A DNA stretch of 64,000 nt from Myxococcota bacterium (GTDB lineage Bacteria > Myxococcota_A > UBA9160 > UBA6930). Of this stretch, positions 1 to 64,000 are shown one piece after another. The stretch is from NCBI GenBank assembly GCA_965223415.1, contig OZ245002.1:4768001-4832000 (forward strand). The letters run 5' to 3'. How positions within the stretch are numbered: position 1 is the first letter of the stretch; every line of letters starts with the position of its first letter. The notes under the pieces were generated by a model. The model saw only the letters and a list, made by a program, of their open reading frames with translations. It was not told the origin of the DNA and searched no databases. The position numbers and the translations under genes were made by a program.

Positions 1-233
1 CCAGCGATCCGCTTTTCGACGAAGCGCTTGCGCCAGATCCCGACGGTCTCTCGTCGCTTGCCTACGCGTTCCGCGATTTCCCCATTCGTCAGCCCCTGCT
101 CTGCGAGCAATACAATGCGCGAGCGGTAGGCCAACTGATGCGCGCTCTTCCGCCTTCTGGCGTGCGTCTGGAGCTCTTCTCGCTCCGCATCCGTCAGCAC
201 AATCGGCGTCTTGGGCCGGCCACGATTCGCCAT
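1..233 (-). CDS. IS630-family transposase, N-terminal HTH part (runs off window start)
   Basis: Manual translation MANRGRPKTPIVLTDAEREELQTHARRRKSAHQLAYRSRIVLLAEQGLTNGEIAERVGKRRETVGIWRKRF, typical IS630 N-terminus; not in ORF track. Confidence 0.85.
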   Translation of the reverse strand, partial: MANRGRPKTPIVLTDAEREELQTHARRRKSAHQLAYRSRIVLLAEQGLTNGEIAERVGKRRETVGIWRKRFVEKRIA

Positions 234-322
234 ACGTCCCCCCAACGTGATGCCGGTAAGATGCCCCCTGCACGTTGGGAGTTCGCACTATTTTGCGTAT
301 TTTTTTCCGAAACAGGACACTA
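1..322 (-). mobile_element. IS630-family element, one end
   Basis: Transposase start followed by an AT-richer stretch ending in ACAGGACACTAG; CTAG/TA is the usual IS630 target; other end outside window. Confidence 0.65.
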
Positions 323-672
323 GCTTCGCGATCGCTGCCAGCCGAGGGCTCCAGAGGTTCGAGTCCGCTCGGAGCGCCAATGATTCCGGGACCCCAGGGC
401 GGGTTCCGCCGGTCGCCGGCGCGGCGCCGCTGTCCCAGCAGGGCGTGAGGAAGCTGGGCAGCCCCTAGCGCTCGTGCAGGACACGGGTCGTCCCGCCAGG
501 CTCGACGCTCTCTACCCTGAAGGCCAGCTCGCGCATCTTCCGTATCGATCCCTCGACCGCCAACCCTCGGTGGACACCCAAAACCGGCCATAGAAGGACG
601 TCTGAAAAGCGGCCATAGGGGCTGACGCCCAGGACGTTGACGACGGCGAGGGACCTGCGATCCCCCGCCGCC

Positions 673-2262
673 ATGGCGAACCTTCTGGGCAACGAGAAAC
701 GCGAGCAGATTCTGGCACTTGGCCGCCTCGGCTGGTCGCTTCGGCGGATCGAGGAGGCGACGGGCGTGCGCCGGGAGACGGCGAGCCGTTACCTCCGGGC
801 CGCGGGGATCGCGGTGCGATCTCCTGGTCGCTGGGGGCACGGGGCCCCAAACCCGGCCATAGAGGCGTCCACCGACTCGAAGGCCCCGGCAAAAGCGGCC
901 AAAGAGGCGTCCACCGATCCGGCCTGGCCGCCGATGCCGGGCCGGAGCCCCCAGGCCAGCGCCTGCGAGCCCTACCGCGAGTGGATCGAGGCGGGCGTGC
1001 GCCAGGGCCGGACGGCGATGGCGATCTGGCAGGACCTAGTCGATGACCACGGCTTCGCCTTCAGCTATGCGAGTGTGAAGCGCTTCGTGGCGAAGCAGCG
1101 AGCCGCGGCGCCGCGCGAGGCGCACCCGGTGATCGAGACGGCACCGGGAGAAGAGGGCCAGGTCGACTACGGCGACGGGCCGATGGTGCGGCATCCCGGG
1201 TCGGGGAAGTACCGGCGCACGAGGCTGTTCGTCTTCACCCTGGGCTACAGCCGCAAGTGCGTTCGGCTGCTCGTGTGGAAGTCGAGCAGCCAGGTCTGGT
1301 CGGAGCTGCACGAGAAGGCCTTCCGCCGGCTGGGCGGTGCACCGCGCACCGTCGTCCTCGACAACCTCAAGGAGGGCGTTCTCAAGCCCGACGTCTACGA
1401 CCCCGCGCTCAACCCCCTCTACCGCGATGTGCTCGCCCACTACGGCGTGACGGCGCTTCCGTGCCGGGTGCGCCACCCCGATCGCAAGGGGAAGGTCGAG
1501 TCCGGGGTGCGCCACGCGCAGCAGAAGGTCCGCGGGATGCGCTTCGAGTCGCTCGAGCAGGCCCAGGCCTACCTCGACCGCTGGGAGCGCCGATGGGCCG
1601 ACACCCGCATCCACGGCACGACCAAGCGCCAGGTGGCGGCGATGTACGAAGAGGAGAAGCCGCACCTGCTCGGGCTTCCCATCGAGCCCTTCCGCTACTA
1701 CCAGCACGGCGAGCGCACGGTGCACCTCGACGGGGCCATCGAGGTGGAGGGGGCCTACTACCACGCGCCGCCGGGCTGGCTGGGGCGGCGGGTGGCCGTC
1801 CAATGGGACGGGCTGCGGGTGCGGATGCTCGATCTGCAGACGGGGGAGCTGCTGCGCGAGCACGTCCGCCAGAGGCGGGGGCGCCGCAGGATGCGGGAGG
1901 AGGACCGCCCGAAGCGGACGCCGGCCACGACCCTCCAGCTGCTCGCGCGGGCCCGGCGCGCCGGCGTCCACGTGGGCGAGGTGTGTGAGGCGATCCATCG
2001 CCTGGACGGCGAGCCCGGGGTGCGTCGCATCCTGGGCGTGCTCTCCCTGTGCAAGCGCCACGGCATCCCTCGCGTCGACGATGCCTGCGCCACCGCCCTG
2101 GCCCTCGAGCTGCCCACCTACGCGTTCGTCAAGCGCTACCTGGAGCGTCAGCCCGAGCTGCCGCTCTCGCTCAAGCAGGTGGACCCGCTCATCCGCCAGC
2201 TCACCCACTACCGCGATCTCATCGATCGCCGCACCGAGGAGACCTCTCGTGAATCTGACTGA
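673..2262 (+). CDS. istA: IS21 transposase IstA
   Basis: GQVDYG, VLDNLK, KGKVESGV DDE motifs; N-terminal HTH. Confidence 0.95.
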   Translation: MANLLGNEKREQILALGRLGWSLRRIEEATGVRRETASRYLRAAGIAVRSPGRWGHGAPNPAIEASTDSKAPAKAAKEASTDPAWPPMPGRSPQASACEPYREWIEAGVRQGRTAMAIWQDLVDDHGFAFSYASVKRFVAKQRAAAPREAHPVIETAPGEEGQVDYGDGPMVRHPGSGKYRRTRLFVFTLGYSRKCVRLLVWKSSSQVWSELHEKAFRRLGGAPRTVVLDNLKEGVLKPDVYDPALNPLYRDVLAHYGVTALPCRVRHPDRKGKVESGVRHAQQKVRGMRFESLEQAQAYLDRWERRWADTRIHGTTKRQVAAMYEEEKPHLLGLPIEPFRYYQHGERTVHLDGAIEVEGAYYHAPPGWLGRRVAVQWDGLRVRMLDLQTGELLREHVRQRRGRRRMREEDRPKRTPATTLQLLARARRAGVHVGEVCEAIHRLDGEPGVRRILGVLSLCKRHGIPRVDDACATALALELPTYAFVKRYLERQPELPLSLKQVDPLIRQLTHYRDLIDRRTEETSRESD

Positions 2263-3010
2263 ACTCGATCCCGCACTGCGCAAGCTCCGGCTCTCGGGCA
2301 TGGCCGAGCATCTGGAGATGCGGCTCCTCGAAGCCCAGAAGGGCGAGTGGGCGGCCATCGACCTGCTCTCGGCGCTCGTCCAGGACGAGCTCGAGCGCCG
2401 GCAGGACCGACTGCTGGCCCGGCGCATCAAGCAGGCCCGCTTCCGCGACGCCAACCGGACCCTCAACGGCTTCGACTTCCGCTTCAATACGAAGATCGAT
2501 CGCGCCCTGGTCTTCGAGCTCGCCACGGGCCGCTTCCTCGAGCAAGCCGAGGACGCTGTCTTCCTCGGCCCGCCGGGCACGGGCAAGAGCCATCTCGCCC
2601 AGGCGATCGGCCTCGCCGTCATCCACCAGGGCCATCGCGTCGCCTACCGCGAGGTCCACGTCCTCCTCGAGGAACTCGCTGATGCGACCCTCGACGGCAC
2701 CCGCAAGGAGTACCTGGCCGAGATGGCGAGCGTGCCGCTGCTCATCCTTGACGACCTCGGCATGCGCAAGCTCCCCACCACGGCCGCCGAGGACCTGCTC
2801 GAGCTCATCATGCGCCGCTACGAGCGCACCAGCACCCTCGTCACCTCGAACCGACCCGTCGACGACTGGGGCCGGCTCCTCGGCGACACGGCAGCCGTCA
2901 CCGCCATGCTCGACCGCCTCCTCCACCACGGCCACCTGCTCAAGTGCGGACCCCGCAGCTGGCGCACCAAGAAGACCACGGCCTTGCCGAAGGAGGCTCC
3001 GGCGCGGTAG
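2249..3010 (+). CDS. istB: IS21 helper ATPase IstB
   Basis: GPPGTGKS, LLILDDLG, TSNRP, DRLLHH; GTG start overlapping istA end. Confidence 0.95.
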   Translation: MNLTELDPALRKLRLSGMAEHLEMRLLEAQKGEWAAIDLLSALVQDELERRQDRLLARRIKQARFRDANRTLNGFDFRFNTKIDRALVFELATGRFLEQAEDAVFLGPPGTGKSHLAQAIGLAVIHQGHRVAYREVHVLLEELADATLDGTRKEYLAEMASVPLLILDDLGMRKLPTTAAEDLLELIMRRYERTSTLVTSNRPVDDWGRLLGDTAAVTAMLDRLLHHGHLLKCGPRSWRTKKTTALPKEAPAR

Positions 3011-3089
3011 AACCCCTCTGTCCTGGGCGCGGCCCTTTGGCCGCCTTTGAGACGTCCACCTTTGGCCGGTTTTCAGACGTCCACCGAGG

Positions 3090-3689
3090 TCTCGACGCGT
3101 GGTGCGCGCGCCTGGGTATCCGGCGAAGCGCGGCAGACCGGCTTGGCCAGTACCGGAGGCTGTGCGAGCGCCTCGCATCTGCTCGGGAGGAAGGCCAGGA
3201 GGCTGAGCAGGCCCTCTTTCTAGAAATCGGCCCCGAACGGCTGGCGAACGCCGTCCTGGAGGCGGCGGAGTGGCTCGACATCGAAGCCGGACTCGGCCAT
3301 CGGGAAGACGAAGGCGTCCGGTTCCGACTCCGTCGCGCGCTCAAGGGCCCCACAGACTCGCGAAGGAAAGCGCCGATACGGGAAGCAGCGATGCACAGAG
3401 TATGCAGTTCGAGCTACGCACCGGCGCGCACTTCGCGTTCGCGAGCCTTCCCGAACTCCACCTGCCCGAGGAGGAGGAGGATAGCGACCTCACGTTCGCG
3501 TTCGAGGGTGCCCAGTTCTTCGTGGAGGCAAAGCGCCCTCAGTCGGAGGCGGCGATTCCCGGGGCCGTCCGCGACGCGGTGCGCCAGCTCAAGCGACGAC
3601 TCGACGCTACGGAGCTCGTTGCATCCGGTCTCGCCGCCGTATCCGCGACGAAGGTGCTCAACCCGGGGAGGCCGGTTTGGCCTCGATAG
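3090..3689 (+). pseudogene. 5'-truncated, frameshifted gene, possible PD-(D/E)xK nuclease fold
   Basis: Protein-like reading in two frames joined near 3355; FEL...DSDL...FFVEAKR motif; begins at IS21-A end. Confidence 0.4.
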
Positions 3690-4018
3690 TCTCGAAGAGT
3701 TCGACGAGTTGCTTTGATGATCCTGGCATTCGCCCAAGGGCGGCCGGTGTAGCGATGCTCGTCTGGTGGGTTTCTTACGATCCGTTTGTGGATCTCCATG
3801 CTTCGAAGTGGGCCTAGTCGACAGAGCAAGGTGCCGTACATCCGCGCACGGAGTCGCATCTTCCAGAGTTCGTTCTCCGGGTCGAGTCCGTCTCGAATGG
3901 CAGCATCGAAGAGCTCTTGATCGCTGATACCGAGCTCGTTAGTGCGCTCACGAAGAAGTGCGAGGCCAGCGTCGTTTAGGTGAATCAGTTGTTCTCTTGG
4001 TGGGTAGGTGCTCTTCAT
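3539..4018 (-). CDS. hypothetical protein
   Basis: ORF with plausible composition (MKSTYPPREQ...), 3' part overlaps the opposite-strand remnant. Confidence 0.35.
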   Translation of the reverse strand: MKSTYPPREQLIHLNDAGLALLRERTNELGISDQELFDAAIRDGLDPENELWKMRLRARMYGTLLCRLGPLRSMEIHKRIVRNPPDEHRYTGRPWANARIIKATRRTLRDYRGQTGLPGLSTFVADTAARPDATSSVASSRRLSWRTASRTAPGIAASD

Positions 4019-4046
4019 GATCGATCTCCACAAACGGTTATGGCAC

Positions 4047-4122
4047 GAAACCGGATGCGGGTGACATCAAGATCGCCGCATCGCGATTCCTCACCCTCTG
4101 GTGGAATCGCGGGTGGCGGGTC
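4047..4122 (+). repeat. structured direct repeat R1 (pairs with 7042-7117)
   Basis: About 64 of 77 aligned positions identical to R2 by manual count; hairpin CGCGATTCC/GGAATCGCG. Confidence 0.85.
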
Positions 4123-4132
4123 CAGCTTCGGC

Positions 4133-6829
4133 CTAGCGAGTGGAGGGGAAGCTGGGGGGTACGCAGCTCGCCTCGCTGGAGACGGATGGGACTCCGGAAA
4201 GCGTCGACGCCGAAGAGAGGTTTGCGAAGGCTCTCAAACGGAAGCACTTGAGAAAGGAGTTGCGCACGTTAACGTCGGCGCGGTCCATCTTTGATTCTCC
4301 GCTGCGAAAGGACCTGACACTTCGTAGTGTCGGTACCGCTGCGCAATCAGCGACAACCACTTGATCCGTGTTGCCAGGATCCTCTTCCGCCAGTGCATTG
4401 GCAACATCGACAGGAACGCCGGGCGGCAGTGTTGGCGTCCTTGCCTGGTAGCGCATCTCCAGGCCTTCGATTGTGGTACAGGCTGTGCGTCTTCCTTCGA
4501 CAAGCACACTGCCCACACCCGACTGCACATCTCTGCCACCGACCACCGTTAGGCAGCTCGCAGAGTTCTGGACGATTCCGTATGTCGCGTTTTCCTCAAG
4601 CCATGGAGAGATCACCGTTACTCCACCATAGGCCCCGTCTTGATAGGCGTGCGTAAAGCACATACCGGCACCAGAGCTCCTTTCCGCAACAGGGTTGTTG
4701 AGATGAATGCTGCTCCCTCTTCTATAGAAGTGGAATCCATGTCCGCTGTTGTTTGATGAAATCACGTTGTCGAGCAAGAGGTTGTTCGCCTCGCCAACCA
4801 GGACACCGGAGCCCACGCAGTTGAACGTGGCCACATTGGTCAGCCTTGCGCTTGTAGATCCACCAACGTCGCCGGCGTCGTTCCTGCCGCCGTGAATCCA
4901 GACGCACCCAGGAACCCCGAAGTTCACCGGGGCGATAGGTAGGTTGAACGAACTCGGCAGTACTGCGAGCGGCTCCGCGGGGCAGTAGGCACCGGCGATC
5001 CCACCCCGGTTCCCATAGAACCCGATGTCACTGACCAAGGCTGTAACTGAATCTCGGAGCTCAGCGACCGCGAGCTCGCAATCGTAGAGTGAGTGATAGA
5101 TCGTCGAACCGCTAACGTCTGGTGGCGTGTTGTTGACCAGCGCCGTGGCTCCCAAGCCGGTACCAACCCACTTGACTCCGCCTCCGACCGTCAATCCGCA
5201 CACTCGATACCTCTTGGGAAGGCCTACAACCTGACCACTCTTTCCTGACTCCTGCAATGCGCGTTGAACTGCCCAAGAGTCGTCTTCGCATTCGTCAAGC
5301 CGTCTCGCGTAACCCGCGCAGTCTTGGTCCGCCTCATCGCTGCAAGCAGCGTCGTTGTCCGTTCGGCACTGAGCCAGCGCGGCCGGGTCCGATTCGAGGT
5401 GTTCGCACGTTCTCTTTAGGCACGCGTCCTTGAAACCCGTGCGATTCTGAAGGCCGCACGGTTCCGAACACTCAGTTTGAAGGATGGTGCAGGCGGCCCC
5501 ACACGCCGTATTGGTCGGATCGTTTTGGTCTTGCTCGCAAGGCCGAGCACAGCTTCGGACCCTGGGGGCTCCTTTCTCATCCAGCCTGGGTGCGCCGTTC
5601 TCGTCCAGAATCACCCCGTCGGGAAACTCAAGATGCTCGCCTGGCAACGGGGATTGACTGGCGCGTCCACCGATCGCTCCCCACCACTCGGCGTAGATTC
5701 GGTCGACGACCTGGTCCTCGCGCAGCCCGACGAAACAGCCAGAGTTGGGCTTCTCCGGAGGAAGTTCGCCGGGGGTGAACTGGCGTTCCTCTTCACAGAA
5801 GTGGCGCGGACCCGCGATCACTTCGCCTCGTAACTCGACCCGCACGCCGTTCTCGACGTGCAAGAGGGCGCCGCTCTCCGGGCGAAACGCGGAATGGATG
5901 AAGAGCGTCAACGTGTTGTCTGCTCCGCAAGAGCAATTGTACAGTTCGCTGCCGCACGCCGCGGCCGCTGCTGGACACTGGTTGTCAATGATGTAGTTGC
6001 CCGGCGGAACAACGAGCGTCCCTCGCTGTCGCTTCAAGAGAACCTGGCTAGCCCGCGCAAATGCGAGAGTGTCGGAGCCTTGGCTGAAGTCGGCGATTTG
6101 GTGAAGGCCGCACGCCGCGCCTGTCAACTGAGCGTCTTCACCGTTGGCGTGACAGTTGGCTACGTACAAGTCGCCGGCGCCAGTTGGAAGCACACATTGC
6201 GCGTTGAACAAGAACTGGAGACGTACCTCGGCTGGGTCGCCTGTGCCTCCGGCCTCGGCCCGCATCTCCCATTCGAGTGCGTAGTCACCCGGAGGGAGAG
6301 GCGCGCTCACCGATGTCCGAACGTCGAAGTGCTCCTGCAATCCGCGTTGGGTGTGCTGATGGGAAAGGACCAGCTGCGGTGGGCCAGTGCTGGCTAGCCG
6401 GTAGAGAGCTACGACGGCACGAAACTGCGGATCAACGGTCCCAAGTACGCGGGTCGTTCCCTCGATTGACACGTGGGTCGGCTCATCGAAGGACACTTCA
6501 AACGTGTTCGCCTTGTTGTCGGCGCTAGCCAAGTCTCCCGCGAGCTTGATGCTGCCGTCGAAGGAGACCGTAGGGAGAGCAGGGGCACTGCCAATAGAGA
6601 GCGTCGCAGTGGTGGCAACGAAGCGTGATGCCCGCGTGCTGCAGTCGTGGCGCTCATCAATAGAGAAGTCGCCAACGTGGCTCGTGGTGAGGTCGCAGTC
6701 GGCGGATGCCGGTACTGGCCGAAGTGCGAAGCTGGTCTCCGTATCACCCGGAAACGTCACTTCGGCGAAGGCACCCGCGGGGAGTGCGAGGAGCATGACG
6801 ACCGCAGCCAGGAACATCGCCGACCTCAC
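4133..6829 (-). CDS. secreted Cys-rich protein with pectate-lyase-like right-handed beta-helix
   Basis: Signal peptide (..PAGAFA); WWGA...DDSWAVQRAL motif; C-terminal N-x-G-x-G beta-helix turns; lower GC than core. Confidence 0.7.
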   Translation of the reverse strand: MRSAMFLAAVVMLLALPAGAFAEVTFPGDTETSFALRPVPASADCDLTTSHVGDFSIDERHDCSTRASRFVATTATLSIGSAPALPTVSFDGSIKLAGDLASADNKANTFEVSFDEPTHVSIEGTTRVLGTVDPQFRAVVALYRLASTGPPQLVLSHQHTQRGLQEHFDVRTSVSAPLPPGDYALEWEMRAEAGGTGDPAEVRLQFLFNAQCVLPTGAGDLYVANCHANGEDAQLTGAACGLHQIADFSQGSDTLAFARASQVLLKRQRGTLVVPPGNYIIDNQCPAAAAACGSELYNCSCGADNTLTLFIHSAFRPESGALLHVENGVRVELRGEVIAGPRHFCEEERQFTPGELPPEKPNSGCFVGLREDQVVDRIYAEWWGAIGGRASQSPLPGEHLEFPDGVILDENGAPRLDEKGAPRVRSCARPCEQDQNDPTNTACGAACTILQTECSEPCGLQNRTGFKDACLKRTCEHLESDPAALAQCRTDNDAACSDEADQDCAGYARRLDECEDDSWAVQRALQESGKSGQVVGLPKRYRVCGLTVGGGVKWVGTGLGATALVNNTPPDVSGSTIYHSLYDCELAVAELRDSVTALVSDIGFYGNRGGIAGAYCPAEPLAVLPSSFNLPIAPVNFGVPGCVWIHGGRNDAGDVGGSTSARLTNVATFNCVGSGVLVGEANNLLLDNVISSNNSGHGFHFYRRGSSIHLNNPVAERSSGAGMCFTHAYQDGAYGGVTVISPWLEENATYGIVQNSASCLTVVGGRDVQSGVGSVLVEGRRTACTTIEGLEMRYQARTPTLPPGVPVDVANALAEEDPGNTDQVVVADCAAVPTLRSVRSFRSGESKMDRADVNVRNSFLKCFRLRAFANLSSASTLSGVPSVSSEASCVPPSFPSTR

Positions 6830-7041
6830 GCTTGCTCGTCGACCAACGGACTAGCACGAACTGAAGCTGAGAGGCAACCCGTTGTTGTCTCGACCAGGAG
6901 GAGATCGCGGAATTGCATTCACACTCGCCTACGCCAGAACGCACGATCCGGCTTCCTTTCCATCACCCCGTGATGGCAGGTCACGAGGCAGCAAGCGAAA
7001 CCCGCGTTGACGGATCGGCGATTCCGCTCGCCCGTTCTCAA

Positions 7042-7117
7042 GAAACCGGATGGCGGGCGACATCAAGGAGGCCGCACCGCGATTCCTCACCTCCGCGGGA
7101 ATCGCGGGCGGCGCGTC
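7042..7117 (+). repeat. structured direct repeat R2 (pairs with 4047-4122)
   Basis: GAAACCGGATG..GACATCAAG..GCCGCACCGCGATTCC..GGAATCGCGGGCGGC. Confidence 0.85.
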
Positions 7118-7770
7118 TTGCTCGAACAGCGAGAGCGGGACAGCTGCTAATGGAGTGTCGTACTGTTGTACGTGTTGACCATTGAAACGAGGCGAGCCCA
7201 AGTCTCTGTGTCAAGGGAAGGGCTAAGCTCGACCTTGCGAGCCAACGCTGCGATCAAACCCATGAGGCCTGGGAAGCGGCCCAGGCACGGATGGAGTCGC
7301 GGCGGCGACCGCGGGATCGCAACCGCGCGGGCGGGCGCGCCCAGGGCCGCTACCTCCTTTCTGGGCTTTTGGCCTGCGGGCTCTGCGGCGGCGGCTTCTG
7401 GGCGATCGATCGTCGCGGGGTGTTCGGCTGCGGGGCGCGGAAGGATCGGGGCAGGGCGGCCTGCGGCTGTGAGCTGCGCGTCGCGGCGGACGACCTGGAG
7501 GGTCGAATCGTTGGCGCGCTCCGCGACCAGGTCCTCACCGAAGAGAATGTGGCGCGGGTCGCCGACCGCGCGCTGCAGATCGTGCAAGAGCAGCTCGGCG
7601 CTCAGAGCGACGATCCGACCGAACGCCTGAAGGCTTGTCGAGGGACGTCATCTCTTGCGCGCTAAGAGGACGGCTAGTTTTGCGCACCCCCCTGGGTTGA
7701 TGTTCGGTTCTTCCTTCTTCTCTTCCGCTCTCCGAAGGAGAGCACGGCCGTCAGGCCGCCCTCTGGGGCC

Positions 7771-8571
7771 TCAACGCTGGGCGCTTTGCCCCGCGGCCTG
7801 CTCGAGCTCGCGGAGCCGGTAGCTCCGCCCCGAGATGTTGAGCACCTGGCTGTGGTGGAGGAGGCGATCGAGGATGGCGGTGGCCAGCACCTCGTCGCCC
7901 GCCAGCACCTCGGGCCAGTCGGCGATGCCCTTGTTCGTGGTGATCAGGATCGAGCCCCTCCCATAGCGGTAGGAGACGAGCCGGAAGAAGAGGCTCGCCT
8001 CCTGGCGCGTCATGGGCTCGAAGCCGACCTCGTCGATGACGAGGAGCGCCACGTTCATGTGCTTGCGCCGCCGCAGCCGTTGCGGGCTGATCTCGGCGTC
8101 GCGCTTGAGGGCCGCCAGCAGGTCCTCGAGGCGATGGAAGGCCACGGAGAAGCCGTTCTCCACGGCCCGCACCCCCAGGGCCACCGCCAGGTGGGTCTTG
8201 CCCACTCCCGGCGGACCCTGGATCAGCAGACTCTCCTTGGCCCGGATCCACGCGCAGGTGCCCAGCGTCTCGATCCGGCTCCGCTCCACACTCGGCTGGA
8301 AGGCGAAGTCGAAGTTGCCGAGGGTCTGCCCCGTGGGAAGGCCCGAGAGACGGAGCGAGGTCTTCATCCTCCGCTCCTCGCGGTGCTGCAGCTCGGCCTC
8401 GAGCAGCAGGTCGAGGAAGCGGTGGGGCACGAGGTCGTCCTTGGTCGCTCGGGCCAGCTCCTCGCCGATGTGCTCGGCCGCGTGATGGAGGCCGAGGCGC
8501 ACGAGCCGCTCGCGGGTCGGGTCGAGATCCACCTTGCCGCCCTTCTTGGGCACCGGGTTTCCCGCCGTCAT
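7771..8571 (-). CDS. istB: IS21 helper ATPase IstB
   Basis: GPPGVGKT, LLVIDEVG, ITTNK, DRLLHH. Confidence 0.95.
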   Translation of the reverse strand: MTAGNPVPKKGGKVDLDPTRERLVRLGLHHAAEHIGEELARATKDDLVPHRFLDLLLEAELQHREERRMKTSLRLSGLPTGQTLGNFDFAFQPSVERSRIETLGTCAWIRAKESLLIQGPPGVGKTHLAVALGVRAVENGFSVAFHRLEDLLAALKRDAEISPQRLRRRKHMNVALLVIDEVGFEPMTRQEASLFFRLVSYRYGRGSILITTNKGIADWPEVLAGDEVLATAILDRLLHHSQVLNISGRSYRLRELEQAAGQSAQR

Positions 8572-9854
8572 CGCGCCACCTCCGCCAGATCGGCATAGAG
8601 GTCGATCGGCCGCTGCTCCGGCTCCATCGCCCACAGCTCCTGGAGGCGTCGACCCATGCGCCCGAGCGGTACGGGCGCCTCCACCCCCTCCGTGCTCGGC
8701 CCCTCGTAGTGGCTCGGGTCCAGCAGCAGGCGGCTTCGCGTGTGGCGCGGGTGCGCGGCCACCACCGAGCCCTCGGCCCAGACCTGCACCTGCCGGGCGC
8801 AGCCGCGCACCTCGACGCTCTGCTCGACGAAGCGGAAGGGGACGCTGTAGGTACGCCCCTCGAAGCGCACCGTGGCGTCGCGCCCGACACGTCGCATCAC
8901 GGCCAGGTCGAAGGGCTCGGGAAGCCGCTCGGGCAGGGCCCCGAGATGGGGCTTCTCCGCCTCCCACGCCTGGAAGACCGTCGTGCCCGTCGCCGGGCAC
9001 TGCCGCCGGTGGCTCGAGCGCGCCACCTGGCCGTCCGTCCACGCTTGCAGCGACTCCAGGCTCTCGTGCTCCCGCCGACGCGGATCGAAGCCCCGCCGGT
9101 GCCCCAGGATCCGACGCTCCACCTTCCCCTTCTCCTGCGGCTGGCGGGGACGGGTGGCGTCCACGTGGAAGCGAAGGGCCCCGGCATAGCTCGCGTAAGC
9201 CGGGTTCACCGTCCCCCATGGCCCCGCCCCCTTCGCCACCGCTGTCTTCACGTTGTCGACCCGCAGCACCGCCGGCACCCCGCCCAGCCGCTCGAAGGCC
9301 CGGTTGTGCACGTCCAGCCACGCCAGCGTGTCCGCCCGCTCCGACCACACCACCGCTTCTCGCCGCGAGTGCGAGAGCACCAGGTGGAAGGCATGCAGGT
9401 CCACCTCCTGGCCCCCGATCCGCACGCCCGGAAACTCGCCCCAGTCCACCTGACCCTGCGCCCCGGGCGGTGTCTCCACCCGACGCCGGCTCCGCACCTT
9501 CGGTCTCGGGAACCGGGCCCGCACGTACCGCTGCACGCTCTTGGAGCTCCCCGTGTACCCGTGCTCCTCCACCAGGAACTCGTGAAGCTCCTGCAGGTTC
9601 ACGCCACGGCCTCCCGAGCTCGCCTCCAGCCACTCCGCGATCACCTCGTGGACCGCCTCGGCCAGGAAGGGCTTCCCGCTCCGGCCGTCTCGCGCCCCCT
9701 CCGCCAGCCGCTTCAGCCGGTAGCGCACCGCGCTCTCCCGGATCCCCAGCTGGCGGGCGATCTCCCGGTTCGAGCACCCCCGCTCGTGCAGCACTTCGAT
9801 CGTCATCACTTCCTCCTGCCTCAGTCGCCGCTGCCCCACGCCCCCCTCCCTCAC
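8568..9854 (-). CDS. istA: IS21 transposase IstA (start uncertain)
   Basis: GQVDWG, RVDNVKT, KGKVER; N-terminal HTH. Confidence 0.95.
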   Translation of the reverse strand: MREGGVGQRRLRQEEVMTIEVLHERGCSNREIARQLGIRESAVRYRLKRLAEGARDGRSGKPFLAEAVHEVIAEWLEASSGGRGVNLQELHEFLVEEHGYTGSSKSVQRYVRARFPRPKVRSRRRVETPPGAQGQVDWGEFPGVRIGGQEVDLHAFHLVLSHSRREAVVWSERADTLAWLDVHNRAFERLGGVPAVLRVDNVKTAVAKGAGPWGTVNPAYASYAGALRFHVDATRPRQPQEKGKVERRILGHRRGFDPRRREHESLESLQAWTDGQVARSSHRRQCPATGTTVFQAWEAEKPHLGALPERLPEPFDLAVMRRVGRDATVRFEGRTYSVPFRFVEQSVEVRGCARQVQVWAEGSVVAAHPRHTRSRLLLDPSHYEGPSTEGVEAPVPLGRMGRRLQELWAMEPEQRPIDLYADLAEVAR

Positions 9855-10312
9855 GGGGAACGTGCCGCGCAGCGGCTCAACAGGAGGTGCGCAAATCTAC
9901 GTGTCCTCTTAGCCCTCGAATATCACGTCCTGCGACAAGGCTCTCGACGAGCAGATCGAGCGCGCAGTCGACCTCGCGGTCCGAAGTGGCGGCGTCGAGG
10001 CCGTGGGGCGCAAGCTGAGGAAGCTGGAGGCGGAGCGAGAGAGGCTCGCCGTCCAGCAGGCACAGGCGCCGCCGGCGCTCGACCTTGGCGCACTCCGAAG
10101 CCGCGCGCTGGAACTCGCGGCCGACCTTCGGGCCACGTTCGCGCTGGCACCCGACGAGACGCGCAGTGCGCTGCGGATGCTCGTCGGAGATGACCGAATC
10201 CGCGTGTCCCCCGACCCTGATCGCGGTTTCCGCGTCGAAGGGGTCGTGGGGCTTCCCTGGGGACCCCCGAGGCCACTGGCCGGGGCCGAAGCCCCGGCGC
10301 AGTGGCGTCAGG

Positions 10313-10386
10313 TAGCGGGGACAGGATTCGAACCTGCGACCTGCGGGTTATGAGCCCGCCGAGCTACCAGACTGCTCCACCCCGCA
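10313..10386 (-). tRNA. initiator tRNA-Met (CAT)
   Basis: TGCGGGGTGGAGCAGTCTGGTAGCTCGGCGGGCTCATAACCCGCAGGTCGCAGGTTCGAATCCTGTCCCCGCTA; GGG/CCC anticodon stem and unpaired 1:72; followed by CCT, not CCA. Confidence 0.97.
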
Positions 10387-10559
10387 ACAGATCTGGGAGA
10401 AGCAGCTTAGACGTGGTTTCTCGGGGCGTCAAACCGTGAAGCTGCGCATCGGATGCCTCGAAGCTGCTTGCGAGAAGGGGTTCCAAGCATTCGAAAGGGT
10501 GACACTTTTTGTCACTTCCGAGGCACTCTCCCAGTGCCTACCTGCGAGGAGAGCTGGAT

Positions 10560-11186
10560 ATGCAGAGCAGAACGCATTGGATTGGTGTCGTGGTGGGGTT
10601 GGGCCTGGCGGTGCTCGTGGCGACGCCGGCGATGGCGGGCAAGGCCTATCGCTACAGCGCCCCGGACGGAAGCTTGGCCTTCACCGACGACCTGGAGCGG
10701 ATCCCCGAGGCCCTGCGCCGCAGCGCCGAGGTGATCGATACCACGCCGCTCCGCGGCTACGGACGGCTCTCGCCGAGCCACGCCGACGAGAGCGCCGAGC
10801 GCATCGCCCGGCTGCGCGAGAACACGGACCGTCTGCGCAAGCTGGCGGACGAGGCGGCCCAGGAGCAGGCGCTCCTGGCCGCAGCGCGCAACGGCCACGG
10901 CCTCGCGCCCCCGGCGGCGAGCGGCCACCTCGCGGCGGCCGGCGGCTACCAGGCCACGGTCGAGGTGAACGGCGCCACGATCCGGCTTCCCGCCGCGGGC
11001 GGCGGCGAAGGTCCGATCGTGGTCGAGCAGGTCCGGGCCATTCGGAAGGGCAAGAACATCACCCAGGAGTCCACCGTGGTCCGCCAGGGCGACGAGATCC
11101 TGATGGTGGTGTTCCCCGATCCGCACACCCAGACGAACTTCAACGACTTCGTCCGCGAGGAAGACATCCTCGAGGGTCGACGCTAG
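10560..11186 (+). CDS. DUF4124-like secreted protein
   Basis: Signal peptide then YRYSAPDGSLAFTDD..IP motif; GGAGA RBS. Confidence 0.75.
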   Translation: MQSRTHWIGVVVGLGLAVLVATPAMAGKAYRYSAPDGSLAFTDDLERIPEALRRSAEVIDTTPLRGYGRLSPSHADESAERIARLRENTDRLRKLADEAAQEQALLAAARNGHGLAPPAASGHLAAAGGYQATVEVNGATIRLPAAGGGEGPIVVEQVRAIRKGKNITQESTVVRQGDEILMVVFPDPHTQTNFNDFVREEDILEGRR

Positions 11187-11264
11187 GGGCTCTCGGGGCC
11201 CGGGCAGCGCAGAATCGAGCCGGGCGCGGGATCTCGTCTCCGCGTCCGGCTCGCCGTTCCGCGA

Positions 11265-12029
11265 TCAGCTCGCTCCCATGGGCGACGTCTCGGAACGGGA
11301 GCTGTCGGAGGCCCAGCGCTCGTGCACATAGCCTTCGAGGGCGTTCAGGGTCGATCCGTCCAGGTCGACGAACCGCATGCCCAGCCCCGGGGCGCCGCGG
11401 TCGGATCGGAGCTGCCGCCACACGGTCGTGGCGGTGGGACGCAGGGCGAGATCCTGCTCGGGCAGGGTGAACGCGATCGTCACCTCCGTGCCCTCCGGCG
11501 GGAACCACTCGGCCTGCACGAAGACGCCGCCCCGCGAGAGGTTCGAGATGCGTCCCTCGACGCTGCGCTCCGGTCCCTCCAGGCGGGCAGGCGCATCCAC
11601 CTCGATGCGCGGGAGGCCGCGGGGCCCTCCGGGCTCGAGCATCCGCGACACCGCGCCGACCAGGGACCTGCGCGAGAGCGGCTTGCTGATCACGTCGCTG
11701 GCGCCGGCGCGCACCGCCAGCGCGTGCTCCTCCGGGTCACCGGAGGAGACGAGGACCACGGGCAGTGTCGGATCGTGGGCGCGTTCGCGCAGCCTTCCGC
11801 ACAGAACGTCGCCGGTGATGTCGGGCAGGCGGAAGTCGACCACGGCCACGTCGATGGGCGTGGTCGCCATCACGTCGAGGGCCTCGGCGCCGCTGCGAGC
11901 GGCTCGCACGCGGCCGAACGGCGCCAGGAAGAGCGACTCGAGCTCGACGAACATGGGCACGTCGTCGACCACCAGGATGCGCGGCATCTCGGCAGGAGCG
12001 GCCTCCTGTCGGACCGGCTCGGCGCTCAC
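11265..12029 (-). CDS. response regulator, receiver + PilZ domain
   Basis: ILVVDD..DFRLPD..KP receiver; RGLPR and NLSRGG PilZ motifs. Confidence 0.9.
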   Translation of the reverse strand: MSAEPVRQEAAPAEMPRILVVDDVPMFVELESLFLAPFGRVRAARSGAEALDVMATTPIDVAVVDFRLPDITGDVLCGRLRERAHDPTLPVVLVSSGDPEEHALAVRAGASDVISKPLSRRSLVGAVSRMLEPGGPRGLPRIEVDAPARLEGPERSVEGRISNLSRGGVFVQAEWFPPEGTEVTIAFTLPEQDLALRPTATTVWRQLRSDRGAPGLGMRFVDLDGSTLNALEGYVHERWASDSSRSETSPMGAS

Positions 12030-12475
12030 CGGGTGGCCACCCCCAACGCCTTGCGGAGCCGTCCCACCTCCAGGGACACCATCCAGACCGCCGCCTCGAC
12101 GTCGAAGGTCCAGTCCTGCTCGATGTCGATGGTGCGCTCGATCGGCGAGCTCATGGAGTAGCCGCGGAAGCGCACGAGGATCTTGGCGTGGTTCTCGTCG
12201 ATGGTCTCGACACTGAGCGTCTCGTAGTCGGTGAGGCGCAGGTCGGTGAGGTTCGGGGCCAGGGTCTCGAACTCCGCCCGCTGCTCGGGCACGACGAACT
12301 GGGCCGCCTTCTCGATCACGCCCCAGCGCAGGTACTGGGTGAACTCGCGCTGGGTGTCCTTCAGGCGGTCGCGGGCCTGGTAGGGATCGTTCAGGTCGAT
12401 GGCGCAGCCCCCGAGCAGGGCAAGCAGGGCGAGGCCGGCCGCGACCGGTGCGCAGCGCTGGACGAAGCTTCTCAT
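12026..12475 (-). CDS. lipoprotein, unknown function
   Basis: Lipobox LLGGC after hydrophobic stretch. Confidence 0.75.
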   Translation of the reverse strand: MRSFVQRCAPVAAGLALLALLGGCAIDLNDPYQARDRLKDTQREFTQYLRWGVIEKAAQFVVPEQRAEFETLAPNLTDLRLTDYETLSVETIDENHAKILVRFRGYSMSSPIERTIDIEQDWTFDVEAAVWMVSLEVGRLRKALGVATR

Positions 12476-12634
12476 GGTTCCCCCGGGCGCGGCCCGTTTG
12501 TGGCGCAGATCACGCCGCATGCTGTGGACCGCATTGCCGTTTTTCCGATCGGCGCTGCCGGATGGGAACTTGAGGAGCCATCCCCGGCGGCCCCGGCTCC
12601 CGGAACGGGGGGCCTTCGCTAGCCTGCGGCTCCT

Positions 12635-13636
12635 ATGGGAGGGGCGCTGCTCGCAGGGGTGGACATCGGCGGCACGAAGACCGCCTTCGCCCTGGCCGAG
12701 GCCCCGGCGGAAGCGGCGCAGGTGCCCGCCGGAGGGGAGGGCGCGCCGGCCACCCAGCTCCTCGCGAGCGCGCGCCGCCCGAGCGAGCCCACGGAGGATC
12801 CGGTCGCGGATCTTCGCCGGATGACCGACGACGTCCGCCGGCTCCTGGCCGAGGCCGGGGCCGCGCCGGGAGACCTGGCCGGGGTCGGCGTCTCGGTCGC
12901 TGGGCCCATCGACGTGGAGGCGGGTCTGGTCCTGCAGCCGCCGAACCTCCCGCACTGGGATCGGGCGCCGGTACGGGACGTCCTCCAGGCGGAGCTCGGC
13001 TGTGCGGTGCGGCTCGACAACGACGCCAACGCCGCCGCCCTCGCCGAGTGGCGCTACGGCGCCGGGCGGGGCACCCGCCACATGATCTACCTGACCATGT
13101 CGACGGGCGTCGGCGGCGGCCTCGTGCTCGGCGGCCGCATCCATCGCGGCGTGGCCTGCAGCGCGGGCGAGATCGGGCACATCCCCATCGAGTGGGAGGG
13201 CCTGACGTGCCACTGCGGCATGCGGGGCTGCCTGGAGGCCTACATCGGCGGAGCAGCCTGGGCCGAGCGCCTGGCGCGCATTACCCCGGCCGCGAGCCGG
13301 GTCGCCGCCCTCACCCGGGCCGGAGACACGCCGCGGCCGGAGCAGGTGGTCGAGGCGGCACGGGAGGGCGACGCCTTCGCGCTGGCGGAGATGGCGCGCT
13401 TCAACGACTACCTGGCCCGGGGCCTGGTCCACCTGGCCTTCACGCTGGCTCCCGAGTGCATCGTGCTGGGCACGATCGTCACGGCGGCGGGCGAGGCACT
13501 GTGCCTGGCCCCGGTTCGCGAGCAGGTCCGCGCCCGCACCTGGCCCGGGGTCCGCGACGTGCTGCGGATCGTCCCCAGCGCCCTCGGCGGGGAGCTTCCC
13601 TACTACGCCGGCCTGGCCGTGGCCCAGGCGGACTGA
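12635..13636 (+). CDS. ROK-family sugar kinase
   Basis: GVDIGGTK, NDANAAALAE, GEIGH, CHCGMRGCLE. Confidence 0.95.
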   Translation: MGGALLAGVDIGGTKTAFALAEAPAEAAQVPAGGEGAPATQLLASARRPSEPTEDPVADLRRMTDDVRRLLAEAGAAPGDLAGVGVSVAGPIDVEAGLVLQPPNLPHWDRAPVRDVLQAELGCAVRLDNDANAAALAEWRYGAGRGTRHMIYLTMSTGVGGGLVLGGRIHRGVACSAGEIGHIPIEWEGLTCHCGMRGCLEAYIGGAAWAERLARITPAASRVAALTRAGDTPRPEQVVEAAREGDAFALAEMARFNDYLARGLVHLAFTLAPECIVLGTIVTAAGEALCLAPVREQVRARTWPGVRDVLRIVPSALGGELPYYAGLAVAQAD

Positions 13637-13642
13637 CTCCGC

Positions 13643-15328
13643 TCACTCCCGGACGTCACTACCCTCGGCGCCGCGGGCGAGGGCCACGGCTTCCGTGTAC
13701 AGGCGGTCGAGCTGCTCCTGCAGCGTGCGGGTCCCGGCGCCGCGCTTGCGGGCGATCTCGAGGATCTGGCCGACCGCACTCGACATCGAATCGCTGGCGG
13801 TGCCGTGCCCCTCGGTGTTGCGCTGGATCGAGCGGATCATCTCGCCGATGGCGCTGATGCTCTCGGTGATGAAGCGGCCGCTCTCCCGCTGCTCCTCGGT
13901 GGAGCGGTGCACCTGGCGGCAGAGCTCGAGGGACTCCTCCGCGTTGCGCAGCAGGGTCTCGCCCCCGCCGGACTGCTCGGCCATGGCGGTGGAGATCTGC
14001 TGCACCATCGACGAGGTCCGCTGCACGGCCTCGGTGACGTGCTTCGAGTTGCGGCTCTGCTCGGTCGTCGCCCGGGCGATCTCGGCGACGCGGGAGCTGG
14101 CGTCCCGAGCGGTCTCGCGAATCCGGGCCAGCTCCTCGCCCGCCTTCCGCGAGCGCTCGACGCCCGTCTCCACCGAGTCGATGCCCGCGGCCATGGCGTC
14201 CATGGCGTTACCGGACTCATCCTGCACCGCCTTGATCAACCCCTCGATCTCCTTCGTGCTCGAAGCGGTGCGCTGGGCGAGGGTCTTTACGTGATTGGCC
14301 ACGACGGCGAAGGCCTTGCCCTGCTCGCCGGCCTGGGCGGCGATGATCGCCGCGTTCAGCGAGAGCAGGTTGGTCTCGTCGTTGATGCCACCGATCACGT
14401 TCACGATCTCGCCGATCTCGGCGATGCGCGAGGCGAGCCGCTCGAGCACCGCCTTCGCCTCCTGGGTCTGGTGGCGGATCTCCGCGATGCCGTCGATCGT
14501 GGCGGAAACCGCCGTGCTGCCTTCCTGGGCGCCGGTGCTGACGCGGTCGGTCAGCTCCGCGGCGTCGGCGACGTGGGTCGTCACCTCCTGGATGGCGCGA
14601 TCCATCTGCACCATCGCCGCCGCGGACTCCTCGGCCATGGACTGCACCGAGTCCGCGCTGTCGGCCACCTGCCGCATGCTCGCGCTGATCTGGTGGACGC
14701 CCGTGGTCGAAGCCTCGGCCGCCTGGTGCAGGGAGCCGGCGATGCGCGCCACCTCCTCGTTGGCGCTCCCCATCTCGAGGATCGAGGCCGACGCCTCCTC
14801 GGCGGAGCGCGAGAGGCTCTCCACCTCGGCGTTGATGCTGCGGATCGAGGAATTGATGTGGGCCAGCAGGGACGCGGTCTCCTCCACCGACTCCTCGATC
14901 TCGGCGCCGCTCTCCTCCACCTCGCGGTTGCTCTCGGCGATCTGCTCCGGCAGCACCTCGAGATCCCGCAGGAAGCTCGAGACCGAGGCGTCCAGGGTGC
15001 GCTGGTGCTCGATCAGGCGCTCCAGGGCAGGGCCGAACTCGCCGATCCGTGCGAGCTCGCTCGCCTCTACGGCGCCCACGCCGTGCTCGGCCAGGCGCGA
15101 CACCAGCTCGAGGGCCTCGGCGCGAGTCCGCCGCTCCGACGCGCCGGCCCGATCGACGAGCCAGCCGGCCCCGAGGGCCCCGGCGCCGATCCCGAGCGCG
15201 CCGATCCATCCGGGCAGCCCAACGCTGCACAGGGCGAGGCCGAGGGCGCCCACGCCGCCGGCTGCGAGGGCAGGCACCAGCATCGTCGGCCGGAGCACTG
15301 CGGAAGGGTCGCGTCGGGATCGGGACAT
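13643..15328 (-). CDS. methyl-accepting chemotaxis protein
   Basis: ETNLLSLNAAIIAAQAGEQGKAFAVVA hairpin; N-terminal TM hairpin with little periplasmic domain. Confidence 0.93.
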   Translation of the reverse strand: MSRSRRDPSAVLRPTMLVPALAAGGVGALGLALCSVGLPGWIGALGIGAGALGAGWLVDRAGASERRTRAEALELVSRLAEHGVGAVEASELARIGEFGPALERLIEHQRTLDASVSSFLRDLEVLPEQIAESNREVEESGAEIEESVEETASLLAHINSSIRSINAEVESLSRSAEEASASILEMGSANEEVARIAGSLHQAAEASTTGVHQISASMRQVADSADSVQSMAEESAAAMVQMDRAIQEVTTHVADAAELTDRVSTGAQEGSTAVSATIDGIAEIRHQTQEAKAVLERLASRIAEIGEIVNVIGGINDETNLLSLNAAIIAAQAGEQGKAFAVVANHVKTLAQRTASSTKEIEGLIKAVQDESGNAMDAMAAGIDSVETGVERSRKAGEELARIRETARDASSRVAEIARATTEQSRNSKHVTEAVQRTSSMVQQISTAMAEQSGGGETLLRNAEESLELCRQVHRSTEEQRESGRFITESISAIGEMIRSIQRNTEGHGTASDSMSSAVGQILEIARKRGAGTRTLQEQLDRLYTEAVALARGAEGSDVRE

Positions 15329-15490
15329 GAGCGGCCGGTCGCCTCCTCGGGCCGGGATCGGCGGGCCCGCTCCAGGACTTGAGGAAAGCCACGCGATCCC
15401 GAGACCTTGGAAGCAACCGCCGCGGCTGGCCGTACGGCCGGGCAGAGGGCCGCCCCGGAGCTGGCTCGGGCCGAGCGCCTCCGCTCCGCC

Positions 15491-16609
15491 TCAGCCCAGC
15501 CGCACCTCCGCGAGGGCGGCCACCTCGTCCCGCAGGGCCGGGAAGCCGCCGGCGGCGATCGCCTCGCGAGCCCGCTCCATCAGGTGGAGGGTGAAGCGCA
15601 GGTTGTGCAGGCTGGCGAGCCGCGCACCGAGGCTCTCGCCGGTCTGGAGCAGGTGGCGCAGGAAGGCCCGGCTGTGACGGGCACAGACCGGGCAGTCGCA
15701 GGCCGGGTCCGGCGGGCGGTCGTCCCGAGCGAAGCGGGCATTGCGCACCACGATCTGGCCCTCGCTGGTGAAGAGCAGCCCGTGCCGGGCGTGCCGGGTG
15801 GGCACGACACAGTCGAAGAGGTCGACGCCGCACTCGATCGCCCGCACCAGGTCTTCGGGCTTGCCGAGACCCATCAGGTAGCGGGGGCGTTCCTCGGGCA
15901 GCTGCCCGTGGGCCTCGCAGATCGCGGCCCGCCGGGCTTCCGCGGCCTCGCCGAGGCCAAGGCCTCCATGGGCATAGCCGTCGAAGCCCAGGGCGGCGGT
16001 CTCCTTCGCGCTCTCCCGGCGCAGGCCCAGCTCGACGCCGCCCTGCACGATGCCGAAGAGCGCCTGATCCTCGCGTCGATGCGCGCGCCGAGCCCGCTCC
16101 GCCCAGCGCAGGCTGCGCGCTTGGGCGGCGCTCGCCCGCGCCCGATCGTCCACCGCCTCCGGCAGGCACTCGTCGAGCACCATGGCCACATCCGAGCCCA
16201 ACGCCTCCTGGATCGCAACGACACTCTCCGGTGTCAGAAGGCGACGGGAGCCGTCCAGCGCCGAGGAGAAGGTCACGCCGTCCTCGTCCACCCGAACGCG
16301 ATCGGCCAGGGACGTGATCTGGAAGCCGCCGCTGTCGGTGAGCCAGGGCCCGCGCCAGCCCGTGAATCCGTGGAGTCCGCCGAGCTGCTCGATCACCTCT
16401 TCGCCGGGCCGCTCGTGGAGGTGATAGGTGTTCGCCAGGGCGATCTGGGCGCCGAGTGCCTCCAGGTCGCCGGCATCGACGCCGCGCACCGCGCCGTAGG
16501 TGGCGACGGGCATGAAGGCGGGCGTCTCGACGACGCCGTGGGGCGTGGCGAGGCGGCCCGTGCGGGCGTCGCCCTCTCGGGCGGAGATCTCGAAGAGGAG
16601 CGGATTCAC
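15491..16609 (-). CDS. tgt: tRNA-guanine transglycosylase
   Basis: TPAFMPVAT, LTDSGGFQ, FDCVVPTR, CDCPVC, HNL. Confidence 0.97.
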   Translation of the reverse strand: MNPLLFEISAREGDARTGRLATPHGVVETPAFMPVATYGAVRGVDAGDLEALGAQIALANTYHLHERPGEEVIEQLGGLHGFTGWRGPWLTDSGGFQITSLADRVRVDEDGVTFSSALDGSRRLLTPESVVAIQEALGSDVAMVLDECLPEAVDDRARASAAQARSLRWAERARRAHRREDQALFGIVQGGVELGLRRESAKETAALGFDGYAHGGLGLGEAAEARRAAICEAHGQLPEERPRYLMGLGKPEDLVRAIECGVDLFDCVVPTRHARHGLLFTSEGQIVVRNARFARDDRPPDPACDCPVCARHSRAFLRHLLQTGESLGARLASLHNLRFTLHLMERAREAIAAGGFPALRDEVAALAEVRLG

Positions 16610-17643
16610 GTGATCAACATGGCGTCGCCGTAAGAGTAGAAGCGGTAGCCCGCCGTGATGGCCTTCCGGTAGCTCCGCAACACGAGATCGGTCCCGGCGA
16701 AGGCGGCCACCAGCATCAGCAGCGAAGAGCGGGGAAGATGGAAGTTCGTGAGCAGTCCGTCCACGACCCGGAAGCGGGAGCCCGGACGCAGGAAGAGCGT
16801 GGTCTCGCCCCGCCCGGGGGCGACGCCGCCGCCTTCGCTCCCGCGGCTCTCGAGCACCCGACAGGTCGTGGTGCCGACCGCGATCACCCGTCCCCCCGCA
16901 CGGCGGGTCGCGTCGATGGCGGCGGCGGTGGAGGCCGGCAGCTCGAAGGGCTCGGCGTGGAGGGCGCCGGTGGCGAGGGCCTCGTCGCTCACGGGCCGGA
17001 ACGTGCCCGGGCCGACGTGCAGCACGACCTCCGCCCAGCCGATATCCGCCGCCGCCAGCCGCGCGAGCAGGGTGCGGGTGAAGTGGAGGCCGGCGGTAGG
17101 CGCCGCCACCGAGCCCGGCGCGCGGGCGTAGACCGTCTGGTACCGCTCCGCATCCTGCGCGTCGGCCTCCGCCCGGTCGATGTAGGGCGGGAGCGGCATC
17201 TCCCCGAGGACGGTCGGAGGTTGGCCGGGCGGGAGGTCGAAGGCCAGCTCCACCTCGCCGCCTTCGCCGAGGCGCGAGACCCGAGCGCGGACCTCCCGCC
17301 CGTCCCGCTCGAAGACGAGCTCGAGCGCCTCCCGAAGCCGGCCCGAGCAGCGCAGCAGCGCCCGCTGGCCTCCGGCCGGGGCCGCGCCCAGCAGGAGAGC
17401 CTCTACCGCGCCCCCGCTGGCCTTGCGGCCCCGCAGGCGCGCCGAGAGCACCCGGGTGGCGTTGGCGACGAGCAGGTCGCCGGGACGCAGCCACTCCGGA
17501 AGGTCGGCCACGTGCCCGTGGCGCAGGGCGCCGGTGGCGCGCTCGAGCCCCAACAGCCGGGCGGCGTCCCGCGGCTCGGCCGGCGCCTGGGCGATACGCT
17601 CCGCCGGTAGCTCGAAGTCGAGCTCATCCAGGCGGGAGCCCAT
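16606..17643 (-). CDS. queA: SAM:tRNA ribosyltransferase-isomerase
   Basis: PLPPYI, SVAAPTAGLHFT, TNFHLP, YRFYSYGDAM. Confidence 0.97.
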   Translation of the reverse strand: MGSRLDELDFELPAERIAQAPAEPRDAARLLGLERATGALRHGHVADLPEWLRPGDLLVANATRVLSARLRGRKASGGAVEALLLGAAPAGGQRALLRCSGRLREALELVFERDGREVRARVSRLGEGGEVELAFDLPPGQPPTVLGEMPLPPYIDRAEADAQDAERYQTVYARAPGSVAAPTAGLHFTRTLLARLAAADIGWAEVVLHVGPGTFRPVSDEALATGALHAEPFELPASTAAAIDATRRAGGRVIAVGTTTCRVLESRGSEGGGVAPGRGETTLFLRPGSRFRVVDGLLTNFHLPRSSLLMLVAAFAGTDLVLRSYRKAITAGYRFYSYGDAMLIT

Positions 17644-19030
17644 CTCCGTCTCCCTCAGCCGGCGGCTCCGTCGCAGGGGGCCTCGGGCCCGGGGCCTCCG
17701 GTCCTGCTTCCGCGGGAGCGGGCTCCGGCGCCGGGGGGCCCGGCGCGGCGGGCGCCACCGGCTCCGGCGCGCTCGGCTGGGAGAGGGCGTGGAGCAGGGC
17801 GGGCGTCTCGCGGATCGAGTCCCAGGAGAAGAGCGCCGAGCCGAGGCCTTCGGTCGCCTCCACCCGGCGAAGCTGGGCCAGGGCCAGCTCGGGCTGCCCG
17901 GCGAAGAGCCAGGAGCCGAGACCGACCCAGAGCTCCCGGCCCCGCGCCAAGCCCGACAGCGCCTCGACGCCGTGGCGGAGCAGGGTGGCGTCGCGGGTGT
18001 AGAGCATCGGTACCGCGAAGTCGATCAGGCCGGTGTCGAGCCAGCCGGCCCAGTCCTGGAAGTCGACGAGGTAGGCGCGCTCCCGGTCGGCGATGACCGC
18101 CGCCGAGATCCGCAGGCCGGGCTTCGCGGCCCGCGCCGCGTCGCGAATCTCGCGTACCAGCTCGGCCAGCTTCTCGCGCCGCCAGTCGTCCCAGCGGTTC
18201 GCGTTGCGCAGGCTCGTGCCGAAGGGCGCGGCGAGACCGGTCTCCCGCTGGAAGCGGAGACGCGAGGCCTCGCCGAAGCCGAAGGAGAGACCGACGCCGA
18301 AGCGCGTCCCCGGCGAGTACGGCAGTACGTCCGGATAGCGGATGTAGTCCAGGTGCAGGCCGTCGAGGGCGGGGTAGCCGGCGATCAGCTCGGCCAGGGT
18401 CGCGGCCAGGCGCTCCGCGACGCCGCGGGCGGCCGGGTCGAGCCACACGGCGGGCGTTCCCATGCGGTAGTAGCGCCGGTCGGGCTCCGGTACCTCGAAG
18501 GCCGGATAGTCGAGGATCGAGCGGCCGTGGGCGTCGACCGCGACCGCGTCGCGGCCGAGATCGCGAAGGATCGGCACATCGGCGTGGGACGCGAGCGAGA
18601 GCACGTTGACCCAGGCGTGCACCCGCAGGCCGCGGGTGTGGGCCCGGGCGATCAGCACCTGGAGGGCGTCGCGCTCGCCCTCCCGAAAGGTCTTCGCGTA
18701 GGGGGTCGGATCGGCCAGGGTCGAGGCGAACCAGGCGCGCCCGCCCCGATAGACCTGCACGAAGAGGTCGCTGGCGCCGAGGGCCTCGGCGTCGTCGAGC
18801 AGCTGGTCGACGCGTTCGGGATGCTCGAGGACCCGTTGGGAGCCCTCGCAGAGCACCCACAGCCCGCGCGGCTCGGCCGCCGCCGAGAGCGCATTCATCA
18901 GCACCGCGAGGGCCAGAAGCCCCCTCGCGCGGCCCGCCTGGGCACGCGCCGGAGGCCGCCCGGCCGCGCTCAGGCGGCGCGGGGCGTGCCGCAGCGGGGC
19001 GCAGAGGATTCCGAACAAGGGGGCACGCAA
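17624..19030 (-). CDS. GHL10/YddW-like glycoside hydrolase (start uncertain)
   Basis: RGLWV, VHAWVN, WLDPA, DGLHLDYIRYP, QDW, PMLY. Confidence 0.88.
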   Translation of the reverse strand: MRAPLFGILCAPLRHAPRRLSAAGRPPARAQAGRARGLLALAVLMNALSAAAEPRGLWVLCEGSQRVLEHPERVDQLLDDAEALGASDLFVQVYRGGRAWFASTLADPTPYAKTFREGERDALQVLIARAHTRGLRVHAWVNVLSLASHADVPILRDLGRDAVAVDAHGRSILDYPAFEVPEPDRRYYRMGTPAVWLDPAARGVAERLAATLAELIAGYPALDGLHLDYIRYPDVLPYSPGTRFGVGLSFGFGEASRLRFQRETGLAAPFGTSLRNANRWDDWRREKLAELVREIRDAARAAKPGLRISAAVIADRERAYLVDFQDWAGWLDTGLIDFAVPMLYTRDATLLRHGVEALSGLARGRELWVGLGSWLFAGQPELALAQLRRVEATEGLGSALFSWDSIRETPALLHALSQPSAPEPVAPAAPGPPAPEPAPAEAGPEAPGPRPPATEPPAEGDGDGLPPG

Positions 19031-19096
19031 CGTCGTCGGAACCTACCGGAGGCTCGCCGTCATGACACCCGCATCGCCGCCCTGCGGCCCCGCTCC

Positions 19097-19162
19097 ATGG
19101 ACATCTGCCGAGCCCGGTGGCCCGCTCCAATGGACATCTGCCGAGCCCGGTGGCGCGCTCCA
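19097..19162. repeat. 33-bp tandem duplication in a divergent intergenic region
   Basis: ATGGACATCTGCCGAGCCCGGTGGC(C/G)CGCTCCA x2, followed by TTGACA. Confidence 0.85.
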
Positions 19163-19207
19163 TTGACACGGGCCGACCTCGCTTCACACTGCCGGGACGG
19201 GGGTCAC

Positions 19208-21280
19208 GTGGGACCGCAGGAAGGGCAGGGCAGGGGGTGGCGCGCGGCCGCCGCAGCGGTTCGGCGGACGGCGTGGACGACACTGTGGCTCGTCCTGGCG
19301 AGCCCGCTTCCCGGCGGCGCCTCGGAGGAGGGCGAGCCGACGGGCCCGGCTGAAGGCTTACGCCTCGGCCTCGAGGCCCTGGCTCGCGACGCACCGGCCG
19401 AGGCCCGGATGCGCTTCGCCACGGTGCGCGAGCGGTGGCCGATCGTGGCGGACCACGCCGAGCACCTGCGGATCGAAGCCCTTGCCCGAACCGCGCCTCC
19501 GGGCGAAGTGCTGACCGCGGGGCTCGCCTTCGTCGGGCGCCACGGCGCATCGCCGGTCGTCGGGCCGGTCTGGCGCGCGGTCGGCGATGCCCACGAGGCC
19601 TTGGGTCAGCTCGGCGACGCGCGTGACGCCTGGCAACAGGCCATCCGCCACACCGACCGGCCCGAGGAGAAGCTCGCCCTCGCCCTGCAGGCGGCTCGTT
19701 CCTGGGAGGCGGAGGCGCAGTTCGAGGAGGCGGCAACCGCCTACGTGGCCTTGTGGCGGGACCACCCTGCGGTGCGCGGCAGCGAGGCGGCCGCGGACGG
19801 TCTGCTGCGCGCCGAGAGCCGACTGGGCCGCCCGAAGCGAACGGCCGCCGACTGGGCGAAGCGCTCGGCGCGCCTCCAGGCCGCCTATCACAACGGCCCC
19901 GCCCTCGAGGCCTGTGACCGGGCGCTCGACCTGGGCCCTGGCGACCTCGCGAGCCGCGCGACCCTGCTACGGCGGAGGGCCGATCTCCTGTTCCGGCTGC
20001 GACGCTATGCCGATGCGGTGCAGGCCTTCGCCGCGCTCCCGGCAGGCCCGGAGCAGCGCTTCTGGCACGCCCGCTCTCTCGCGCGCAACGGTCGGGTCGA
20101 GGACGCGATCGCCGGCTTTCGCACCGTCGCTGCGGAGGCGGAGCCGGCCCTCGCCGCCCGGGCGCTCTTCCTCGCCGGAACGCTCCTCGACGACGACGAC
20201 CAACGCCCGGAGCTGGCGCAGGAGGCCTTCACCCAGGTGGCAGCCAACGCGCCGGCTGCGGCCCAACGGGGAGAAGCCCGTTGGCGGCTGGCGTGGGCGG
20301 CGTACCGGGCGGGTCGGATGGAAGAGGCGGCCGGCCACCTGCGCCTGCTGGCAGCCGACACGCCGGATCCGCTCGACGCACTGCGCGCCCGTTACTGGCT
20401 GGCCCGGGCACGCGAAGCCAGCGCGCCGGAGGAAGCGAAGCAGGCGCTGGCCCGCATCGCCCGGGAGCTGCCCTTCACGTACTACGGCTGGCGCGCGGCG
20501 GAGCACCTGGGGGAGCGCACGGCCGTCGCGACGACGGCGGGCTCTCCGCCGCCGGCGCGTCTTCCGGCCGTCCGGCGCCAGCGGGCGGAGATCCTGATCG
20601 GCGCGGGCCTGGACGACGCGGCGGCCCTGGAGCTCATCGCGCTGCGCCCTCGCGCGCGCAGCCGCGCGGACCGCATCGCTCTCGGCCTCCTGTTCCGGAG
20701 CGCGGGCCGCTTCCACGAAGCGCAGCGGCTGATGCTCGACCACGATCTGCTGCGGATGGCCAAAGGCCCGGGGGACGAAGACGCCCTCGCTGCGTGGCAG
20801 CTCGCCTGGCCGCGTGCCTTCGCCGAGGCGCTCGAGCCCGCGGCCCAGCGCCACGGCGTCGACACGGAGCTGGTCTACGCGGTGATGCGGGAGGAGAGCG
20901 GCTACCGCCCCGCGGTGCTCTCGGTGGTCGGCGCCCACGGCCTCACCCAAATCATGCCCGAGACCGGGAGGCGTCTCGCCCACGAGCTGGGGCGCGAGGG
21001 GTTCGAGACGCGCCAGCTCCTCGAGCCCCCCGTCAACCTCGAGCTGGGCGCCTACTACCTGAGTCAGCTCCTGGCGCGAACCGGCGGCAGGCTTTCTGCG
21101 GCCGTCGCCAGCTACAACGCGGGGCCCGGCGCCGTCGAGCGGTGGTTGGCACGGAGAGGCGGACTTCCCGACGACGTGTGGGTCGAGTCGATCCCGTACA
21201 CCCAGACCCGGCGCTACGTGAAGCGTGTGCTGCGCAGCGTGCACGTCTACCGGACGCTCCCCGGGGCCTCCGCCCGGTGA
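19208..21280 (+). CDS. soluble lytic murein transglycosylase with TPR-like repeats (start uncertain)
   Basis: MREES, GLTQIMP, ASYNAG, ESIPYTQTRRYVKRV. Confidence 0.92.
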   Translation: MGPQEGQGRGWRAAAAAVRRTAWTTLWLVLASPLPGGASEEGEPTGPAEGLRLGLEALARDAPAEARMRFATVRERWPIVADHAEHLRIEALARTAPPGEVLTAGLAFVGRHGASPVVGPVWRAVGDAHEALGQLGDARDAWQQAIRHTDRPEEKLALALQAARSWEAEAQFEEAATAYVALWRDHPAVRGSEAAADGLLRAESRLGRPKRTAADWAKRSARLQAAYHNGPALEACDRALDLGPGDLASRATLLRRRADLLFRLRRYADAVQAFAALPAGPEQRFWHARSLARNGRVEDAIAGFRTVAAEAEPALAARALFLAGTLLDDDDQRPELAQEAFTQVAANAPAAAQRGEARWRLAWAAYRAGRMEEAAGHLRLLAADTPDPLDALRARYWLARAREASAPEEAKQALARIARELPFTYYGWRAAEHLGERTAVATTAGSPPPARLPAVRRQRAEILIGAGLDDAAALELIALRPRARSRADRIALGLLFRSAGRFHEAQRLMLDHDLLRMAKGPGDEDALAAWQLAWPRAFAEALEPAAQRHGVDTELVYAVMREESGYRPAVLSVVGAHGLTQIMPETGRRLAHELGREGFETRQLLEPPVNLELGAYYLSQLLARTGGRLSAAVASYNAGPGAVERWLARRGGLPDDVWVESIPYTQTRRYVKRVLRSVHVYRTLPGASAR

Positions 21281-22239
21281 CCGACGGCCAGGCCGTCTGG
21301 AGCGTCGCACCGGCCGGAGCGCGAAAGGTCGACGTGCTCGGGCTCGGCGAGATCTCCCTCGACCAGGTAGCGCGGGTTCCGCGCTTCCCCGCCTTCGCGA
21401 CGAAGACGGCCATGAGCTCGTGGCGCGAGCACCCGGGCGGCCAGATGGCGACGGCGGTGCTCACGAGCGCGCGGCTCGGGGCGCAGGCCCGCCTGCTGGG
21501 AAGCATCGGCGACGACGACGCGGGCCGGCGCGCCCTGGTGCCGCTGCGCGCCGCGGGGGTGGCCCTTGACGGCGTGCGCGTCCGCAGTGGCGTGCGCAGC
21601 CGCTGCGCCATGATCCTGGTGGACGAGAACAGCGGCGAGCGCACCGTGCTGTGGCACCGCCCCGCGGCGCTCTCCCTGGTTCGAGGCGAAGTGGAGGCCG
21701 GGGAGATCGAGCAGAGCCGGCTGCTCATGGTCGACGCCAGCGATCTCGAGCGCTCCGTCTGGGCGGCGGACTGCGCGCGGCACACCGGCATCCCGGTCGT
21801 GGTGGACGTAGACACCCTCGAGCCCGACCCGTCGGCGCTCCTCGCGAAGGCGGACTTCCCGATCGTGCCCGAGGCCCTGGCGGCGGCCCTGGGCGGGCCC
21901 GACCGGGCACTGACGGACCTCGCCGCCCGCGGTGCCCGCCTTCCCGTCGTGACGCGGGGCGCGGAGGGCGCGGTGGCGCTCTGGCGGGAGAGCGTCCTCG
22001 CGGCGGCCGCCTTCCCGGTGGAGGCCCTGGACACCACCGGGGCCGGGGACGTCTTCCACGGCGCCTTCGCCTGGGCGCTCCTCGAAGGCCAGGGCCCGGA
22101 GGAGCTGCTGCGAACCGCGAACGCCGCGGCGGGCATGAGCTGCCGGGCCCACGGGGCTCAGGGCGGCCTCCCGAGCCGGACGGAGCTCGCGGACTTTCTC
22201 GCCGGCGCCGGTCGGCCGATGGGGGAAGGCGGGAGGTGA
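21277..22239 (+). CDS. PfkB-family carbohydrate kinase
   Basis: PGGQMAT, VTRGAEGA, DTTGAGDVFHG. Confidence 0.93.
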   Translation: MTDGQAVWSVAPAGARKVDVLGLGEISLDQVARVPRFPAFATKTAMSSWREHPGGQMATAVLTSARLGAQARLLGSIGDDDAGRRALVPLRAAGVALDGVRVRSGVRSRCAMILVDENSGERTVLWHRPAALSLVRGEVEAGEIEQSRLLMVDASDLERSVWAADCARHTGIPVVVDVDTLEPDPSALLAKADFPIVPEALAAALGGPDRALTDLAARGARLPVVTRGAEGAVALWRESVLAAAAFPVEALDTTGAGDVFHGAFAWALLEGQGPEELLRTANAAAGMSCRAHGAQGGLPSRTELADFLAGAGRPMGEGGR

Positions 22240-22245
22240 CCCGCC

Positions 22246-22674
22246 ATGGCCCGAGTCCTCGACCGCACCCATCGGAGCGCCGGCAGCGCTCTGCTGCCCG
22301 CGCTGCTCCTGCTCGCGTTGCTCCTCGCCGGCGGCGGCTACAACTACCGGCGCAACCTGCAGGCCGAGCCGCCGCGCCCCTACCGCAGCTACGGCGATGC
22401 GGAGCTGAGCCAGCTGATCGCGGCCTACGAGGGAGACGTCACCCGCCGCGAGGGCGCGCTGCCCCACGCATCGCGGAGCGCGAGCGGCGGCGGTCCGCTC
22501 CTGCAGGACCGCGTCGACGACTTCGAGGCCGCCCAGCGCCACGGCCGGGCCTACCGGGAAGCCCTCGCCGGGGTCGCCGGCCAGGAAGGCGTCCTTCGGG
22601 AGCTGATGGAGGAGCGGCAGGCGCGGCAGGAGCCCCCGCTCTCCGTTCACCTGCGGCGCCTCACGACGCTCTAG
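22246..22674 (+). CDS. hypothetical membrane-anchored protein
   Basis: GGAGG RBS, one hydrophobic segment. Confidence 0.7.
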
Positions 22675-22680
22675 CCACCC

Positions 22681-22730
22681 ACCCGGAACGCAAGTCGCAA
22701 GGAACGTCCCCGTTCTTGCGTTTCTCGGGT
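22681..22730. repeat. REP-like palindrome between convergent genes
   Basis: GAACGCAAG..GCAAGGAACGTCCCC..TCTTGCGTT, same unit as 62312-62392. Confidence 0.8.
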
Positions 22731-23500
22731 CAGTCGTCGTCGCTGTCGGTGGCCTCGATGATGCCTTCTTCGAGCTGACCGATGTCGAGCTCGGCGGCGG
22801 TGTCGTCGTCGTCCTCGAAGGTCTCCTCGGCGGGCTCTTCCTCTTCGAGGAGTCGGGACATCGGGGCGGCGGCGGGGCGCTTCTGGGCCGGTGCGGGCTT
22901 CGGCGCCGCGACGGCGTCCTTGGGCCGCTGGCGCTGGTTCGCTTCGCACTTCGGGCAGATCGCCTCTTCCTTGCCGAGGTCGTAGAACTTCGCCTGGCAG
23001 GCGTAGCAGACCCACTTGTAGCCGAGGCCCGGCTTCGGCTCGGAGCTTGCCGGCTCGGCCGGGGCGAACTCGCTCTTACGTCTCCGCCCGGTCGCCTTGG
23101 CGGCCTTCTTCGCCGCCGGCGCCTTGCCCTTCGTCCTGGCCTTCGCCGCTTCGGGCTTGGCGGCCTTCTTCGTCGCCACCTTGGCCGGGGCGGCCTTCTT
23201 GGCTGCGGCCTTCTTCGCCGTCGCCTTCTTCGTGGTGGGCTTCTTGGCCGCGGCCTTCCGGGTCGTCGCCTTCTTGGCCGTGGCCTTCCTGGCGGTGGCT
23301 TTCTTCGTTGCGGCCTTCCTGGCCGTGGGCTTCTTGGCGGCGGCCTTCTTCGCCGTCGCCTTCTTCGTGGTGGGCTTCTTGGCCGCGGCTTTCTTCGCCG
23401 TCGCCTTCTTGCGAGCGGGCTTCTTGCTCGTGGCCTTCTTCGTGCTCTTGCGGGCCGCCTTCTTCGCGGCCTTCCTGGTCGCCTTTCGGGCCGGGCTCAT
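22730..23500 (-). CDS. histone H1-like Lys/Ala repeats fused to FYDLN (TIGR02300-like) zinc ribbon and acidic tail
   Basis: [12 protein letters not shown] repeats; [17 protein letters not shown]-rich end. Confidence 0.85.
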
Positions 23501-24903
23501 GATGGGCCTCCGCCTGCGGTGAGAATCGCGTCGCCAGCGTCCTCGATTCGCGCGAGGCCGCTGCGGCGCAGGGCATCCGGTCCGTCGAAGACGGAGAGAT
23601 CCAGCTCGACGGAAACGTCGTCCGGCGGCAGGGCGAGACCCGCCCGGGAGAGCCAGCGCCGGTCGCGCGCGTCGAGGGCCGCACGGGCCGTCGCCGGTGA
23701 TTCGCTGCCCCGGGCGTTCTTCACGGGCGCGTACTCCTCATCTCGCAGCGCCTCGACCAGGGTGCAGCCTCGGGCCATGCCAAGGGCATCGAACACGAAG
23801 CGCTCCAGCTTGACTCCCGGAAGGTCCGAGGCCCGCCCGTCGGGCCGGTCCGGGTCGAGCGCCCGGATCGGCTTGGGCGAGGCGTGGTAGGGAAGGGCGC
23901 GCTCCGCCTCGGCGGCGACCCGCTCCAGGAGGCCGAGACCGAGCGCGTGGACGTTGATCGAGCCGGCCCAGAGCCGCAGAGCCCCGGTCTCCGGATCGAC
24001 GGCCGACCGCTCGGGCTCCTCGAGCTCCGTGTACTCGACGACCCGGAGGCCCTCGCCGTCGCCCACCCAGGTACCGACCCGCTCCGCCGGCTCCCGCTTC
24101 GCAACGGCCTTCGAGGCGACCTCGCTGCCCCGCAGCACCGCGAAGCCGACCAGCACCGGGTCCGCCACCGGCAGCAGGGGATTGTCGACCTGGCAGTGAA
24201 AGAGGTGCTGTACCCCGCGGGCCCGCAGCTCGCCGAGCAGGCCGGCTCGGGCCAGGGCAGGCAGGGCGCCCCCGTGACCGTCCGGGGCCGTCGCGAGGCG
24301 GCCGGGCTCCGCCAGAAGCAGGCGGCCCTGGGCATCGAGACACGGGGTCTCGCCCTGGGGGAAGAAGCGGACGACCTCGGCGGGTAGACCGAAGTGGCCG
24401 TGAGCGGCGAAGAAGGCGGTGGTCATCGCGTGGTTGGCCGGACTCGTCATCACGAGCCAGAGGGGCGTCCGGCCGTAGTGCCGGGCGTGAGCACGCAGCT
24501 GCTGGGCCTGGAGCTCGAAGAGGCTGCGCTGGGAGACGGGGCCGATCGCGAAGGTGCCTTTGGGGCCTTCGTGCGCCAGGCGCGTCCCCTGGCCCCCAGC
24601 GACCAGCAGGACGGCGACCCGGCCGTCCCGGAGGGCAGCATCGCCCGCCTCGCGGGCCCGGGCGAAGGTGGCATCGTCGCCACCGCGGGTGGGGTGCCGC
24701 TCGACGCTCGGGACGCAGAGGCCGGCCGTCGCGCTTCCGCTGGCCGGCCGGCGGGCCGCGGCGAGCGCCGCCTCCACCGGAAGGGAGGCCAGCTGTCGGC
24801 ACAGGTCCCTGCGCTCTCGCTCGCCGAGCTCGTCCCAGTAGTCGAAGACGTGGGATTGCCCCAACGCCGAAAGGCGCTCTCGTTCGATTTCCTGGTCAGG
24901 CAC
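23497..24903 (-). CDS. UDPGP type 1 family (UDP-GlcNAc pyrophosphorylase-like)
   Basis: [42 protein letters not shown]. Confidence 0.92.
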
Positions 24904-25188
24904 TTGGGGCCCGTCTTCTGTCGCAGCATGCGCGAGCAGCGATCGATCTCCCGATCCGTCGGCTCGCCCCGAGGGAGGAGGCTCCGGGCGACAGGGGGCG
25001 GCTTGCCTATAGCGCAGCGGCTGCCGCTCGCCAAACGTGCGGAAGCCGTCTGCCCCCTCGGGAACAGAGGCCTGTGGCTCAACTCGCAAGCGGGCGACGC
25101 CGATAGCGGATTCCAGCGGGAGCGGAGGGCTTCCACTGGATTCGAACGGCGTCCCGCCGGGGTCGCCGTGCCACTGCAGGAAGGGAAC

Positions 25189-26748
25189 GTGGCACTCGCA
25201 TCGCTCTGGCGTAGAGGGGGGAGCGCAGGCGGAACCGTGGGTGTGGCCTGGGGCCACGGCCGCGTCGCCCTCGTTCACCTCGAAGGGGACGGAGCCGGGC
25301 GGCAGCTCGCCGCGTGCACCGTCCTCCCCGACGAGCCGGACGGTCTTCGCGCCTGGGTCAAGGAGCAGGGCCTGGCCGGCGCGCGCTGCGTCCTGGTTCC
25401 CCCGGACGAGGAGTGCGTCCTGCGGGTGCTCGAGGCCCCCGAGGTTCCGGAAGAGGAGCGCCGCGAATCGGCCCGCTGGCTCGTCCAGGACCTCCTGGAC
25501 TTCCCCGCCGAGGAGGCCTGGATCGACGTGCTCGACATCCCGGTGGACGCGGGCTGGACCCGCGCCCGGAAGGTCGTGGTGGTGGCGGGTCGCCCCGACG
25601 CCCTGGCGGACCGGGTCGAGCAGGTGCGCCAGGCCGGCCTCGCGCCCGTCGGCTTCGACGTTCGCGAGCGGGCCCTGCTGGCCCTGGCCGATCCCGGCCG
25701 GGAGCAGGCGGGAGCCGCGGTGATCGACCTCCAGCCCAAGGCGGGGCTGCTCGTGGTCGGCGAGCGGGGCGAGCTGCACGTGACGAGGCCCCTCGGCATC
25801 GACGCCGACAGCGTCGGCAGCGAAGGCGCCGCCGAGTGGAACGAGCGCGGCGATCCGGAGGCGCCGGCGGACGCCGTGGCGCCCGCCTTCGAGAGCCTGC
25901 TGCTCGAGCTGCAGCGCTCGCTCGACTACGTGGAGAGCGAGTTCGGCCGCGGTCCGATCCGCCGCGTGGTGATCGCTCCCTCCGAGGCCGAGCTCTCCGC
26001 CCTGGGGCCCTACCTCGAGCAGCACCTTCGGGTGCAGGTGGAGTTCCTTGACCTGGCTCGCTGCTTCCCGGGCGAGGCGTCTCCCCCCACGGCGCTCCAG
26101 GCCACCTGCCTGGCGGCCGCCGGCGGCGCGGCGGGCAGGGGCTCGCTCTTCACCCATGAGCTCCAGCCCAAGGCGCGCAGCCGGAGCGGCCGTCTCGACG
26201 CCCAGGCCGTGGCCCGCCTGTGCGCGATCGTGGCCGTGTTCGGCGTCGCCCAGTTCGGCTTCGATCAGCTCCAGGCCCGCCGACTGCGTCTCGACCTGGA
26301 GGCGCTCGAGCACTCCGCCGAAGCCACCCGCGCGCGGCTCGGCGAGCTGGCCACGGCGGAGGCGCTGACGGCGGAGGACCCGATCCAGAAGGCCCGGGTG
26401 GCTGCGCTCGAGAGGAAGCGGCGCGCCCAGGCCGGCCTTCTCCAGCACCTGGCCGGCGACGCGGGGCCGGGCCGCTCCTTCGCCGGCGTGTTGACCGCGC
26501 TCGCCCGTGAGCCCGTCGGCGAGCTCTGGCTCACGGGCATCCACCTCCGCGAGGGGGGTCGCGCCGTCAGCCTTCGCGGGATGGCGATGCGAGGCGAGCG
26601 GGTCCCGGTGCTGATCGATCGGCTGGAGGCCGAGGCCACCTTCGACGGTGTCCGCTTCGAGGGCGTCGCCTTGAGACGCGGCGAGGAGCCGGTGGATCCG
26701 CTTCGCTTCGAGCTGCAGGGCGCGACGTCCGGGGAGGCCCAGCCGTGA
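25189..26748 (+). CDS. mshI: MSHA biogenesis protein MshI (PilM-like + PilN-like)
   Basis: LELQRSLDY motif, TM, LWLTGI PilN-like part; first gene of msh cluster. Confidence 0.8.
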   Translation: MALASLWRRGGSAGGTVGVAWGHGRVALVHLEGDGAGRQLAACTVLPDEPDGLRAWVKEQGLAGARCVLVPPDEECVLRVLEAPEVPEEERRESARWLVQDLLDFPAEEAWIDVLDIPVDAGWTRARKVVVVAGRPDALADRVEQVRQAGLAPVGFDVRERALLALADPGREQAGAAVIDLQPKAGLLVVGERGELHVTRPLGIDADSVGSEGAAEWNERGDPEAPADAVAPAFESLLLELQRSLDYVESEFGRGPIRRVVIAPSEAELSALGPYLEQHLRVQVEFLDLARCFPGEASPPTALQATCLAAAGGAAGRGSLFTHELQPKARSRSGRLDAQAVARLCAIVAVFGVAQFGFDQLQARRLRLDLEALEHSAEATRARLGELATAEALTAEDPIQKARVAALERKRRAQAGLLQHLAGDAGPGRSFAGVLTALAREPVGELWLTGIHLREGGRAVSLRGMAMRGERVPVLIDRLEAEATFDGVRFEGVALRRGEEPVDPLRFELQGATSGEAQP

Positions 26749-27413
26749 ATCCCCGGGAGCTCCGCGACCGCGCCCTCGAACGCTTCGACGCGCTCTCCGG
26801 GCGCGAACGCTGGCTCGTGGCCGTGGCCTGCGTCGCGGCCGTGTACTGGGTGCTCTCCTTCGCCCTGATCGACCCGCTGATCCGGGAGCGCGACGACCTG
26901 GTCGCACGGCTCGAGGTGGCCGCGGACCAGCTCGGCCTGCTGGAGGGCGAGGCCGCCGCCCTCACCACCCGCCTGCGGACCGGCCCCTCCTCCCGGTTGG
27001 CGCGGCGCGAGCGCGAGCTCGAGGATGCCCTCGCTTCCCTCGAGACCCGGCTCTCGGCCCATCGGACCCAGCTCGTCTCGCCTGGCGAGGCCACCCGGGT
27101 GGTGAAGGAGCTGGTCGCCGCCGAGCGGGAGCTCCGCCTGGTGCGCCTCGAAACCGCCGCGCCGGAGCCCCTGGGCGTGTCGGAGGCCCCGCCCGGGCAG
27201 ACGGCGGACGAGCCGGCGCTGTTCCGGCACGACATCGAGCTCGAAACCGAAGGCAGCTACTTCGCCGCCCTCCGCTACCTCGAAGCCCTCGAGGCCGGCG
27301 GCAGCGGGCTCCAGCTCGATCGTCTCGACTACGAGGTGACCGAGTACCCCCGGGCGCGCATGGTGCTCCGCCTGTTCACCCTGAGCTTCGAGGAGGCGTT
27401 CCTGGGTGTGTGA
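26745..27413 (+). CDS. mshJ: MSHA biogenesis protein MshJ
   Basis: FDALSGRER, TM, EGSYFAALRYL, EYP; position. Confidence 0.85.
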   Translation: MNPRELRDRALERFDALSGRERWLVAVACVAAVYWVLSFALIDPLIRERDDLVARLEVAADQLGLLEGEAAALTTRLRTGPSSRLARRERELEDALASLETRLSAHRTQLVSPGEATRVVKELVAAERELRLVRLETAAPEPLGVSEAPPGQTADEPALFRHDIELETEGSYFAALRYLEALEAGGSGLQLDRLDYEVTEYPRARMVLRLFTLSFEEAFLGV

Positions 27414-27798
27414 GAACAGCCGACGGCGACGCGTCGTGAGGGGCCGCCTCGGCCTGCCGGCGATGCTGCTCGCCCTCGCAACGGCTCCCGTGATGAGCGA
27501 GGAGCTGCTCGACCCCACCCGGCCGCCGGCGACCCTCGCGGCCGCCGGGCCGGGCCGAGGCGTCTCTTCGGAGCCCCGGGTCACCTCGATCGTGAGCCGC
27601 GGCGGTTCGCGCGTGGCCGTCGTCGAAGGCCACGTCCTGCGGGTCGGCGATCGCCTCGGTGCCCATCGGGTCGTCGCGATCGAAGCCTCCTCGGTCCGCG
27701 TCACCGGTCCGGCGAGCGCCTCCGCGACCGTCTGGTCCCTCTACCGCACTCCCGTCGTCAAGCAGGCCGCGACGGATCGCGAGGACAGCGCACGATGA
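27406..27798 (+). CDS. mshK: MSHA biogenesis protein MshK
   Basis: DPTRP motif, LRVGD; between mshJ and mshL. Confidence 0.75.
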   Translation: MCENSRRRRVVRGRLGLPAMLLALATAPVMSEELLDPTRPPATLAAAGPGRGVSSEPRVTSIVSRGGSRVAVVEGHVLRVGDRLGAHRVVAIEASSVRVTGPASASATVWSLYRTPVVKQAATDREDSAR

Positions 27799-29471
27799 AG
27801 CCCCGATCCCTCGCGACGGCGCTCGCCCTCACGCTCGCCTGCGCCACGCCGCCGCCGCCGGCACCGACCGCCCGGCCCGACGCCGCTCGCGGACGGCTCG
27901 CCGAGCGCCTGCCCCCGGACGTCCAGGACGCCCTCCTGCCGGACCTGGCCGACGAGGCGGCGGCGCCGGCCCCCGAGGCGCGCTTCGACGTCAGCGTCGT
28001 CGACGCCCCGGCGAACGAGTTCTTCGCTTCCCTGGTCGAGGGCACACCGTTCAACATGGTCGTGGATCCCGGTGTGGCCGGGCGCATCTCGCTCTCCTTG
28101 AAGAGCGTCACCCTGCGCGAGGTTCTCGAGGCGACGCGGGACGCCTACGGCTTCCCCTACCGCACGACGCCCTACGGCTTCCATGTCCTGCCGGGCGGCC
28201 TGCAGAGCCGCGTGTTCCGCGTCGACTACCTGAACATCGAGCGCTTCGGCACCTCGCTCACCCGCGTGAGCTCGGGGCAGGTGAGCGAGACCGCGGGAGC
28301 CGACAGCGCGAACACCGACGCCGCGACCTCCGGCGACGGCGTCGTCTCCGGCAGCCGCCTCGACACGCGCACCCGCGCCGACGTCTGGACCGAGCTGGTG
28401 GAGGCGCTGGAGATGCTGCTCGGCGAGCGGGAAGGGCGCTCCGTCGTCCCGTCCCCCCACGCCGGCGTCGTGGTCGTGCGGGCGAGCCCTGCCGAGCTGC
28501 GTGAGGTCGAGTCCTTCCTCGAGACGATCGAGCGAAGTCTGCACCGACAGGTGATCCTCGAGGCCAAGATCCTGGAGGTCGAGCTCGCCGACGAGTACCG
28601 GGCCGGCGTGAACTGGGCCCAGCTCGTCACCCACGACGACGCCCGCTACGTCTTCGGACAGGGCGGCCTCGGCCCGCTGCCCGACGCGAGCGTCTCGGAC
28701 ATCGCCGGCGGCTCCGGCGTGCTGAACCCGGACCTCGACCTGCCGATCGAAGGCATCCTCGGCAATCCCGACTTCGGCGGCGCCTTCAGCATCGCCGTCG
28801 CGGCGAATCACTTCCTCGCCTTCATCCAGCTTCTCGAGACCCAGGGCCGGGTCCACATCCTGTCGAGCCCGCGCATCTCGACCGTGAACAACCAGAAAGC
28901 CGTGATCAAGGTCGGCAACGACGAGTTCTTCGTCACCGACGTGTCGAGCACGACGGTGACGGGCACGGCGACGACGACGACGCCGGACATCGAGCTCACG
29001 CCCTTCTTCTCCGGGATCGCCCTCGACGTAACGCCCCAGATCGCCGAGGACGGGGGCGTGATCCTCCACATCCACCCGTCCGTCAGCCAGGTGGTCGACC
29101 AGACGAAGACGGTGACGGTCGGAGGGGAGATCCAGTCCCTCCCGCTCGCCTTCAGCACGATCCGCGAATCGGACACGGTGGTGCGCGCGCAGAGCGGGCA
29201 GCTGGTGGTGATCGGCGGACTGATGGAGGACATCGAGACCGACGACACGGCGGGCCTGCCGATCGCGTCGCGGGTCCCGCTGCTGGGCCGGGCCTTCCGC
29301 CAAGAGGCGGACAGTCGTCGCAAGGTGGAGCTCGTGATCCTCCTGCGGCCGACGGTCGTCGAGCACGGCACCTGGGCGAGCACCCTCGACGCGACCCGAG
29401 AGCGCCTCGGTCGGATGGGCGACAACGCCGATCGGCTGCTGCCGGCGGAAGGCTACCTGCGCGCCCCCTAG
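27795..29471 (+). CDS. mshL: MSHA secretin MshL
   Basis: Lipobox; NNQKAVIKVGNDEFFVT, TPFFSGIALDVTPQI, LPLA. Confidence 0.95.
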   Translation: MKPRSLATALALTLACATPPPPAPTARPDAARGRLAERLPPDVQDALLPDLADEAAAPAPEARFDVSVVDAPANEFFASLVEGTPFNMVVDPGVAGRISLSLKSVTLREVLEATRDAYGFPYRTTPYGFHVLPGGLQSRVFRVDYLNIERFGTSLTRVSSGQVSETAGADSANTDAATSGDGVVSGSRLDTRTRADVWTELVEALEMLLGEREGRSVVPSPHAGVVVVRASPAELREVESFLETIERSLHRQVILEAKILEVELADEYRAGVNWAQLVTHDDARYVFGQGGLGPLPDASVSDIAGGSGVLNPDLDLPIEGILGNPDFGGAFSIAVAANHFLAFIQLLETQGRVHILSSPRISTVNNQKAVIKVGNDEFFVTDVSSTTVTGTATTTTPDIELTPFFSGIALDVTPQIAEDGGVILHIHPSVSQVVDQTKTVTVGGEIQSLPLAFSTIRESDTVVRAQSGQLVVIGGLMEDIETDDTAGLPIASRVPLLGRAFRQEADSRRKVELVILLRPTVVEHGTWASTLDATRERLGRMGDNADRLLPAEGYLRAP

Positions 29472-29480
29472 GAGCCCGGC

Positions 29481-30347
29481 TTGTACCTCGACCACTTCCA
29501 GCTCGCGAGCGCGCCCTTCGGGCTCACCCCGGACCCGGCCTTCCTGGTGGAGCTTCCCAGCCACGAAGAGGCGATGAACGTCGTGCGCTTTGCGGTCGGC
29601 AGCGGCGAGGGCTTCGTCAAGATCACCGGAGAGGTGGGCACGGGAAAGACCCTGCTATGTCGACGACTGCTGGCCGAGCTGCCTGCTTCCTTCCTGACGG
29701 CCTACCTGCCGGACCCGATGCTCTCGCCCCTGGCGGTTCGCAAGGCCGTCGCCCAGGAGCTGGGGATCCCCTTTCCCCGAGGCCTCGAGGCCCACGAGCT
29801 CCTCCAGTACATCCGCGCGTCCCTGATCGAGATCCACGAGGACGGGCGCAGCGCACTGCTCGTCGTCGACGAGGCCCAGACCCTCACCGACGAGGGCCTC
29901 GAATCGATCCGGCTGCTCACGAACCTCGAGACCCGACGCCGCAAGCTCCTCCAGGTGCTCCTCGTGGGGCAGCCGGAGCTGGACCACCGGCTCCGCGCTC
30001 CCGGGCTCCGACAGCTCGCCCAGCGCATCACCTTCTCCCACGTGCTGGAGCGCATGGACCGCGCCGAGCTCGGCGCCTACCTGGAGCAGCGGTTGGCGGC
30101 GGCGGGACGCCGCGGGCCGGGGCTCTTCAGCGCCCCGGCCGTGGCCGTGATCCAGCGCGCCAGCGCCGGGATTCCGCGGCTGGTGAACGTGCTCGCCCAC
30201 AAGGCGATGATGGCGGCCTACGGGCGCGGGGACGCGCGGGTGGGGCTGCGCAGCGCGCGACGGGCGGTGGCCGATTCGCCGCGACCGAGCCTCTCTCCGC
30301 ACCACGGGCGCACGCCCGGAGACCTCTGGCGGGGAGCGCGCCGATGA
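29481..30347 (+). CDS. mshM: ExeA-like ATPase MshM
   Basis: PFGLTPD, GEVGTGKT, VVDEAQ, RLLTNLET, GIPRLVN. Confidence 0.93.
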   Translation: MYLDHFQLASAPFGLTPDPAFLVELPSHEEAMNVVRFAVGSGEGFVKITGEVGTGKTLLCRRLLAELPASFLTAYLPDPMLSPLAVRKAVAQELGIPFPRGLEAHELLQYIRASLIEIHEDGRSALLVVDEAQTLTDEGLESIRLLTNLETRRRKLLQVLLVGQPELDHRLRAPGLRQLAQRITFSHVLERMDRAELGAYLEQRLAAAGRRGPGLFSAPAVAVIQRASAGIPRLVNVLAHKAMMAAYGRGDARVGLRSARRAVADSPRPSLSPHHGRTPGDLWRGARR

Positions 30348-31471
30348 GCCTCGTGAACGACATGCTCGAGGATCTGGACCGGCGCACGCGCGATGGCGAG
30401 CGGGCACGCTCGACGGGCCTGCGGGCCGTGCAGGCCCGGCGCCGCAGCCGGCGCCTGGCGTGGACCTGCTTGGGCCTCGCGACCCTGGCCGCCTGCGGAA
30501 TCGCCGCCGTGGCGTGGATCGCGGGCCGGCCGAGCGCAGAGACGGCCCCGGCGCGATCCGCATCGCTCCCCTCGGCTGCGATCCAGCCGCTGCCGGCCGT
30601 TGCCTCCGCGCCTCCGGCGCCGCCCATGCCGTCGCTGGCCTCCCCGGAGCCCACAACGACGCGGGCAGCTCCGACCTTGCTTGCGCCCGGGGCGGCCGAA
30701 GCGCCTCCCACGTCGCCGGCGCCGCCGATCGCGGCGCAGGGAGACCCGGCGTCCGAGAGCCCGGTCGCGATCGAGGAACCGCCCACGGGCGGAGAGCCGT
30801 TCGCGAACGCCGCGCCTCCGCCGTCCCAGTCGATCGCGCGAGGCGGGCAGGTCGCCGCCCGGGGCGAGCCGATCGCGCCAAAGCGGCTGGCGGACGAGCT
30901 CGTGCACGAAGGAGCCCAGCTCATCGCCGGCGGTCGGCTCGACGCGGGCCTCGATGCGTGGCGGCGCGCGCTCGAGCTCGACCCGACACGGGCCGAGGTG
31001 GCAGCCCGGGCTGCGCGGCGGCTCCTGGCTGCGCAACGTCCAGCCGAGGCGCGAGTGTGGATCGACCGCAGTCGCGCCACGCGGCCGGACGATCCGGTCC
31101 TGCGCGAGCTCGACGCCCGGGCCTGGCTCGCCGTCGCCGGCCCCGAGGCGGCCCTGCGCTCGCTCGAGCCCACGCTCCCTCCCTTCGAGGCGGCGCCGGG
31201 GCTCCATGCCCTGCGCGCGGCGCTGCTGCAAAGGGAAGGGCGCCACGCGGAGGCGCTGGAGGCGTACCGGGCGTTGGTCACCCGTGCGCCGGGAGAGGGC
31301 CGCGCCTGGTTCGGACTCGCCGTCTCCGCCCACGTGCTCGGACGCGAGGCCGAGGCACGGATCGCCTACCACCACGCCCTCGGCGATCCGTCGCTGCCCG
31401 GTGCCCTCGCGCGCCACGCCAGGAGACGCCTGGCGCGAGGGGCCGCACGGCCCGGGGAGGACCCGTCGTGA
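30344..31471 (+). CDS. mshN: TPR protein MshN
   Basis: MSLVNDMLEDLDRR N-terminus, TM, C-terminal TPRs. Confidence 0.85.
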   Translation: MSLVNDMLEDLDRRTRDGERARSTGLRAVQARRRSRRLAWTCLGLATLAACGIAAVAWIAGRPSAETAPARSASLPSAAIQPLPAVASAPPAPPMPSLASPEPTTTRAAPTLLAPGAAEAPPTSPAPPIAAQGDPASESPVAIEEPPTGGEPFANAAPPPSQSIARGGQVAARGEPIAPKRLADELVHEGAQLIAGGRLDAGLDAWRRALELDPTRAEVAARAARRLLAAQRPAEARVWIDRSRATRPDDPVLRELDARAWLAVAGPEAALRSLEPTLPPFEAAPGLHALRAALLQREGRHAEALEAYRALVTRAPGEGRAWFGLAVSAHVLGREAEARIAYHHALGDPSLPGALARHARRRLARGAARPGEDPS

Positions 31472-33207
31472 GTGCCTCTGCGGGCCGGAAGAAGATCCGC
31501 ATCGGCGAGCTGCTGGTGCAGAACGGCCTCATCAGCGAAGACCAGCTCACCACCGCCCTCGTCGAGCAGAAGAAGGCCGGACGGCGCCTCGGCCAGACCC
31601 TCGTCCAGCTGGGCTTCGTGACCGAGGACGCGATGCTGGAGCTCCTGTCCCGTCAGCTGGCGATCCCGTTCGTCGACCTGCGTCACTACGAGTTCGACCC
31701 CCAGGTCGTGGGCCACCTGCAGGAGACTCACGCCCGCCGCTTCCGCGCGATCGTCCTCGAGGACTCCGGGGACGACTTCGCGGTCGGAATGGCCGACCCG
31801 ACGGACCTCTTCGGCCTGGACGAGCTGGGACGCATCCTGCGGCGCCCGATCCGCCAGGCCATCGTGCGGGAAGCCGACCTGCTCCAGACCATCGATCGCG
31901 TCTACCAGGACAAGGACGAGCTCACGGACCTCGCCGCCGAGCTCGGCGAGGAGCTCGCCGCCAACGACGCGGACTTCGACGTCCGCAACCTGCCGATCGG
32001 CGAGGATGCCACCGAGGCTCCGGTGGCCAAGCTCCTGCAGTCCCTGTTCGAGGACGCGACCCGCACCGGGGCCTCGGACATCCACATCGAGCCGGACGAG
32101 GCGGCCCTGCGCGTCCGCCAGCGGATCGACGGGGTGCTGCGGGAGCAGGTGGTCGCGGGGCCCCGCATCGCGGCGGCAGTGGTCCTTCGCCTCAAGCTGA
32201 TGAGCGGCCTCGACATCTCCGAGAAGCGCCTGCCCCAGGACGGCCGCTTCAACATCAAGGTGAGCGGACGCACCGTCGACGTCCGCCTCTCCACCATGCC
32301 CATCCAACACGGCGAGTCGGTGGTGATGCGGCTGCTCGACCAGAGCGAGGAGCAGCTCAAGATCGAGCACCTGGGCATGCCGAAGCGCGTGCGCGCGAAG
32401 TTCCGCGCGGCCCTGGCCCGGCCCCACGGGCTCATCATCGTGACCGGCCCGACCGGCAGCGGCAAGACGACGACCCTCTACGCGGCGCTCCGGGAGGTGA
32501 ACCAGGCAAGCAAGAAGATCATCACCGTCGAGGACCCGGTCGAGTACCAGCTGCCGCGGATCAACCAAGTGCAGGTCAACCCCAAGATCGACCTCACCTT
32601 CGCCAGCGTGCTGCGCGCGGCCCTGCGGCAGGACCCGGACATCGTGATGATCGGCGAGATGCGCGACCAGGAGACGGCCGAGATCGCCCTGCGCGCGGCC
32701 ATGACCGGCCACCTGGTACTCTCCACCCTCCACACGAACGACGCGCCCTCCGCCGCCATGCGCCTGGCCGACATGGGGGCCGAGGGATACCTGGTGGCCT
32801 CGGCCCTGCAGTGCGTGATGGCCCAGCGTCTGGTCCGCCGGGTGTGCAAGCGCTGCGGCGCCAAGGCCCGGCCCGAGGGAAACGAGCGGGCCTGGCTCGA
32901 GGCGGCCGTGGGAGAGCGGGCGGAGGGGCTCGAGTTCGCCCGGGGCGCCGGCTGCACCCAGTGCAACGGGACCGGCTACCGGGGCCGCATCGGCGCCTAC
33001 GAGCTGCTCAGCATGACGGATCCCCTCGCCGACGCCCTGCGCCAGGCCGACCCCAGCGCCTACGTGCGAACGGCCCGCGAGGATCCGGAGTTCCGCTCCC
33101 TGGTCGCCTGCGCGATGGACTACGCCCGCGCGGGCCTCACGAGCCTGGAGGAGGTGATCCGCCTCGCGACCGAGGCGGAGCCCGACCTCTCCGGCGACGA
33201 CGACTAG
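31468..33207 (+). CDS. mshE: pilus assembly ATPase MshE with MshEN c-di-GMP-binding domain
   Basis: RIGELLVQNGLISEDQLTTALVEQ / RLGQTLVQLG motifs; GPTGSGKT, LRQDPD, STLHTND. Confidence 0.95.
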   Translation: MSASAGRKKIRIGELLVQNGLISEDQLTTALVEQKKAGRRLGQTLVQLGFVTEDAMLELLSRQLAIPFVDLRHYEFDPQVVGHLQETHARRFRAIVLEDSGDDFAVGMADPTDLFGLDELGRILRRPIRQAIVREADLLQTIDRVYQDKDELTDLAAELGEELAANDADFDVRNLPIGEDATEAPVAKLLQSLFEDATRTGASDIHIEPDEAALRVRQRIDGVLREQVVAGPRIAAAVVLRLKLMSGLDISEKRLPQDGRFNIKVSGRTVDVRLSTMPIQHGESVVMRLLDQSEEQLKIEHLGMPKRVRAKFRAALARPHGLIIVTGPTGSGKTTTLYAALREVNQASKKIITVEDPVEYQLPRINQVQVNPKIDLTFASVLRAALRQDPDIVMIGEMRDQETAEIALRAAMTGHLVLSTLHTNDAPSAAMRLADMGAEGYLVASALQCVMAQRLVRRVCKRCGAKARPEGNERAWLEAAVGERAEGLEFARGAGCTQCNGTGYRGRIGAYELLSMTDPLADALRQADPSAYVRTAREDPEFRSLVACAMDYARAGLTSLEEVIRLATEAEPDLSGDDD

Positions 33208-33208
33208 C

Positions 33209-34432
33209 ATGGCGCTCTTCGCCTACACGGCGCGGGGTCGGGACGGAGCCCTGATCGAGGCACAGATCGACGCCCTCTCCAGCGCCGACGCGGCCGCGCA
33301 GGTCAGGGAGTCCGGCGCGATTCCCGTTCGGATCCAGCAGGCCGAAGAGCGCGCCGCCGCCACCGGACAGGGCGGAATCCGCCTGCGGCGCCGACGGGTC
33401 ACCCAGGAGGACCTGATCTTCTTCTGCCGCCAGATGCACCGGCTCGCCCGCGCGGGCGTGCCGATCGTCCGGTCGATCACCGGCCTGGCCGAGTCGACCC
33501 GCAATCCGGCCTTCCGGGAGATCCTCCTCGACATGCTCGAGGGCCTGCGTTCGGGGCGCGAGCTCTCGGACACGCTGGTCCAGCACCCCGGGATCTTCCC
33601 GCGGCTCTTCGTGAGCGTCGTCCAGATCGGCGAGAACACCGGGCAGCTCGACGACGCCTTCCAGCAGATGGGGCGCTACCTGGAGGACGACCGCGAGAAC
33701 CGGCGTCGGGTGAAGACGGCGCTGCGCTACCCGATGATCGTGATCTCGGCGATCGTCGGCGCGCTGGTGGTGGTCAACATGTGGGTGATCCCCGCCTTCG
33801 CCCGCGCCTTCGGCGAGCTGGGCGCGGAGCTGCCCTGGGCCACCCGGCTGATCATGACCACCAGCAGCTGGACGGTCGCCTACTGGCCCTACGGCCTGAC
33901 CCTGCTGGCAGGACTCGGGCTCCTGACCCGGGCTTTCATCCGCACCGACGAAGGCCGTCTCGCCTGGGACCGGGCCAAGCTCCGTATCCCGCTGGTCGGC
34001 TACATCCAGTACCGCGCGATCCTGGCCCGGTTCGCCCGGGCCTTCGCGGTCACCTCCCGCGCCGGCGTGCCGATGCTCGAAACCCTCCGCATCACCGCCG
34101 GTGCCCTGGACAACGCCTTCCTCTCCGAGCGCATCCGGGGACTGGGCCAGAGCATCGAGCACGGTGAGACGCTCACCCGGGCCGCCGCCGCCTCGGACGT
34201 CTTCGACCCGCTGGTGCTCCAGATGATGGCGGTGGGGGAGGAGACCGGGATGCTCACGGACATGTTCGTCGAGATCGCGGAGACCTACGAAGGCGAGGTG
34301 GAGTACGAGCTCAAGCGGCTGGCCGAGTCGATCGAGCCGATCCTGATCGTGGGCGTGGGCGGCATCGTGTTGCTCATGGCCCTGGGCATCTACCTCCCGA
34401 TGTGGGACCTGGCCGGGGCGGCCCTCGGCTGA
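33209..34432 (+). CDS. mshG: platform protein MshG (PilC/GspF family)
   Basis: GENTGQLD, ALRYP, VGEETG, IEP, YLPMWDL. Confidence 0.95.
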   Translation: MALFAYTARGRDGALIEAQIDALSSADAAAQVRESGAIPVRIQQAEERAAATGQGGIRLRRRRVTQEDLIFFCRQMHRLARAGVPIVRSITGLAESTRNPAFREILLDMLEGLRSGRELSDTLVQHPGIFPRLFVSVVQIGENTGQLDDAFQQMGRYLEDDRENRRRVKTALRYPMIVISAIVGALVVVNMWVIPAFARAFGELGAELPWATRLIMTTSSWTVAYWPYGLTLLAGLGLLTRAFIRTDEGRLAWDRAKLRIPLVGYIQYRAILARFARAFAVTSRAGVPMLETLRITAGALDNAFLSERIRGLGQSIEHGETLTRAAAASDVFDPLVLQMMAVGEETGMLTDMFVEIAETYEGEVEYELKRLAESIEPILIVGVGGIVLLMALGIYLPMWDLAGAALG

Positions 34433-34560
34433 GCGGGGTGCGCCAGACGGCGGCTCCTGGCTGGCTCCGCAGCTCAAGTGCAGCCTGGGGCCGGCCGATG
34501 ATTCGCGTGTCCCTGGAAGCCTCCAGCGGCACGCGAAAACCCACCAGGGGGAACATTGCC

Positions 34561-35025
34561 ATGAAGCATCCGGCGAACACCCGACGCGGCTCCGGCTTCA
34601 CGCTGATCGAGCTCGTCGTGGTCATCGCGATCCTCGGGCTGCTGGCCGCTATTGCCCTGCCCAAGTTCGTCGACCTCACGGCCAACGCCCGGACCGCCGC
34701 GTTCGACGGCGTTCGCGGCGGCTTCGCTTCGGGCGTCCAGCTCGCCCACGCCCAGTGGCTCGCCACGGGAACGGCCCCGGCCACCATCACGATGGGCGGC
34801 TCCGTCATCAACATGAACGCCGCAGGCTGGCCCACCGTCGACGCCGCCAACGCCACCCAGGACTCGGCCGCGGAGCTCTACGCGCTGCTCATGACCGGGC
34901 CGATGCCGACCGGCTGGGCGGGCACCGAGGCGCCGGCGGCGGGTGCGGGGACGGCCACCTTCACCCTCGCAGGCGCCGGAGGCGGTGCCTTCACCTACGA
35001 CGCCACGACCGGCGTCGTCAACTAG
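34561..35025 (+). CDS. MSHA-type pilin (MshA/MshB-like, probable major pilin)
   Basis: GFTLIELVVVIAILGLLAAIALPKF; own intergenic leader and RBS. Confidence 0.9.
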   Translation: MKHPANTRRGSGFTLIELVVVIAILGLLAAIALPKFVDLTANARTAAFDGVRGGFASGVQLAHAQWLATGTAPATITMGGSVINMNAAGWPTVDAANATQDSAAELYALLMTGPMPTGWAGTEAPAAGAGTATFTLAGAGGGAFTYDATTGVVN

Positions 35026-35036
35026 CCGACCGCGCG

Positions 35037-35519
35037 GTGGGGCTGCTTCCGCCCCAGCGCTCCGCGGGCTTCACGCTCACCGAGCTGGTCCTCGTCGTGA
35101 TGGTGCTGGGCCTGCTCGCCGGCGTGGCGGCACCGCGCTTCTTCGAGCGCAGCACCTTCGACGAACGCATCGCGCGCGACCAGCTGGCGGCTGCCCTTCG
35201 CCACGGCCAGAAGCTGGCCCTGTCGAGCCACTGTGAGGTGCGGGTGCAGACGACCGCGTCGAGCTTTCGCCTGGACCAGCGCACCGCCTGCACCAGCGGC
35301 GCCTTCGGCCAGCCCGTCTTCCATCCGGCGACCGGCCAGGCGGGCTACACGGGAGCCATGCCGCCCGGCGTGGCCTTGGCCAGCTCGGTCAACCCGCTTC
35401 ACTTCGACGCCCTGGGCCGCGCCACCGATGCGGGCGGTGCGGTCTCGGATGCCACGCTCCGCGTGGGCGGGCGCGTCGTCCAGGTGGTGGGGGCCACGGG
35501 ACTTGTCCGCTCGCCCTGA
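35037..35519 (+). CDS. mshC: minor pilin MshC
   Basis: GFTLTEL..APRF, FDALGR. Confidence 0.85.
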   Translation: MGLLPPQRSAGFTLTELVLVVMVLGLLAGVAAPRFFERSTFDERIARDQLAAALRHGQKLALSSHCEVRVQTTASSFRLDQRTACTSGAFGQPVFHPATGQAGYTGAMPPGVALASSVNPLHFDALGRATDAGGAVSDATLRVGGRVVQVVGATGLVRSP

Positions 35520-36000
35520 CCGCCACCGCCGCCGCCGGGGCGTCACGCTGGTCGAGCTGGTCGTCTCCATCTCGATCATCGCCGTCGCGCTCGTCGGCAC
35601 GTTGCAGGTCGTGCGGGTGACCGGGGGCGCCAGCGCCGACCCGATGATCCGACAGCAGGCCGCCGCGATCGCGGAGGCCCATCTCGCCGAGATCCTGCTG
35701 AAGGGGTTCCACGACCCGGATCTCGGCGCCGGGGGAGGGGTCTGTCCGGCCGCCGAAGGGGGCGGGCGGGCCGTCTGGGACAACGTGTGCGACTACGAAG
35801 GCCTCGACGACGCCGGCGCCCGCGACCAGCAGGGGCTCGCGATCCCGGGCCTCGGCGGCTACCGGGTGCGCGTGAGCGTCGACACCACCGCGACCCTGGG
35901 CGGCCTGGTGGGACCCGGGGACGTGGTCCGGGTCGACGTGCGCGTGAATTTCGACACCTCCGTCGACTTCGTCGTCAGTGGCTATCGGACCCGGACGTGA
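35503..36000 (+). CDS. mshD: minor pilin MshD
   Basis: GVTLVEL, SADP, LAEIL, DNVCDY, C-terminal GYRT. Confidence 0.85.
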   Translation: MSARPDRHRRRRGVTLVELVVSISIIAVALVGTLQVVRVTGGASADPMIRQQAAAIAEAHLAEILLKGFHDPDLGAGGGVCPAAEGGGRAVWDNVCDYEGLDDAGARDQQGLAIPGLGGYRVRVSVDTTATLGGLVGPGDVVRVDVRVNFDTSVDFVVSGYRTRT

Positions 36001-36145
36001 GGGTCGCTCCCCGATGGTGGGAACTGGACGTGACGGTCGCTCCTCGATGGTGGGAACTGGACGTGACGGTCGCTCCTCGATGGTGGGAACTGGACGCGAC
36101 GCTCGCTCCCCGATGGTGGGAACTGAACCTGACGGTCGCTCCCCG
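35993..36145. repeat. 33-bp tandem repeat, 4 full units plus a partial
   Basis: GGACGTGACGGTCGCTCC(C/T)CGATGGTGGGAACT starting 35993, 36026, 36059, 36092, 36125. Confidence 0.95.
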
Positions 36146-37049
36146 GCCGTCCGATGCGACGGTGACGCCGGCCCGCCGGCGCCGGGCCGGATTCACCCTG
36201 GTGGAGCTGATCGTGACCCTCACGATCAGCGCACTCCTGGCGGGCCTGCTGATGACGGCGATCCAGGCCCCGCTGCTCGCCTACGAGGACGTGGCCCGTC
36301 GGAGCCGTTTGGTCGACGGAGCCGAGAACGCGGCGCGCCACATCGAGCGGGAGGTGCGCTCGGCCTTGCCGAACAGCCTCCGGCTCGCCGCCGGCGGCCG
36401 GACCCTCGAGCTGATCCCGACGGCCGACGGAGCGCGCTACCGGCGCCAGCCCGGCGTGAACCCGAGCACCGCCGACCATACGGCCGCCAGCGACGTGCTC
36501 GACTTCACCGGGGACGCCTCCTGGAACGTGCTCGGGAGGCTCCGGAACCTGGGCTTCGGCTACGGCGTGGCGCTCCCGGCGGGCCGTCGGATCGCCATCT
36601 ATCCCACCAGCACCTCCGTCTACACCGAGGCCGCGGCGGATGCGTCGCCGGCCGCCGTCACGCCCTCCACCACCACGATCACCGTCCTCGACGACGGGGA
36701 CGAGGACCAGCTGACGCTCTCGGCTCCCTTCGACTTCGCTCTCGAATCGCCGGACCAGCGCCTCTACGTGATCGAGGCGCCGGTCACCTACCGCTGCGAC
36801 CTCGGTGCCGGAACGCTCACCCGCTACGACGGCTACGGCTTCCATGCCGCCCAGCCCGACGCCCCGGCGGCGGCCCCGCTCGCGAGCGGCACCCGCGCCC
36901 TCGTGGTCGAGGGTCTGACGGCGTGCACCTTCACCTACGTGGCGGGCACGGCGAGCCGCGACGGCCTCCTCACCGTCGCGCTCGGCGTGAGCGAAGCGGC
37001 GGAGACCGTGAGCCTGCTCCATCAGGTCCACGTGGAGAACGCGCCGTGA
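35997..37049 (+). CDS. mshO: minor pilin MshO (start may be as late as 36162)
   Basis: GFTLVEL, REVRSALPNSLR, C-terminal QVHVENAP. Confidence 0.9.
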   Translation: MRVAPRWWELDVTVAPRWWELDVTVAPRWWELDATLAPRWWELNLTVAPRPSDATVTPARRRRAGFTLVELIVTLTISALLAGLLMTAIQAPLLAYEDVARRSRLVDGAENAARHIEREVRSALPNSLRLAAGGRTLELIPTADGARYRRQPGVNPSTADHTAASDVLDFTGDASWNVLGRLRNLGFGYGVALPAGRRIAIYPTSTSVYTEAAADASPAAVTPSTTTITVLDDGDEDQLTLSAPFDFALESPDQRLYVIEAPVTYRCDLGAGTLTRYDGYGFHAAQPDAPAAAPLASGTRALVVEGLTACTFTYVAGTASRDGLLTVALGVSEAAETVSLLHQVHVENAP

Positions 37050-37459
37050 AGGGGCGGCGGAGGCGAGAGGCGGGCTTCGGCCTGGTCATGGCGATCTTCG
37101 TCCTGCTCGTCCTGGCCGCCGTCGGCCTCGCCCTGGTCGATCTCGGCGCCGTCCAGCGGCGCACGTCCAGTCTCTCGCTCCAGGCCCTGCGCGCGGGGCA
37201 GGCGGCCCGCAGCGGCCTGCAATGGGGCGCCCAGCGGGCGCTCGCCACCGGCACCTGCCCGCCGACCACCACCCTGGCCCTGAGCGAGGGCGGGCTCCAG
37301 GGCTTCACCGCCCGGGTCACCTGCAGCGCGACGGTCCACGTCGAAGCCGCGACCACGTCGACCATCTTCGAGCTGGATGCGGTGGGCGAGTACGGCGCCT
37401 TCGGCAACCCCGACTACGTCCGACGACGCGTCCGCGCGAGCATCCACCAGGGGAGCTAG
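37046..37459 (+). CDS. mshP: minor pilin MshP
   Basis: GFGLVMAIFVLLVL, AARSGLQWG, YVRR. Confidence 0.85.
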   Translation: MKGRRRREAGFGLVMAIFVLLVLAAVGLALVDLGAVQRRTSSLSLQALRAGQAARSGLQWGAQRALATGTCPPTTTLALSEGGLQGFTARVTCSATVHVEAATTSTIFELDAVGEYGAFGNPDYVRRRVRASIHQGS

Positions 37460-38247
37460 GAGCCGGGCACGTCTTCCGCCGGCTTTCGCGCCACGCAGAG
37501 GAGGCAATCGCGGAAAGAGGGCACCAGCTTGCAGACGGCCAGGTAGGCGAACATCGCCAGGTCGCCCGGGCCCTGGAGGCGGAGGCCGGGCGCGTAGCCC
37601 TCGGGCGTGCGGTGGAAGCGGTTGGCGACGTTGTCGAAGCGGAAGCTCGCGATCTCGAAGCCCGACCACTGGAGGACGCTCTGCAACCCGGCCCGGGTGT
37701 ACTCGTGGACGTGGTCGATGTACGGATAGCTGCTGTCGAAGAAGCGCCGCGTGTTCATCGGATGTCGCCCGAACAGGAGCGCCAGTCGCTTGCGGAGATT
37801 GGCGTAGTTCGGCGTCTCCACCATCACCAGGCCGCCCGGCTGGAGCACACGCCGCACCTCCGAGAGCAGGTGGCGGGGGCTCCCGTGCAGGTGCTCGATC
37901 ATGTCGAGCAGGGTGACGAGGGCGAACTGGCCGTCCGGGTAGGGCAGGGGTTCGACCAGCGTGTCGCAGTGGGTCGTGGGAACGCCGTGGGCCTCGAGCC
38001 AGGCCCGGTTGTTCGTGTGGAGGTCGGCGCTGGCGACGTCGAAGCCGAGCCGCGCCATCGCCGAGGGGAACACGCCGATGCCCGAGCCCACGTCGAGGAC
38101 GCGACCGCCCGCGGGAACCCACACGAGGGCGTCCTCGAGGTTCAAGCGGTGCTTGACGAAGTTGCGCGCAAAGCTGTCCCCGCGCAGGGCTTCCGGAAGC
38201 TCCGAGCCAACCCAATCCAGCGCGGCGTCGATGTCGGCGTCGGGCAT
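37456..38247 (-). CDS. class I SAM-dependent methyltransferase
   Basis: VLDVGSGIG, DMIEHL, LQPGG, TPN, HVHEYT. Confidence 0.9.
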   Translation of the reverse strand: MPDADIDAALDWVGSELPEALRGDSFARNFVKHRLNLEDALVWVPAGGRVLDVGSGIGVFPSAMARLGFDVASADLHTNNRAWLEAHGVPTTHCDTLVEPLPYPDGQFALVTLLDMIEHLHGSPRHLLSEVRRVLQPGGLVMVETPNYANLRKRLALLFGRHPMNTRRFFDSSYPYIDHVHEYTRAGLQSVLQWSGFEIASFRFDNVANRFHRTPEGYAPGLRLQGPGDLAMFAYLAVCKLVPSFRDCLLCVARKPAEDVPGS

Positions 38248-38290
38248 CGGCCGAGCATAGGCTACGGCGCGCCCGCGGCGGCGCGCGGGC

Positions 38291-41200
38291 TCAGTAGGCG
38301 TCGCGGACGTAGATCGTGCGCCCCTCGCCGGCGAAGATGCCGAAGGTCGCCCGGCCCGAGGGGCTCTCGAGCCAGCCGCCGTCGCCGTCCCAGTCGCCGA
38401 AGAGCCAGGGAAGGTCGGCGCCGGTCGCGGTGGTGAGGTCGAAGAGCAGGTCCACGTGTCCGGTCTGCCCGGCTCCGGGAGCGGAGAGGGCGAGGCCGGC
38501 GTCCCCGGCGAAGAGCGGATCGTTCGCGATCGAGGGCGTGGTGGGGAGGCTCGGGGGCTGGGGCGCGAGCCCCAGCCAGGCGGTCGAGGCGGGGCTGCAG
38601 ACGTCGGCGGCATGGGCCACGAAGGCGCTTCCGTTCCACAGCTCGGCGCGCAGCGGGACGCCCAGGGCCGCGAGCTCGGAGCCATGGGCGTTGGCGAGGG
38701 CCATGCGCCCGAAGCGCTGCTCCTTGCCGGTGTCGAAGGCGATCCCCAGGCCCGGTGTCGCCTGGCCGAAGCGCACCGGGTTGGCCGCAGCAGCGACGCC
38801 GTCCTGGTCCTGGAGGTCGAAGCGCAGCTCGATCTCCGCGTCGAAGGCCGGGATCGGCGCGCTGCGCACGAAGCCCAGATCGGGCCCGCCCGTGAAGGAC
38901 AGCCGGCCGATGCCGGCGCCCAGGGGCGTCACGCTCGGCGGGTTCGGTGCGGCGGCCGTGAGCGAACCGGTGGCCGAGAGGAAGGCCAGGCCCGTCTGGC
39001 TCGCCCCGTCGAGGCGGAACCAGCTGCCGGTGTAGTTCTCGGTCGTCGTGCCCTGGGCATTGCGTGCGGTGGCCGTCACCTCGGGCTCCTGGCCGGCGGC
39101 GAAGGAAACGGGCTGGCCCACGTAGCCGAAGCCCCCTGCGGGGCAGGCCGTCGCGAAGCTCGGCGTGTTCAACGCGACGTCGAAGTGGTCCGGGGTGAAG
39201 CGGCCGACGGTCCCGGATTCGCTTCCCGTGACGTCTCCGGTCCCGAGGTAGCTCCCGTCGGCCAGGCTCGCCTGGAGGCGGATCGCGCCGACCTCGTCCC
39301 AGCCGAAGGTGGTGCCTCGGAAGGTGCCCGCCGGCGAGATCCCGGCGAAGGCCGTCGCGTTCAGGATCGCGCCGGTTCCCGTGGTGCCGTTGCGCCCACC
39401 GCCCGGAGCCACGAGGGTCGAGGCGTGCAGGCGAAGCCTCTCCGGGCTGGCCTCGCGGCCGAAGCTCGGCGTCAGGCTGCCCTCGGCGTCGAGCACGCGA
39501 AGCTCCACCTCGAACGGGCTTCCCGCCGCCACGAAGACGCTGCCCGTCGGAATCGGGACCGCGGGGTTCGGGCTCCCGTCCGGCCGGCGCACCGCGGTGA
39601 TCTCCAGCTCGTCGGGCCGGACGACGAACGCATTCGTGGACCCGGTGATGCCGCCAGCGGGCTCGGTCACGCTCTCGTCCTTGAGCCCGATCTGGATCCG
39701 TCCCACATCCTTGTACTTCGCCGACACCACGGCTTGCCCGTTGCCGAAGGTGACCGCGTGGGGAAGGGCGGCGGCCTCGCTGGCGGCGATCGGCACGCCG
39801 CCGACGGTCGGGACGAGGGCGCCCGTCGTCGGGTCGAGATGGCTGCCCCAGAAGGCGAGGGGCCGGCTCCCGGTGTAGGACTCGATCACGCCGCAGGTGG
39901 GGTCGTTCGGGGTCTGGCCGTAGGCCGTGAGATGGAGGGAGAAGGGGCTTCCGGCGGTCTGACTGGGAATCGGATCGGCGACCACGGCCGGCGGCGGATT
40001 CGTGAGCGCGCTCGCCGTCACGACGATGCCGCTCGGCGCCCACGCGAGGCTGCCCTCCGCGTCGTCGTCCCGAACGGTCGGAGTCGCCGTCTCGAAGGCA
40101 TCCACGTCCACCGGCGTGCCGCCCTCCAGGTAGGTGAGCGTGAAGCTCGCCATGCCGTCGTCTGCGTCGGTGAAGGTGTAGGTCGCGATGCCGTCGTTCG
40201 GCGTGGCGTCGGCGAAGCCGCCCTGGTTCGATGCGGCCGCCGCCCACGTGCCCTTTCCGGTCTGGGTGTCGAGGGTGATGGCTCCCGTGTAGTCGTCGAC
40301 GGCGAGGCCCCCGGTGTCCAGGGCGGTGACCGTGATCCTCTCGCCCAGGCAGTAGACGCCGTGGCCGTCGTGACCGATGGCGAAGTGGTCCACGCGCGCG
40401 GCCCGGAGAGCCTCGTAAGCCCCGATGTCGAAGGCGCCGCCCAGCGGCCGCGGGTTGCCTTCGAGGTCCTCGGACGTCGTGGCACTGGCGTCGGTGCCCG
40501 CATCGATTGCGGGCGAGCTCGCCAGGAGGTGGAAGTCGCCGGCGGCGACGAATGACGGATTCGTGAAGACCTCCCCGGTGCCGGCGGAGGTGCCCGAGAA
40601 GTGCCCGCCGCGATTGGCCCAGAGGACGTTGTACGCGTGGGTGACGGCACTGCCCGAGCCGGTCCGCCGGATGCCGTGGCCACGGCTTCCGCTCACGATC
40701 GAGTTCGTCAGGAATGCGCTCGCGCGATCCACCAGCAGCCCGTCGCTGCCGTTGTCGGCGAGGACGACGTGCCACAAGTTCGCGCGACTTCCGCGGACGA
40801 CGCGGGCGCCGCTCGCCTTGCTGCCCGCGACGATGCTGTTCACGAGGGAGGCCTGCGCGTTCAGCGTGACGTAGACACCGTGGCCCCCGCTCGCCAGGAG
40901 GCGACTCCGATAGATCCGGCCGGTCGCGGCCGAGTCGACCTGGACCGCCTCGTCGCCGCTGCGCTCCACCTGTCCCCCGGTCAGGGAGAACACGGCGCCG
41001 CCCGTGACCTCGATGCCATCGCCGCGGTTGTCGGCGAGCGTGGCTCCGAAGACCCTCACGTCGCCGGCGCCCGAGACACGAATGCCATCCTCGCCGCTGC
41101 GATCGATCTGGAGGTCCACGGCGTCCATGGTGGACCGCAGCACCTCCAGTCCCTGGCGCCCGCTCCCGTGGATCGAGGTCTGCCGGATCGATCCCTTGGC

Positions 41201-42187
41201 CACTCTGGAGAGGGAGACGCCCTCCCAGCGACTGGAGGACACCTTCGTGTCCCGGACGTCCAGGGTCGCATCGGAGACCTGGACCCCCGTCTCGGCGCTG
41301 TCGGAGACGCTCGTACCCGAGACCGTGAGCGAGCCCGACGTGCCGAGCTGGATGCCCTCGGCTCCGTTTCCTTCGAAGCTGGAGTCGGCCACCGTCACGG
41401 CGCCACGGAAGCACTCGAGGCCGTCCTCGCCGCTGTCGCGGATCGTCGCGTTCGCGACCCGGAGGCTGGCGTTCTCGCAGCGGATGCCTTCGGAGCGATT
41501 GTCGTGGATCGTGGCGCCGTCGATGGTCAGGGTGACGTCCCGGCCGAAGACACCGTCGTTTCGGGCGTTCGAGACGACCGTCGCGCCGGAGACGGTCACC
41601 GTGCCCGCGCCGGTCGCCTCGAGACCGTTGGATCTCGAGCGGTCGATCGTGCAGGAGGTCAGCGTCGCGTCGGTGCGATCGAGATCGATGCCGTCGTCGC
41701 CGTTCGACACCGCCGAGATCTGGTCGAGCACGAGCCCGTCGGCGTCGTCCGCATCGATCGCGTCCCCGCCCCCGGTGATGCGGAAGCCGCGCAGCAGGTG
41801 GTACCGGTGGGCGAGGGACACGACGTCCGAGCCCCCGCGGTGGATCCTCACGGTGCCGGCATCGCCGGTCTTTGCGCCGTCCCTGTCGGCGATCAGCGCG
41901 ATCGCAGCGGCCGCGGTTCCGTGGCGGCGGGAGCGGACCGCCTCGTTGTAGTTCCCGGCACCGACCCATGTCGTGTCGCCAGCCGCCATCGTGTCGAGGG
42001 CGTGCTGGATCGTCCGCCACGCCGTACCGGCGGAGGTTCCGGCGTTGCCGTCGTTGCCCGAGCGGCGCACGTAGTAGTCCGTGGCGGCGCCGGGAAAGGG
42101 CGCCAGCAGGGCGATGACGAGAACGATTCCGAAGCGAGGGGGCAGGGCAGCTTTCTCCGATGGAAGCCCGAGCGGACGGGTTCCCAC
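38291..42187 (-). CDS. MshQ-like adhesin: beta-helix N-terminus + DUF6701-like C-terminus
   Basis: WDEVG, VGRFTPDHF, GYVGQP, RFGR..NAHGSE, PWL..DW, ATFGIF..IYVRD; N-terminal DGI/EGI beta-helix repeats and DIGAYE. Confidence 0.85.
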   Translation of the reverse strand: MGTRPLGLPSEKAALPPRFGIVLVIALLAPFPGAATDYYVRRSGNDGNAGTSAGTAWRTIQHALDTMAAGDTTWVGAGNYNEAVRSRRHGTAAAAIALIADRDGAKTGDAGTVRIHRGGSDVVSLAHRYHLLRGFRITGGGDAIDADDADGLVLDQISAVSNGDDGIDLDRTDATLTSCTIDRSRSNGLEATGAGTVTVSGATVVSNARNDGVFGRDVTLTIDGATIHDNRSEGIRCENASLRVANATIRDSGEDGLECFRGAVTVADSSFEGNGAEGIQLGTSGSLTVSGTSVSDSAETGVQVSDATLDVRDTKVSSSRWEGVSLSRVAKGSIRQTSIHGSGRQGLEVLRSTMDAVDLQIDRSGEDGIRVSGAGDVRVFGATLADNRGDGIEVTGGAVFSLTGGQVERSGDEAVQVDSAATGRIYRSRLLASGGHGVYVTLNAQASLVNSIVAGSKASGARVVRGSRANLWHVVLADNGSDGLLVDRASAFLTNSIVSGSRGHGIRRTGSGSAVTHAYNVLWANRGGHFSGTSAGTGEVFTNPSFVAAGDFHLLASSPAIDAGTDASATTSEDLEGNPRPLGGAFDIGAYEALRAARVDHFAIGHDGHGVYCLGERITVTALDTGGLAVDDYTGAITLDTQTGKGTWAAAASNQGGFADATPNDGIATYTFTDADDGMASFTLTYLEGGTPVDVDAFETATPTVRDDDAEGSLAWAPSGIVVTASALTNPPPAVVADPIPSQTAGSPFSLHLTAYGQTPNDPTCGVIESYTGSRPLAFWGSHLDPTTGALVPTVGGVPIAASEAAALPHAVTFGNGQAVVSAKYKDVGRIQIGLKDESVTEPAGGITGSTNAFVVRPDELEITAVRRPDGSPNPAVPIPTGSVFVAAGSPFEVELRVLDAEGSLTPSFGREASPERLRLHASTLVAPGGGRNGTTGTGAILNATAFAGISPAGTFRGTTFGWDEVGAIRLQASLADGSYLGTGDVTGSESGTVGRFTPDHFDVALNTPSFATACPAGGFGYVGQPVSFAAGQEPEVTATARNAQGTTTENYTGSWFRLDGASQTGLAFLSATGSLTAAAPNPPSVTPLGAGIGRLSFTGGPDLGFVRSAPIPAFDAEIELRFDLQDQDGVAAAANPVRFGQATPGLGIAFDTGKEQRFGRMALANAHGSELAALGVPLRAELWNGSAFVAHAADVCSPASTAWLGLAPQPPSLPTTPSIANDPLFAGDAGLALSAPGAGQTGHVDLLFDLTTATGADLPWLFGDWDGDGGWLESPSGRATFGIFAGEGRTIYVRDAY

Positions 42188-42310
42188 CGGGCTGTATCGA
42201 TCGACCCACGCGTGAGCTGGAGCCCGGCCCCTGAGGGAGCTCTGGTCGGGGATCTCCCGGAGTCCTGCTCCGGCGAAGGCCCGGGCCGGCGCGCGCTACC
42301 GTGGCCGGCC

Positions 42311-43345
42311 ATGGCGGATGCGTTCCACCGCTCCTACGCCGACCAGGCCCGGCACTACTTCTTCGAGCGTCCCCACGAGGCGATCCTCGCCGAGCCCCTC
42401 GCCACGCCGGCAGCATGGCGCGGCGACGAGCTGGGAGAAGAGGATTGGCGGATCCGTCTCACCCCGGGACAGGTCGCCGAGCTGGAGCGAGCACTCGAGG
42501 GCGCACTGGCTCGCGGGCTTCCCCAGGAGACCCTCCGCCCGGCGGACTTCCCCCTTCCGTCCCTGGCCCGGGAGATCGCGAGCTGGCGGCAAGTGCTCGG
42601 GGCGGGGCGGGGCTTCCTGGCGATCTCCGGGCTGCCGATCGCGGGGCTCCGGGACGAGGAGGCGGGACTGCTCTTCTGGGGGCTCGGCCTCCACCTCGGC
42701 TGGCCCGGGGCCCAGAACGCCGAGGGTGACCTGCTGGGCCACGTGGTCGACACAGGCGAGGATGCCGCCGACCCCTTCGTGCGTCGCTACCGCACCTCCG
42801 GCGACATCGCATTCCACTGCGACGCCGCCGATGTGGTGGGCCTCTTGTGCCTCCGCGCGGCCCAGCGCGGCGGCGCCAGCCGCATCGCCAGCTCGGTCAC
42901 GGTCTACAACGAGCTGCTCCAGCGGCGCCCGGACCTGGTCCGGCGGCTCTACGAGCCCTTCGCCCTCGACATCCGCAACGAGAACCGCCCGGGCCAGCAG
43001 GGCTGGATCCCGGTCACGCCCTGTCGCCATGCGGCGGGCCACCTGCGCACCTTCTACCACAGCGACTACTTCCGCTCGGCGCCCCGGCACCCGGAGGTGG
43101 CCGAGCTGAGCGACGACGACAGGGCGCTCCTCGACCTCTACGAGGAGATCGCCCACATGCCCGGCGTCCACCTCGATATGGAGCTGCTGCCCGGCGACGT
43201 CCAGCTGATCTCGAACCACACCGTGGTCCACGCGCGCACCGCCTACGAGGACGAGGCCGGGGCGGAGCGCGGCCGCCACCTGCTCCGGCTCTGGCTTTCC
43301 CTGGAGGCTCCGGCGGACGGCCCGGAACCTTCATCCAGCACCTGA
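42311..43345 (+). CDS. TauD/TfdA-family Fe/2OG dioxygenase
   Basis: FHCD, NHTVVHART, RHLLRLWL. Confidence 0.9.
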   Translation: MADAFHRSYADQARHYFFERPHEAILAEPLATPAAWRGDELGEEDWRIRLTPGQVAELERALEGALARGLPQETLRPADFPLPSLAREIASWRQVLGAGRGFLAISGLPIAGLRDEEAGLLFWGLGLHLGWPGAQNAEGDLLGHVVDTGEDAADPFVRRYRTSGDIAFHCDAADVVGLLCLRAAQRGGASRIASSVTVYNELLQRRPDLVRRLYEPFALDIRNENRPGQQGWIPVTPCRHAAGHLRTFYHSDYFRSAPRHPEVAELSDDDRALLDLYEEIAHMPGVHLDMELLPGDVQLISNHTVVHARTAYEDEAGAERGRHLLRLWLSLEAPADGPEPSSST

Positions 43346-43473
43346 GCTTCCGGGGGCCAGGTTCGGGAAGGGCTGGGGAAGTCAGCCACGGGCTCTGGGC
43401 GAAGCGGGCCGGTCCGATCGCGGCCTCCTCGTTCGTCGTTGGGTCGAACCCCAGCCCAGCGAAGGAGAGATCC

Positions 43474-43797
43474 ATGGCCAAGTTCCTGCTCGTCTACCAC
43501 GGTGGCGGCGAGATGCCCGAAGACGAAGAGGCCCGCCAGAAGGAGATGGCCGCCTGGAGCGCCTGGTTCGGCGAGCTCGGCGCCGCGGTCGTCGACGGCG
43601 GCAACCCGATCGGGCCCTCGAAGACCCTCGCCTCGGACGGCTCCGCCGGGGAGGGCGGCGGCTCCAACCCGGCGACGGGCTATAGCCTCATCGACGCCGG
43701 AAGCCTCGACGAGGCGGTCCAGAAGGCGAAGGGCTGCCCGATCCTTGCCGGCGGCGGCAGCGTGGAGGTGTGCTCGACGATCGACGTCGGACCGTAG
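43474..43797 (+). CDS. YciI-like protein
   Basis: MAKFLLVYHGG, VDGGNP, TGYSLI, GCP, SVEV. Confidence 0.8.
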   Translation: MAKFLLVYHGGGEMPEDEEARQKEMAAWSAWFGELGAAVVDGGNPIGPSKTLASDGSAGEGGGSNPATGYSLIDAGSLDEAVQKAKGCPILAGGGSVEVCSTIDVGP

Positions 43798-43911
43798 GAG
43801 GCCCCCGGTCCCGCCGGCGATCGCGCCCGCGGGGATCGCCCCTCCCGCCGGGCGAGGCCGGTCGAGAATGCGAGTCCCGCCGCGCCGGGGCATTGGTAGG
43901 ATGCGGTGCCC

Positions 43912-44445
43912 ATGCATCCGGGATTCCGCTGCCTCTTCGTCGCCGTCCTCGGGCTCGCCCCTGCCGTCGTCCCGGTCGCCGCCGCCGCGGACCCGCTGGA
44001 GGTCGAGTGGCGGGGCCCGGCGGAGGCGGTCCAGGGATTCGTGATCGAGCGCCGCCCGGCGGGGGAAGTCCGCTGGTCGCCGATCGCCCGGCTGGGTCCC
44101 GAGGCGACCCGGTTCCTCGACGAGGTAGCCGGAGACGGCGACGCGTTGTGCTACCGGGTCCGGGCCATCCTCTACGACGGGAGCTGGGCGCCGTCCCTCG
44201 AGCAGTGCGGACCCACCGAGCCCGAGCTGGCCGGGGACGCCGAGCCGATCGCCGTGCCCATGCGACCGGACGTCGCCGCGCCACCACCCGCCCTCGAAGA
44301 GCCGACCGCGCCGAAGCCCGCCGGCCCGGCCCGGGACGCGGACGCGGCACCGCCGAAGGTCTCGGATCGCTTCCGTCCGGAGCCCCCGACGACGTTGGGT
44401 ACGCAGCGGGAGGCGGCCACGACCGATCCGGACGCGGCCCCGTGA
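43912..44445 (+). CDS. secreted protein with fibronectin type III-like domain
   Basis: Signal peptide; W..GFVIER..FLD..CYRVRA pattern. Confidence 0.65.
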   Translation: MHPGFRCLFVAVLGLAPAVVPVAAAADPLEVEWRGPAEAVQGFVIERRPAGEVRWSPIARLGPEATRFLDEVAGDGDALCYRVRAILYDGSWAPSLEQCGPTEPELAGDAEPIAVPMRPDVAAPPPALEEPTAPKPAGPARDADAAPPKVSDRFRPEPPTTLGTQREAATTDPDAAP

Positions 44446-44936
44446 TCCGGCTCCTGGCTGCGAGCCTCCTCGTGCTCCTGACGGCCGCCGCGTGCGCGAC
44501 CCAGGGCGAGAACGAGCGCCTGGTCGAGGCGCTGGCGCGCGGGGACGTCCATGCCATCGTGACCGTGCGCGGCGTGGTCGCCCTCGTCCCGGACGTCCTG
44601 TTCGAGTTCGACAGCCATGGACTCAGCGCCGACGCCGAGCGTCGCGTCGCGTCGATGGCCGCCGTGATCCTCGAGTTCGGGACCGTCCGCCCGATCCAGG
44701 TCGAGGGCCACACGGATTCGGTCGGCGACTCCGCCTACAACCTCGAGCTCTCCTTCCGGCGCGCCGAGCGCGTCGCCCGGGCGCTGGTCGAAGCGGGCAT
44801 CGATCCGCTGCGCGTGACGTCTCTCGGCCTCGGCGAGACCCGACCCGTGGCGCCGGACCAGGTCGAGGACGGACGCGACAACCCGGCGGGGCGGAGGCTG
44901 AACCGGCGGGTCGAGGTCGTGATCGAGAATCGTTAG
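44442..44936 (+). CDS. OmpA-family lipoprotein
   Basis: Lipobox; VEGHTD, NLELSFRRA, NRRVEV. Confidence 0.92.
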   Translation: MIRLLAASLLVLLTAAACATQGENERLVEALARGDVHAIVTVRGVVALVPDVLFEFDSHGLSADAERRVASMAAVILEFGTVRPIQVEGHTDSVGDSAYNLELSFRRAERVARALVEAGIDPLRVTSLGLGETRPVAPDQVEDGRDNPAGRRLNRRVEVVIENR

Positions 44937-44940
44937 ATCG

Positions 44941-47034
44941 TCATCGGGCGTCGTCGGCCAGCGGGGGCTCCGCAGGCGTCCCGCCCGCGGTGACGGCCGG
45001 GACGAGCTGGAAGAGCAGACGACGGCTGCTCGAATCGAGGGGGAGGGCCCGCTCCGCGATCTCGCCGCCCTCGAACTCCAGCCGGAACGTGTGCAGCCCC
45101 CGAGCCAGACGGGCGTCGGTGATGGGCGTCATGCCGAGCAGGCGACCGTCGGCAACGACCCGTGCCGGCGGTTCGGCGTCGATGGTGACCTGCAGCAGGC
45201 CCGGCGGCGCCACGCGCAGGATCTCGGGTCCGCGGGGCGCCGCGCCAGGCGTGGGAGCCGGAGCCGGCAGCACCGCTGCGGATCGTCGGGGCTCCGCGCG
45301 AAGCGGCCGCTCCCGCGGCGGGCCCACCCGGACCACCTCGGGGCGGCGACCGGGATCGAGGACGACGATCGGGGCCGGCTCGGCGTCCGCGTCCTCCTCG
45401 GTCTCCAGCGAAGGCGCCCCGGTCGGCGCGGCCTCGGGCAGGGCGCCAGCCACGCCGCGAGGAGGGCTCCCGGCCAGGGCAGCACTCCCTTCGAGGGGGG
45501 CGGCTTCGGGCGGCGTTGGGGGCAATTCGCCGGAAACGGGCGAGCGCGGAGCGGCGGCGACGTCGCGGAGAGGGGCTTGCGGCTGGGCAGGGGCCAGGGC
45601 GCGGCGCCCCCCCGCGCCCCTCGCATCCAGCGGCTCCGAAGCGGGACCGGCCGGCGCCGGGTCGAACGGCTCCGAAGCGGGACCGACCGGCGCGGGGTCG
45701 AACGGCTCCGAAGCGGGACCGGCCGGCGCCGGACCAAACGCGCCCGGATTGGCCGCGACCGGAGGAACCGCGTCGGGGGGCGTCGGGCTCGTCGTCGCTT
45801 CATCGTCCGCAGCCATCCGGTGCGGGAGCGGAGCCGCCGCCACGTCCGGGGCCGTCCCGTCCGGGAGCGGAGCCGCCGCCACGTCCGGGGCCGTCCCGTC
45901 CGGGAGCGGAGCCGCCGCCACGTCTGCGGCCGGCGGCCCTGCGACCTCGATGGCGCCCGGGGCGTCACCCCCCGCATCCCCCAGGAGCTGCGTGAGCCCC
46001 CACAGGAGCGCGAGCACGCCGGCCGCAACGGCGGCGGCGAGCCACCCACGCTGCGCGGCAGGCCCCCGCCGCACCGTGACCGGCGGCTCCGCGGGAGGGC
46101 TCGGCTCGTCGTCTGCAGCCACGGGTGCGGCCGGTTCGGAGCCCGACCGGGCCAGCGGCGACGGCGCCGGGGGGGAGGGCGCCCGCGAGAGAGGGGCGGC
46201 CACGACTTCATCCCGCGGCCCTTGCTGCGGCGGCGTCCCCTCGTGCGGGCGGAGGGACGCCTGCGGCGAAGCCCCGTCCTGCGGCGGAGGGGACGGCTCG
46301 GCCGGGGGGGCGGATGCTCGCATGGGGGAAGGCGGCTCGGCCGGAGGGGCGGCCTCTTGCGGAGGGGGGGGTGAAACCGGGGTCGCCTCTTGCGCAGCGG
46401 ACGATGAAACCGGGGTCGCCTCTTGCGGAGGCGCCTTCGCCACCGGCGGCGCCGGATCCCGTGCAGTCCCCGATGCAGGACGGGGCGGCGGGGGCGCCGC
46501 CGCCCGGCCGGCCTTGGCGAGCTGGGCCATCGTGACCACGCCCGACGACCCGGAGCGCGACGGGCGACGGGACGAGCTGCTCGGGGGTGCGAGGAAGAGA
46601 CGCACCAGCTTGGTCAACGCGGGTCGCGGACCGATCGCGCCCACGTCGATCCGCGCGGCGAAGGGCTCGAGGGCGCGGATCGCCTCCGTCTCGGCCCGCG
46701 CGGCCGCGACCAGGTGCAATCGGCCTTCCTGGAGGCGAAGGGCAGCCGCGAGCCGCTGGGCCGTCTCGAGCGAGAGCCGCTCCGCATCGCGCAACAGGAG
46801 CAGGAGCGGCGGGCCCGCCGAGGGCGCGGCGGCCAATGCCAGGGCGGCCGTCGGGTCGGTGCCCGGGGCCTTCAGGTCCAGGGCCCACAACACCGCCAGG
46901 GCCAGCTCGGCCAGCGAGCCATCCGCTGCATCCACGAGCACCACCCGAAACGCCGAGGCGGCCTCCGTCGCAAACGGCTGCAATGCCTCCCTCGCATCGG
47001 GGCCGACGAGGAGCGCGGGGAGGGGATGGCTCAC
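44941..47034 (-). CDS. Pro/Ala-rich membrane protein with C-terminal PEGA-like domain (start uncertain)
   Basis: One TM; P.ARVVADGRLLGMTP..GLH; internal 36- and 39-bp repeats. Confidence 0.65.
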   Translation of the reverse strand: MSHPLPALLVGPDAREALQPFATEAASAFRVVLVDAADGSLAELALAVLWALDLKAPGTDPTAALALAAAPSAGPPLLLLLRDAERLSLETAQRLAAALRLQEGRLHLVAAARAETEAIRALEPFAARIDVGAIGPRPALTKLVRLFLAPPSSSSRRPSRSGSSGVVTMAQLAKAGRAAAPPPPRPASGTARDPAPPVAKAPPQEATPVSSSAAQEATPVSPPPPQEAAPPAEPPSPMRASAPPAEPSPPPQDGASPQASLRPHEGTPPQQGPRDEVVAAPLSRAPSPPAPSPLARSGSEPAAPVAADDEPSPPAEPPVTVRRGPAAQRGWLAAAVAAGVLALLWGLTQLLGDAGGDAPGAIEVAGPPAADVAAAPLPDGTAPDVAAAPLPDGTAPDVAAAPLPHRMAADDEATTSPTPPDAVPPVAANPGAFGPAPAGPASEPFDPAPVGPASEPFDPAPAGPASEPLDARGAGGRRALAPAQPQAPLRDVAAAPRSPVSGELPPTPPEAAPLEGSAALAGSPPRGVAGALPEAAPTGAPSLETEEDADAEPAPIVVLDPGRRPEVVRVGPPRERPLRAEPRRSAAVLPAPAPTPGAAPRGPEILRVAPPGLLQVTIDAEPPARVVADGRLLGMTPITDARLARGLHTFRLEFEGGEIAERALPLDSSSRRLLFQLVPAVTAGGTPAEPPLADDAR

Positions 47035-47111
47035 TGCGCAGGTTGTAGCGGGCCCGGGCCCCCTGTCGCGATCATCTCTACTACTGGTAGTGTCCTGCCC
47101 CGTGGGGGTAG

Positions 47112-47384
47112 TCATCTCGGGGCCATAATCGCCGCCCGGACGGCATCCTGGGCCGACTCGACCGGCGGCTCGTGCAGTACCGCCGTCACCTCCCCGTCCA
47201 CCTCCCAGGCGTAGCACCTGGGCGCCGTCGGGTGGCCCAGCAGCTCGAACACGAGCACCTCGCCCTCCCAGACGGTCTCGCCTTGGAAGGTCTCCACGAC
47301 GGGCTCCCGGCGCTCAAGGCGGCTCTTGGCGCCGTGGGTGGCCCGAATAGCCTGCTCGATCTGCGGGATCGGCAGCTCGTTCAT
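47112..47384 (-). CDS. hypothetical 90-aa passenger protein
   Basis: MNELPIPQ..ETFQGETVWEGEV..GHP..RCYAW; starts 2 bp after upstream stop, ends beside IR. Confidence 0.75.
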   Translation of the reverse strand: MNELPIPQIEQAIRATHGAKSRLERREPVVETFQGETVWEGEVLVFELLGHPTAPRCYAWEVDGEVTAVLHEPPVESAQDAVRAAIMAPR

Positions 47385-47386
47385 TC

Positions 47387-48193
47387 CTATTCGGGCCGGG
47401 GCGAGCGCTCTGCGATTGCAGCACGCACATCGATGCCGCCCTCGCCCTCGTACATGAGGTCGAAGATGTTGGCGGCCGTCTGGAGCCACTTGGCGCGTTC
47501 GGGAATCGGCCACTCGCTATCCGGCTCGGGCAGGGATCCGAGCAGACCCTGGATGAACGGATGCAAGCCGTCGGAACCATCGCCTCCGCCATGGTTCGGG
47601 TTCTCGTCAACCTCGTTCACCGGGGGATCATTCTGCGGGGTCGTCACTCCGGGGCGCACCAGCCGATTGCGTCCGTGCTCGAAGAACCCGGCCCGCTCCG
47701 CGGAGCGCTCCAGAACCTGGCGAGCCCGGCTCTTCTGCTTGTCCGCAACGCCCAGGCCTTGCATGTCGCGTTCGAGGGCAGCCGCCGGCGGAACGACGCC
47801 CCCGCTGTACTTGTCGTACACCTCGCGGTAGAGGGGCACCGAGAGGAACGCATCGACGAGCGCCGCTCGCGCCTGACTCGGGTCCATGGCTCGGCGCCCG
47901 AGGTCAGAGAGGCGGTGCATCCCGGACCCACTGCCACCCTCGATGAGGCGGAAGTGGCGCGCCGACGCGACCTGGGTGCGATACGCGCTGCTCTTCGGGC
48001 TCTGGTTCGTCCAGGGCGCGAGCTGGTCGTCGGAGCACTCTCCGCTCCCGACGTTCGAGTGGATCGCCTCGGCCATCTGAATCGCCGAGGCCAGATCGCT
48101 GTAGGGGAACGCGATCGTGGACCGCTGGCGCCCCCCGCCGTCTTCCTTCGCCGTCGCCGCATCCGCGACCGACGGGATCGAGTCTCCGCTCAT
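47387..48193 (-). CDS. hypothetical passenger protein, possible winged helix
   Basis: GGGAGG RBS; FPY..SARHFRLI..LSDLGR pattern; C-terminal LHPFIQGLL..W..W domain. Confidence 0.75.
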   Translation of the reverse strand: MSGDSIPSVADAATAKEDGGGRQRSTIAFPYSDLASAIQMAEAIHSNVGSGECSDDQLAPWTNQSPKSSAYRTQVASARHFRLIEGGSGSGMHRLSDLGRRAMDPSQARAALVDAFLSVPLYREVYDKYSGGVVPPAAALERDMQGLGVADKQKSRARQVLERSAERAGFFEHGRNRLVRPGVTTPQNDPPVNEVDENPNHGGGDGSDGLHPFIQGLLGSLPEPDSEWPIPERAKWLQTAANIFDLMYEGEGGIDVRAAIAERSPRPE

Positions 48194-48282
48194 GCGAACC
48201 TCCCTTGCCGCAAGAGTGAATCGCGGCGTCCACGAATCTAGCAGACAAAGCGTGCTTGTCTCGCAGTCCGCAGTCGAAATGG

Positions 48283-48311
48283 TTGACAATCGCGGATTGC
48301 GACGCTCTACT
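48283..48311 (+). promoter_or_regulatory. sigma70-like promoter upstream of non-coding region
   Basis: TTGACA-17 bp-TCTACT. Confidence 0.55.
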
Positions 48312-48480
48312 TGTCTGACGCCCGTCCAGCATGCGGAGGAAAGCGGTGAGGAGGGTCTAGAGCGCCGGTGGCTGGAGTGGTCCACCCCGAACGGCGCGAA
48401 CACAAGTAACACCGCCCGGTATCCCGTCCTAGCTGGCCAGCCTTCGGGGATACCGGGCGGGAGGACCTGCCCGCCCCAGT

Positions 48481-48551
48481 GGGGCACGCAGGTTTGCCGG
48501 CAGAGGTCTTTACAGCCGTCTCCGTCGGGTTCGACTCCCGAGTGCTCCACC
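48481..48551 (+). ncRNA. tRNA-like cloverleaf, non-canonical
   Basis: Acceptor GGGGCAC/GTGCTCC + ACC; T arm TCGGG-TTCGACT-CCCGA; short D arm; bulged 6-bp stem with loop CTTTACA. Confidence 0.7.
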
Positions 48552-48568
48552 CGGGGCCTGGGCTCAGC

Positions 48569-48760
48569 TTAGCCAAGGTCCGCCCGTTCCAGCAGTACGG
48601 CCCTCGCCCAAGGTGAGAAGGCCATATCGGCCTTCTTGGCCGCCTTCTGGAGCTTCGCCCGGTCCGAAGCCCGCAGACGGATCGTGACTACTACGTCTTG
48701 GTCCTGCCCCTTCGGGAGCTTCGGTCTGCCCCTCGGGCGCTTCCTCGTTCTCGCCGCCAT
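48569..48760 (-). CDS. small ribbon-helix-helix-like DNA-binding protein
   Basis: RGRPK then VTIRL..LQKAA..SPWAR; divergent from transposase. Confidence 0.7.
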   Translation of the reverse strand: MAARTRKRPRGRPKLPKGQDQDVVVTIRLRASDRAKLQKAAKKADMAFSPWARAVLLERADLG

Positions 48761-48808
48761 GCGATTTCTTGTACCACATCAAATGAATATCTGCACTACG
48801 AAAAATCC

Positions 48809-48837
48809 TTGATTGCCCTTGATATTTGTAGTACATT
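48809..48837 (+). promoter_or_regulatory. transposase promoter, probably leaderless transcript
   Basis: TTGATT-17 bp-TACATT, ATG 6 nt downstream, no SD. Confidence 0.6.
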
Positions 48838-51168
48838 AAATCCATGGCGCGGCTCACCACGGACAAGAAGGCCACCATCCTCGGCGCCTTGGTCGAGGGC
48901 TCCTCGATCCGCTCGACCGAGCGCATGACCGGCGTCCACCGCGACACCATCTGCAAGCTCGTGGTGGAGACGGGCCGGAAGGCTGAACGGATCATGGCCG
49001 ACGAGATCCGCCACGTGCAGCCCCAGAGCCTCCAGCTGGACGAGATCTGGTGTTTCGTGGGGAAGAAGAAGGCCAACCTCAAGAAGACCGATGACCCGCG
49101 CACCACGGGCGACGCCTGGTGCTGGGTGGCCCTCGATCCCGATTCCAAGCTCGTCCCCCACCACCTGGTCGCGAAGCGCGAGGCTCGCGACGCCGTGCGG
49201 TTCACCCGCGAGCTGGCCCAGCGCGTCGAAGGCCGCATCCAGATCAACACTGACAAGCTCGGGGCCTACCGGCAGGCTGTCTTCGCGGCATGGGGCAGGG
49301 ACGTGGACTACGGCCGGATCGTAAAGCGGTTCTCAGGGGAGCCTCTGGACTCCGGTAGGTACTCGCCGCCGAAGGTGGTCGCGGTGGACCGGAGATCGTC
49401 TACGGAAACCCCGATCCAACCACGATCTGCACCTCCCATGTCGAGCGGAACAACCTCACGATGCGGATGGGGATGCGACGCTTTACGCGGCTGACCAACG
49501 GGTTTTCCAAGAAGGTCGAGAACCTCCGGGCCGCGGTGGCGCTTCACTTCTGCCACTACAACTTCATCCGCCGGCACGCCACCATCAAGACGACCCCGGC
49601 CCTGGCGGCAGGGGTCACGGACCACCGCTGGACCCTGGCCTCGGTGGACACCCAAAACCGGCCATAGAAGGACGTCTGAAAAGCGGCCATAGGGGCTGAC
49701 GCCCAGGACGTTGACGACGGCGAGGGACCTGCGATCCCCCGCCGCCATGGCGAACCTTCTGGGCAACGAGAAACGCGAGCAGATTCTGGCACTTGGCCGC
49801 CTCGGCTGGTCGCTTCGGCGGATCGAGGAGGCGACGGGCGTGCGCCGGGAGACGGCGAGCCGTTACCTCCGGGCCGCGGGGATCGCGGTGCGATCTCCTG
49901 GTCGCTGGGGGCACGGGGCCCCAAACCCGGCCATAGAGGCGTCCACCGACTCGAAGGCCCCGGCAAAAGCGGCCAAAGAGGCGTCCACCGATCCGGCCTG
50001 GCCGCCGATGCCGGGCCGGAGCCCCCAGGCCAGCGCCTGCGAGCCCTACCGCGAGTGGATCGAGGCGGGCGTGCGCCAGGGCCGGACGGCGATGGCGATC
50101 TGGCAGGACCTAGTCGATGACCACGGCTTCGCCTTCAGCTATGCGAGTGTGAAGCGCTTCGTGGCGAAGCAGCGAGCCGCGGCGCCGCGCGAGGCGCACC
50201 CGGTGATCGAGACGGCACCGGGAGAAGAGGGCCAGGTCGACTACGGCGACGGGCCGATGGTGCGGCATCCCGGGTCGGGGAAGTACCGGCGCACGAGGCT
50301 GTTCGTCTTCACCCTGGGCTACAGCCGCAAGTGCGTTCGGCTGCTCGTGTGGAAGTCGAGCAGCCAGGTCTGGTCGGAGCTGCACGAGAAGGCCTTCCGC
50401 CGGCTGGGCGGTGCACCGCGCACCGTCGTCCTCGACAACCTCAAGGAGGGCGTTCTCAAGCCCGACGTCTACGACCCCGCGCTCAACCCCCTCTACCGCG
50501 ATGTGCTCGCCCACTACGGCGTGACGGCGCTTCCGTGCCGGGTGCGCCACCCCGATCGCAAGGGGAAGGTCGAGTCCGGGGTGCGCCACGCGCAGCAGAA
50601 GGTCCGCGGGATGCGCTTCGAGTCGCTCGAGCAGGCCCAGGCCTACCTCGACCGCTGGGAGCGCCGATGGGCCGACACCCGCATCCACGGCACGACCAAG
50701 CGCCAGGTGGCGGCGATGTACGAAGAGGAGAAGCCGCACCTGCTCGGGCTTCCCATCGAGCCCTTCCGCTACTACCAGCACGGCGAGCGCACGGTGCACC
50801 TCGACGGGGCCATCGAGGTGGAGGGGGCCTACTACCACGCGCCGCCGGGCTGGCTGGGGCGGCGGGTGGCCGTCCAATGGGACGGGCTGCGGGTGCGGAT
50901 GCTCGATCTGCAGACGGGGGAGCTGCTGCGCGAGCACGTCCGCCAGAGGCGGGGGCGCCGCAGGATGCGGGAGGAGGACCGCCCGAAGCGGACGCCGGCC
51001 ACGACCCTCCAGCTGCTCGCGCGGGCCCGGCGCGCCGGCGTCCACGTGGGCGAGGTGTGTGAGGCGATCCATCGCCTGGACGGCGTGTCGCAGGACGTGA
51101 TATTCGAGGGCTAAGAGGACACGTAGATTTGCGCACCTCCTGTTGAGCCGCTGCGCGGCACGTTCCCC

Positions 51169-52455
51169 GTGAGGGAGGGGGGCGTGGGGCAGCGGCGACT
51201 GAGGCAGGAGGAAGTGATGACGATCGAAGTGCTGCACGAGCGGGGGTGCTCGAACCGGGAGATCGCCCGCCAGCTGGGGATCCGGGAGAGCGCGGTGCGC
51301 TACCGGCTGAAGCGGCTGGCGGAGGGGGCGCGAGACGGCCGGAGCGGGAAGCCCTTCCTGGCCGAGGCGGTCCACGAGGTGATCGCGGAGTGGCTGGAGG
51401 CGAGCTCGGGAGGCCGTGGCGTGAACCTGCAGGAGCTTCACGAGTTCCTGGTGGAGGAGCACGGGTACACGGGGAGCTCCAAGAGCGTGCAGCGGTACGT
51501 GCGGGCCCGGTTCCCGAGACCGAAGGTGCGGAGCCGGCGTCGGGTGGAGACACCGCCCGGGGCGCAGGGTCAGGTGGACTGGGGCGAGTTTCCGGGCGTG
51601 CGGATCGGGGGCCAGGAGGTGGACCTGCATGCCTTCCACCTGGTGCTCTCGCACTCGCGGCGAGAAGCGGTGGTGTGGTCGGAGCGGGCGGACACGCTGG
51701 CGTGGCTGGACGTGCACAACCGGGCCTTCGAGCGGCTGGGCGGGGTGCCGGCGGTGCTGCGGGTCGACAACGTGAAGACAGCGGTGGCGAAGGGGGCGGG
51801 GCCATGGGGGACGGTGAACCCGGCTTACGCGAGCTATGCCGGGGCCCTTCGCTTCCACGTGGACGCCACCCGTCCCCGCCAGCCGCAGGAGAAGGGGAAG
51901 GTGGAGCGTCGGATCCTGGGGCACCGGCGGGGCTTCGATCCGCGTCGGCGGGAGCACGAGAGCCTGGAGTCGCTGCAAGCGTGGACGGACGGCCAGGTGG
52001 CGCGCTCGAGCCACCGGCGGCAGTGCCCGGCGACGGGCACGACGGTCTTCCAGGCGTGGGAGGCGGAGAAGCCCCATCTCGGGGCCCTGCCCGAGCGGCT
52101 TCCCGAGCCCTTCGACCTGGCCGTGATGCGACGTGTCGGGCGCGACGCCACGGTGCGCTTCGAGGGGCGTACCTACAGCGTCCCCTTCCGCTTCGTCGAG
52201 CAGAGCGTCGAGGTGCGCGGCTGCGCCCGGCAGGTGCAGGTCTGGGCCGAGGGCTCGGTGGTGGCCGCGCACCCGCGCCACACGCGAAGCCGCCTGCTGC
52301 TGGACCCGAGCCACTACGAGGGGCCGAGCACGGAGGGGGTGGAGGCGCCCGTACCGCTCGGGCGCATGGGTCGACGCCTCCAGGAGCTGTGGGCGATGGA
52401 GCCGGAGCAGCGGCCGATCGACCTCTATGCCGATCTGGCGGAGGTGGCGCGATGA
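51169..52455 (+). CDS. istA: IS21 transposase IstA
   Basis: Translation identical to 8568-9854. Confidence 0.95.
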   Translation: MREGGVGQRRLRQEEVMTIEVLHERGCSNREIARQLGIRESAVRYRLKRLAEGARDGRSGKPFLAEAVHEVIAEWLEASSGGRGVNLQELHEFLVEEHGYTGSSKSVQRYVRARFPRPKVRSRRRVETPPGAQGQVDWGEFPGVRIGGQEVDLHAFHLVLSHSRREAVVWSERADTLAWLDVHNRAFERLGGVPAVLRVDNVKTAVAKGAGPWGTVNPAYASYAGALRFHVDATRPRQPQEKGKVERRILGHRRGFDPRRREHESLESLQAWTDGQVARSSHRRQCPATGTTVFQAWEAEKPHLGALPERLPEPFDLAVMRRVGRDATVRFEGRTYSVPFRFVEQSVEVRGCARQVQVWAEGSVVAAHPRHTRSRLLLDPSHYEGPSTEGVEAPVPLGRMGRRLQELWAMEPEQRPIDLYADLAEVAR

Positions 52456-53252
52456 CGGCGGGAAACCCGGTGCCCAAGAAGGGCGGCAAGGTGGATCTCG
52501 ACCCGACCCGCGAGCGGCTCGTGCGCCTCGGCCTCCATCACGCGGCCGAGCACATCGGCGAGGAGCTGGCCCGAGCGACCAAGGACGACCTCGTGCCCCA
52601 CCGCTTCCTCGACCTGCTGCTCGAGGCCGAGCTGCAGCACCGCGAGGAGCGGAGGATGAAGACCTCGCTCCGTCTCTCGGGCCTTCCCACGGGGCAGACC
52701 CTCGGCAACTTCGACTTCGCCTTCCAGCCGAGTGTGGAGCGGAGCCGGATCGAGACGCTGGGCACCTGCGCGTGGATCCGGGCCAAGGAGAGTCTGCTGA
52801 TCCAGGGTCCGCCGGGAGTGGGCAAGACCCACCTGGCGGTGGCCCTGGGGGTGCGGGCCGTGGAGAACGGCTTCTCCGTGGCCTTCCATCGCCTCGAGGA
52901 CCTGCTGGCGGCCCTCAAGCGCGACGCCGAGATCAGCCCGCAACGGCTGCGGCGGCGCAAGCACATGAACGTGGCGCTCCTCGTCATCGACGAGGTCGGC
53001 TTCGAGCCCATGACGCGCCAGGAGGCGAGCCTCTTCTTCCGGCTCGTCTCCTACCGCTATGGGAGGGGCTCGATCCTGATCACCACGAACAAGGGCATCG
53101 CCGACTGGCCCGAGGTGCTGGCGGGCGACGAGGTGCTGGCCACCGCCATCCTCGATCGCCTCCTCCACCACAGCCAGGTGCTCAACATCTCGGGGCGGAG
53201 CTACCGGCTCCGCGAGCTCGAGCAGGCCGCGGGGCAAAGCGCCCAGCGTTGA
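52452..53252 (+). CDS. istB: IS21 helper ATPase IstB
   Basis: Translation identical to 7771-8571. Confidence 0.95.
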   Translation: MTAGNPVPKKGGKVDLDPTRERLVRLGLHHAAEHIGEELARATKDDLVPHRFLDLLLEAELQHREERRMKTSLRLSGLPTGQTLGNFDFAFQPSVERSRIETLGTCAWIRAKESLLIQGPPGVGKTHLAVALGVRAVENGFSVAFHRLEDLLAALKRDAEISPQRLRRRKHMNVALLVIDEVGFEPMTRQEASLFFRLVSYRYGRGSILITTNKGIADWPEVLAGDEVLATAILDRLLHHSQVLNISGRSYRLRELEQAAGQSAQR

Positions 53253-53629
53253 GGCCCCAGAGGGCGGCCTGACGGCCGTGCTCTCCTTCGGAGAGCGGAA
53301 GAGAAGAAGGAAGAACCGAACATCAACCCAGGGGGGTGCGCAAAACTAGCCGTCCTCTTAGCGCGCAAGAGATGACGTCCCTCGACACGGCGAGCCCGGG
53401 GTGCGTCGCATCCTGGGCGTGCTCTCCCTGTGCAAGCGCCACGGCATCCCTCGCGTCGACGATGCCTGCGCCACCGCCCTGGCCCTCGAGCTGCCCACCT
53501 ACGCGTTCGTCAAGCGCTACCTGGAGCGTCAGCCCGAGCTGCCGCTCTCGCTCAAGCAGGTGGACCCGCTCATCCGCCAGCTCACCCACTACCGCGATCT
53601 CATCGATCGCCGCACCGAGGAGACCTCTC

Positions 53630-54391
53630 GTGAATCTGACTGAACTCGATCCCGCACTGCGCAAGCTCCGGCTCTCGGGCATGGCCGAGCATCTGGAGAT
53701 GCGGCTCCTCGAAGCCCAGAAGGGCGAGTGGGCGGCCATCGACCTGCTCTCGGCGCTCGTCCAGGACGAGCTCGAGCGCCGGCAGGACCGACTGCTGGCC
53801 CGGCGCATCAAGCAGGCCCGCTTCCGCGACGCCAACCGGACCCTCAACGGCTTCGACTTCCGCTTCAATACGAAGATCGATCGCGCCCTGGTCTTCGAGC
53901 TCGCCACGGGCCGCTTCCTCGAGCAAGCCGAGGACGCTGTCTTCCTCGGCCCGCCGGGCACGGGCAAGAGCCATCTCGCCCAGGCGATCGGCCTCGCCGT
54001 CATCCACCAGGGCCATCGCGTCGCCTACCGCGAGGTCCACGTCCTCCTCGAGGAACTCGCTGATGCGACCCTCGACGGCACCCGCAAGGAGTACCTGGCC
54101 GAGATGGCGAGCGTGCCGCTGCTCATCCTTGACGACCTCGGCATGCGCAAGCTCCCCACCACGGCCGCCGAGGACCTGCTCGAGCTCATCATGCGCCGCT
54201 ACGAGCGCACCAGCACCCTCGTCACCTCGAACCGACCCGTCGACGACTGGGGCCGGCTCCTCGGCGACACGGCAGCCGTCACCGCCATGCTCGACCGCCT
54301 CCTCCACCACGGCCACCTGCTCAAGTGCGGACCCCGCAGCTGGCGCACCAAGAAGACCACGGCCTTGCCGAAGGAGGCTCCGGCGCGGTAG
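53630..54391 (+). CDS. istB: IS21 helper ATPase IstB (element A copy 2)
   Basis: Translation identical to 2249-3010. Confidence 0.95.
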   Translation: MNLTELDPALRKLRLSGMAEHLEMRLLEAQKGEWAAIDLLSALVQDELERRQDRLLARRIKQARFRDANRTLNGFDFRFNTKIDRALVFELATGRFLEQAEDAVFLGPPGTGKSHLAQAIGLAVIHQGHRVAYREVHVLLEELADATLDGTRKEYLAEMASVPLLILDDLGMRKLPTTAAEDLLELIMRRYERTSTLVTSNRPVDDWGRLLGDTAAVTAMLDRLLHHGHLLKCGPRSWRTKKTTALPKEAPAR

Positions 54392-54498
54392 AACCCCTCT
54401 GTCCTGGGCGCGGCCCTTTGGCCGCCTTTGAGACGTCCACCTTTGGCCGGTTTTCAGACGTCCACCGAGGCCCTGGAGGAGCTGGTAGAGGCGCCGTA

Positions 54499-54846
54499 CT
54501 AGCTCGCGAGCTGGCGGACTGATTCGTCCCAAGCACGCACCTTCTCCTTGGCGATCGGGCCGAGGTTCCGCGCGAGCATCGACATGATGGCGCTTAGGTG
54601 GGGCTTGGCGGCTTCGAAGAGCTCTTCTCCCGTGATTCCCCCCGGAATCAGGGCATCAGATACGGCCTGCTGGACGAACGACGGCATGTCGAGAATGTCG
54701 ATGCCAACGATGCGATCTAGGTCCTCAGAGACCAAGATTGTCATGTCCTCCAGCGGTACCGCTACCGTCTGGCCGCGCAGGTACTCTGAGATGGATACCT
54801 GGACCACGTCCGTATCAGGGCAGTAGATCAGCCTGATTTCGTCCAT
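54499..54846 (-). CDS. DUF2283-like protein, putative antitoxin
   Basis: YCPDTDVVQV...IVGIDILD resembles the YD..D.L....IVGIEI pattern; acidic. Confidence 0.6.
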   Translation of the reverse strand: MDEIRLIYCPDTDVVQVSISEYLRGQTVAVPLEDMTILVSEDLDRIVGIDILDMPSFVQQAVSDALIPGGITGEELFEAAKPHLSAIMSMLARNLGPIAKEKVRAWDESVRQLAS

Positions 54847-55172
54847 ACGACGTTCATCCTTCCTGCGGGGGGAATGGCCTTGTCGTAGGCGGTGACCAGC
54901 TCCCACCAGCGGGGCGGGTCGGCGTTCTTGGGACGCGGTTTTGCCGACACCATATGGGCGCGGTCCTCAGAGAATACCTTGTAGTAGTTCAAAGAGCCGT
55001 GGGCCACGTTCTCGCAGATGAAGCTGGGATCCTCGATGGTCTCCCGCATCCAAGACTGATCGGCCTCCTCATGCCTCTCCTTGATGTGGATATCCCACGT
55101 CCTCTGCCTGAATTTGACGGTGCGTCCCTGGGGATCGTTCACCTCGAAGATGAGAGGGTTTCTGACGGCCAT
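54828..55172 (-). CDS. putative BECR-fold (PBECR2/DUF4258-like) RNase toxin
   Basis: W.HIKERH..TIEDP..YYK..LVTAY pattern; overlaps downstream partner. Confidence 0.6.
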   Translation of the reverse strand: MAVRNPLIFEVNDPQGRTVKFRQRTWDIHIKERHEEADQSWMRETIEDPSFICENVAHGSLNYYKVFSEDRAHMVSAKPRPKNADPPRWWELVTAYDKAIPPAGRMNVVWTKSG

Positions 55173-55243
55173 CCCCGGGGGATATCAGCACCGGCGGACC
55201 AGCCAGTCAAGTCATTCCCTCCGGGGTAGGACACCACCCTACT

Positions 55244-55271
55244 ACTTTACATAATCTATCTTATCGGACAT
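55244..55271 (-). other. dif (XerCD) recombination site
   Basis: Reverse complement ATGTCCGATAA-GATAGA-TTATGTAAAGT: 11-6-11 layout with XerD arm TTATGT.AA.T; intergenic AT-rich patch. Confidence 0.88.
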
Positions 55272-55348
55272 TGAATTCGAGGGACCCGAGGCACGCGAGA
55301 CACGGGACGCTTGGGACGGACCGGGCCATGCGGCCCGGGCGCCGAGCG

Positions 55349-56110
55349 CTAGCCCTGCGGCCCAGCCGTTCGGCGGCGCAGCTGCAGCTCCTCGAGCTGC
55401 GCCTCCACGTGGGTCGGAACCCTGCCGGCCGGCGGGTCGGCGGCGTCGAGCTGCTCGGCGATCGCTAGGGCCTGGTCCTCGTCCCCGAGCCGGAGAAAGC
55501 AGCGGGCGGCGCTGGCCAGGGCCAGGTAGCGCGCGGGAAAGTCGGCGTTGGCGCCGGCCTCGGCATAGGCCGCGGCGGCGCCGGCGAAGTCGTCCTGCTG
55601 CTCGAGGCCCCCGGCCAGCCGGAGGCGCGCGAGGCTCTCCAGGGTGGTGCCGGAGGGGGCGGCCTCCGCGGCCGCGCGCCAGCTCTCGACGGCGGCGTCC
55701 AGGTCGCCGGTCTCGGCCTGCAGCACGCCGGCCTGGATGCGGCCGCCCACCGCCGCGCGGGTGCCGCCGTGTTCGTCGGCGGCCGCCAGGAGCTTGTCGG
55801 CGTACTCCTGTCGGACGCGGCGGCCGATCTCCGGATTGGCCGGATCCACCACGTCCAGATCCCCGAGGCCAGCCCCCATGGCCAGGAGGTAGTCGCCGTA
55901 GACCGACGCCACCTGCTCGGAGCCGGCCTGCTCGCTGCGAAGCGACAAGGTCTGGGTGATGCCCACGACCGCGGCCACGCCGAGGATGGTCCCGAGCAGG
56001 CCCAGGACGATCTGCGGGTTGCTGGAGACCCAGTCGGCGAGGCCGTCGAAGAGGCCCTCGATCTCCTGGAGGGTCTCGGTCGCTTGTTTCGAATCGGGGC
56101 GCTTGGCCAC
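55349..56110 (-). CDS. YfgM-like TPR membrane protein
   Basis: N-terminal TM, LARLRLA helices; adjacent to der. Confidence 0.7.
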   Translation of the reverse strand: MAKRPDSKQATETLQEIEGLFDGLADWVSSNPQIVLGLLGTILGVAAVVGITQTLSLRSEQAGSEQVASVYGDYLLAMGAGLGDLDVVDPANPEIGRRVRQEYADKLLAAADEHGGTRAAVGGRIQAGVLQAETGDLDAAVESWRAAAEAAPSGTTLESLARLRLAGGLEQQDDFAGAAAAYAEAGANADFPARYLALASAARCFLRLGDEDQALAIAEQLDAADPPAGRVPTHVEAQLEELQLRRRTAGPQG

Positions 56111-56168
56111 GGAATCCTCCGCAGGAGCCGGGATGGCGCCGGAGTGTATCGGCTGAGCCGGGGTGCCT

Positions 56169-57533
56169 CTAGGAGGGCGAGGCGCCCTCCCCGCTCCGCT
56201 TCCGCAGGCGCAGGCGTACCGGGACGCCGGCGAGATCGAAGCGCTCGCGGAGCTGGTTCACGAGGAAGCGGCGGTAGGAGGGCAGCACGGCCCGCGGATC
56301 CGTGCAGAAGAGGACCAGCGTGGGCGGATGGGTCGCCACCTGGGTGGCGTAGAAGAACTTGATCGGCCGGCGTCGGGTGCCCCGCTGGGCCATGGCCGGC
56401 TCGTGCTTGCGAACGCAGTCCTGCAGCCAGCGGTTGAGCTCCGCCGTGGGGATCTCGGTGGCCGCGGCGCGCCCCAGGCGCACGATCAGTCGCGGCAGGC
56501 GGCGCAGGCCCTTGCCGGTCTTCGCCGACAGCCGGGTGATGGGCACGTCGCGCAGCGGAGCGAGACGCCGGGACAGCTCGTCCTCGAGCCGGCGCCGGGT
56601 GTCCTCGTGGTCCTCGCCCTCGACCAGGTCCCACTTGTTCACGACCAACGCGGCGGCGGTGCCCCGCTCCCGGACCAGCGAGAGGACCCGGAAGTCCTGA
56701 TCGGTGAAGCCCTCCCCCGCATCGGCCAGCACCAACGCCACGTCGGCCCGCTCGATGGCGCGCAGGCTCATGAGCGCACTGCCCCGCTCCACGTGCTCTC
56801 GGCGGCGCGCCGCCCGGCGGATGCCGGCGGTGTCGACAAAGGTCATCGGGCCGGCCTCGGTCTGGATGCGCATGTCGATGGCGTCCCGGGTGGTGCCGGG
56901 GACTTCCGAGACGACCACCCGCTCCTCGCCGAGCAGGCGGTTGAGCAGCGAGCTCTTTCCCACGTTCGGGCGCCCCACCAGCGCGACTCGGAGCTCGTCG
57001 GCAGGCGCGGGCGCGGGCTCGCTCTCGGCCGGCGACAGCATCGCCACCAGCTCCTCGAGAGCATCCCACGCGCCGGTGCCGTGCTCGGCCGAGACCGCAC
57101 GGACCGGCTCGAGCCCGAGGGCGTGGAACTCGGCCTGGCGCGGCGTGTGGCCGGGGGCGTCGATCTTGTTCACCGCGACCAGGAGCGGTCGGTCGCTCCG
57201 CCGGAGGACCCGGGCGAGCTCCTCCTCCTGGGGCAGGAGCCCCGCCTGGCCGTCCACCACCCAGAGGATGGCGTCGGCGCCGTCCAAGGCCGAACGGGCC
57301 TGCTCCTGGACCGCGCTCTCGATCTCGCTGCCCGGCTCCGGATCGAGGCCGGCCGTGTCCACGAGCAGCACCCTGCGGGGACCCACCTCGACCTCTTCGG
57401 CGATGCGGTCGCGGGTGAGCCCGGGCGTGTCCTCGACGAGCACCCTGCGGTGGCCCGCGTAGCGGTTGAAGAGCGTGGACTTGCCCACGTTCGGGCGACC
57501 GACGATGGCCACGATCGGAAGGGGACGGGACAA
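56169..57533 (-). CDS. der: ribosome biogenesis GTPase Der (EngA)
   Basis: Two GRPNVGKS/DTAG/NKxD domains, KH-like end. Confidence 0.97.
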   Translation of the reverse strand: MSRPLPIVAIVGRPNVGKSTLFNRYAGHRRVLVEDTPGLTRDRIAEEVEVGPRRVLLVDTAGLDPEPGSEIESAVQEQARSALDGADAILWVVDGQAGLLPQEEELARVLRRSDRPLLVAVNKIDAPGHTPRQAEFHALGLEPVRAVSAEHGTGAWDALEELVAMLSPAESEPAPAPADELRVALVGRPNVGKSSLLNRLLGEERVVVSEVPGTTRDAIDMRIQTEAGPMTFVDTAGIRRAARRREHVERGSALMSLRAIERADVALVLADAGEGFTDQDFRVLSLVRERGTAAALVVNKWDLVEGEDHEDTRRRLEDELSRRLAPLRDVPITRLSAKTGKGLRRLPRLIVRLGRAAATEIPTAELNRWLQDCVRKHEPAMAQRGTRRRPIKFFYATQVATHPPTLVLFCTDPRAVLPSYRRFLVNQLRERFDLAGVPVRLRLRKRSGEGASPS

Positions 57534-57765
57534 GCGCGCAACCTACCGCGGCACCCCCCGGCCGCAACTTGGCGCCGCAAACGCCCGGCAGAGGAAGAGC
57601 TTTCTTGACAAGGGCGCGCCAGCGCCCGTAGGCTCCCCAGCGGGGTACCATGGGGTGCACCCCGGAGATGTGTCGGCCGGAGGGGCCCGCCGAGCAGCGG
57701 GGCCGGTGGCCTTCGACGGGAACGGACGAAGCGCGCGCAGGGATGCGCATTCTGGGGGAAACGCG

Positions 57766-58212
57766 GTGAAACTCTCTTCCTGGACCCGGCGACTCGCGAT
57801 GCTCGCACTCGCCATGACCTTTGTGCTCGGTGCGGCGGGCAAGGCCTCGGCCGACGCCTACACGCTCAAGCGCTCCATCGAGAACATGACCCAGTGGCCG
57901 CTGGATCTGGCGCTCTCCCCGATCGTCGCGGGGCAGACGATCCGGAACAACATGGAATCGATCGGGGACTCGCCCGGCGTGCGCATGTTCTACCCGGTGC
58001 CCGGCTACTTCTGGAACGTCTTCGTCCAGGGCAGCACCAGCGTGCTCCGCGGGATCACCGGCGTGATCGAGCTGCCCATCGGCCTGGCGATCCTGCCCCT
58101 GGACGCGGAGTTCGATCCGATCTTCGACCCGGCCGACGAGCAGGACGCGCTGGTGGACTACGAAACCGACTTCTTCTGGGTGAAGTTCGGGATCACCTAC
58201 ACCAGCAACTAG
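57766..58212 (+). CDS. hypothetical exported/membrane protein
   Basis: Signal peptide (..KASA), GC3-biased codons; TTGACA-18-TAGGCT upstream at 57605. Confidence 0.7.
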   Translation: MKLSSWTRRLAMLALAMTFVLGAAGKASADAYTLKRSIENMTQWPLDLALSPIVAGQTIRNNMESIGDSPGVRMFYPVPGYFWNVFVQGSTSVLRGITGVIELPIGLAILPLDAEFDPIFDPADEQDALVDYETDFFWVKFGITYTSN

Positions 58213-58225
58213 GCGCCGAAGCCCT

Positions 58226-59224
58226 TCAGGACGCCCGAAGGGAGCCCCGGCTCTCTTCGGGCGTCTCGCGTTGGGGCGACGGCTCGCCCTCCTCCAGCCA
58301 CGCGGCGACGCTGCGCTCGATCGCCGCTCGCTCGTCCGGATGGAACCATCGGGCTCCGGCCACGCCGCGCATCCACGTGCGCTGGCGCCGTGCGAGCTGG
58401 CGCGTGTCGTGCTGCATCGCGGCCAGCACGTGGGCCAGGATCTCGCGGCCCTCGATCACCGGCTGCATGTGGCGGTAGCCGATGGCGCGCATCGAGGACA
58501 GCTCGGGGCCGTAGCCGCGCTCGCGGAGCGACCGCACCTCCTGCAGCAGGCCACCCGCGATCATCTCCTCGCAGCGCCGATCGATGCGCGCCACGAGCTC
58601 GTCGCGGCCGGGGTCGATGACCAGGTACAGGGCACGCTCCCGGTGCACCGGTCCCGCCCTCCGGACGGCGGACGCCGGCCGGCCGCTCGCCTGGGTGAGC
58701 TCGATGGCGCGGATCAGGCGCACCTGGTCGTTGGGGTGCAGTCGGCCCGCGCTCTCCGGATCGAGCTCCGCCAGACGCCGGTGGAGCGCCGTCGCGTCGC
58801 CCGCGTCCCGGGCGGCCCGATCGAAGGCCTCGAGCTCGGCCCGCAGCTCCGGATCCCGCGGCACCGAAGCCGGGAGCCCCTCGAGGAACGCCCGCACGTA
58901 GAGACCGGTCCCGCCGACCAGGAAGATCGGCCGGCCCCGTGCGCGGATGCGAGCGGCGGCCTCCCGGGCGTCCGCTTCGAAACGGGCCGCGTGGTACTGC
59001 ACCTCGGGCGTCACCACGTCGATGACATGATGGGGGACCCGCGCCCTCTCCTCGGCGCTCGGCTTCGCCGTGCCGACGTCCATGAAGCGGTAGACCTGCT
59101 GGGAATCCGCGTTCACGATCTCGCCGCCGAAGCGCAGCGCCAGCTCGATGGCGAGCGCGGTCTTGCCTGCGGCCGTGGGCCCGGCCACGACGACGAGATC
59201 GGGGAGGTTCGGCCGCGTCCGCAC
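58226..59224 (-). CDS. miaA: tRNA dimethylallyltransferase
   Basis: GPTAAGKT, DSQQVY..GTAKP, VGGTGLY, AIGY, RQRTW. Confidence 0.96.
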   Translation of the reverse strand: MRTRPNLPDLVVVAGPTAAGKTALAIELALRFGGEIVNADSQQVYRFMDVGTAKPSAEERARVPHHVIDVVTPEVQYHAARFEADAREAAARIRARGRPIFLVGGTGLYVRAFLEGLPASVPRDPELRAELEAFDRAARDAGDATALHRRLAELDPESAGRLHPNDQVRLIRAIELTQASGRPASAVRRAGPVHRERALYLVIDPGRDELVARIDRRCEEMIAGGLLQEVRSLRERGYGPELSSMRAIGYRHMQPVIEGREILAHVLAAMQHDTRQLARRQRTWMRGVAGARWFHPDERAAIERSVAAWLEEGEPSPQRETPEESRGSLRAS

Positions 59225-59271
59225 GGCGCAGACGGTAGGCGTCGGACGCGCGCGCCGCGAGCGCGGCGCCC

Positions 59272-61188
59272 CTAACGTCGGCCGAAGCGACGCTCGATCT
59301 CGGCGATCGAGAGCGGCGTGGCGACCGGGCGTCCGTGGGGACAGGTCGGGGCCCACGGGATGGCGTCGAGGGCGTCGAGGAGCGCCCGCTGCTCGCCCTC
59401 CGGGAGCACATCGCCGGCCCGCCGCGCGGAGTGACAGGCGAGGGTGGCGAACAGGTGGTCGGCCGCATCGAGCACCCGCGTGCCGGGCTCGAGGGCCGTT
59501 CCTACCCGGTCGGCCTCTCGCAGCTCGTCGGCGAGCCCGCGCAGGAGGCCCAGGGGATCGCGGTCGGCGAGCAGCGCCGGAACCGCCCGGACCACCAGCG
59601 CGCTCTCGCCGAAGGCCTCCACCTCGAAGCCGAGAGCGAGGGTGAGCTCGGTGTGGGCGGCCACGACGGCGGCGGCCCCGGCCTCCATCTCCACCGTGGC
59701 CGGCACCAGCAGGGCCTGCCGCTCGACACCGCCCTCGAGCCAGGAGGCCCGCAGGTGCTCGTAGAGGACGCGTTCGTGGGCGGCATGCTGGTCGATCAGC
59801 AGGAGCCCCTCCTTGTCCTCGGCGAGCAGGTAGGTGCCAAGGAGCTGGCCGACCAGCCGCACGTCGGAGAAGCGAACCGGGCGCGTGTCGGCGACCGTCT
59901 CGTCGCCCGTCGAGGGCGGGGGCGAGGCGAAGAGCCAGTCGCCCGGCCCCGCGGCTACCCCGGGCAGCGTGCTCCCGGACGCCGGACGTCCGCCGTCGCG
60001 GATCGGACTTCTCGTCCCGGGCGACGGCTTCCACGGCGGCGACGAGACGCCCTCCCCTACGGTCGTCGCGCCGTCCGCGCGGTCCTCGGCGGCGAGCCAG
60101 CTGCGGCCCTCGATGGCGTCGCGCACGGTGCGGCGGATCAGCTGGTGCACCGCCTGGGGGTCGGAGAAGCGAACCTCCCACTTGGCGGGGTGGACGTTCA
60201 CGTCCACCAGCTCTGGGCCCACCTCCAGGAAGAGGATCGCGCTGGGGAACCGGCCGCGAGGCAGGATATCCCGATACACCTGGAGCAGGGCGTGGCGCAG
60301 CAGGCGATCGCGCACGGGGCGATCGTTCACGAACAGGTGGATCCCGGCGCCGGTCGCCCGGTGGTGCTCCGGCCCTGAGACCAGCGCGCGGAGGGCGAGG
60401 TCTCCGTGATCCCGCTCCGCGGCCACCAAGCCGGCGGCGACCTCTTCGCCGAGCACGGCGGCCGCGCGATCGAGGCGGTCCTCGCAGGCGGGCCAGGCCA
60501 GGGCCGGCCGATCGTCGCGCTGGACGTCGAAGTGGATGGCCGGGAGCGCGAGGGCGGCGCGGGCCAGCCAGTCGCTGATGTGTCCCCACTCGGTGGAGGC
60601 GCGCTTCAGGAACTTGCGGCGGGCCGGAACGCCCTCGAACAGGTCCGCGACCTCGACCCGGGTGCCCTCGGACCCGCCGGCGGCCCGCTCCTCCACCAGG
60701 ACGCCCCGCTCGACGCGGAGCTCACAGCCCTCTTCCGCTCCCCGGGCCCGGGTGCGCAGCCGGAGGCGCGAGACGGAGGCGATCGCCGGCAGCGCCTCGC
60801 CGCGGAACCCGAAGCTCCGGACGCCCTGGAGGTCGCCGAGCTCTCGCAGCTTGCTGGTGGCGTGGCGCTCGAGGGCGAGTCGGGCGTCTGCCCGGGTCAT
60901 GCCGCGGCCGTCGTCGGTGACGGCGACGAGCCGGGCTCCGCCGTCGCGGATCTCGACCCGGATGCGCCGTGCTCCCGCGTCGACCGCGTTCTCGACCAGC
61001 TCCTTCACCACCGAGGCCGGGCGCTCGACGACCTCGCCTGCGGCGATCTGGTCCACCAGGGCGCTGGGCAGCCGCTGGACAGGGGCCGACCTCCCGGGCG
61101 ACGTCCCCTGGCGACCCGAATGCGAGGCGTCTGCGGAAGTCCCCTCCTCCGCTAGCCTCGGAGAGGGCTTCTGGGGCCCCTGAGACAC
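59272..61188 (-). CDS. mutL: DNA mismatch repair endonuclease MutL
   Basis: IAAGEVVERP, GFRGEAL, DVNVHP, DQHAAHER, CPHGRP. Confidence 0.97.
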   Translation of the reverse strand: MSQGPQKPSPRLAEEGTSADASHSGRQGTSPGRSAPVQRLPSALVDQIAAGEVVERPASVVKELVENAVDAGARRIRVEIRDGGARLVAVTDDGRGMTRADARLALERHATSKLRELGDLQGVRSFGFRGEALPAIASVSRLRLRTRARGAEEGCELRVERGVLVEERAAGGSEGTRVEVADLFEGVPARRKFLKRASTEWGHISDWLARAALALPAIHFDVQRDDRPALAWPACEDRLDRAAAVLGEEVAAGLVAAERDHGDLALRALVSGPEHHRATGAGIHLFVNDRPVRDRLLRHALLQVYRDILPRGRFPSAILFLEVGPELVDVNVHPAKWEVRFSDPQAVHQLIRRTVRDAIEGRSWLAAEDRADGATTVGEGVSSPPWKPSPGTRSPIRDGGRPASGSTLPGVAAGPGDWLFASPPPSTGDETVADTRPVRFSDVRLVGQLLGTYLLAEDKEGLLLIDQHAAHERVLYEHLRASWLEGGVERQALLVPATVEMEAGAAAVVAAHTELTLALGFEVEAFGESALVVRAVPALLADRDPLGLLRGLADELREADRVGTALEPGTRVLDAADHLFATLACHSARRAGDVLPEGEQRALLDALDAIPWAPTCPHGRPVATPLSIAEIERRFGRR

Positions 61189-61304
61189 GCTCGTCCCCCC
61201 GGAGAGCGAGTGTGCCTGGGGGGTCCTCCCCCGTCAACTCGCAAATTGGTTGACAATCCTCTCGGTTTTCCAATAGTTTTGCCGTCCGTGGGAGGGGTGG
61301 CCAG

Positions 61305-62309
61305 ATGACCAGTATGACGACCCGGATCCATGGGGCGGACACCGACCGCACCGGGACGAGGGGTGAAGACCAGGCGATGCAGTCGGAGCCTGCAGGGCGA
61401 AGGCGCGAGGATCGGATCGTGGGCGCCAGCGAGGCCACGCGGCGACTCATCGCCCAGGCGACGGCGGCCGCGCGCAGCGACCTGCCGGTGTGGCTCGTCG
61501 GCCCTCCCGGCTCGGACATGGAGCTGGTCGCCCGGGCCATCCACAGCTGGGGCCCGCGCGGCTCCCGGGAGCTGGAGGTGTTGGTGTGCAGCGCCATCCC
61601 GGAGGCCCTCCAGGGTCGCGAGCTGTTCGGCTGCGGGGCCGGCGTGTATCCGGCCGTCCCCGGCGAGTATGCCGGCGCTCTCGAGCGCGGTGCCGGGAGC
61701 AGCCTGCTCCTGCTCGACATCGAGGCCCTGCGCAGCGAAGTGCTCCAGAGCCTCCTGCGCGCCGTCTCGGGCCGCAGCTTCCGCCGCGAAGGGGATGCCA
61801 CCGACCGGCCGCTGAGCGCGCGCATGATCGCAGCGGGCAACGGCACCGTGGCGGCACCGGCCGGCGACGGGGCGGGCCACGAGATCCGCATCCCCGCCCT
61901 TTCCGAGCGGCGCGAGGACATTCTGCCCCTGGCCGCCCACTACCTGCGTGCCTTCTCCGAGGAGGCGGGCGTGACCCCGGTAGGCTTCACCGCCGACGCC
62001 CGGGCGTGCCTGGAGACCGAGCTCTTCCCCGGCGACGTGGCGGAGCTGCGCGAGCGGGTCCGCCAGGCCATCGCCCTGTCGGCCGGTGGCGCCCTTTCCG
62101 CCGAGGCGCTGATGCTCGCGAAGGACGCGGAGGAAGTGCCCTCCTTCAAGGAAGCCAAGCGCGCCTTCGAGACCCGCTACGTGGTGGGCCTGCTGCGCCG
62201 CTGCCGCGGCAACATCAGCCGGGCGGCGCGCCTGGCCAAGAAGGACCGCAAGGACTTCTACGACGTGATCCGTCGCACCGGCGTCGACCCCTCGGAGTTC
62301 CGCCCCTAG
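61305..62309 (+). CDS. sigma54-activator-like AAA+/Fis-HTH regulator with degenerate motifs
   Basis: LVARAIH, ELFG, ERREDI, FPGDVAEL, GNISRAARLA; no receiver domain. Confidence 0.85.
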   Translation: MTSMTTRIHGADTDRTGTRGEDQAMQSEPAGRRREDRIVGASEATRRLIAQATAAARSDLPVWLVGPPGSDMELVARAIHSWGPRGSRELEVLVCSAIPEALQGRELFGCGAGVYPAVPGEYAGALERGAGSSLLLLDIEALRSEVLQSLLRAVSGRSFRREGDATDRPLSARMIAAGNGTVAAPAGDGAGHEIRIPALSERREDILPLAAHYLRAFSEEAGVTPVGFTADARACLETELFPGDVAELRERVRQAIALSAGGALSAEALMLAKDAEEVPSFKEAKRAFETRYVVGLLRRCRGNISRAARLAKKDRKDFYDVIRRTGVDPSEFRP

Positions 62310-62311
62310 AA

Positions 62312-62392
62312 AACGCAAGAGTGGGGACGTTCCTTGCATCTTGCGTTCTCTCGAAGAACGCAAGATGCAAGGAACGTCCCCACTCTTGCGTT
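62312..62392. repeat. REPIN-like perfect inverted pair (38-bp arms, 5-nt loop)
   Basis: AACGCAAGAGTGGGGACGTTCCTTGCATCTTGCGTTCT and its exact reverse complement, between convergent genes. Confidence 0.9.
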
Positions 62393-62413
62393 CGCGATCT
62401 TGGGTTCTTGGCG

Positions 62414-63781
62414 TCAGACGGTCCACTCGGGCGGGGCGGCGGCTTCGATGGTGGCGCGCTCGTCCTCGTAGCCCTCCCGGCCGATGAGGGCGAAGGCGGC
62501 GACTTTGCCGTCCTCGACGCCGGGCTGGTCGTAGGCGTTCACGCCGTAGAGGGCGGCCTGGTAGGCGGTCTGGGTCTCGAACGCGACGAGGAGCTGGCCG
62601 AGTCCGGACGGCGCGATCTCCGGCAGGCGCCAGGCGAGCGAGGGACGCCCGGCCCGCGCGAGGGCCACGGCCGTGCCGCGCTGCTCGGCCCGCAGCAGCG
62701 CACCCAGCTCGACGCCGTCGAGGTAGCCGGCGGGACCGTCGCCGGGGATCCGCAGCCCACGGCGATCGGAGTCGGTGCTCACGAAGCACACCAGCTTGTC
62801 CGGCGGCCCTGCGACGAAGAGCTGCACCTGGGAGTGCTGGTCCGTGGTCCCCCTCGCCGGAAGCGGCGTCGGGCCGACCCCGCGCCGCCCCTTCCGCTTG
62901 CCCAGGCTCTCGCCGCAGAGCTGCACGTACCAGCGGGCGAGCGGCTCGAGCGCATCGGCGTAGGGCATCATCACCTGCACGGGCTTGCCCTTGCGCTCCG
63001 CCATCAGGAAGGACACGGCCGCCGCCACGGCCGCCGGGTTCTCGGCGAGAGCCGCCTTGGAGAGCCTCCGCGCCATGCGCCGTCCGCCGGCCACGAGTCC
63101 CTCCACGTCCACCCCGGCCACCGCCGGCGTGAACAGACCGCTGCTGGTGAGGGCCGAGAAGCGCCCGCCGACCTCGTCCGGGAAGGGCAGGATGGGCATG
63201 CCCGCCTCTCGGGCCACGCGCTCGAGCGCGCCCCGACCGGTCGTCGCCACGCAATGCCGCTGCCAGCCGGCACCTACGCGCCGTTCGAGAGCCGCCCGCA
63301 CGATCTGGAAGCCCGCCGCGGTCTCCACCGTGCTGCCGGATTTCGACACCACGTGCACGAGGGCCTTGCGCAGGTCCACCCACTCGAGCAGCGCCCCCAG
63401 GCTCTCCGGGTCGACGTTGTCGACGAAGTGCAGCCGCGGCCCGCCGCGACGCTTCCTGGGCAGCAGGTTGTGCTGCGGGTGGGCAAGCGCGCGCGCGATC
63501 GCCTCGGCGCCGAGGGACGACCCGCCGATTCCGATGTGGATCAGGTCCTCGAAGCCCCGCCGGCGCTGACGTGCCGCCTCGCGGACGATGCCCTGCAGGA
63601 GCGCTCGCCGTCCGAGGACGCGCAGGAACCCGGAGGGCGCCTCTCTTCCAAGGAGCTCCGGCACGACGGGCGCGAGCCTCGGAAGGACCCGTGTGACCTC
63701 GCCACGGGACACGCCGTGGGCGCGCTCGAGCGGCGGGGCCAGCGCACCGCCGACCTCGAGACGAATGTCCTCTCTGCTCAT
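62414..63781 (-). CDS. pgi: glucose-6-phosphate isomerase
   Basis: GIGGSSLG, SKSGSTVET, VGGRFS, ESLGK, DQHS, YDQPGVE.GK. Confidence 0.96.
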   Translation of the reverse strand: MSREDIRLEVGGALAPPLERAHGVSRGEVTRVLPRLAPVVPELLGREAPSGFLRVLGRRALLQGIVREAARQRRRGFEDLIHIGIGGSSLGAEAIARALAHPQHNLLPRKRRGGPRLHFVDNVDPESLGALLEWVDLRKALVHVVSKSGSTVETAAGFQIVRAALERRVGAGWQRHCVATTGRGALERVAREAGMPILPFPDEVGGRFSALTSSGLFTPAVAGVDVEGLVAGGRRMARRLSKAALAENPAAVAAAVSFLMAERKGKPVQVMMPYADALEPLARWYVQLCGESLGKRKGRRGVGPTPLPARGTTDQHSQVQLFVAGPPDKLVCFVSTDSDRRGLRIPGDGPAGYLDGVELGALLRAEQRGTAVALARAGRPSLAWRLPEIAPSGLGQLLVAFETQTAYQAALYGVNAYDQPGVEDGKVAAFALIGREGYEDERATIEAAAPPEWTV

Positions 63782-63811
63782 GCTCCCCCCGCCTCGTGTA
63801 GCATGCCCGCC

Positions 63812-64000
63812 ATGCTGCGGGTGGGCGTCCTCCAGATGCGCTCCACCGACGACCTCGCGGGCAACCTCGCCGCCGCCGAGGCGCTGGTGGACGAGGCGGC
63901 GCGCGGCGGCGCATCCTGGATCGCGTTGCCGGAAAACTTCGCTTATCTGCGGCGGGAAGGCACGCCGTTCCCCTGCGCCCAGGGCGTGGACGGCGAGATC
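63812..64000 (+). CDS. carbon-nitrogen hydrolase (nitrilase family), partial
   Basis: Manual translation MLRVGVLQMRSTDDLAGNL..AARGGASWIALPENF. Confidence 0.88.
   Translation, partial: MLRVGVLQMRSTDDLAGNLAAAEALVDEAARGGASWIALPENFAYLRREGTPFPCAQGVDGEI

Follow-up and report, generated by a model that had tools for sequence, protein, structure and literature searches.

An IS1-family cargo transposon beside dif and a clade of relatives that homes to the XerD side of the site

Introduction

Elements of the IS1 family end in terminal inverted repeats (IRs) with GGnnnTG tips in the ISfinder description, and generate target duplications (TSDs) of 8–9 bp. Classical IS1 prefers AT-rich DNA, with no fixed site, and its transposase is encoded by insA and insB, fused by a programmed −1 frameshift. 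The single-ORF or ISMhu11-like subgroups have GGnnnTG tips, ∼22-bp imperfect IRs and an 8-bp duplication, and some members carry passenger genes. The IMEX (e.g., CTX-type phages) integrate by XerCD recombination and are flanked by dif-like sites.

The closest described behavior is that of the ISAjo2/ISAba32 subgroup of IS1202, the 'dif site hunters' (Harmer, Pong and Hall, 2023, PMC10132070; Siguier et al., 2022, bioRxiv 10.1101/2022.12.17.520857). In the papers found, as far as their available text goes, dif hunting by an insertion sequence is known only for this subgroup, chiefly from Acinetobacter and at the XerC arm. The same text of both IS1202 papers discusses Tn7 as an analogy.

Here we analyze a 64,000-nucleotide stretch of a Myxococcota genome (the window). 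A preliminary description of this DNA had suggested that an IS1-like group may use dif as a safe harbor, a strategy not known to be described for IS1. Our literature search agrees with the latter point: in the papers found, IS1 elements are nowhere described as targeting dif or −35 hexamers, and the search yielded no paper on ISMhu11. We conclude, with a probability of about 0.88, that the segment 47086–55238 is a ∼3.3-kb single-ORF IS1-family transposon, inserted by its DDE transposase at a fixed position next to dif, and that its clade homes to the XerD side of the site.

Results

The element ends in inverted repeats and an 8-bp duplication that enters dif

The left TSD copy, CTACTACT (47078–47085), is exactly repeated at 55239–55246. 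Between these copies lie IRL (GGTAGTGTCCTGCCCCGTGGGG, 47086–47107, + strand) and IRR (55217–55238, − strand; reverse complement GGTGGTGTCCTACCCCGGAGGG). IRL and the reverse complement of IRR match at 18 of 22 positions, and the tips, GGTAGTG and GGTGGTG, are of the GGnnnTG type. The net element is 3,315 bp once two IS21 elements and their TSD are subtracted, and small ORFs flank its one IS1-type transposase gene on either side. The preliminary description had read the locus in the same way (imperfect GGT-initiated IRs at 47086 and 55238, an exact 8-bp duplication reaching 3 bp into the XerD arm, a single internal DDE transposase with passenger genes on both sides, and about 3.3 kb without the IS21s), and each of these points was confirmed. 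The last 3 bp of the right TSD copy are the first 3 bp of the 28-bp dif, so that the IR tip lies 5 bp from dif. The IR/TSD pair is not a product of chance, because the same kind of IR pair was recovered with a TSD matching at 7–8 of 8 bp at 57 of 80 related genome loci, and at 37 of 80 related metagenome loci, the latter found by demanding an exact 8-bp TSD. Most mapped relatives have an exact 8-bp TSD.

On the + strand, dif (55244–55271) reads as XerD arm ACTTTACATAA, centre TCTATC and XerC arm TTATCGGACAT. The available part of PMC2731167 describes dif as a unique, non-coding 28-bp site of 11-6-11 layout and low G+C content, with a conserved XerD arm, at a skew-defined terminus in a genome with XerC/XerD. 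A search of the 5.83-Mb genome that tolerated up to 7 mismatches found a single copy of the 28-mer. The site is intergenic and ∼70% AT, and lies at 4.823 Mb, with the cumulative GC-skew maximum at 4.81 Mb. The genome encodes a XerD-like protein (328 bits, just under the 329.6 cutoff) and a second Xer-like protein (251 bits). The site is conserved within the order, where a strict dif pattern was recognized in 70 of 193 genomes, and the 28-mer of relatives is identical or near-identical. By the features listed in PMC2731167, 55244–55271 is a real chromosomal dif. Its arms are putatively assigned as XerD and XerC by likeness to E. coli dif (9/11 vs. 5/11).

An element that adjoins dif might be an IMEX integrated by XerCD recombination rather than by transposition. 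However, the element is bounded by terminal IRs and by an exact TSD of 8 bp, the far junction has no second dif-like site (no dif half-site was found in 47040–47110), and relatives show the same IR/TSD anatomy at non-dif sites. The window element and the IMEX both live at dif, but the former has IRs, a TSD and its own transposase. The IMEX class was rejected on the IRs, the TSD and the left junction, and this explanation has next to no probability.

The transposase belongs to the single-ORF IS1 type and the window copy is dead

Three segments of the transposase gene remain on the + strand. The N-terminal 180 residues, with the HTH region and the first two catalytic Asp (48844–49383), are 72% identical to full-length 273-aa homologs. 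The middle and C-terminal part, read in another frame by three-frame translation (49392–49638), carries the HVERNNLT...TRLTNGFSK motif, and the last codons and stop (54477–54502, ...WTL/EELVEAPY) agree with the homolog consensus. A single-base frameshift lies between 49383 and 49392. IS21-A (istA/istB, 49639–54470, + strand) sits in the 3′ end of the gene, flanked by the TSD CCCTGG at 49633–49638 and 54471–54476, and IS21-B (51086–53386, + strand, 6-bp TSD) is nested within its istA. The genome contains 8 copies of IS21-A with a full left arm and 18 identical full copies of IS21-B, the window copies included. The window copy is dead: the transposase gene was frameshifted, then IS21-A entered its 3′ end and then IS21-B entered IS21-A.

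The best NCBIfam match of the N-terminal piece is IS1 (54.5 bits, under the equivalog cutoff of 100). P0003, the closest full-length homolog (72% identity), passes PF03400 DDE_Tnp_IS1 marginally (25.7 bits vs. a cutoff of 24.1), and among the matches listed PF03400 was present in most of the 120 homologs, which are named IS1-family transposases. Transposase profile, GGnnnTG tips and 8-bp TSD all fit the IS1 family, to which the window element belongs. The homologs are single ORFs of ∼273 aa with no programmed frameshift, which places the element in the single-ORF IS1 subgroups. The window frameshift, between the second Asp and the Glu, thus represents damage or a sequencing error, not an IS1 recoding site. 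The classical insA/insB type was discarded, given single-ORF homologs and a frameshift inside the catalytic domain. We take the single-ORF/ISMhu11-like subgroups to be the kin of the element; both have a small single-ORF DDE transposase with the ...VER.NLT.R...R.TR.T..FSK motif.

Cargo, an accessory ORF and a tRNA-like RNA

Next to IRL lies a conserved 90-aa accessory ORF (47112–47384, − strand), with a predicted alpha-beta4-alpha fold (AF2 pLDDT 93.8). A comparison of 11 elements (G009 and 10 members of the dif clade) found a homolog in each, and homologs are also present in ∼20 more elements of neighboring lineages (alignment A7); searches of Pfam, NCBIfam and PADLOC gave no match. The adjacent 268-aa cargo ORF (47387–48193, − strand) has no family match and is absent from the other dif-clade elements compared. 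Its nearest Atlas clusters are hypothetical, and one, auto-named Mrr-like N-terminal, is a lead only.

Upstream of the transposase gene and on the same strand lies a tRNA-like RNA (48478–48555, +; covariance model R1, 101 bits). The model gave 25 matches in related elements; compensatory changes are seen in 18 of 22 pairs, and 95.7% of cells pair. A true tRNA was rejected at 48478–48555: ARAGORN calls no tRNA there, the Rfam tRNA-Sec score (19.7 bits) is below the gathering score of 47, and the RNA has a 2-bp D stem and a 9-nt loop, unlike a canonical D arm and anticodon loop. Between this RNA and the transposase gene, on the opposite strand and divergent from the latter, lies a 63-aa ribbon-helix-helix-like ORF (48569–48760, −) with weak NikA-like/DUF6290 matches below cutoff. 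Six related elements encode homologs, with strong E-values in L042, L143-E2, L149, L041 and L040 and a weaker one in L068; the match in L144 is marginal.

Two cargo ORFs precede IRR. The 114-aa ORF (54828–55172, − strand) weakly resembles barnase/EndoU/RelE-like nucleases (PF18810 PBECR2, E = 0.016, 15.9 bits, under the 27.1 cutoff). The 115-aa ORF (54499–54846, − strand) has no family match and is possibly the antitoxin or immunity partner of the 114-aa ORF.

Relatives occupy the same base on the XerD side of dif

An IS1-like tip exactly 5 bp from the XerD arm was found in 14 of the 193 genomes of the order, which are mostly fragmented MAGs, and the mirror junction on the XerC side in none of the 193; reversed-pattern controls of the junction search gave 0 matches in the same set. 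Four of the 14 junctions (G014, G016, G030 and G423) are tips with no transposase found within 4–8.6 kb, and that of G016 is degenerate. Among the 70 strict-pattern dif sites 12 are occupied. Starting from the transposase, 8 of the 15 loci in the order are at dif, all with the 5-bp geometry. The arrangement of IR tip, 5 bp and XerD arm was seen in G187 (AATCCATT), G004, G167 (ATTCTATT), G470 (AATCATTT), G012 and G430, and in metagenome L148 (TCCCTACT). The dif-associated elements with both ends on the contig have exact 8-bp TSDs. Insertion is therefore specific for site and side, and because relatives elsewhere occupy the same base as the window element, we attribute homing to the clade. The earlier proposal that the group targets dif and leaves the site intact thus gains support from the genomes of the order.

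Orientation is free: the transposase 3′ end points toward dif in 5 elements and away from it in 4. Empty dif sites were found in 10 relatives, two of them of the same genus with conserved synteny; in these (G005 and G003) the homolog of the left-flank gene of the window adjoins dif, with nothing between.

An AT-loving IS1 could have hit, by chance alone, whichever patch of a 72% GC genome is richest in AT, as the preliminary description had cautioned, and dif is indeed ∼70% AT. This explanation fails, because the genome of the window has 64 patches whose AT content equals or exceeds that of the site. Moreover, the identical base-exact position is filled in those 14 genomes, and the XerC side, equally AT-rich, is never filled. 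Chance landing is thus extremely improbable.

Several sites have been entered more than once. In G012 two different elements (transposases 49% identical, differing IRs) are stacked with AATATTAG between them, and the same 8 bp is also found on both outer sides, indicating two successive insertions at one position. On G430:C6 ATTGTTCG lies between two elements, and its reverse complement is the 8-bp sequence adjoining dif on G430:C11; the contigs of this stack and of that in L149 do not include dif. In G436 a footprint of 22 bp is left, in which two IR tips are fused and the TSD is intact.

In the transposase tree, a quick IQ-TREE search that did not include G009, all 9 dif elements fall inside one 12-row clade (SH-aLRT 100), within which sister elements come from different host families. 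In the same clade, G172, mapped at both ends, has the exact TSD GGGGAGCC at a non-dif site, and G125:C7 and G004:C117 have a non-dif flank at the single end on the contig. G009, a close relative outside the tree, has neither TSD nor dif. Targeting of dif by the clade is not absolute.

A single ancient insertion, inherited vertically across the order, would account for every occupied site lying within one order, and for transposases 46–73% identical to that of the window, a range that matches how far the flanking host genes have diverged. However, the exact TSDs change from one local flank to the next, elements lie in either orientation, a single dif can hold a stack of two or three different lineages, the tree joins elements of different host families, same-genus genomes have empty sites, and only the 12 of 70 recognizable sites are filled. 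Vertical inheritance is very unlikely; insertion at dif has been repeated and independent.

The wider family inserts upstream of −35 hexamers

In the wider family, TTGAC is found at offset 15 in 27 of 210 flanks vs. ≤2 in the reverse-complement control, and insertion takes place 7 bp upstream of −35 hexamers. These relatives span many phyla. Within the XerD arm lies a TTGACA-like hexamer that points the same way as the −35 hexamer used by the wider family; its offset is 7 in the dif clade vs. 15 in the −35 group, and it differs among occupied sites (TTTACA, TTGACA, TTGTCA). The dif-clade transposases are set apart by a few scattered clade-specific residues only, with no extra domain.

Discussion

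Our data make the following course very likely. The element arrived through ordinary DDE transposition, in which a staggered cut duplicated 8 bp, the 5 bp bordering dif together with the outermost 3 bp of its XerD arm, and left the 28-bp dif intact. The clade, which within the genomes searched is restricted to this bacterial order, homes to this position on the XerD side alone and inserts there in both orientations. New copies enter between dif and older copies, so that stacks and remnants accumulate.

How the site is found can be pictured in more than one way. The transposase may well read the XerD-arm DNA directly, a reading to which we give even odds. Alternatively, in line with the route through bound XerD/FtsK that the preliminary description had considered, the transposase might capture its target by way of dif-bound XerD or XerCD, touching the recombinase or the bent DNA edge; this would compete with DNA readout only, not with targeting, and is a plausible minority view. 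Strict side specificity (14 vs. 0), a position held though the outer arm bases vary (ACTTTA, ATTTGA, ACTTGT, AATTGA), and a staggered cut at the edge of the XerD footprint, the arm being assigned by likeness, speak for it, as does the precedent proposed for ISAjo2 and XerC in the available text of PMC10132070 and bioRxiv 10.1101/2022.12.17.520857. In contrast, the transposase lacks an extra domain and has few clade-specific residues, relatives in many phyla read a promoter DNA hexamer, and both orientations are used, unlike in ISAjo2. The hexamer offset, the hexamer variation and the few clade residues fit both direct readout and XerD contact. That another element-encoded factor, a small ORF or the tRNA-like RNA, reads the site is doubtful.

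A broader and rather speculative reading is that this IS1 subfamily is landmark-homing. Each clade would have been redirected to its own conserved, protein-bound stretch of DNA, one to the XerD edge of dif, another to a point 7 bp upstream of sigma-70 −35 hexamers and possibly a third to SOS boxes in Alphaproteobacteria. A single small transposase whose reading module can be re-tuned would do this, perhaps with help from the conserved tRNA-like RNA or the 90-aa ORF. If true, nature would have provided in this subfamily a compact DDE system for site-specific insertion that can be re-programmed.

As described in the available text of the IS1202 papers, the ISAjo2 group and the window clade are alike in that an IS with a DDE transposase borders dif or pdif at a distance of 5 bp from one Xer-binding arm and leaves the site intact, with several insertions per site and no Tn7-type separate target selector. 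By the same sources, they differ in transposase (TnsB-like, 441–457 aa, PMC10132070, vs. an unrelated IS1-type of ∼273 aa), tips (TGT...ACA vs. GGnnnTG), TSD (5 bp vs. 8 bp, 3 bp of the arm included) and side (XerC, one fixed orientation, vs. XerD, both orientations). ISAjo2 is a plain 1.5-kb IS of Acinetobacter and other cultured bacteria, often on plasmids, whereas the window clade (3.3–5.6 kb, with cargo, tRNA-like RNA and accessory ORF) occupies the chromosomal dif of one high-GC order. Membership in IS1202/ISAjo2 was rejected on transposase, tips, TSD and the XerD-type arm. Tn7 at attTn7 likewise inserts with base-exact precision beside a conserved essential landmark without harming it, but it uses TnsABC and TnsD in one orientation, whereas the window clade uses one small transposase in both.

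The window clade adds a second, unrelated and much smaller dif-hunting transposase, which uses the other arm and either orientation and carries cargo; dif is thus a convergently chosen safe harbor. In the order, about one in six recognizable dif sites bears such an element or its remains, and annotators of these genomes should expect that contig breaks and odd genes beside dif often reflect IS1-like elements in stacks. Together, ISAjo2 and the window clade form a natural pair for learning how a DDE transposase finds a Xer site, and the few residues separating the dif clade from its −35-targeting relatives make a short list for mutagenesis. With a 273-aa transposase and 22-bp ends, the small element tolerates several kb of cargo and may serve site-specific insertion if its reading module is understood.

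The element and its position at dif

The 28-mer at 55244–55271 (ACTTTACATAA TCTATC TTATCGGACAT) is the chromosomal dif site. It occurs once in the genome even with 7 mismatches permitted, lies 13 kb away from the cumulative GC-skew maximum, and is intergenic and about 70% AT in a genome of 72% GC. Compared with E. coli dif (sequence and arm order from PMC2731167), the element-side arm, read as TTATGTAAAGT, agrees with the XerD arm in 9 of 11 positions, and the opposite arm agrees with the XerC arm in 5 of 11. The genome encodes a XerD-like protein (328 bits; cutoff 329.6) and a second Xer-like protein (251 bits). The same or a near-identical 28-mer is present in relatives, and a strict dif pattern was detected in 70 of the 193 genomes of the host's order, nearly always once each. 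Across the first 4.2 Mb the cumulative GC skew is noisy with little net change; a steep climb as far as 4.81 Mb is then followed by a steep drop down to 5.82 Mb. This points to replichores of very unequal size or else to extensive rearrangement of the genome.

The element spans 47086–55238 (8,153 bp). The left copy of its target-site duplication (TSD), CTACTACT at 47078–47085, directly abuts the left inverted repeat (IR), GGTAGTGTCCTGCCCCGTGGGG. The right copy at 55239–55246 directly abuts the right end (...CCCTCCGGGGTAGGACACCACC), which stops at 55238, and its final 3 bases are the start of the dif 28-mer. The inverted repeats are alike at 18 of 22 positions and carry GGnnnTG tips. Two IS21 elements are inserted within: IS21-A (49639–54470), with perfect CCTCGGTGGAC termini and the TSD CCCTGG, and IS21-B (51086–53386), with a 6-bp TSD and nested in istA of IS21-A. 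Without them the element measures 3,315 bp. The preliminary description had noted imperfect GGT-initiated repeats at 47086 and 55238, an exact 8-bp duplication overlapping the outer 3 bp of the XerD arm, a length of about 3.3 kb net of the IS21s, and a lone internal DDE transposase with passengers on either side. All were borne out, the transposase as a broken IS1-type ORF among small cargo ORFs.

The IS1-like element is present once in the 5.83-Mb genome, and IS21-B and IS21-A are found as 18 identical full copies and 8 copies with a full left arm, respectively, the window's copies counted. Further IS21 copies lie at 568–3089 and 7673–9908 of the window, and several copies of the two types (18 and about 8 near-identical copies) are near the terminus.

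The transposase ORF from 48844 comprises 180 residues and is 72% identical to 273-aa homologs, which are named IS1-family transposases in their sources and carry PF03400. Of 3,148 candidates in a homolog search, 3,091 proteins scored E ≤ 0.001. A single-base frameshift is located near 49383–49392, and the remainder of the ORF, including HVERNNLTMRMGMRRFTRLTNGFSK, lies in another frame; IS21-A interrupts the ORF 8 codons ahead of its stop, with the last codons at 54477–54502. Because the homologs are single ORFs, the frameshift is attributed to damage or to a homopolymer sequencing error, and not to IS1-type recoding. The best NCBIfam match of the N-terminal piece is IS1 (54.5 bits; cutoff 100), and P0003, the closest full-length homolog, scores narrowly above the PF03400 cutoff (25.7 vs. 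24.1). The element is a single-ORF member of the IS1 family, with GGnnnTG tips and an 8-bp TSD, which we take from ISfinder to be the family criteria.

Insertions recur at a fixed distance from the XerD arm

Distance and orientation of homologs relative to dif had been proposed as a check on targeting. A search of the 193 genomes of the order detected 15 transposase loci in 12 genomes (E ≤ 1e-40). Eight of them lie at dif: the window, G004:C530, G187:C137, G167:C62, G430:C11, G470:C197 and two in G012:C39 (genome:contig). In seven, the order IR tip, 5 bp, XerD arm is seen directly; the eighth, the outer element of G012, has the same 8-bp TSD and was pushed away from dif by a later insertion. 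A ninth locus, G431:C290, is joined to dif via a junction on contig G431:C59. TSDs are exact and local wherever a contig holds both ends (AATCCATT, ATTCTATT, AATCATTT and AATATTAG), and a metagenomic element (L148) occupies the same dif position with the TSD TCCCTACT. Spacing is fixed at 5 bp and orientation is free, the 3′ end of the transposase gene pointing toward dif in 5 elements and away in 4.

Some sites have been used repeatedly. G012 carries two different neighbouring elements, E1 and E2, whose transposases are 49% identical and whose repeats begin GGCACTGGCC and GGTGGTGTCC, in the layout dif-ATTAG-E1-AATATTAG-E2-AATATTAG. These three copies of one 8-mer would be the expected trace of two successive insertions at the same position, the later one nearest dif. 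The sequence between the two elements of G430:C6, ATTGTTCG, is the reverse complement of the 8-mer beside dif on G430:C11, where dif is occupied by a third transposase type. Further stacked tips are present in L149, a related locus, and in G470. The left ends of G430:C6 and L149 are unmapped, and that of locus L145 was not found.

The G430:C6 pair is the last of the 15 loci. Among the other non-dif loci, G172 has both ends mapped and the TSD GGGGAGCC, G125:C7 and G004:C117 have one mapped end each, G009 has inverted repeats and no TSD, and G285 has a different IR type and the TSD CCTGTGCA.

When the genomes were searched from the dif side, the pattern of an IS tip (MCABYRCC), 5 nt and the XerD arm was found in 14 of 193 genomes, and the reversed control pattern and the mirror pattern on the XerC side in 0 of 193 each. 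Of the 70 strict-dif genomes, 12 are occupied. The case on G431:C59 completes the element whose tip ends contig C290, and G461 has a tip together with a small-ORF homolog. At the dif position of G436 (locus L263; G436:C2, 3430–3470) there is a 22-bp palindromic footprint, CTTCAACT / GGCACTGGCAC GTGCCAGTGCC / CTTCAACT, consisting of two fused 11-bp IR tips with the 8-bp TSD intact; it looks like the remains of an element nearly wholly deleted or excised. In G014, G016, G030 and G423 tips are present with no transposase within 4–8.6 kb upstream, and these are read as remnants.

Empty sites, which were to be sought in relatives, were also found: on the XerD side of dif, 10 relatives lack anything IS1-like over distances of up to 7 kb. 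In two of them, from the same genus, the immediate neighbour of dif, about 100 bp away, is a homolog of the gene on the window's left flank.

That dif might simply be the most AT-rich patch had been put forward as an objection to targeting. It does not hold genome-wide: 64 patches have an AT content at least equal to that of dif, so AT-richness does not account for the insertion position. Within the window, only 48778–48813 matches dif in AT-richness; it lies between an ORF for a ribbon-helix-helix (RHH)-like protein and the transposase start, and is probably the element's promoter region.

The dif-associated transposases form one clade

A quick IQ-TREE search was performed with the transposases of 110 elements for which one or both ends had been mapped (loci L039, L144, L146 and L149, with unclear ends, were omitted). 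The 9 dif-associated entries fall in one clade of 12 (SH-aLRT 100), the remaining three being G172, G125:C7 and G004:C117. Within it, G012-E1 clusters with elements whose hosts belong to two further families, and in G004 near-identical copies are found both at dif and away from it. Association with dif is therefore a trait of a clade that transposes and moves horizontally, and does not stem from one inherited insertion. Clade-specific residues in these transposases are few and scattered, with neither an insertion nor an extra domain.

Many related elements lie at a set distance from −35-like hexamers

A wider sample of 80 loci from named genomes of many phyla and 80 from metagenomes yielded 93 further elements, 1–6 kb long, whose ends are clean and whose 8-bp TSDs are exact or nearly so. 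Nearly all carry cargo, and none of the 93 lies at a clear dif. Flanks were counted for 105 elements mapped at both ends: these 93, six found by a phylum search and six from the clade of the window's element. Of the 210 flanks, 27 have TTGAC 15 nt from the IR tip, i.e., 7 nt past the TSD and directed away from the element, with 4 more at offset 16; its reverse complement, used as a control, never exceeded 2 at a given offset. About 17 nt beyond TTGAC comes a −10-like hexamer, and the two element orientations number 17 and 14. By landmark, the 110 elements comprise 8 of dif type, 31 of −35 type and 71 others. These data indicate that the wider IS1-like cargo family (L057–L227; e.g., L111, L117, L125 and L175) inserts at a fixed distance upstream of sigma-70-type promoters.

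The XerD arm of the order contains TTKWCA (TTTACA, TTGACA or TTGTCA) in the same polarity at offset 7. For this reason our preferred, albeit unproven, reading is that the transposase has a DNA-reading function which the dif clade may have re-used with a different spacing. A complex prediction with a full-length dif-clade transposase and XerD of the same genome scored 0.00 ("no answer"), which counts neither for nor against binding.

Four alphaproteobacterial elements (L097, L113, L124 and L132) form a clade located 12–15 nt from GAACN7GAAC, which we take to be the alphaproteobacterial SOS box. Three of the four are stacked, with the IR of another IS1-like element directly next to their far TSD. 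The four may define a third class of landmark, although orthology of the loci could also account for the pattern. The right flank of L079, from a Zixibacteria MAG, adjoins ATTTTACATAA, which is XerD-arm-like and may belong to a dif of that phylum, with a 3-bp spacer and no clear XerC arm.

A tRNA-like RNA and a small ORF accompany the transposase

A 78-nt tRNA-like RNA (48478–48555, + strand) precedes the transposase gene, with which it shares its strand. It is 92–96% identical across elements whose transposases are 53–64% identical to P0003, and a covariance model detects it in 25 elements. Compensatory changes occur in 18 of 22 pairs and 95.7% of cells pair, a level reached by 0 of 500 shuffles. 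The acceptor stem of the RNA is 7 bp long and its T arm ends in a TTCGA loop; there are also a 2-bp D stem and a 9-nt loop in which YTTACA is nearly invariant. ARAGORN and Rfam did not accept it as a tRNA. It is present in every dif-clade element examined (divergent in G012-E2) and in several elements of the nearest lineages, most of which share a particular IR sequence.

The loop YTTACA resembles the target TTKACA, as a guide RNA might, yet we reject the RNA as the determinant of targeting. The loop is near-identical whether or not an element targets dif and shows no covariation with the arm sequence at its site, and the main −35-targeting clade has no such RNA. It may be a helper; as guesses at its role, it might serve in processing read-through transcripts or in controlling how the transposase is expressed.

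A 90-aa ORF at the left end (47112–47384, − strand) is kept in 11 of 11 elements compared (10 of the dif clade and G009) and in about 20 further elements of neighbouring lineages, sometimes directly 3′ of the transposase gene. Its alpha-beta4-alpha model is confident (pLDDT 93.8) and gave no Foldseek match below E 0.26. In VIA, cystatin/PepSY-like alpha+beta folds ranked highest with a Z of 5.5, which is not a convincing match; no protein family matched, and in the Atlas only clusters of hypothetical proteins were found. The 63-aa RHH-like ORF is found in some elements, and the remaining cargo varies. In the window this cargo comprises a 268-aa protein without assigned function and a pair of small ORFs, one weakly nuclease-toxin-like; for four of the five small ORFs, Pfam, NCBIfam and PADLOC returned nothing.

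Relation to known dif-targeting elements

In the literature searched by full text, dif-hunting insertion sequences were found in the IS1202 family only (PMC10132070; bioRxiv 10.1101/2022.12.17.520857). Its ISAjo2-type members are described there as inserting 5 bp from the XerC arm in one orientation, with 5-bp TSDs and a transposase that is TnsB-like and about 450 aa long; there, too, a single site is reported to take several insertions, and the mechanism is left open. The window's element works alike, but it belongs to the IS1 family and not to IS1202. No paper tying IS1-family elements to dif or −35 hexamers was found in the literature searched, which did not extend to ISfinder/TnPedia or subscription journals. 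Within that scope, the view that a dif safe-harbour habit is undescribed for IS1 stands.

The preliminary observation is confirmed, and its interpretation, that an IS1-like group targets dif while leaving the site intact, is supported. Targeting is upheld by the census (14 of 193 genomes vs. 0 of 193 for the XerC mirror), by the 8 of 15 loci at dif and by their single clade, but it is not absolute, with G172 and others inserted elsewhere. The window's element is an IS1-family element with a new target habit.

Follow-up and report, generated by a model that had tools for sequence, protein, structure and literature searches.

tRNA mimics are known from plant viruses, from tmRNA, from Y-like RNAs and from a few processed transcripts. 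The tRNA-like structures of plant viruses include the valylatable 3′ end of tymoviruses, and the tRNA-like processing modules include the mascRNA of MALAT1 and RNase P-processed phage and operon RNAs. Leader RNAs of transposases and recombinases are exemplified by the bridge RNA of IS110 and by the leader structures of IS200. Within the literature listings and abstracts consulted, no description was found of a tRNA mimic tied to DDE insertion sequences, and Rfam 15 holds no model for the element described here. This element is a tRNA-like RNA domain carried on the + strand of a 64,000-nt stretch of DNA (the window) from a bacterium of the Myxococcota.

We compared the window element with each of these systems. 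Like the tRNA-like domain of tmRNA, it combines G3.U70 and A73 with a canonical T arm, a reduced D region and a long helix in the place of the anticodon stem, and a short ORF lies on the same RNA. However, tmRNA is a two-part molecule of about 350 nt with pseudoknots and a tag frame, whereas the cloverleaf of the window is contiguous in 69 nt, has neither pseudoknots nor a tag, and is preceded by a mini-ORF with its own SD and start codon. The window genome possesses an ordinary tmRNA elsewhere (369 nt, 4178743-4179111, called by ARAGORN). As in the plant-virus ends, a tRNA mimic is embedded in the longer RNA of a selfish element and marks read by synthetases are kept (the valine-type U-A-C, and A73), but the element is bacterial and DNA-encoded, it lies upstream of a gene, its acceptor stem is a true one and not a pseudoknot, and CCA is unencoded in the window type. 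With modules of the mascRNA kind it would share an embedded cloverleaf in which the top half matters and whose ends are made by RNase P and 3′ processing; here, however, processing is only proposed, and the conservation of G3.U70 and of the loop motif exceeds what RNase P needs. The IS110 and IS200 leaders resemble it as conserved structured RNAs between a promoter and a transposase ORF, but in our case the enzyme is of the DDE IS1 type, the RNA mimics a tRNA, and there are neither evident guide segments nor any implied RNA guidance. Finally, the window type recalls tRNA-Ala by its acceptor pairs 1-5 and A73, and a second, more frequently met type (the main type) recalls tRNA-Gln by U1-A72 and its D arm. 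Unlike ordinary tRNA-Ala and tRNA-Gln, these RNAs defeat the detectors and show an irregular anticodon arm, C37 (window) or C55 (main type), and no CCA (window type).

Structure and detection of the tRNA-like domain

The domain runs from G1 to the discriminator A73 (48481-48549, +), as established by sequence reading, by folding and by the covariance model R2 presented below. Its 7-bp acceptor stem (G1-C72, G2-C71, G3.U70, G4-C69, C5-G68, A6-U67, C7-G66) contains a single G.U, the T arm consists of a perfect 5-bp stem (UCGGG/CCCGA) with the loop UUCGACU, and A73 is followed by CCC instead of CCA (48550-48552, +). The anticodon arm is an interrupted 9-bp helix, the inner part of which (AGA/UCU plus GGU/GCC, one bulged G) carries a 7-nt loop at the anticodon position, CUUUACA, closed by U.G and with a C at position 37. 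On all these points reading and folding bear out a preliminary description made from the sequence alone, which had reported the acceptor stem with one G-U, the discriminator A followed by CC, the T arm, the bulged G, the loop C-U-UUA-C-A and C37. Two other features had to be redrawn in the light of the fold common to the relatives. The D arm, a 3-bp stem (G8-C17, C9-G16, A10-U15) with the loop GGUU, starts at G8, leaving no nucleotide between it and the acceptor stem where one had been drawn, and the CCG taken for a 3-nt variable loop pairs with C18-G19-G20, so that the window element has no variable loop. The likeness to tRNA-Pyl that had been pointed out stands as regards geometry; it fails at the anticodon, which is CUA in tRNA-Pyl, a triplet that the loop CUUUACA lacks. 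What the preliminary description had passed over is the presence of G3.U70 together with A73. With G1-C72 and G2-C71 these make up the alanine acceptor identity set, and acceptor pairs 1-5 and A73 are the same as in the window genome's own tRNA-Ala. We assign the element to the + strand because the invariant G.U would read C.A on the opposite one.

Compared with canonical elongator tRNAs, the element has the 7-bp acceptor stem, a T stem of 5 bp that includes G53-C61, and a T loop conforming to UUCRANY, and lacks the 4-bp D stem after U8/N9, the 5-bp anticodon stem, a purine at 37 and the variable loop. The CCA end is encoded in 12 of the 12 genuine tRNA and tmRNA genes listed for the window genome. 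Detection by ARAGORN, which had been suggested as a check, or by Rfam did not succeed: the only ARAGORN call in the window is a tRNA-Met, which is also the only match there at the Rfam gathering score. With E up to 10 there was no RF00005 row, and the tRNA-Sec model gave 19.7 bits (E 0.5) against a gathering score of 47. Folded alone, the element has an MFE of −28.9 kcal/mol (z −1.36), a stability that is matched by 17 of 200 shuffles.

A search by homology gave a different picture. Model R2 was built from 4 relatives, the window being excluded, and was calibrated briefly, so that its E-values are rough. It assigns the window element 37.1 bits (E 1e-6), the next match in the window reaching 14.7 bits, and the element is its sole match across the 5.8-Mb window genome, in which the window stretch is a single copy. 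R2 matches occur in 7 of 101 relatives' genomes, the window's own counted, and five other members score 60-92 bits. By contrast, the main-type model R1 gives the window element merely 15.2 bits (E 0.021), against 69-94 for its members and 37 for the window's ordinary tRNA-Met, which indicates that the window body differs from the main type; the two are related by place, leader and loop motif, and their bodies are unrelated. The window tRNA-like is a real, evolutionarily conserved element. Its structure is conserved in related elements, the point on which the preliminary description had let its reading stand or fall, and the claim of a non-canonical tRNA-like RNA carried with a transposon gains support from relatives that lie beside a homologous transposase.

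Some other calls deserve mention. The tRNA-Met (CAT) lies at 10311-10386 on the − strand and is the sole canonical tRNA in the window. Elsewhere in the genome (contig C1, 5419351-5419420 and 5449809-5449878) ARAGORN reports two near-identical 70-nt "tRNA-Arg(tcg)" with a good T arm and a poor body, candidates for tRNA fragments or for a further tRNA-like element. Several more odd ARAGORN calls in this GC-rich genome are apparent false positives.

Conservation of the RNA and of its leader

Pair counts for the window type come from 9 members, few and mutually akin. Among them 62 of 63 acceptor cells are paired, and G1-C72, G2-C71, G3.U70 and A73 are unchanged in all nine, although the acceptor sequences are of about five different kinds. 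Acceptor pairs 4-7 and T pairs 49-51, by contrast, vary on both sides. Compensatory changes affect 9 of 22 pairs among 4 sequences of this type, and none of the nine members encodes CCA. In the window copy itself, the 7 acceptor pairs and the 5 T pairs are all intact. A second constant is the triplet U-A-C in the loop at the anticodon position, found in 8/9 window-type and 17/17 main-type members (A73: 9/9 and 14/17), although its position relative to the stem varies from member to member. UUA behaves differently. Of 10 elements near the window type, 3 have it in the middle of a loop of 7 nt, namely the window, L107 and the Ser-like L004/L096, whose CUUUACA loops are identical. It is missing or out of register in L034, L101, L102, L103, L104, L106 and L026, and wholly missing from L101, L106, L034 and L026; the loops of L034, L101 and L102, among the nearest relatives, are 8-9 nt long (CCGUUACAA, CCGUACAA and CCUAGACAA).

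The RNA of L107, the copy of genome G150 from another bacterial family, is identical to that of the window at 66 of 69 positions, the three differences being a D-loop base, the bulged base and a change of C69 to U that keeps the pairing. Beyond the RNA, identity between these two loci is 68% over a 1.1-kb region, 58% for the transposase protein and 53% for the ribbon-helix-helix (RHH) protein encoded nearby. Likewise, L097 and L100 share 85.5% of the tRNA-like and 68% of the gene, and a 190-nt metagenome contig matches 48481-48552 exactly and shows no match beside it. Judged by these identities, the RNA is far better conserved than the neighbouring genes. Kin of the window type lie directly upstream of homologous transposases in one genome of the same genus (G004) and in three of the same family (G023, G012 and G009), and the tRNA-like family as a whole is present in at least two phylum-level groups. 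Selection preserves the stack of acceptor and T arm, a small D loop with GG, the canonical T loop, A73 and U-A-C in an irregular hairpin and, in the window type, also G1-C72, G2-C71 and G3.U70. The geometry of the anticodon arm lies outside selection, which acts on the top half, the alanine set and the loop motif.

The main type was found through c0, a gene divergent from the leader. Among the 69 loci fetched via c0, odd ARAGORN tRNAs lie about 300 nt upstream of this gene on the opposite strand, and R1 was built from 12 of them. R1 matches 18 of the 69 loci at 69-94 bits; L016 equals L017 in sequence, leaving 17 distinct. In these 17, 99.1% of cells are paired and 13 of 19 pairs vary on both sides, in an alignment fitted to the model (12 of 19 in a MAFFT-based count). 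None of 500 shuffles was as high, and slid controls gave 38-62%. The body is tRNA-Gln-like, with U1-A72 and a D arm UCGUCUAACGGUAGGAC common with a real tRNA-Gln (L026, 3832-3905). Its anticodon arm is irregular, U55 is replaced by C55 in 14 of 17 T loops, CCA is encoded in 13 of 17, the loop is mostly CUUACA, G3.U70 is absent and acceptor pairs 2-3 are variable. A third group (L004/L096 and L046) consists of Ser-like bodies that have G73 and an extra arm of great length, and the first of the two copies in G012 joins such a long-armed body to the CUUUACA loop of the window. L034, for its part, combines a main-family leader with a tRNA-like bearing the window's D arm. On this comparison, three different tRNA bodies occupy the same place with one loop motif in common. 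The main-type module is single-copy in the 5 genomes tested. In four loci (L027, L030, L032 and L037), of which two are Bradyrhizobium, it adjoins recA, and this hints at a stable position in the chromosome more than at frequent hopping. L093, a contig of a viral collection, carries two main-type tRNA-likes 3.9 kb apart (2602-2678 and 6504-6579).

The order of the main-type module is divergent c0, promoter, SD and mini-ORF, hairpins P1 and P2, tRNA-like, a conserved structured spacer and the IS1-type transposase. A corresponding leader can be traced in the window. Its putative promoter (TTGACA, 17 nt, TCTACT; 48283-48311, +) has a −35 hexamer aligned with the TTGAC(R) of the relatives; the promoters named in the window were placed solely by such alignment, and a strict sigma-70 consensus scan of 48100-48900 listed none. 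Next come GGAGG and the mini-ORF GTG AGG AGG GTC TAG (48335-48360, +; the mini-ORF at 48346-48360). Of 20 loci parsed, 15 have an SD-like site with a start codon 115-135 nt ahead of the tRNA-like 5′ end, and none was found in the other 5; the predicted peptide ranges from 4 to 117 codons. Hairpin P1 (GCGCCG...CGGCGC; 48362-48397, +) aligns with the main-family P1, whose stem is GCCCCNG/CNGGGGC, and 48361-48418 shows a 75% DNA match to G192. Hairpin P2 (48412-48460, +), a perfect 14-bp stem, stands 20 nt upstream of the tRNA-like, and a hairpin of other sequence takes its place in the relatives inspected by eye. As a side observation, TATCCA boxes are repeated around both promoters upstream of c0 in L014-L047, where their number reaches four in L028, and such boxes occur in L090 and L092 too. 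The window and L037 have (C)TTGTCT/AGACAAG repeats there rather than TATCCA. Repeats of the TATCCA type are likely to be operator sites, perhaps for c0.

Transposon context and possible roles of the RNA

The transposase gene of the window, of the IS1 family (48844-49667, +), is frameshifted near 49390 and has its C-terminus replaced from about 49638; intact homologues have 273-284 aa and end in ...WTLEELVxxPY. The frameshift is no assembly slip, since an independently assembled (Logan) contig repeats 47300-49668 with 0 differences, frameshift included. The window protein scores 54.5 bits with NF033558, below the cut-off of 100, and main-family transposases exceed the Pfam DDE_Tnp_IS1 cut-off of 24.1 with 42.7 and 40.4 bits. 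The gene is abutted and truncated by an IS21 (istA and istB, with the domains rve, Mu-transpos_C_2 and IstB_IS21; 49711-53252, +) that lies outside the tRNA-like module. A second istB-like ORF follows the IS21 at 53336-54391. By its sequence the window transposon is dead, and because of this its tRNA-like copy may be idle.

As in the relatives, the window element follows hairpin P2, on the same strand as the homologous transposase and upstream of it. Two layouts occur. In layout (a) the transposase ATG follows the tRNA-like at a distance of 13-44 nt (G004, G023, G009 and the second G012 copy). In layout (b), found in the window, G150, G192 and the first G012 copy, the RHH gene stands between the two on the opposite strand and the transposase has a promoter-like site of its own; in the window the candidate site is TTGATT, 17 nt, TACATT, 6 nt before the ATG (48809-48837, +), and the same arrangement exists in L107 (TTGACA...TACATTAAATCCATG) and L096. 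The tRNA-like persists beside a decayed transposase in L031, L032 and L036, and in L034 no transposase was found within the locus. Since the tRNA-like outlasts the transposase and the transposase of layout (b) has its own promoter, a role beyond the processing of the transposase mRNA is indicated. No terminal inverted repeats of the IS1-type module were found; in IS1595-type relatives, inverted repeats surround the whole module. The transposase 3′ end CCGTACTAG briefly matches the loop CCGTACAAG, in direct rather than inverted orientation, and this was treated as chance. In distant relatives c0 lies inside IS1595-family transposons with 26-28-nt inverted repeats (L040, 793-820 and 3822-3849; L043, 848-873 and 4184-4209), and a simple scan of these two elements gave no tRNA-like.

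The reading that we prefer, with a probability of roughly 0.42, is that 48481-48549 (+) forms the conserved, tRNA-shaped 3′-terminal domain of the structured leader RNA of an IS1-type DDE transposon family, a mimic that would be processed by tRNA enzymes. The host tRNA machinery would take this domain for a pre-tRNA. RNase P would cut before G1, where it would meet U at −1, G at +1, a 12-bp stack and A73-C-C, and the 3′ side would be trimmed after A73. The leader RNA would thereby gain defined ends and be uncoupled from what lies downstream, namely the transposase ORF in layout (a) or, in layout (b) and hence in the window, the RHH gene in antisense. The released RNA of about 70 nt, once CCA had been added, would serve as a substrate for alanyl-tRNA synthetase. 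The structure, its conservation and strand and its place in the element are observed, whereas transcription, processing and any charging are inferred; a search for sequencing runs containing the stretch listed no RNA run. As for the enzymes, the window genome has two genes of the CCA-adding/poly(A) polymerase family; its best RNase Z match, at 79.5 bits, falls short of the curated cut-off of 293. The best reading is still that of a tRNA mimic acted on by the enzymes of tRNA processing, which the preliminary description had put forward as a processing signal, and possibly alanylated. Nevertheless, RNase P requires neither G3.U70 nor a conserved U-A-C, and because processing fails to explain these two features charging stays a live rival. 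If marking RNA ends is all that the element does, it would be a fresh instance of a known trick. The invariance of the alanine identity set amounts to a concrete and testable biochemical claim, and the recurrence in at least two phylum-level groups of three bodies with a common loop motif, better conserved than the transposase, suggests a function unaccounted for by insertion-sequence biology.

One may accordingly ask whether the RNA acts in trans as an aminoacylated mimic, processed, provided with CCA and charged for a role other than ordinary decoding, which we regard as a serious but unlikely explanation. AlaRS charges helices with G3.U70, and the amino acid would be alanine, through G3.U70 and A73, in the window type and perhaps valine, through U-A-C and A73, in the main type. 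Such an RNA might inform the element about the state of charging or translation, or interact with EF-Tu or ribosomes in the manner of tmRNA and of the plant-virus ends. What speaks for charging is that the alanine set is invariant in nine of nine members while acceptor pairs 4-7 turn over, that A73 and the five outermost acceptor pairs are shared with the genome's tRNA-Ala, that U-A-C and A73 are kept in both types as counted above, that the Ser-like long-arm bodies have G73, that the RNA is much more conserved than the adjoining genes, and that the genome has a gene of the CCA-adding family. It is weakened by the lack of an encoded CCA throughout the window type, by the main type, which is without G3.U70 and variable at acceptor pairs 2-3, and by the shifts of U-A-C relative to the stem. 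A more specific form of this idea, somewhat less probable again, is a chargeable mimic cut from the leader of DDE transposons, alanylated via G3.U70 and A73 (with valine or serine marks in its sisters) and acting in trans. A charged mimic of this kind might couple transposase or RHH expression to the charging state, or act in a tmRNA- or suppressor-like manner via the U-A-C/UUA loop.

Just as doubtful is the view that the family is functional and the window copy an inactive leftover of its dead transposon. The frameshift near 49390, present in the independent contig too, and the IS21 cut near 49638 fit this view, as do the single copy in the genome and an R2 score of 37.1 bits where five other members reach 60-92. 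However, the lower score is common to L106 and L107, so that it reflects a sub-branch and not decay. Moreover, the acceptor and T pairs are complete, the few changes that separate the window RNA from L107 spare the pairing, and the ORFs of c0, RHH and small90, a further gene of the element, are intact in the window.

Much less probable is a function at the DNA level, in which the tRNA-like would be a boundary of the mobile unit or a site of recombination or attachment, much as integrating elements use the 3′ parts of tRNA genes. Homology between copies begins at the 5′ end of the tRNA-like (48479 against L107; likewise L097 against L098 and L100), the IS1-type elements yielded no terminal inverted repeats, and genuine tRNA genes lie near the modules of L019, L023, L026 and L051. 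Against a DNA site, compensatory changes preserve the RNA fold and the G.U pairs suit one strand only. The element is no copy of any tRNA of the genome, the best local match being the T arm only; small90 and the leader lie beyond the tRNA-like and travel along with it, and the IS1595-type inverted repeats enclose the whole module. An att site or duplicate of a host tRNA was rejected, since the genome tRNAs match the T arm at most and an exact 28-nt search of the genome contigs was empty.

The least probable reading, an ochre suppressor with the anticodon UUA that would insert alanine at UAA, is unlikely because position 37 is a C and CCA is unencoded. In its favour, Ala and Ser tRNA identities are independent of the anticodon, and the 7-nt CUUUACA loop recurs in L107 and the Ser-like L004/L096. 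In addition, TAA is the stop codon of the RHH gene in 3 of 4 loci, and the window frame is open from that TAA into c0. These points are outweighed by the 3-bp D arm, the interrupted 9-bp anticodon helix and the absent variable loop, by the longer loops of L034, L101 and L102 and the loss of UUA from L101, L106, L034 and L026, and by the associated ORFs themselves, as c0, RHH and the transposase contain no in-frame UAA. The stop-codon suppressor offered in the preliminary description is not supported, UUA being centred in three of ten elements only. Any decoding role is equally hard to reconcile with the irregular anticodon arms and with C55 in the main-type T loops, and a decoding tRNA in the window is very unlikely on sequence grounds.

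Neighbouring genes

The RHH gene (48569-48760, −) encodes 63 aa, and its stop codon is 17 nt from the 3′ tail of the tRNA-like on the other strand. Its matches are weak (NikA-like, E 3e-4; DUF6290, E 5e-4), its GC by codon position is coding-like (0.66/0.52/0.78), and L096, L106 and L107 have homologues in the corresponding position. On the − strand of the window, the RHH ORF, its TAA, a 375-nt spacer and c0 form one frame with no other stop. A fusion of RHH and c0 by read-through of this TAA was ruled out: GC in the spacer is flat by codon position (0.63/0.62/0.70), which marks it as noncoding and the open frame as chance in GC-rich DNA, and c0 starts at a Met conserved in 27 of 27 homologues.

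c0 itself (47387-48193, −) encodes a 268-aa protein with tandem winged-helix domains and a conserved C-terminal helix pair. It has 693 homologues, none with a name, the closest of which (P0002-P0012) are 59-68% identical, and none in the plasmid and phage collections; a metagenome scan queried with a single protein gave 2 loci, neither of use here. Its structure model (pLDDT 80.4) matches a MarR-type WH (Z 9.7), the FokI recognition domain (Z 8.4 over 152 residues) and BrxA (Z 7.9). c0 is cargo, being missing from the elements of G004 and G192. The gene small90 (47112-47384, −), for a 90-aa protein, lies at the far side of the element; it accompanies the tRNA-like and transposase in L101-L104, L106 and L096, and the intervening cargo varies. 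Its alpha/beta model has a pLDDT of 92.6, with a best fold match of merely Z 5.5. U-A-C-A resembles MazF sites, which had suggested a MazF-like nuclease for small90; the lack of a clear fold match leaves this unsupported. Besides transposases, the neighbours comprise the tandem winged-helix protein c0, the RHH protein and the alpha/beta protein small90. No RNase was found among them, and a decoy or antitoxin for an RNase of the element, as had also been proposed, is not supported.

Three further observations concern c0 and small90. Right after the c0 stop, a hairpin GAGGCCGCCAACTGAGGCGGCC occurs in L015, L016, L021, L023, L027, L032, L037 and L041. It is far better conserved than its flanks and is missing in the window, where small90 directly follows c0. 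At L063 (3064-3453), a c0 remnant directly precedes a small90 homologue. Finally, the C-terminal motif of c0, KWLQTAANIFDLIY, is present in many otherwise unlike proteins, mostly of Acidobacteriaceae (L053-L082).
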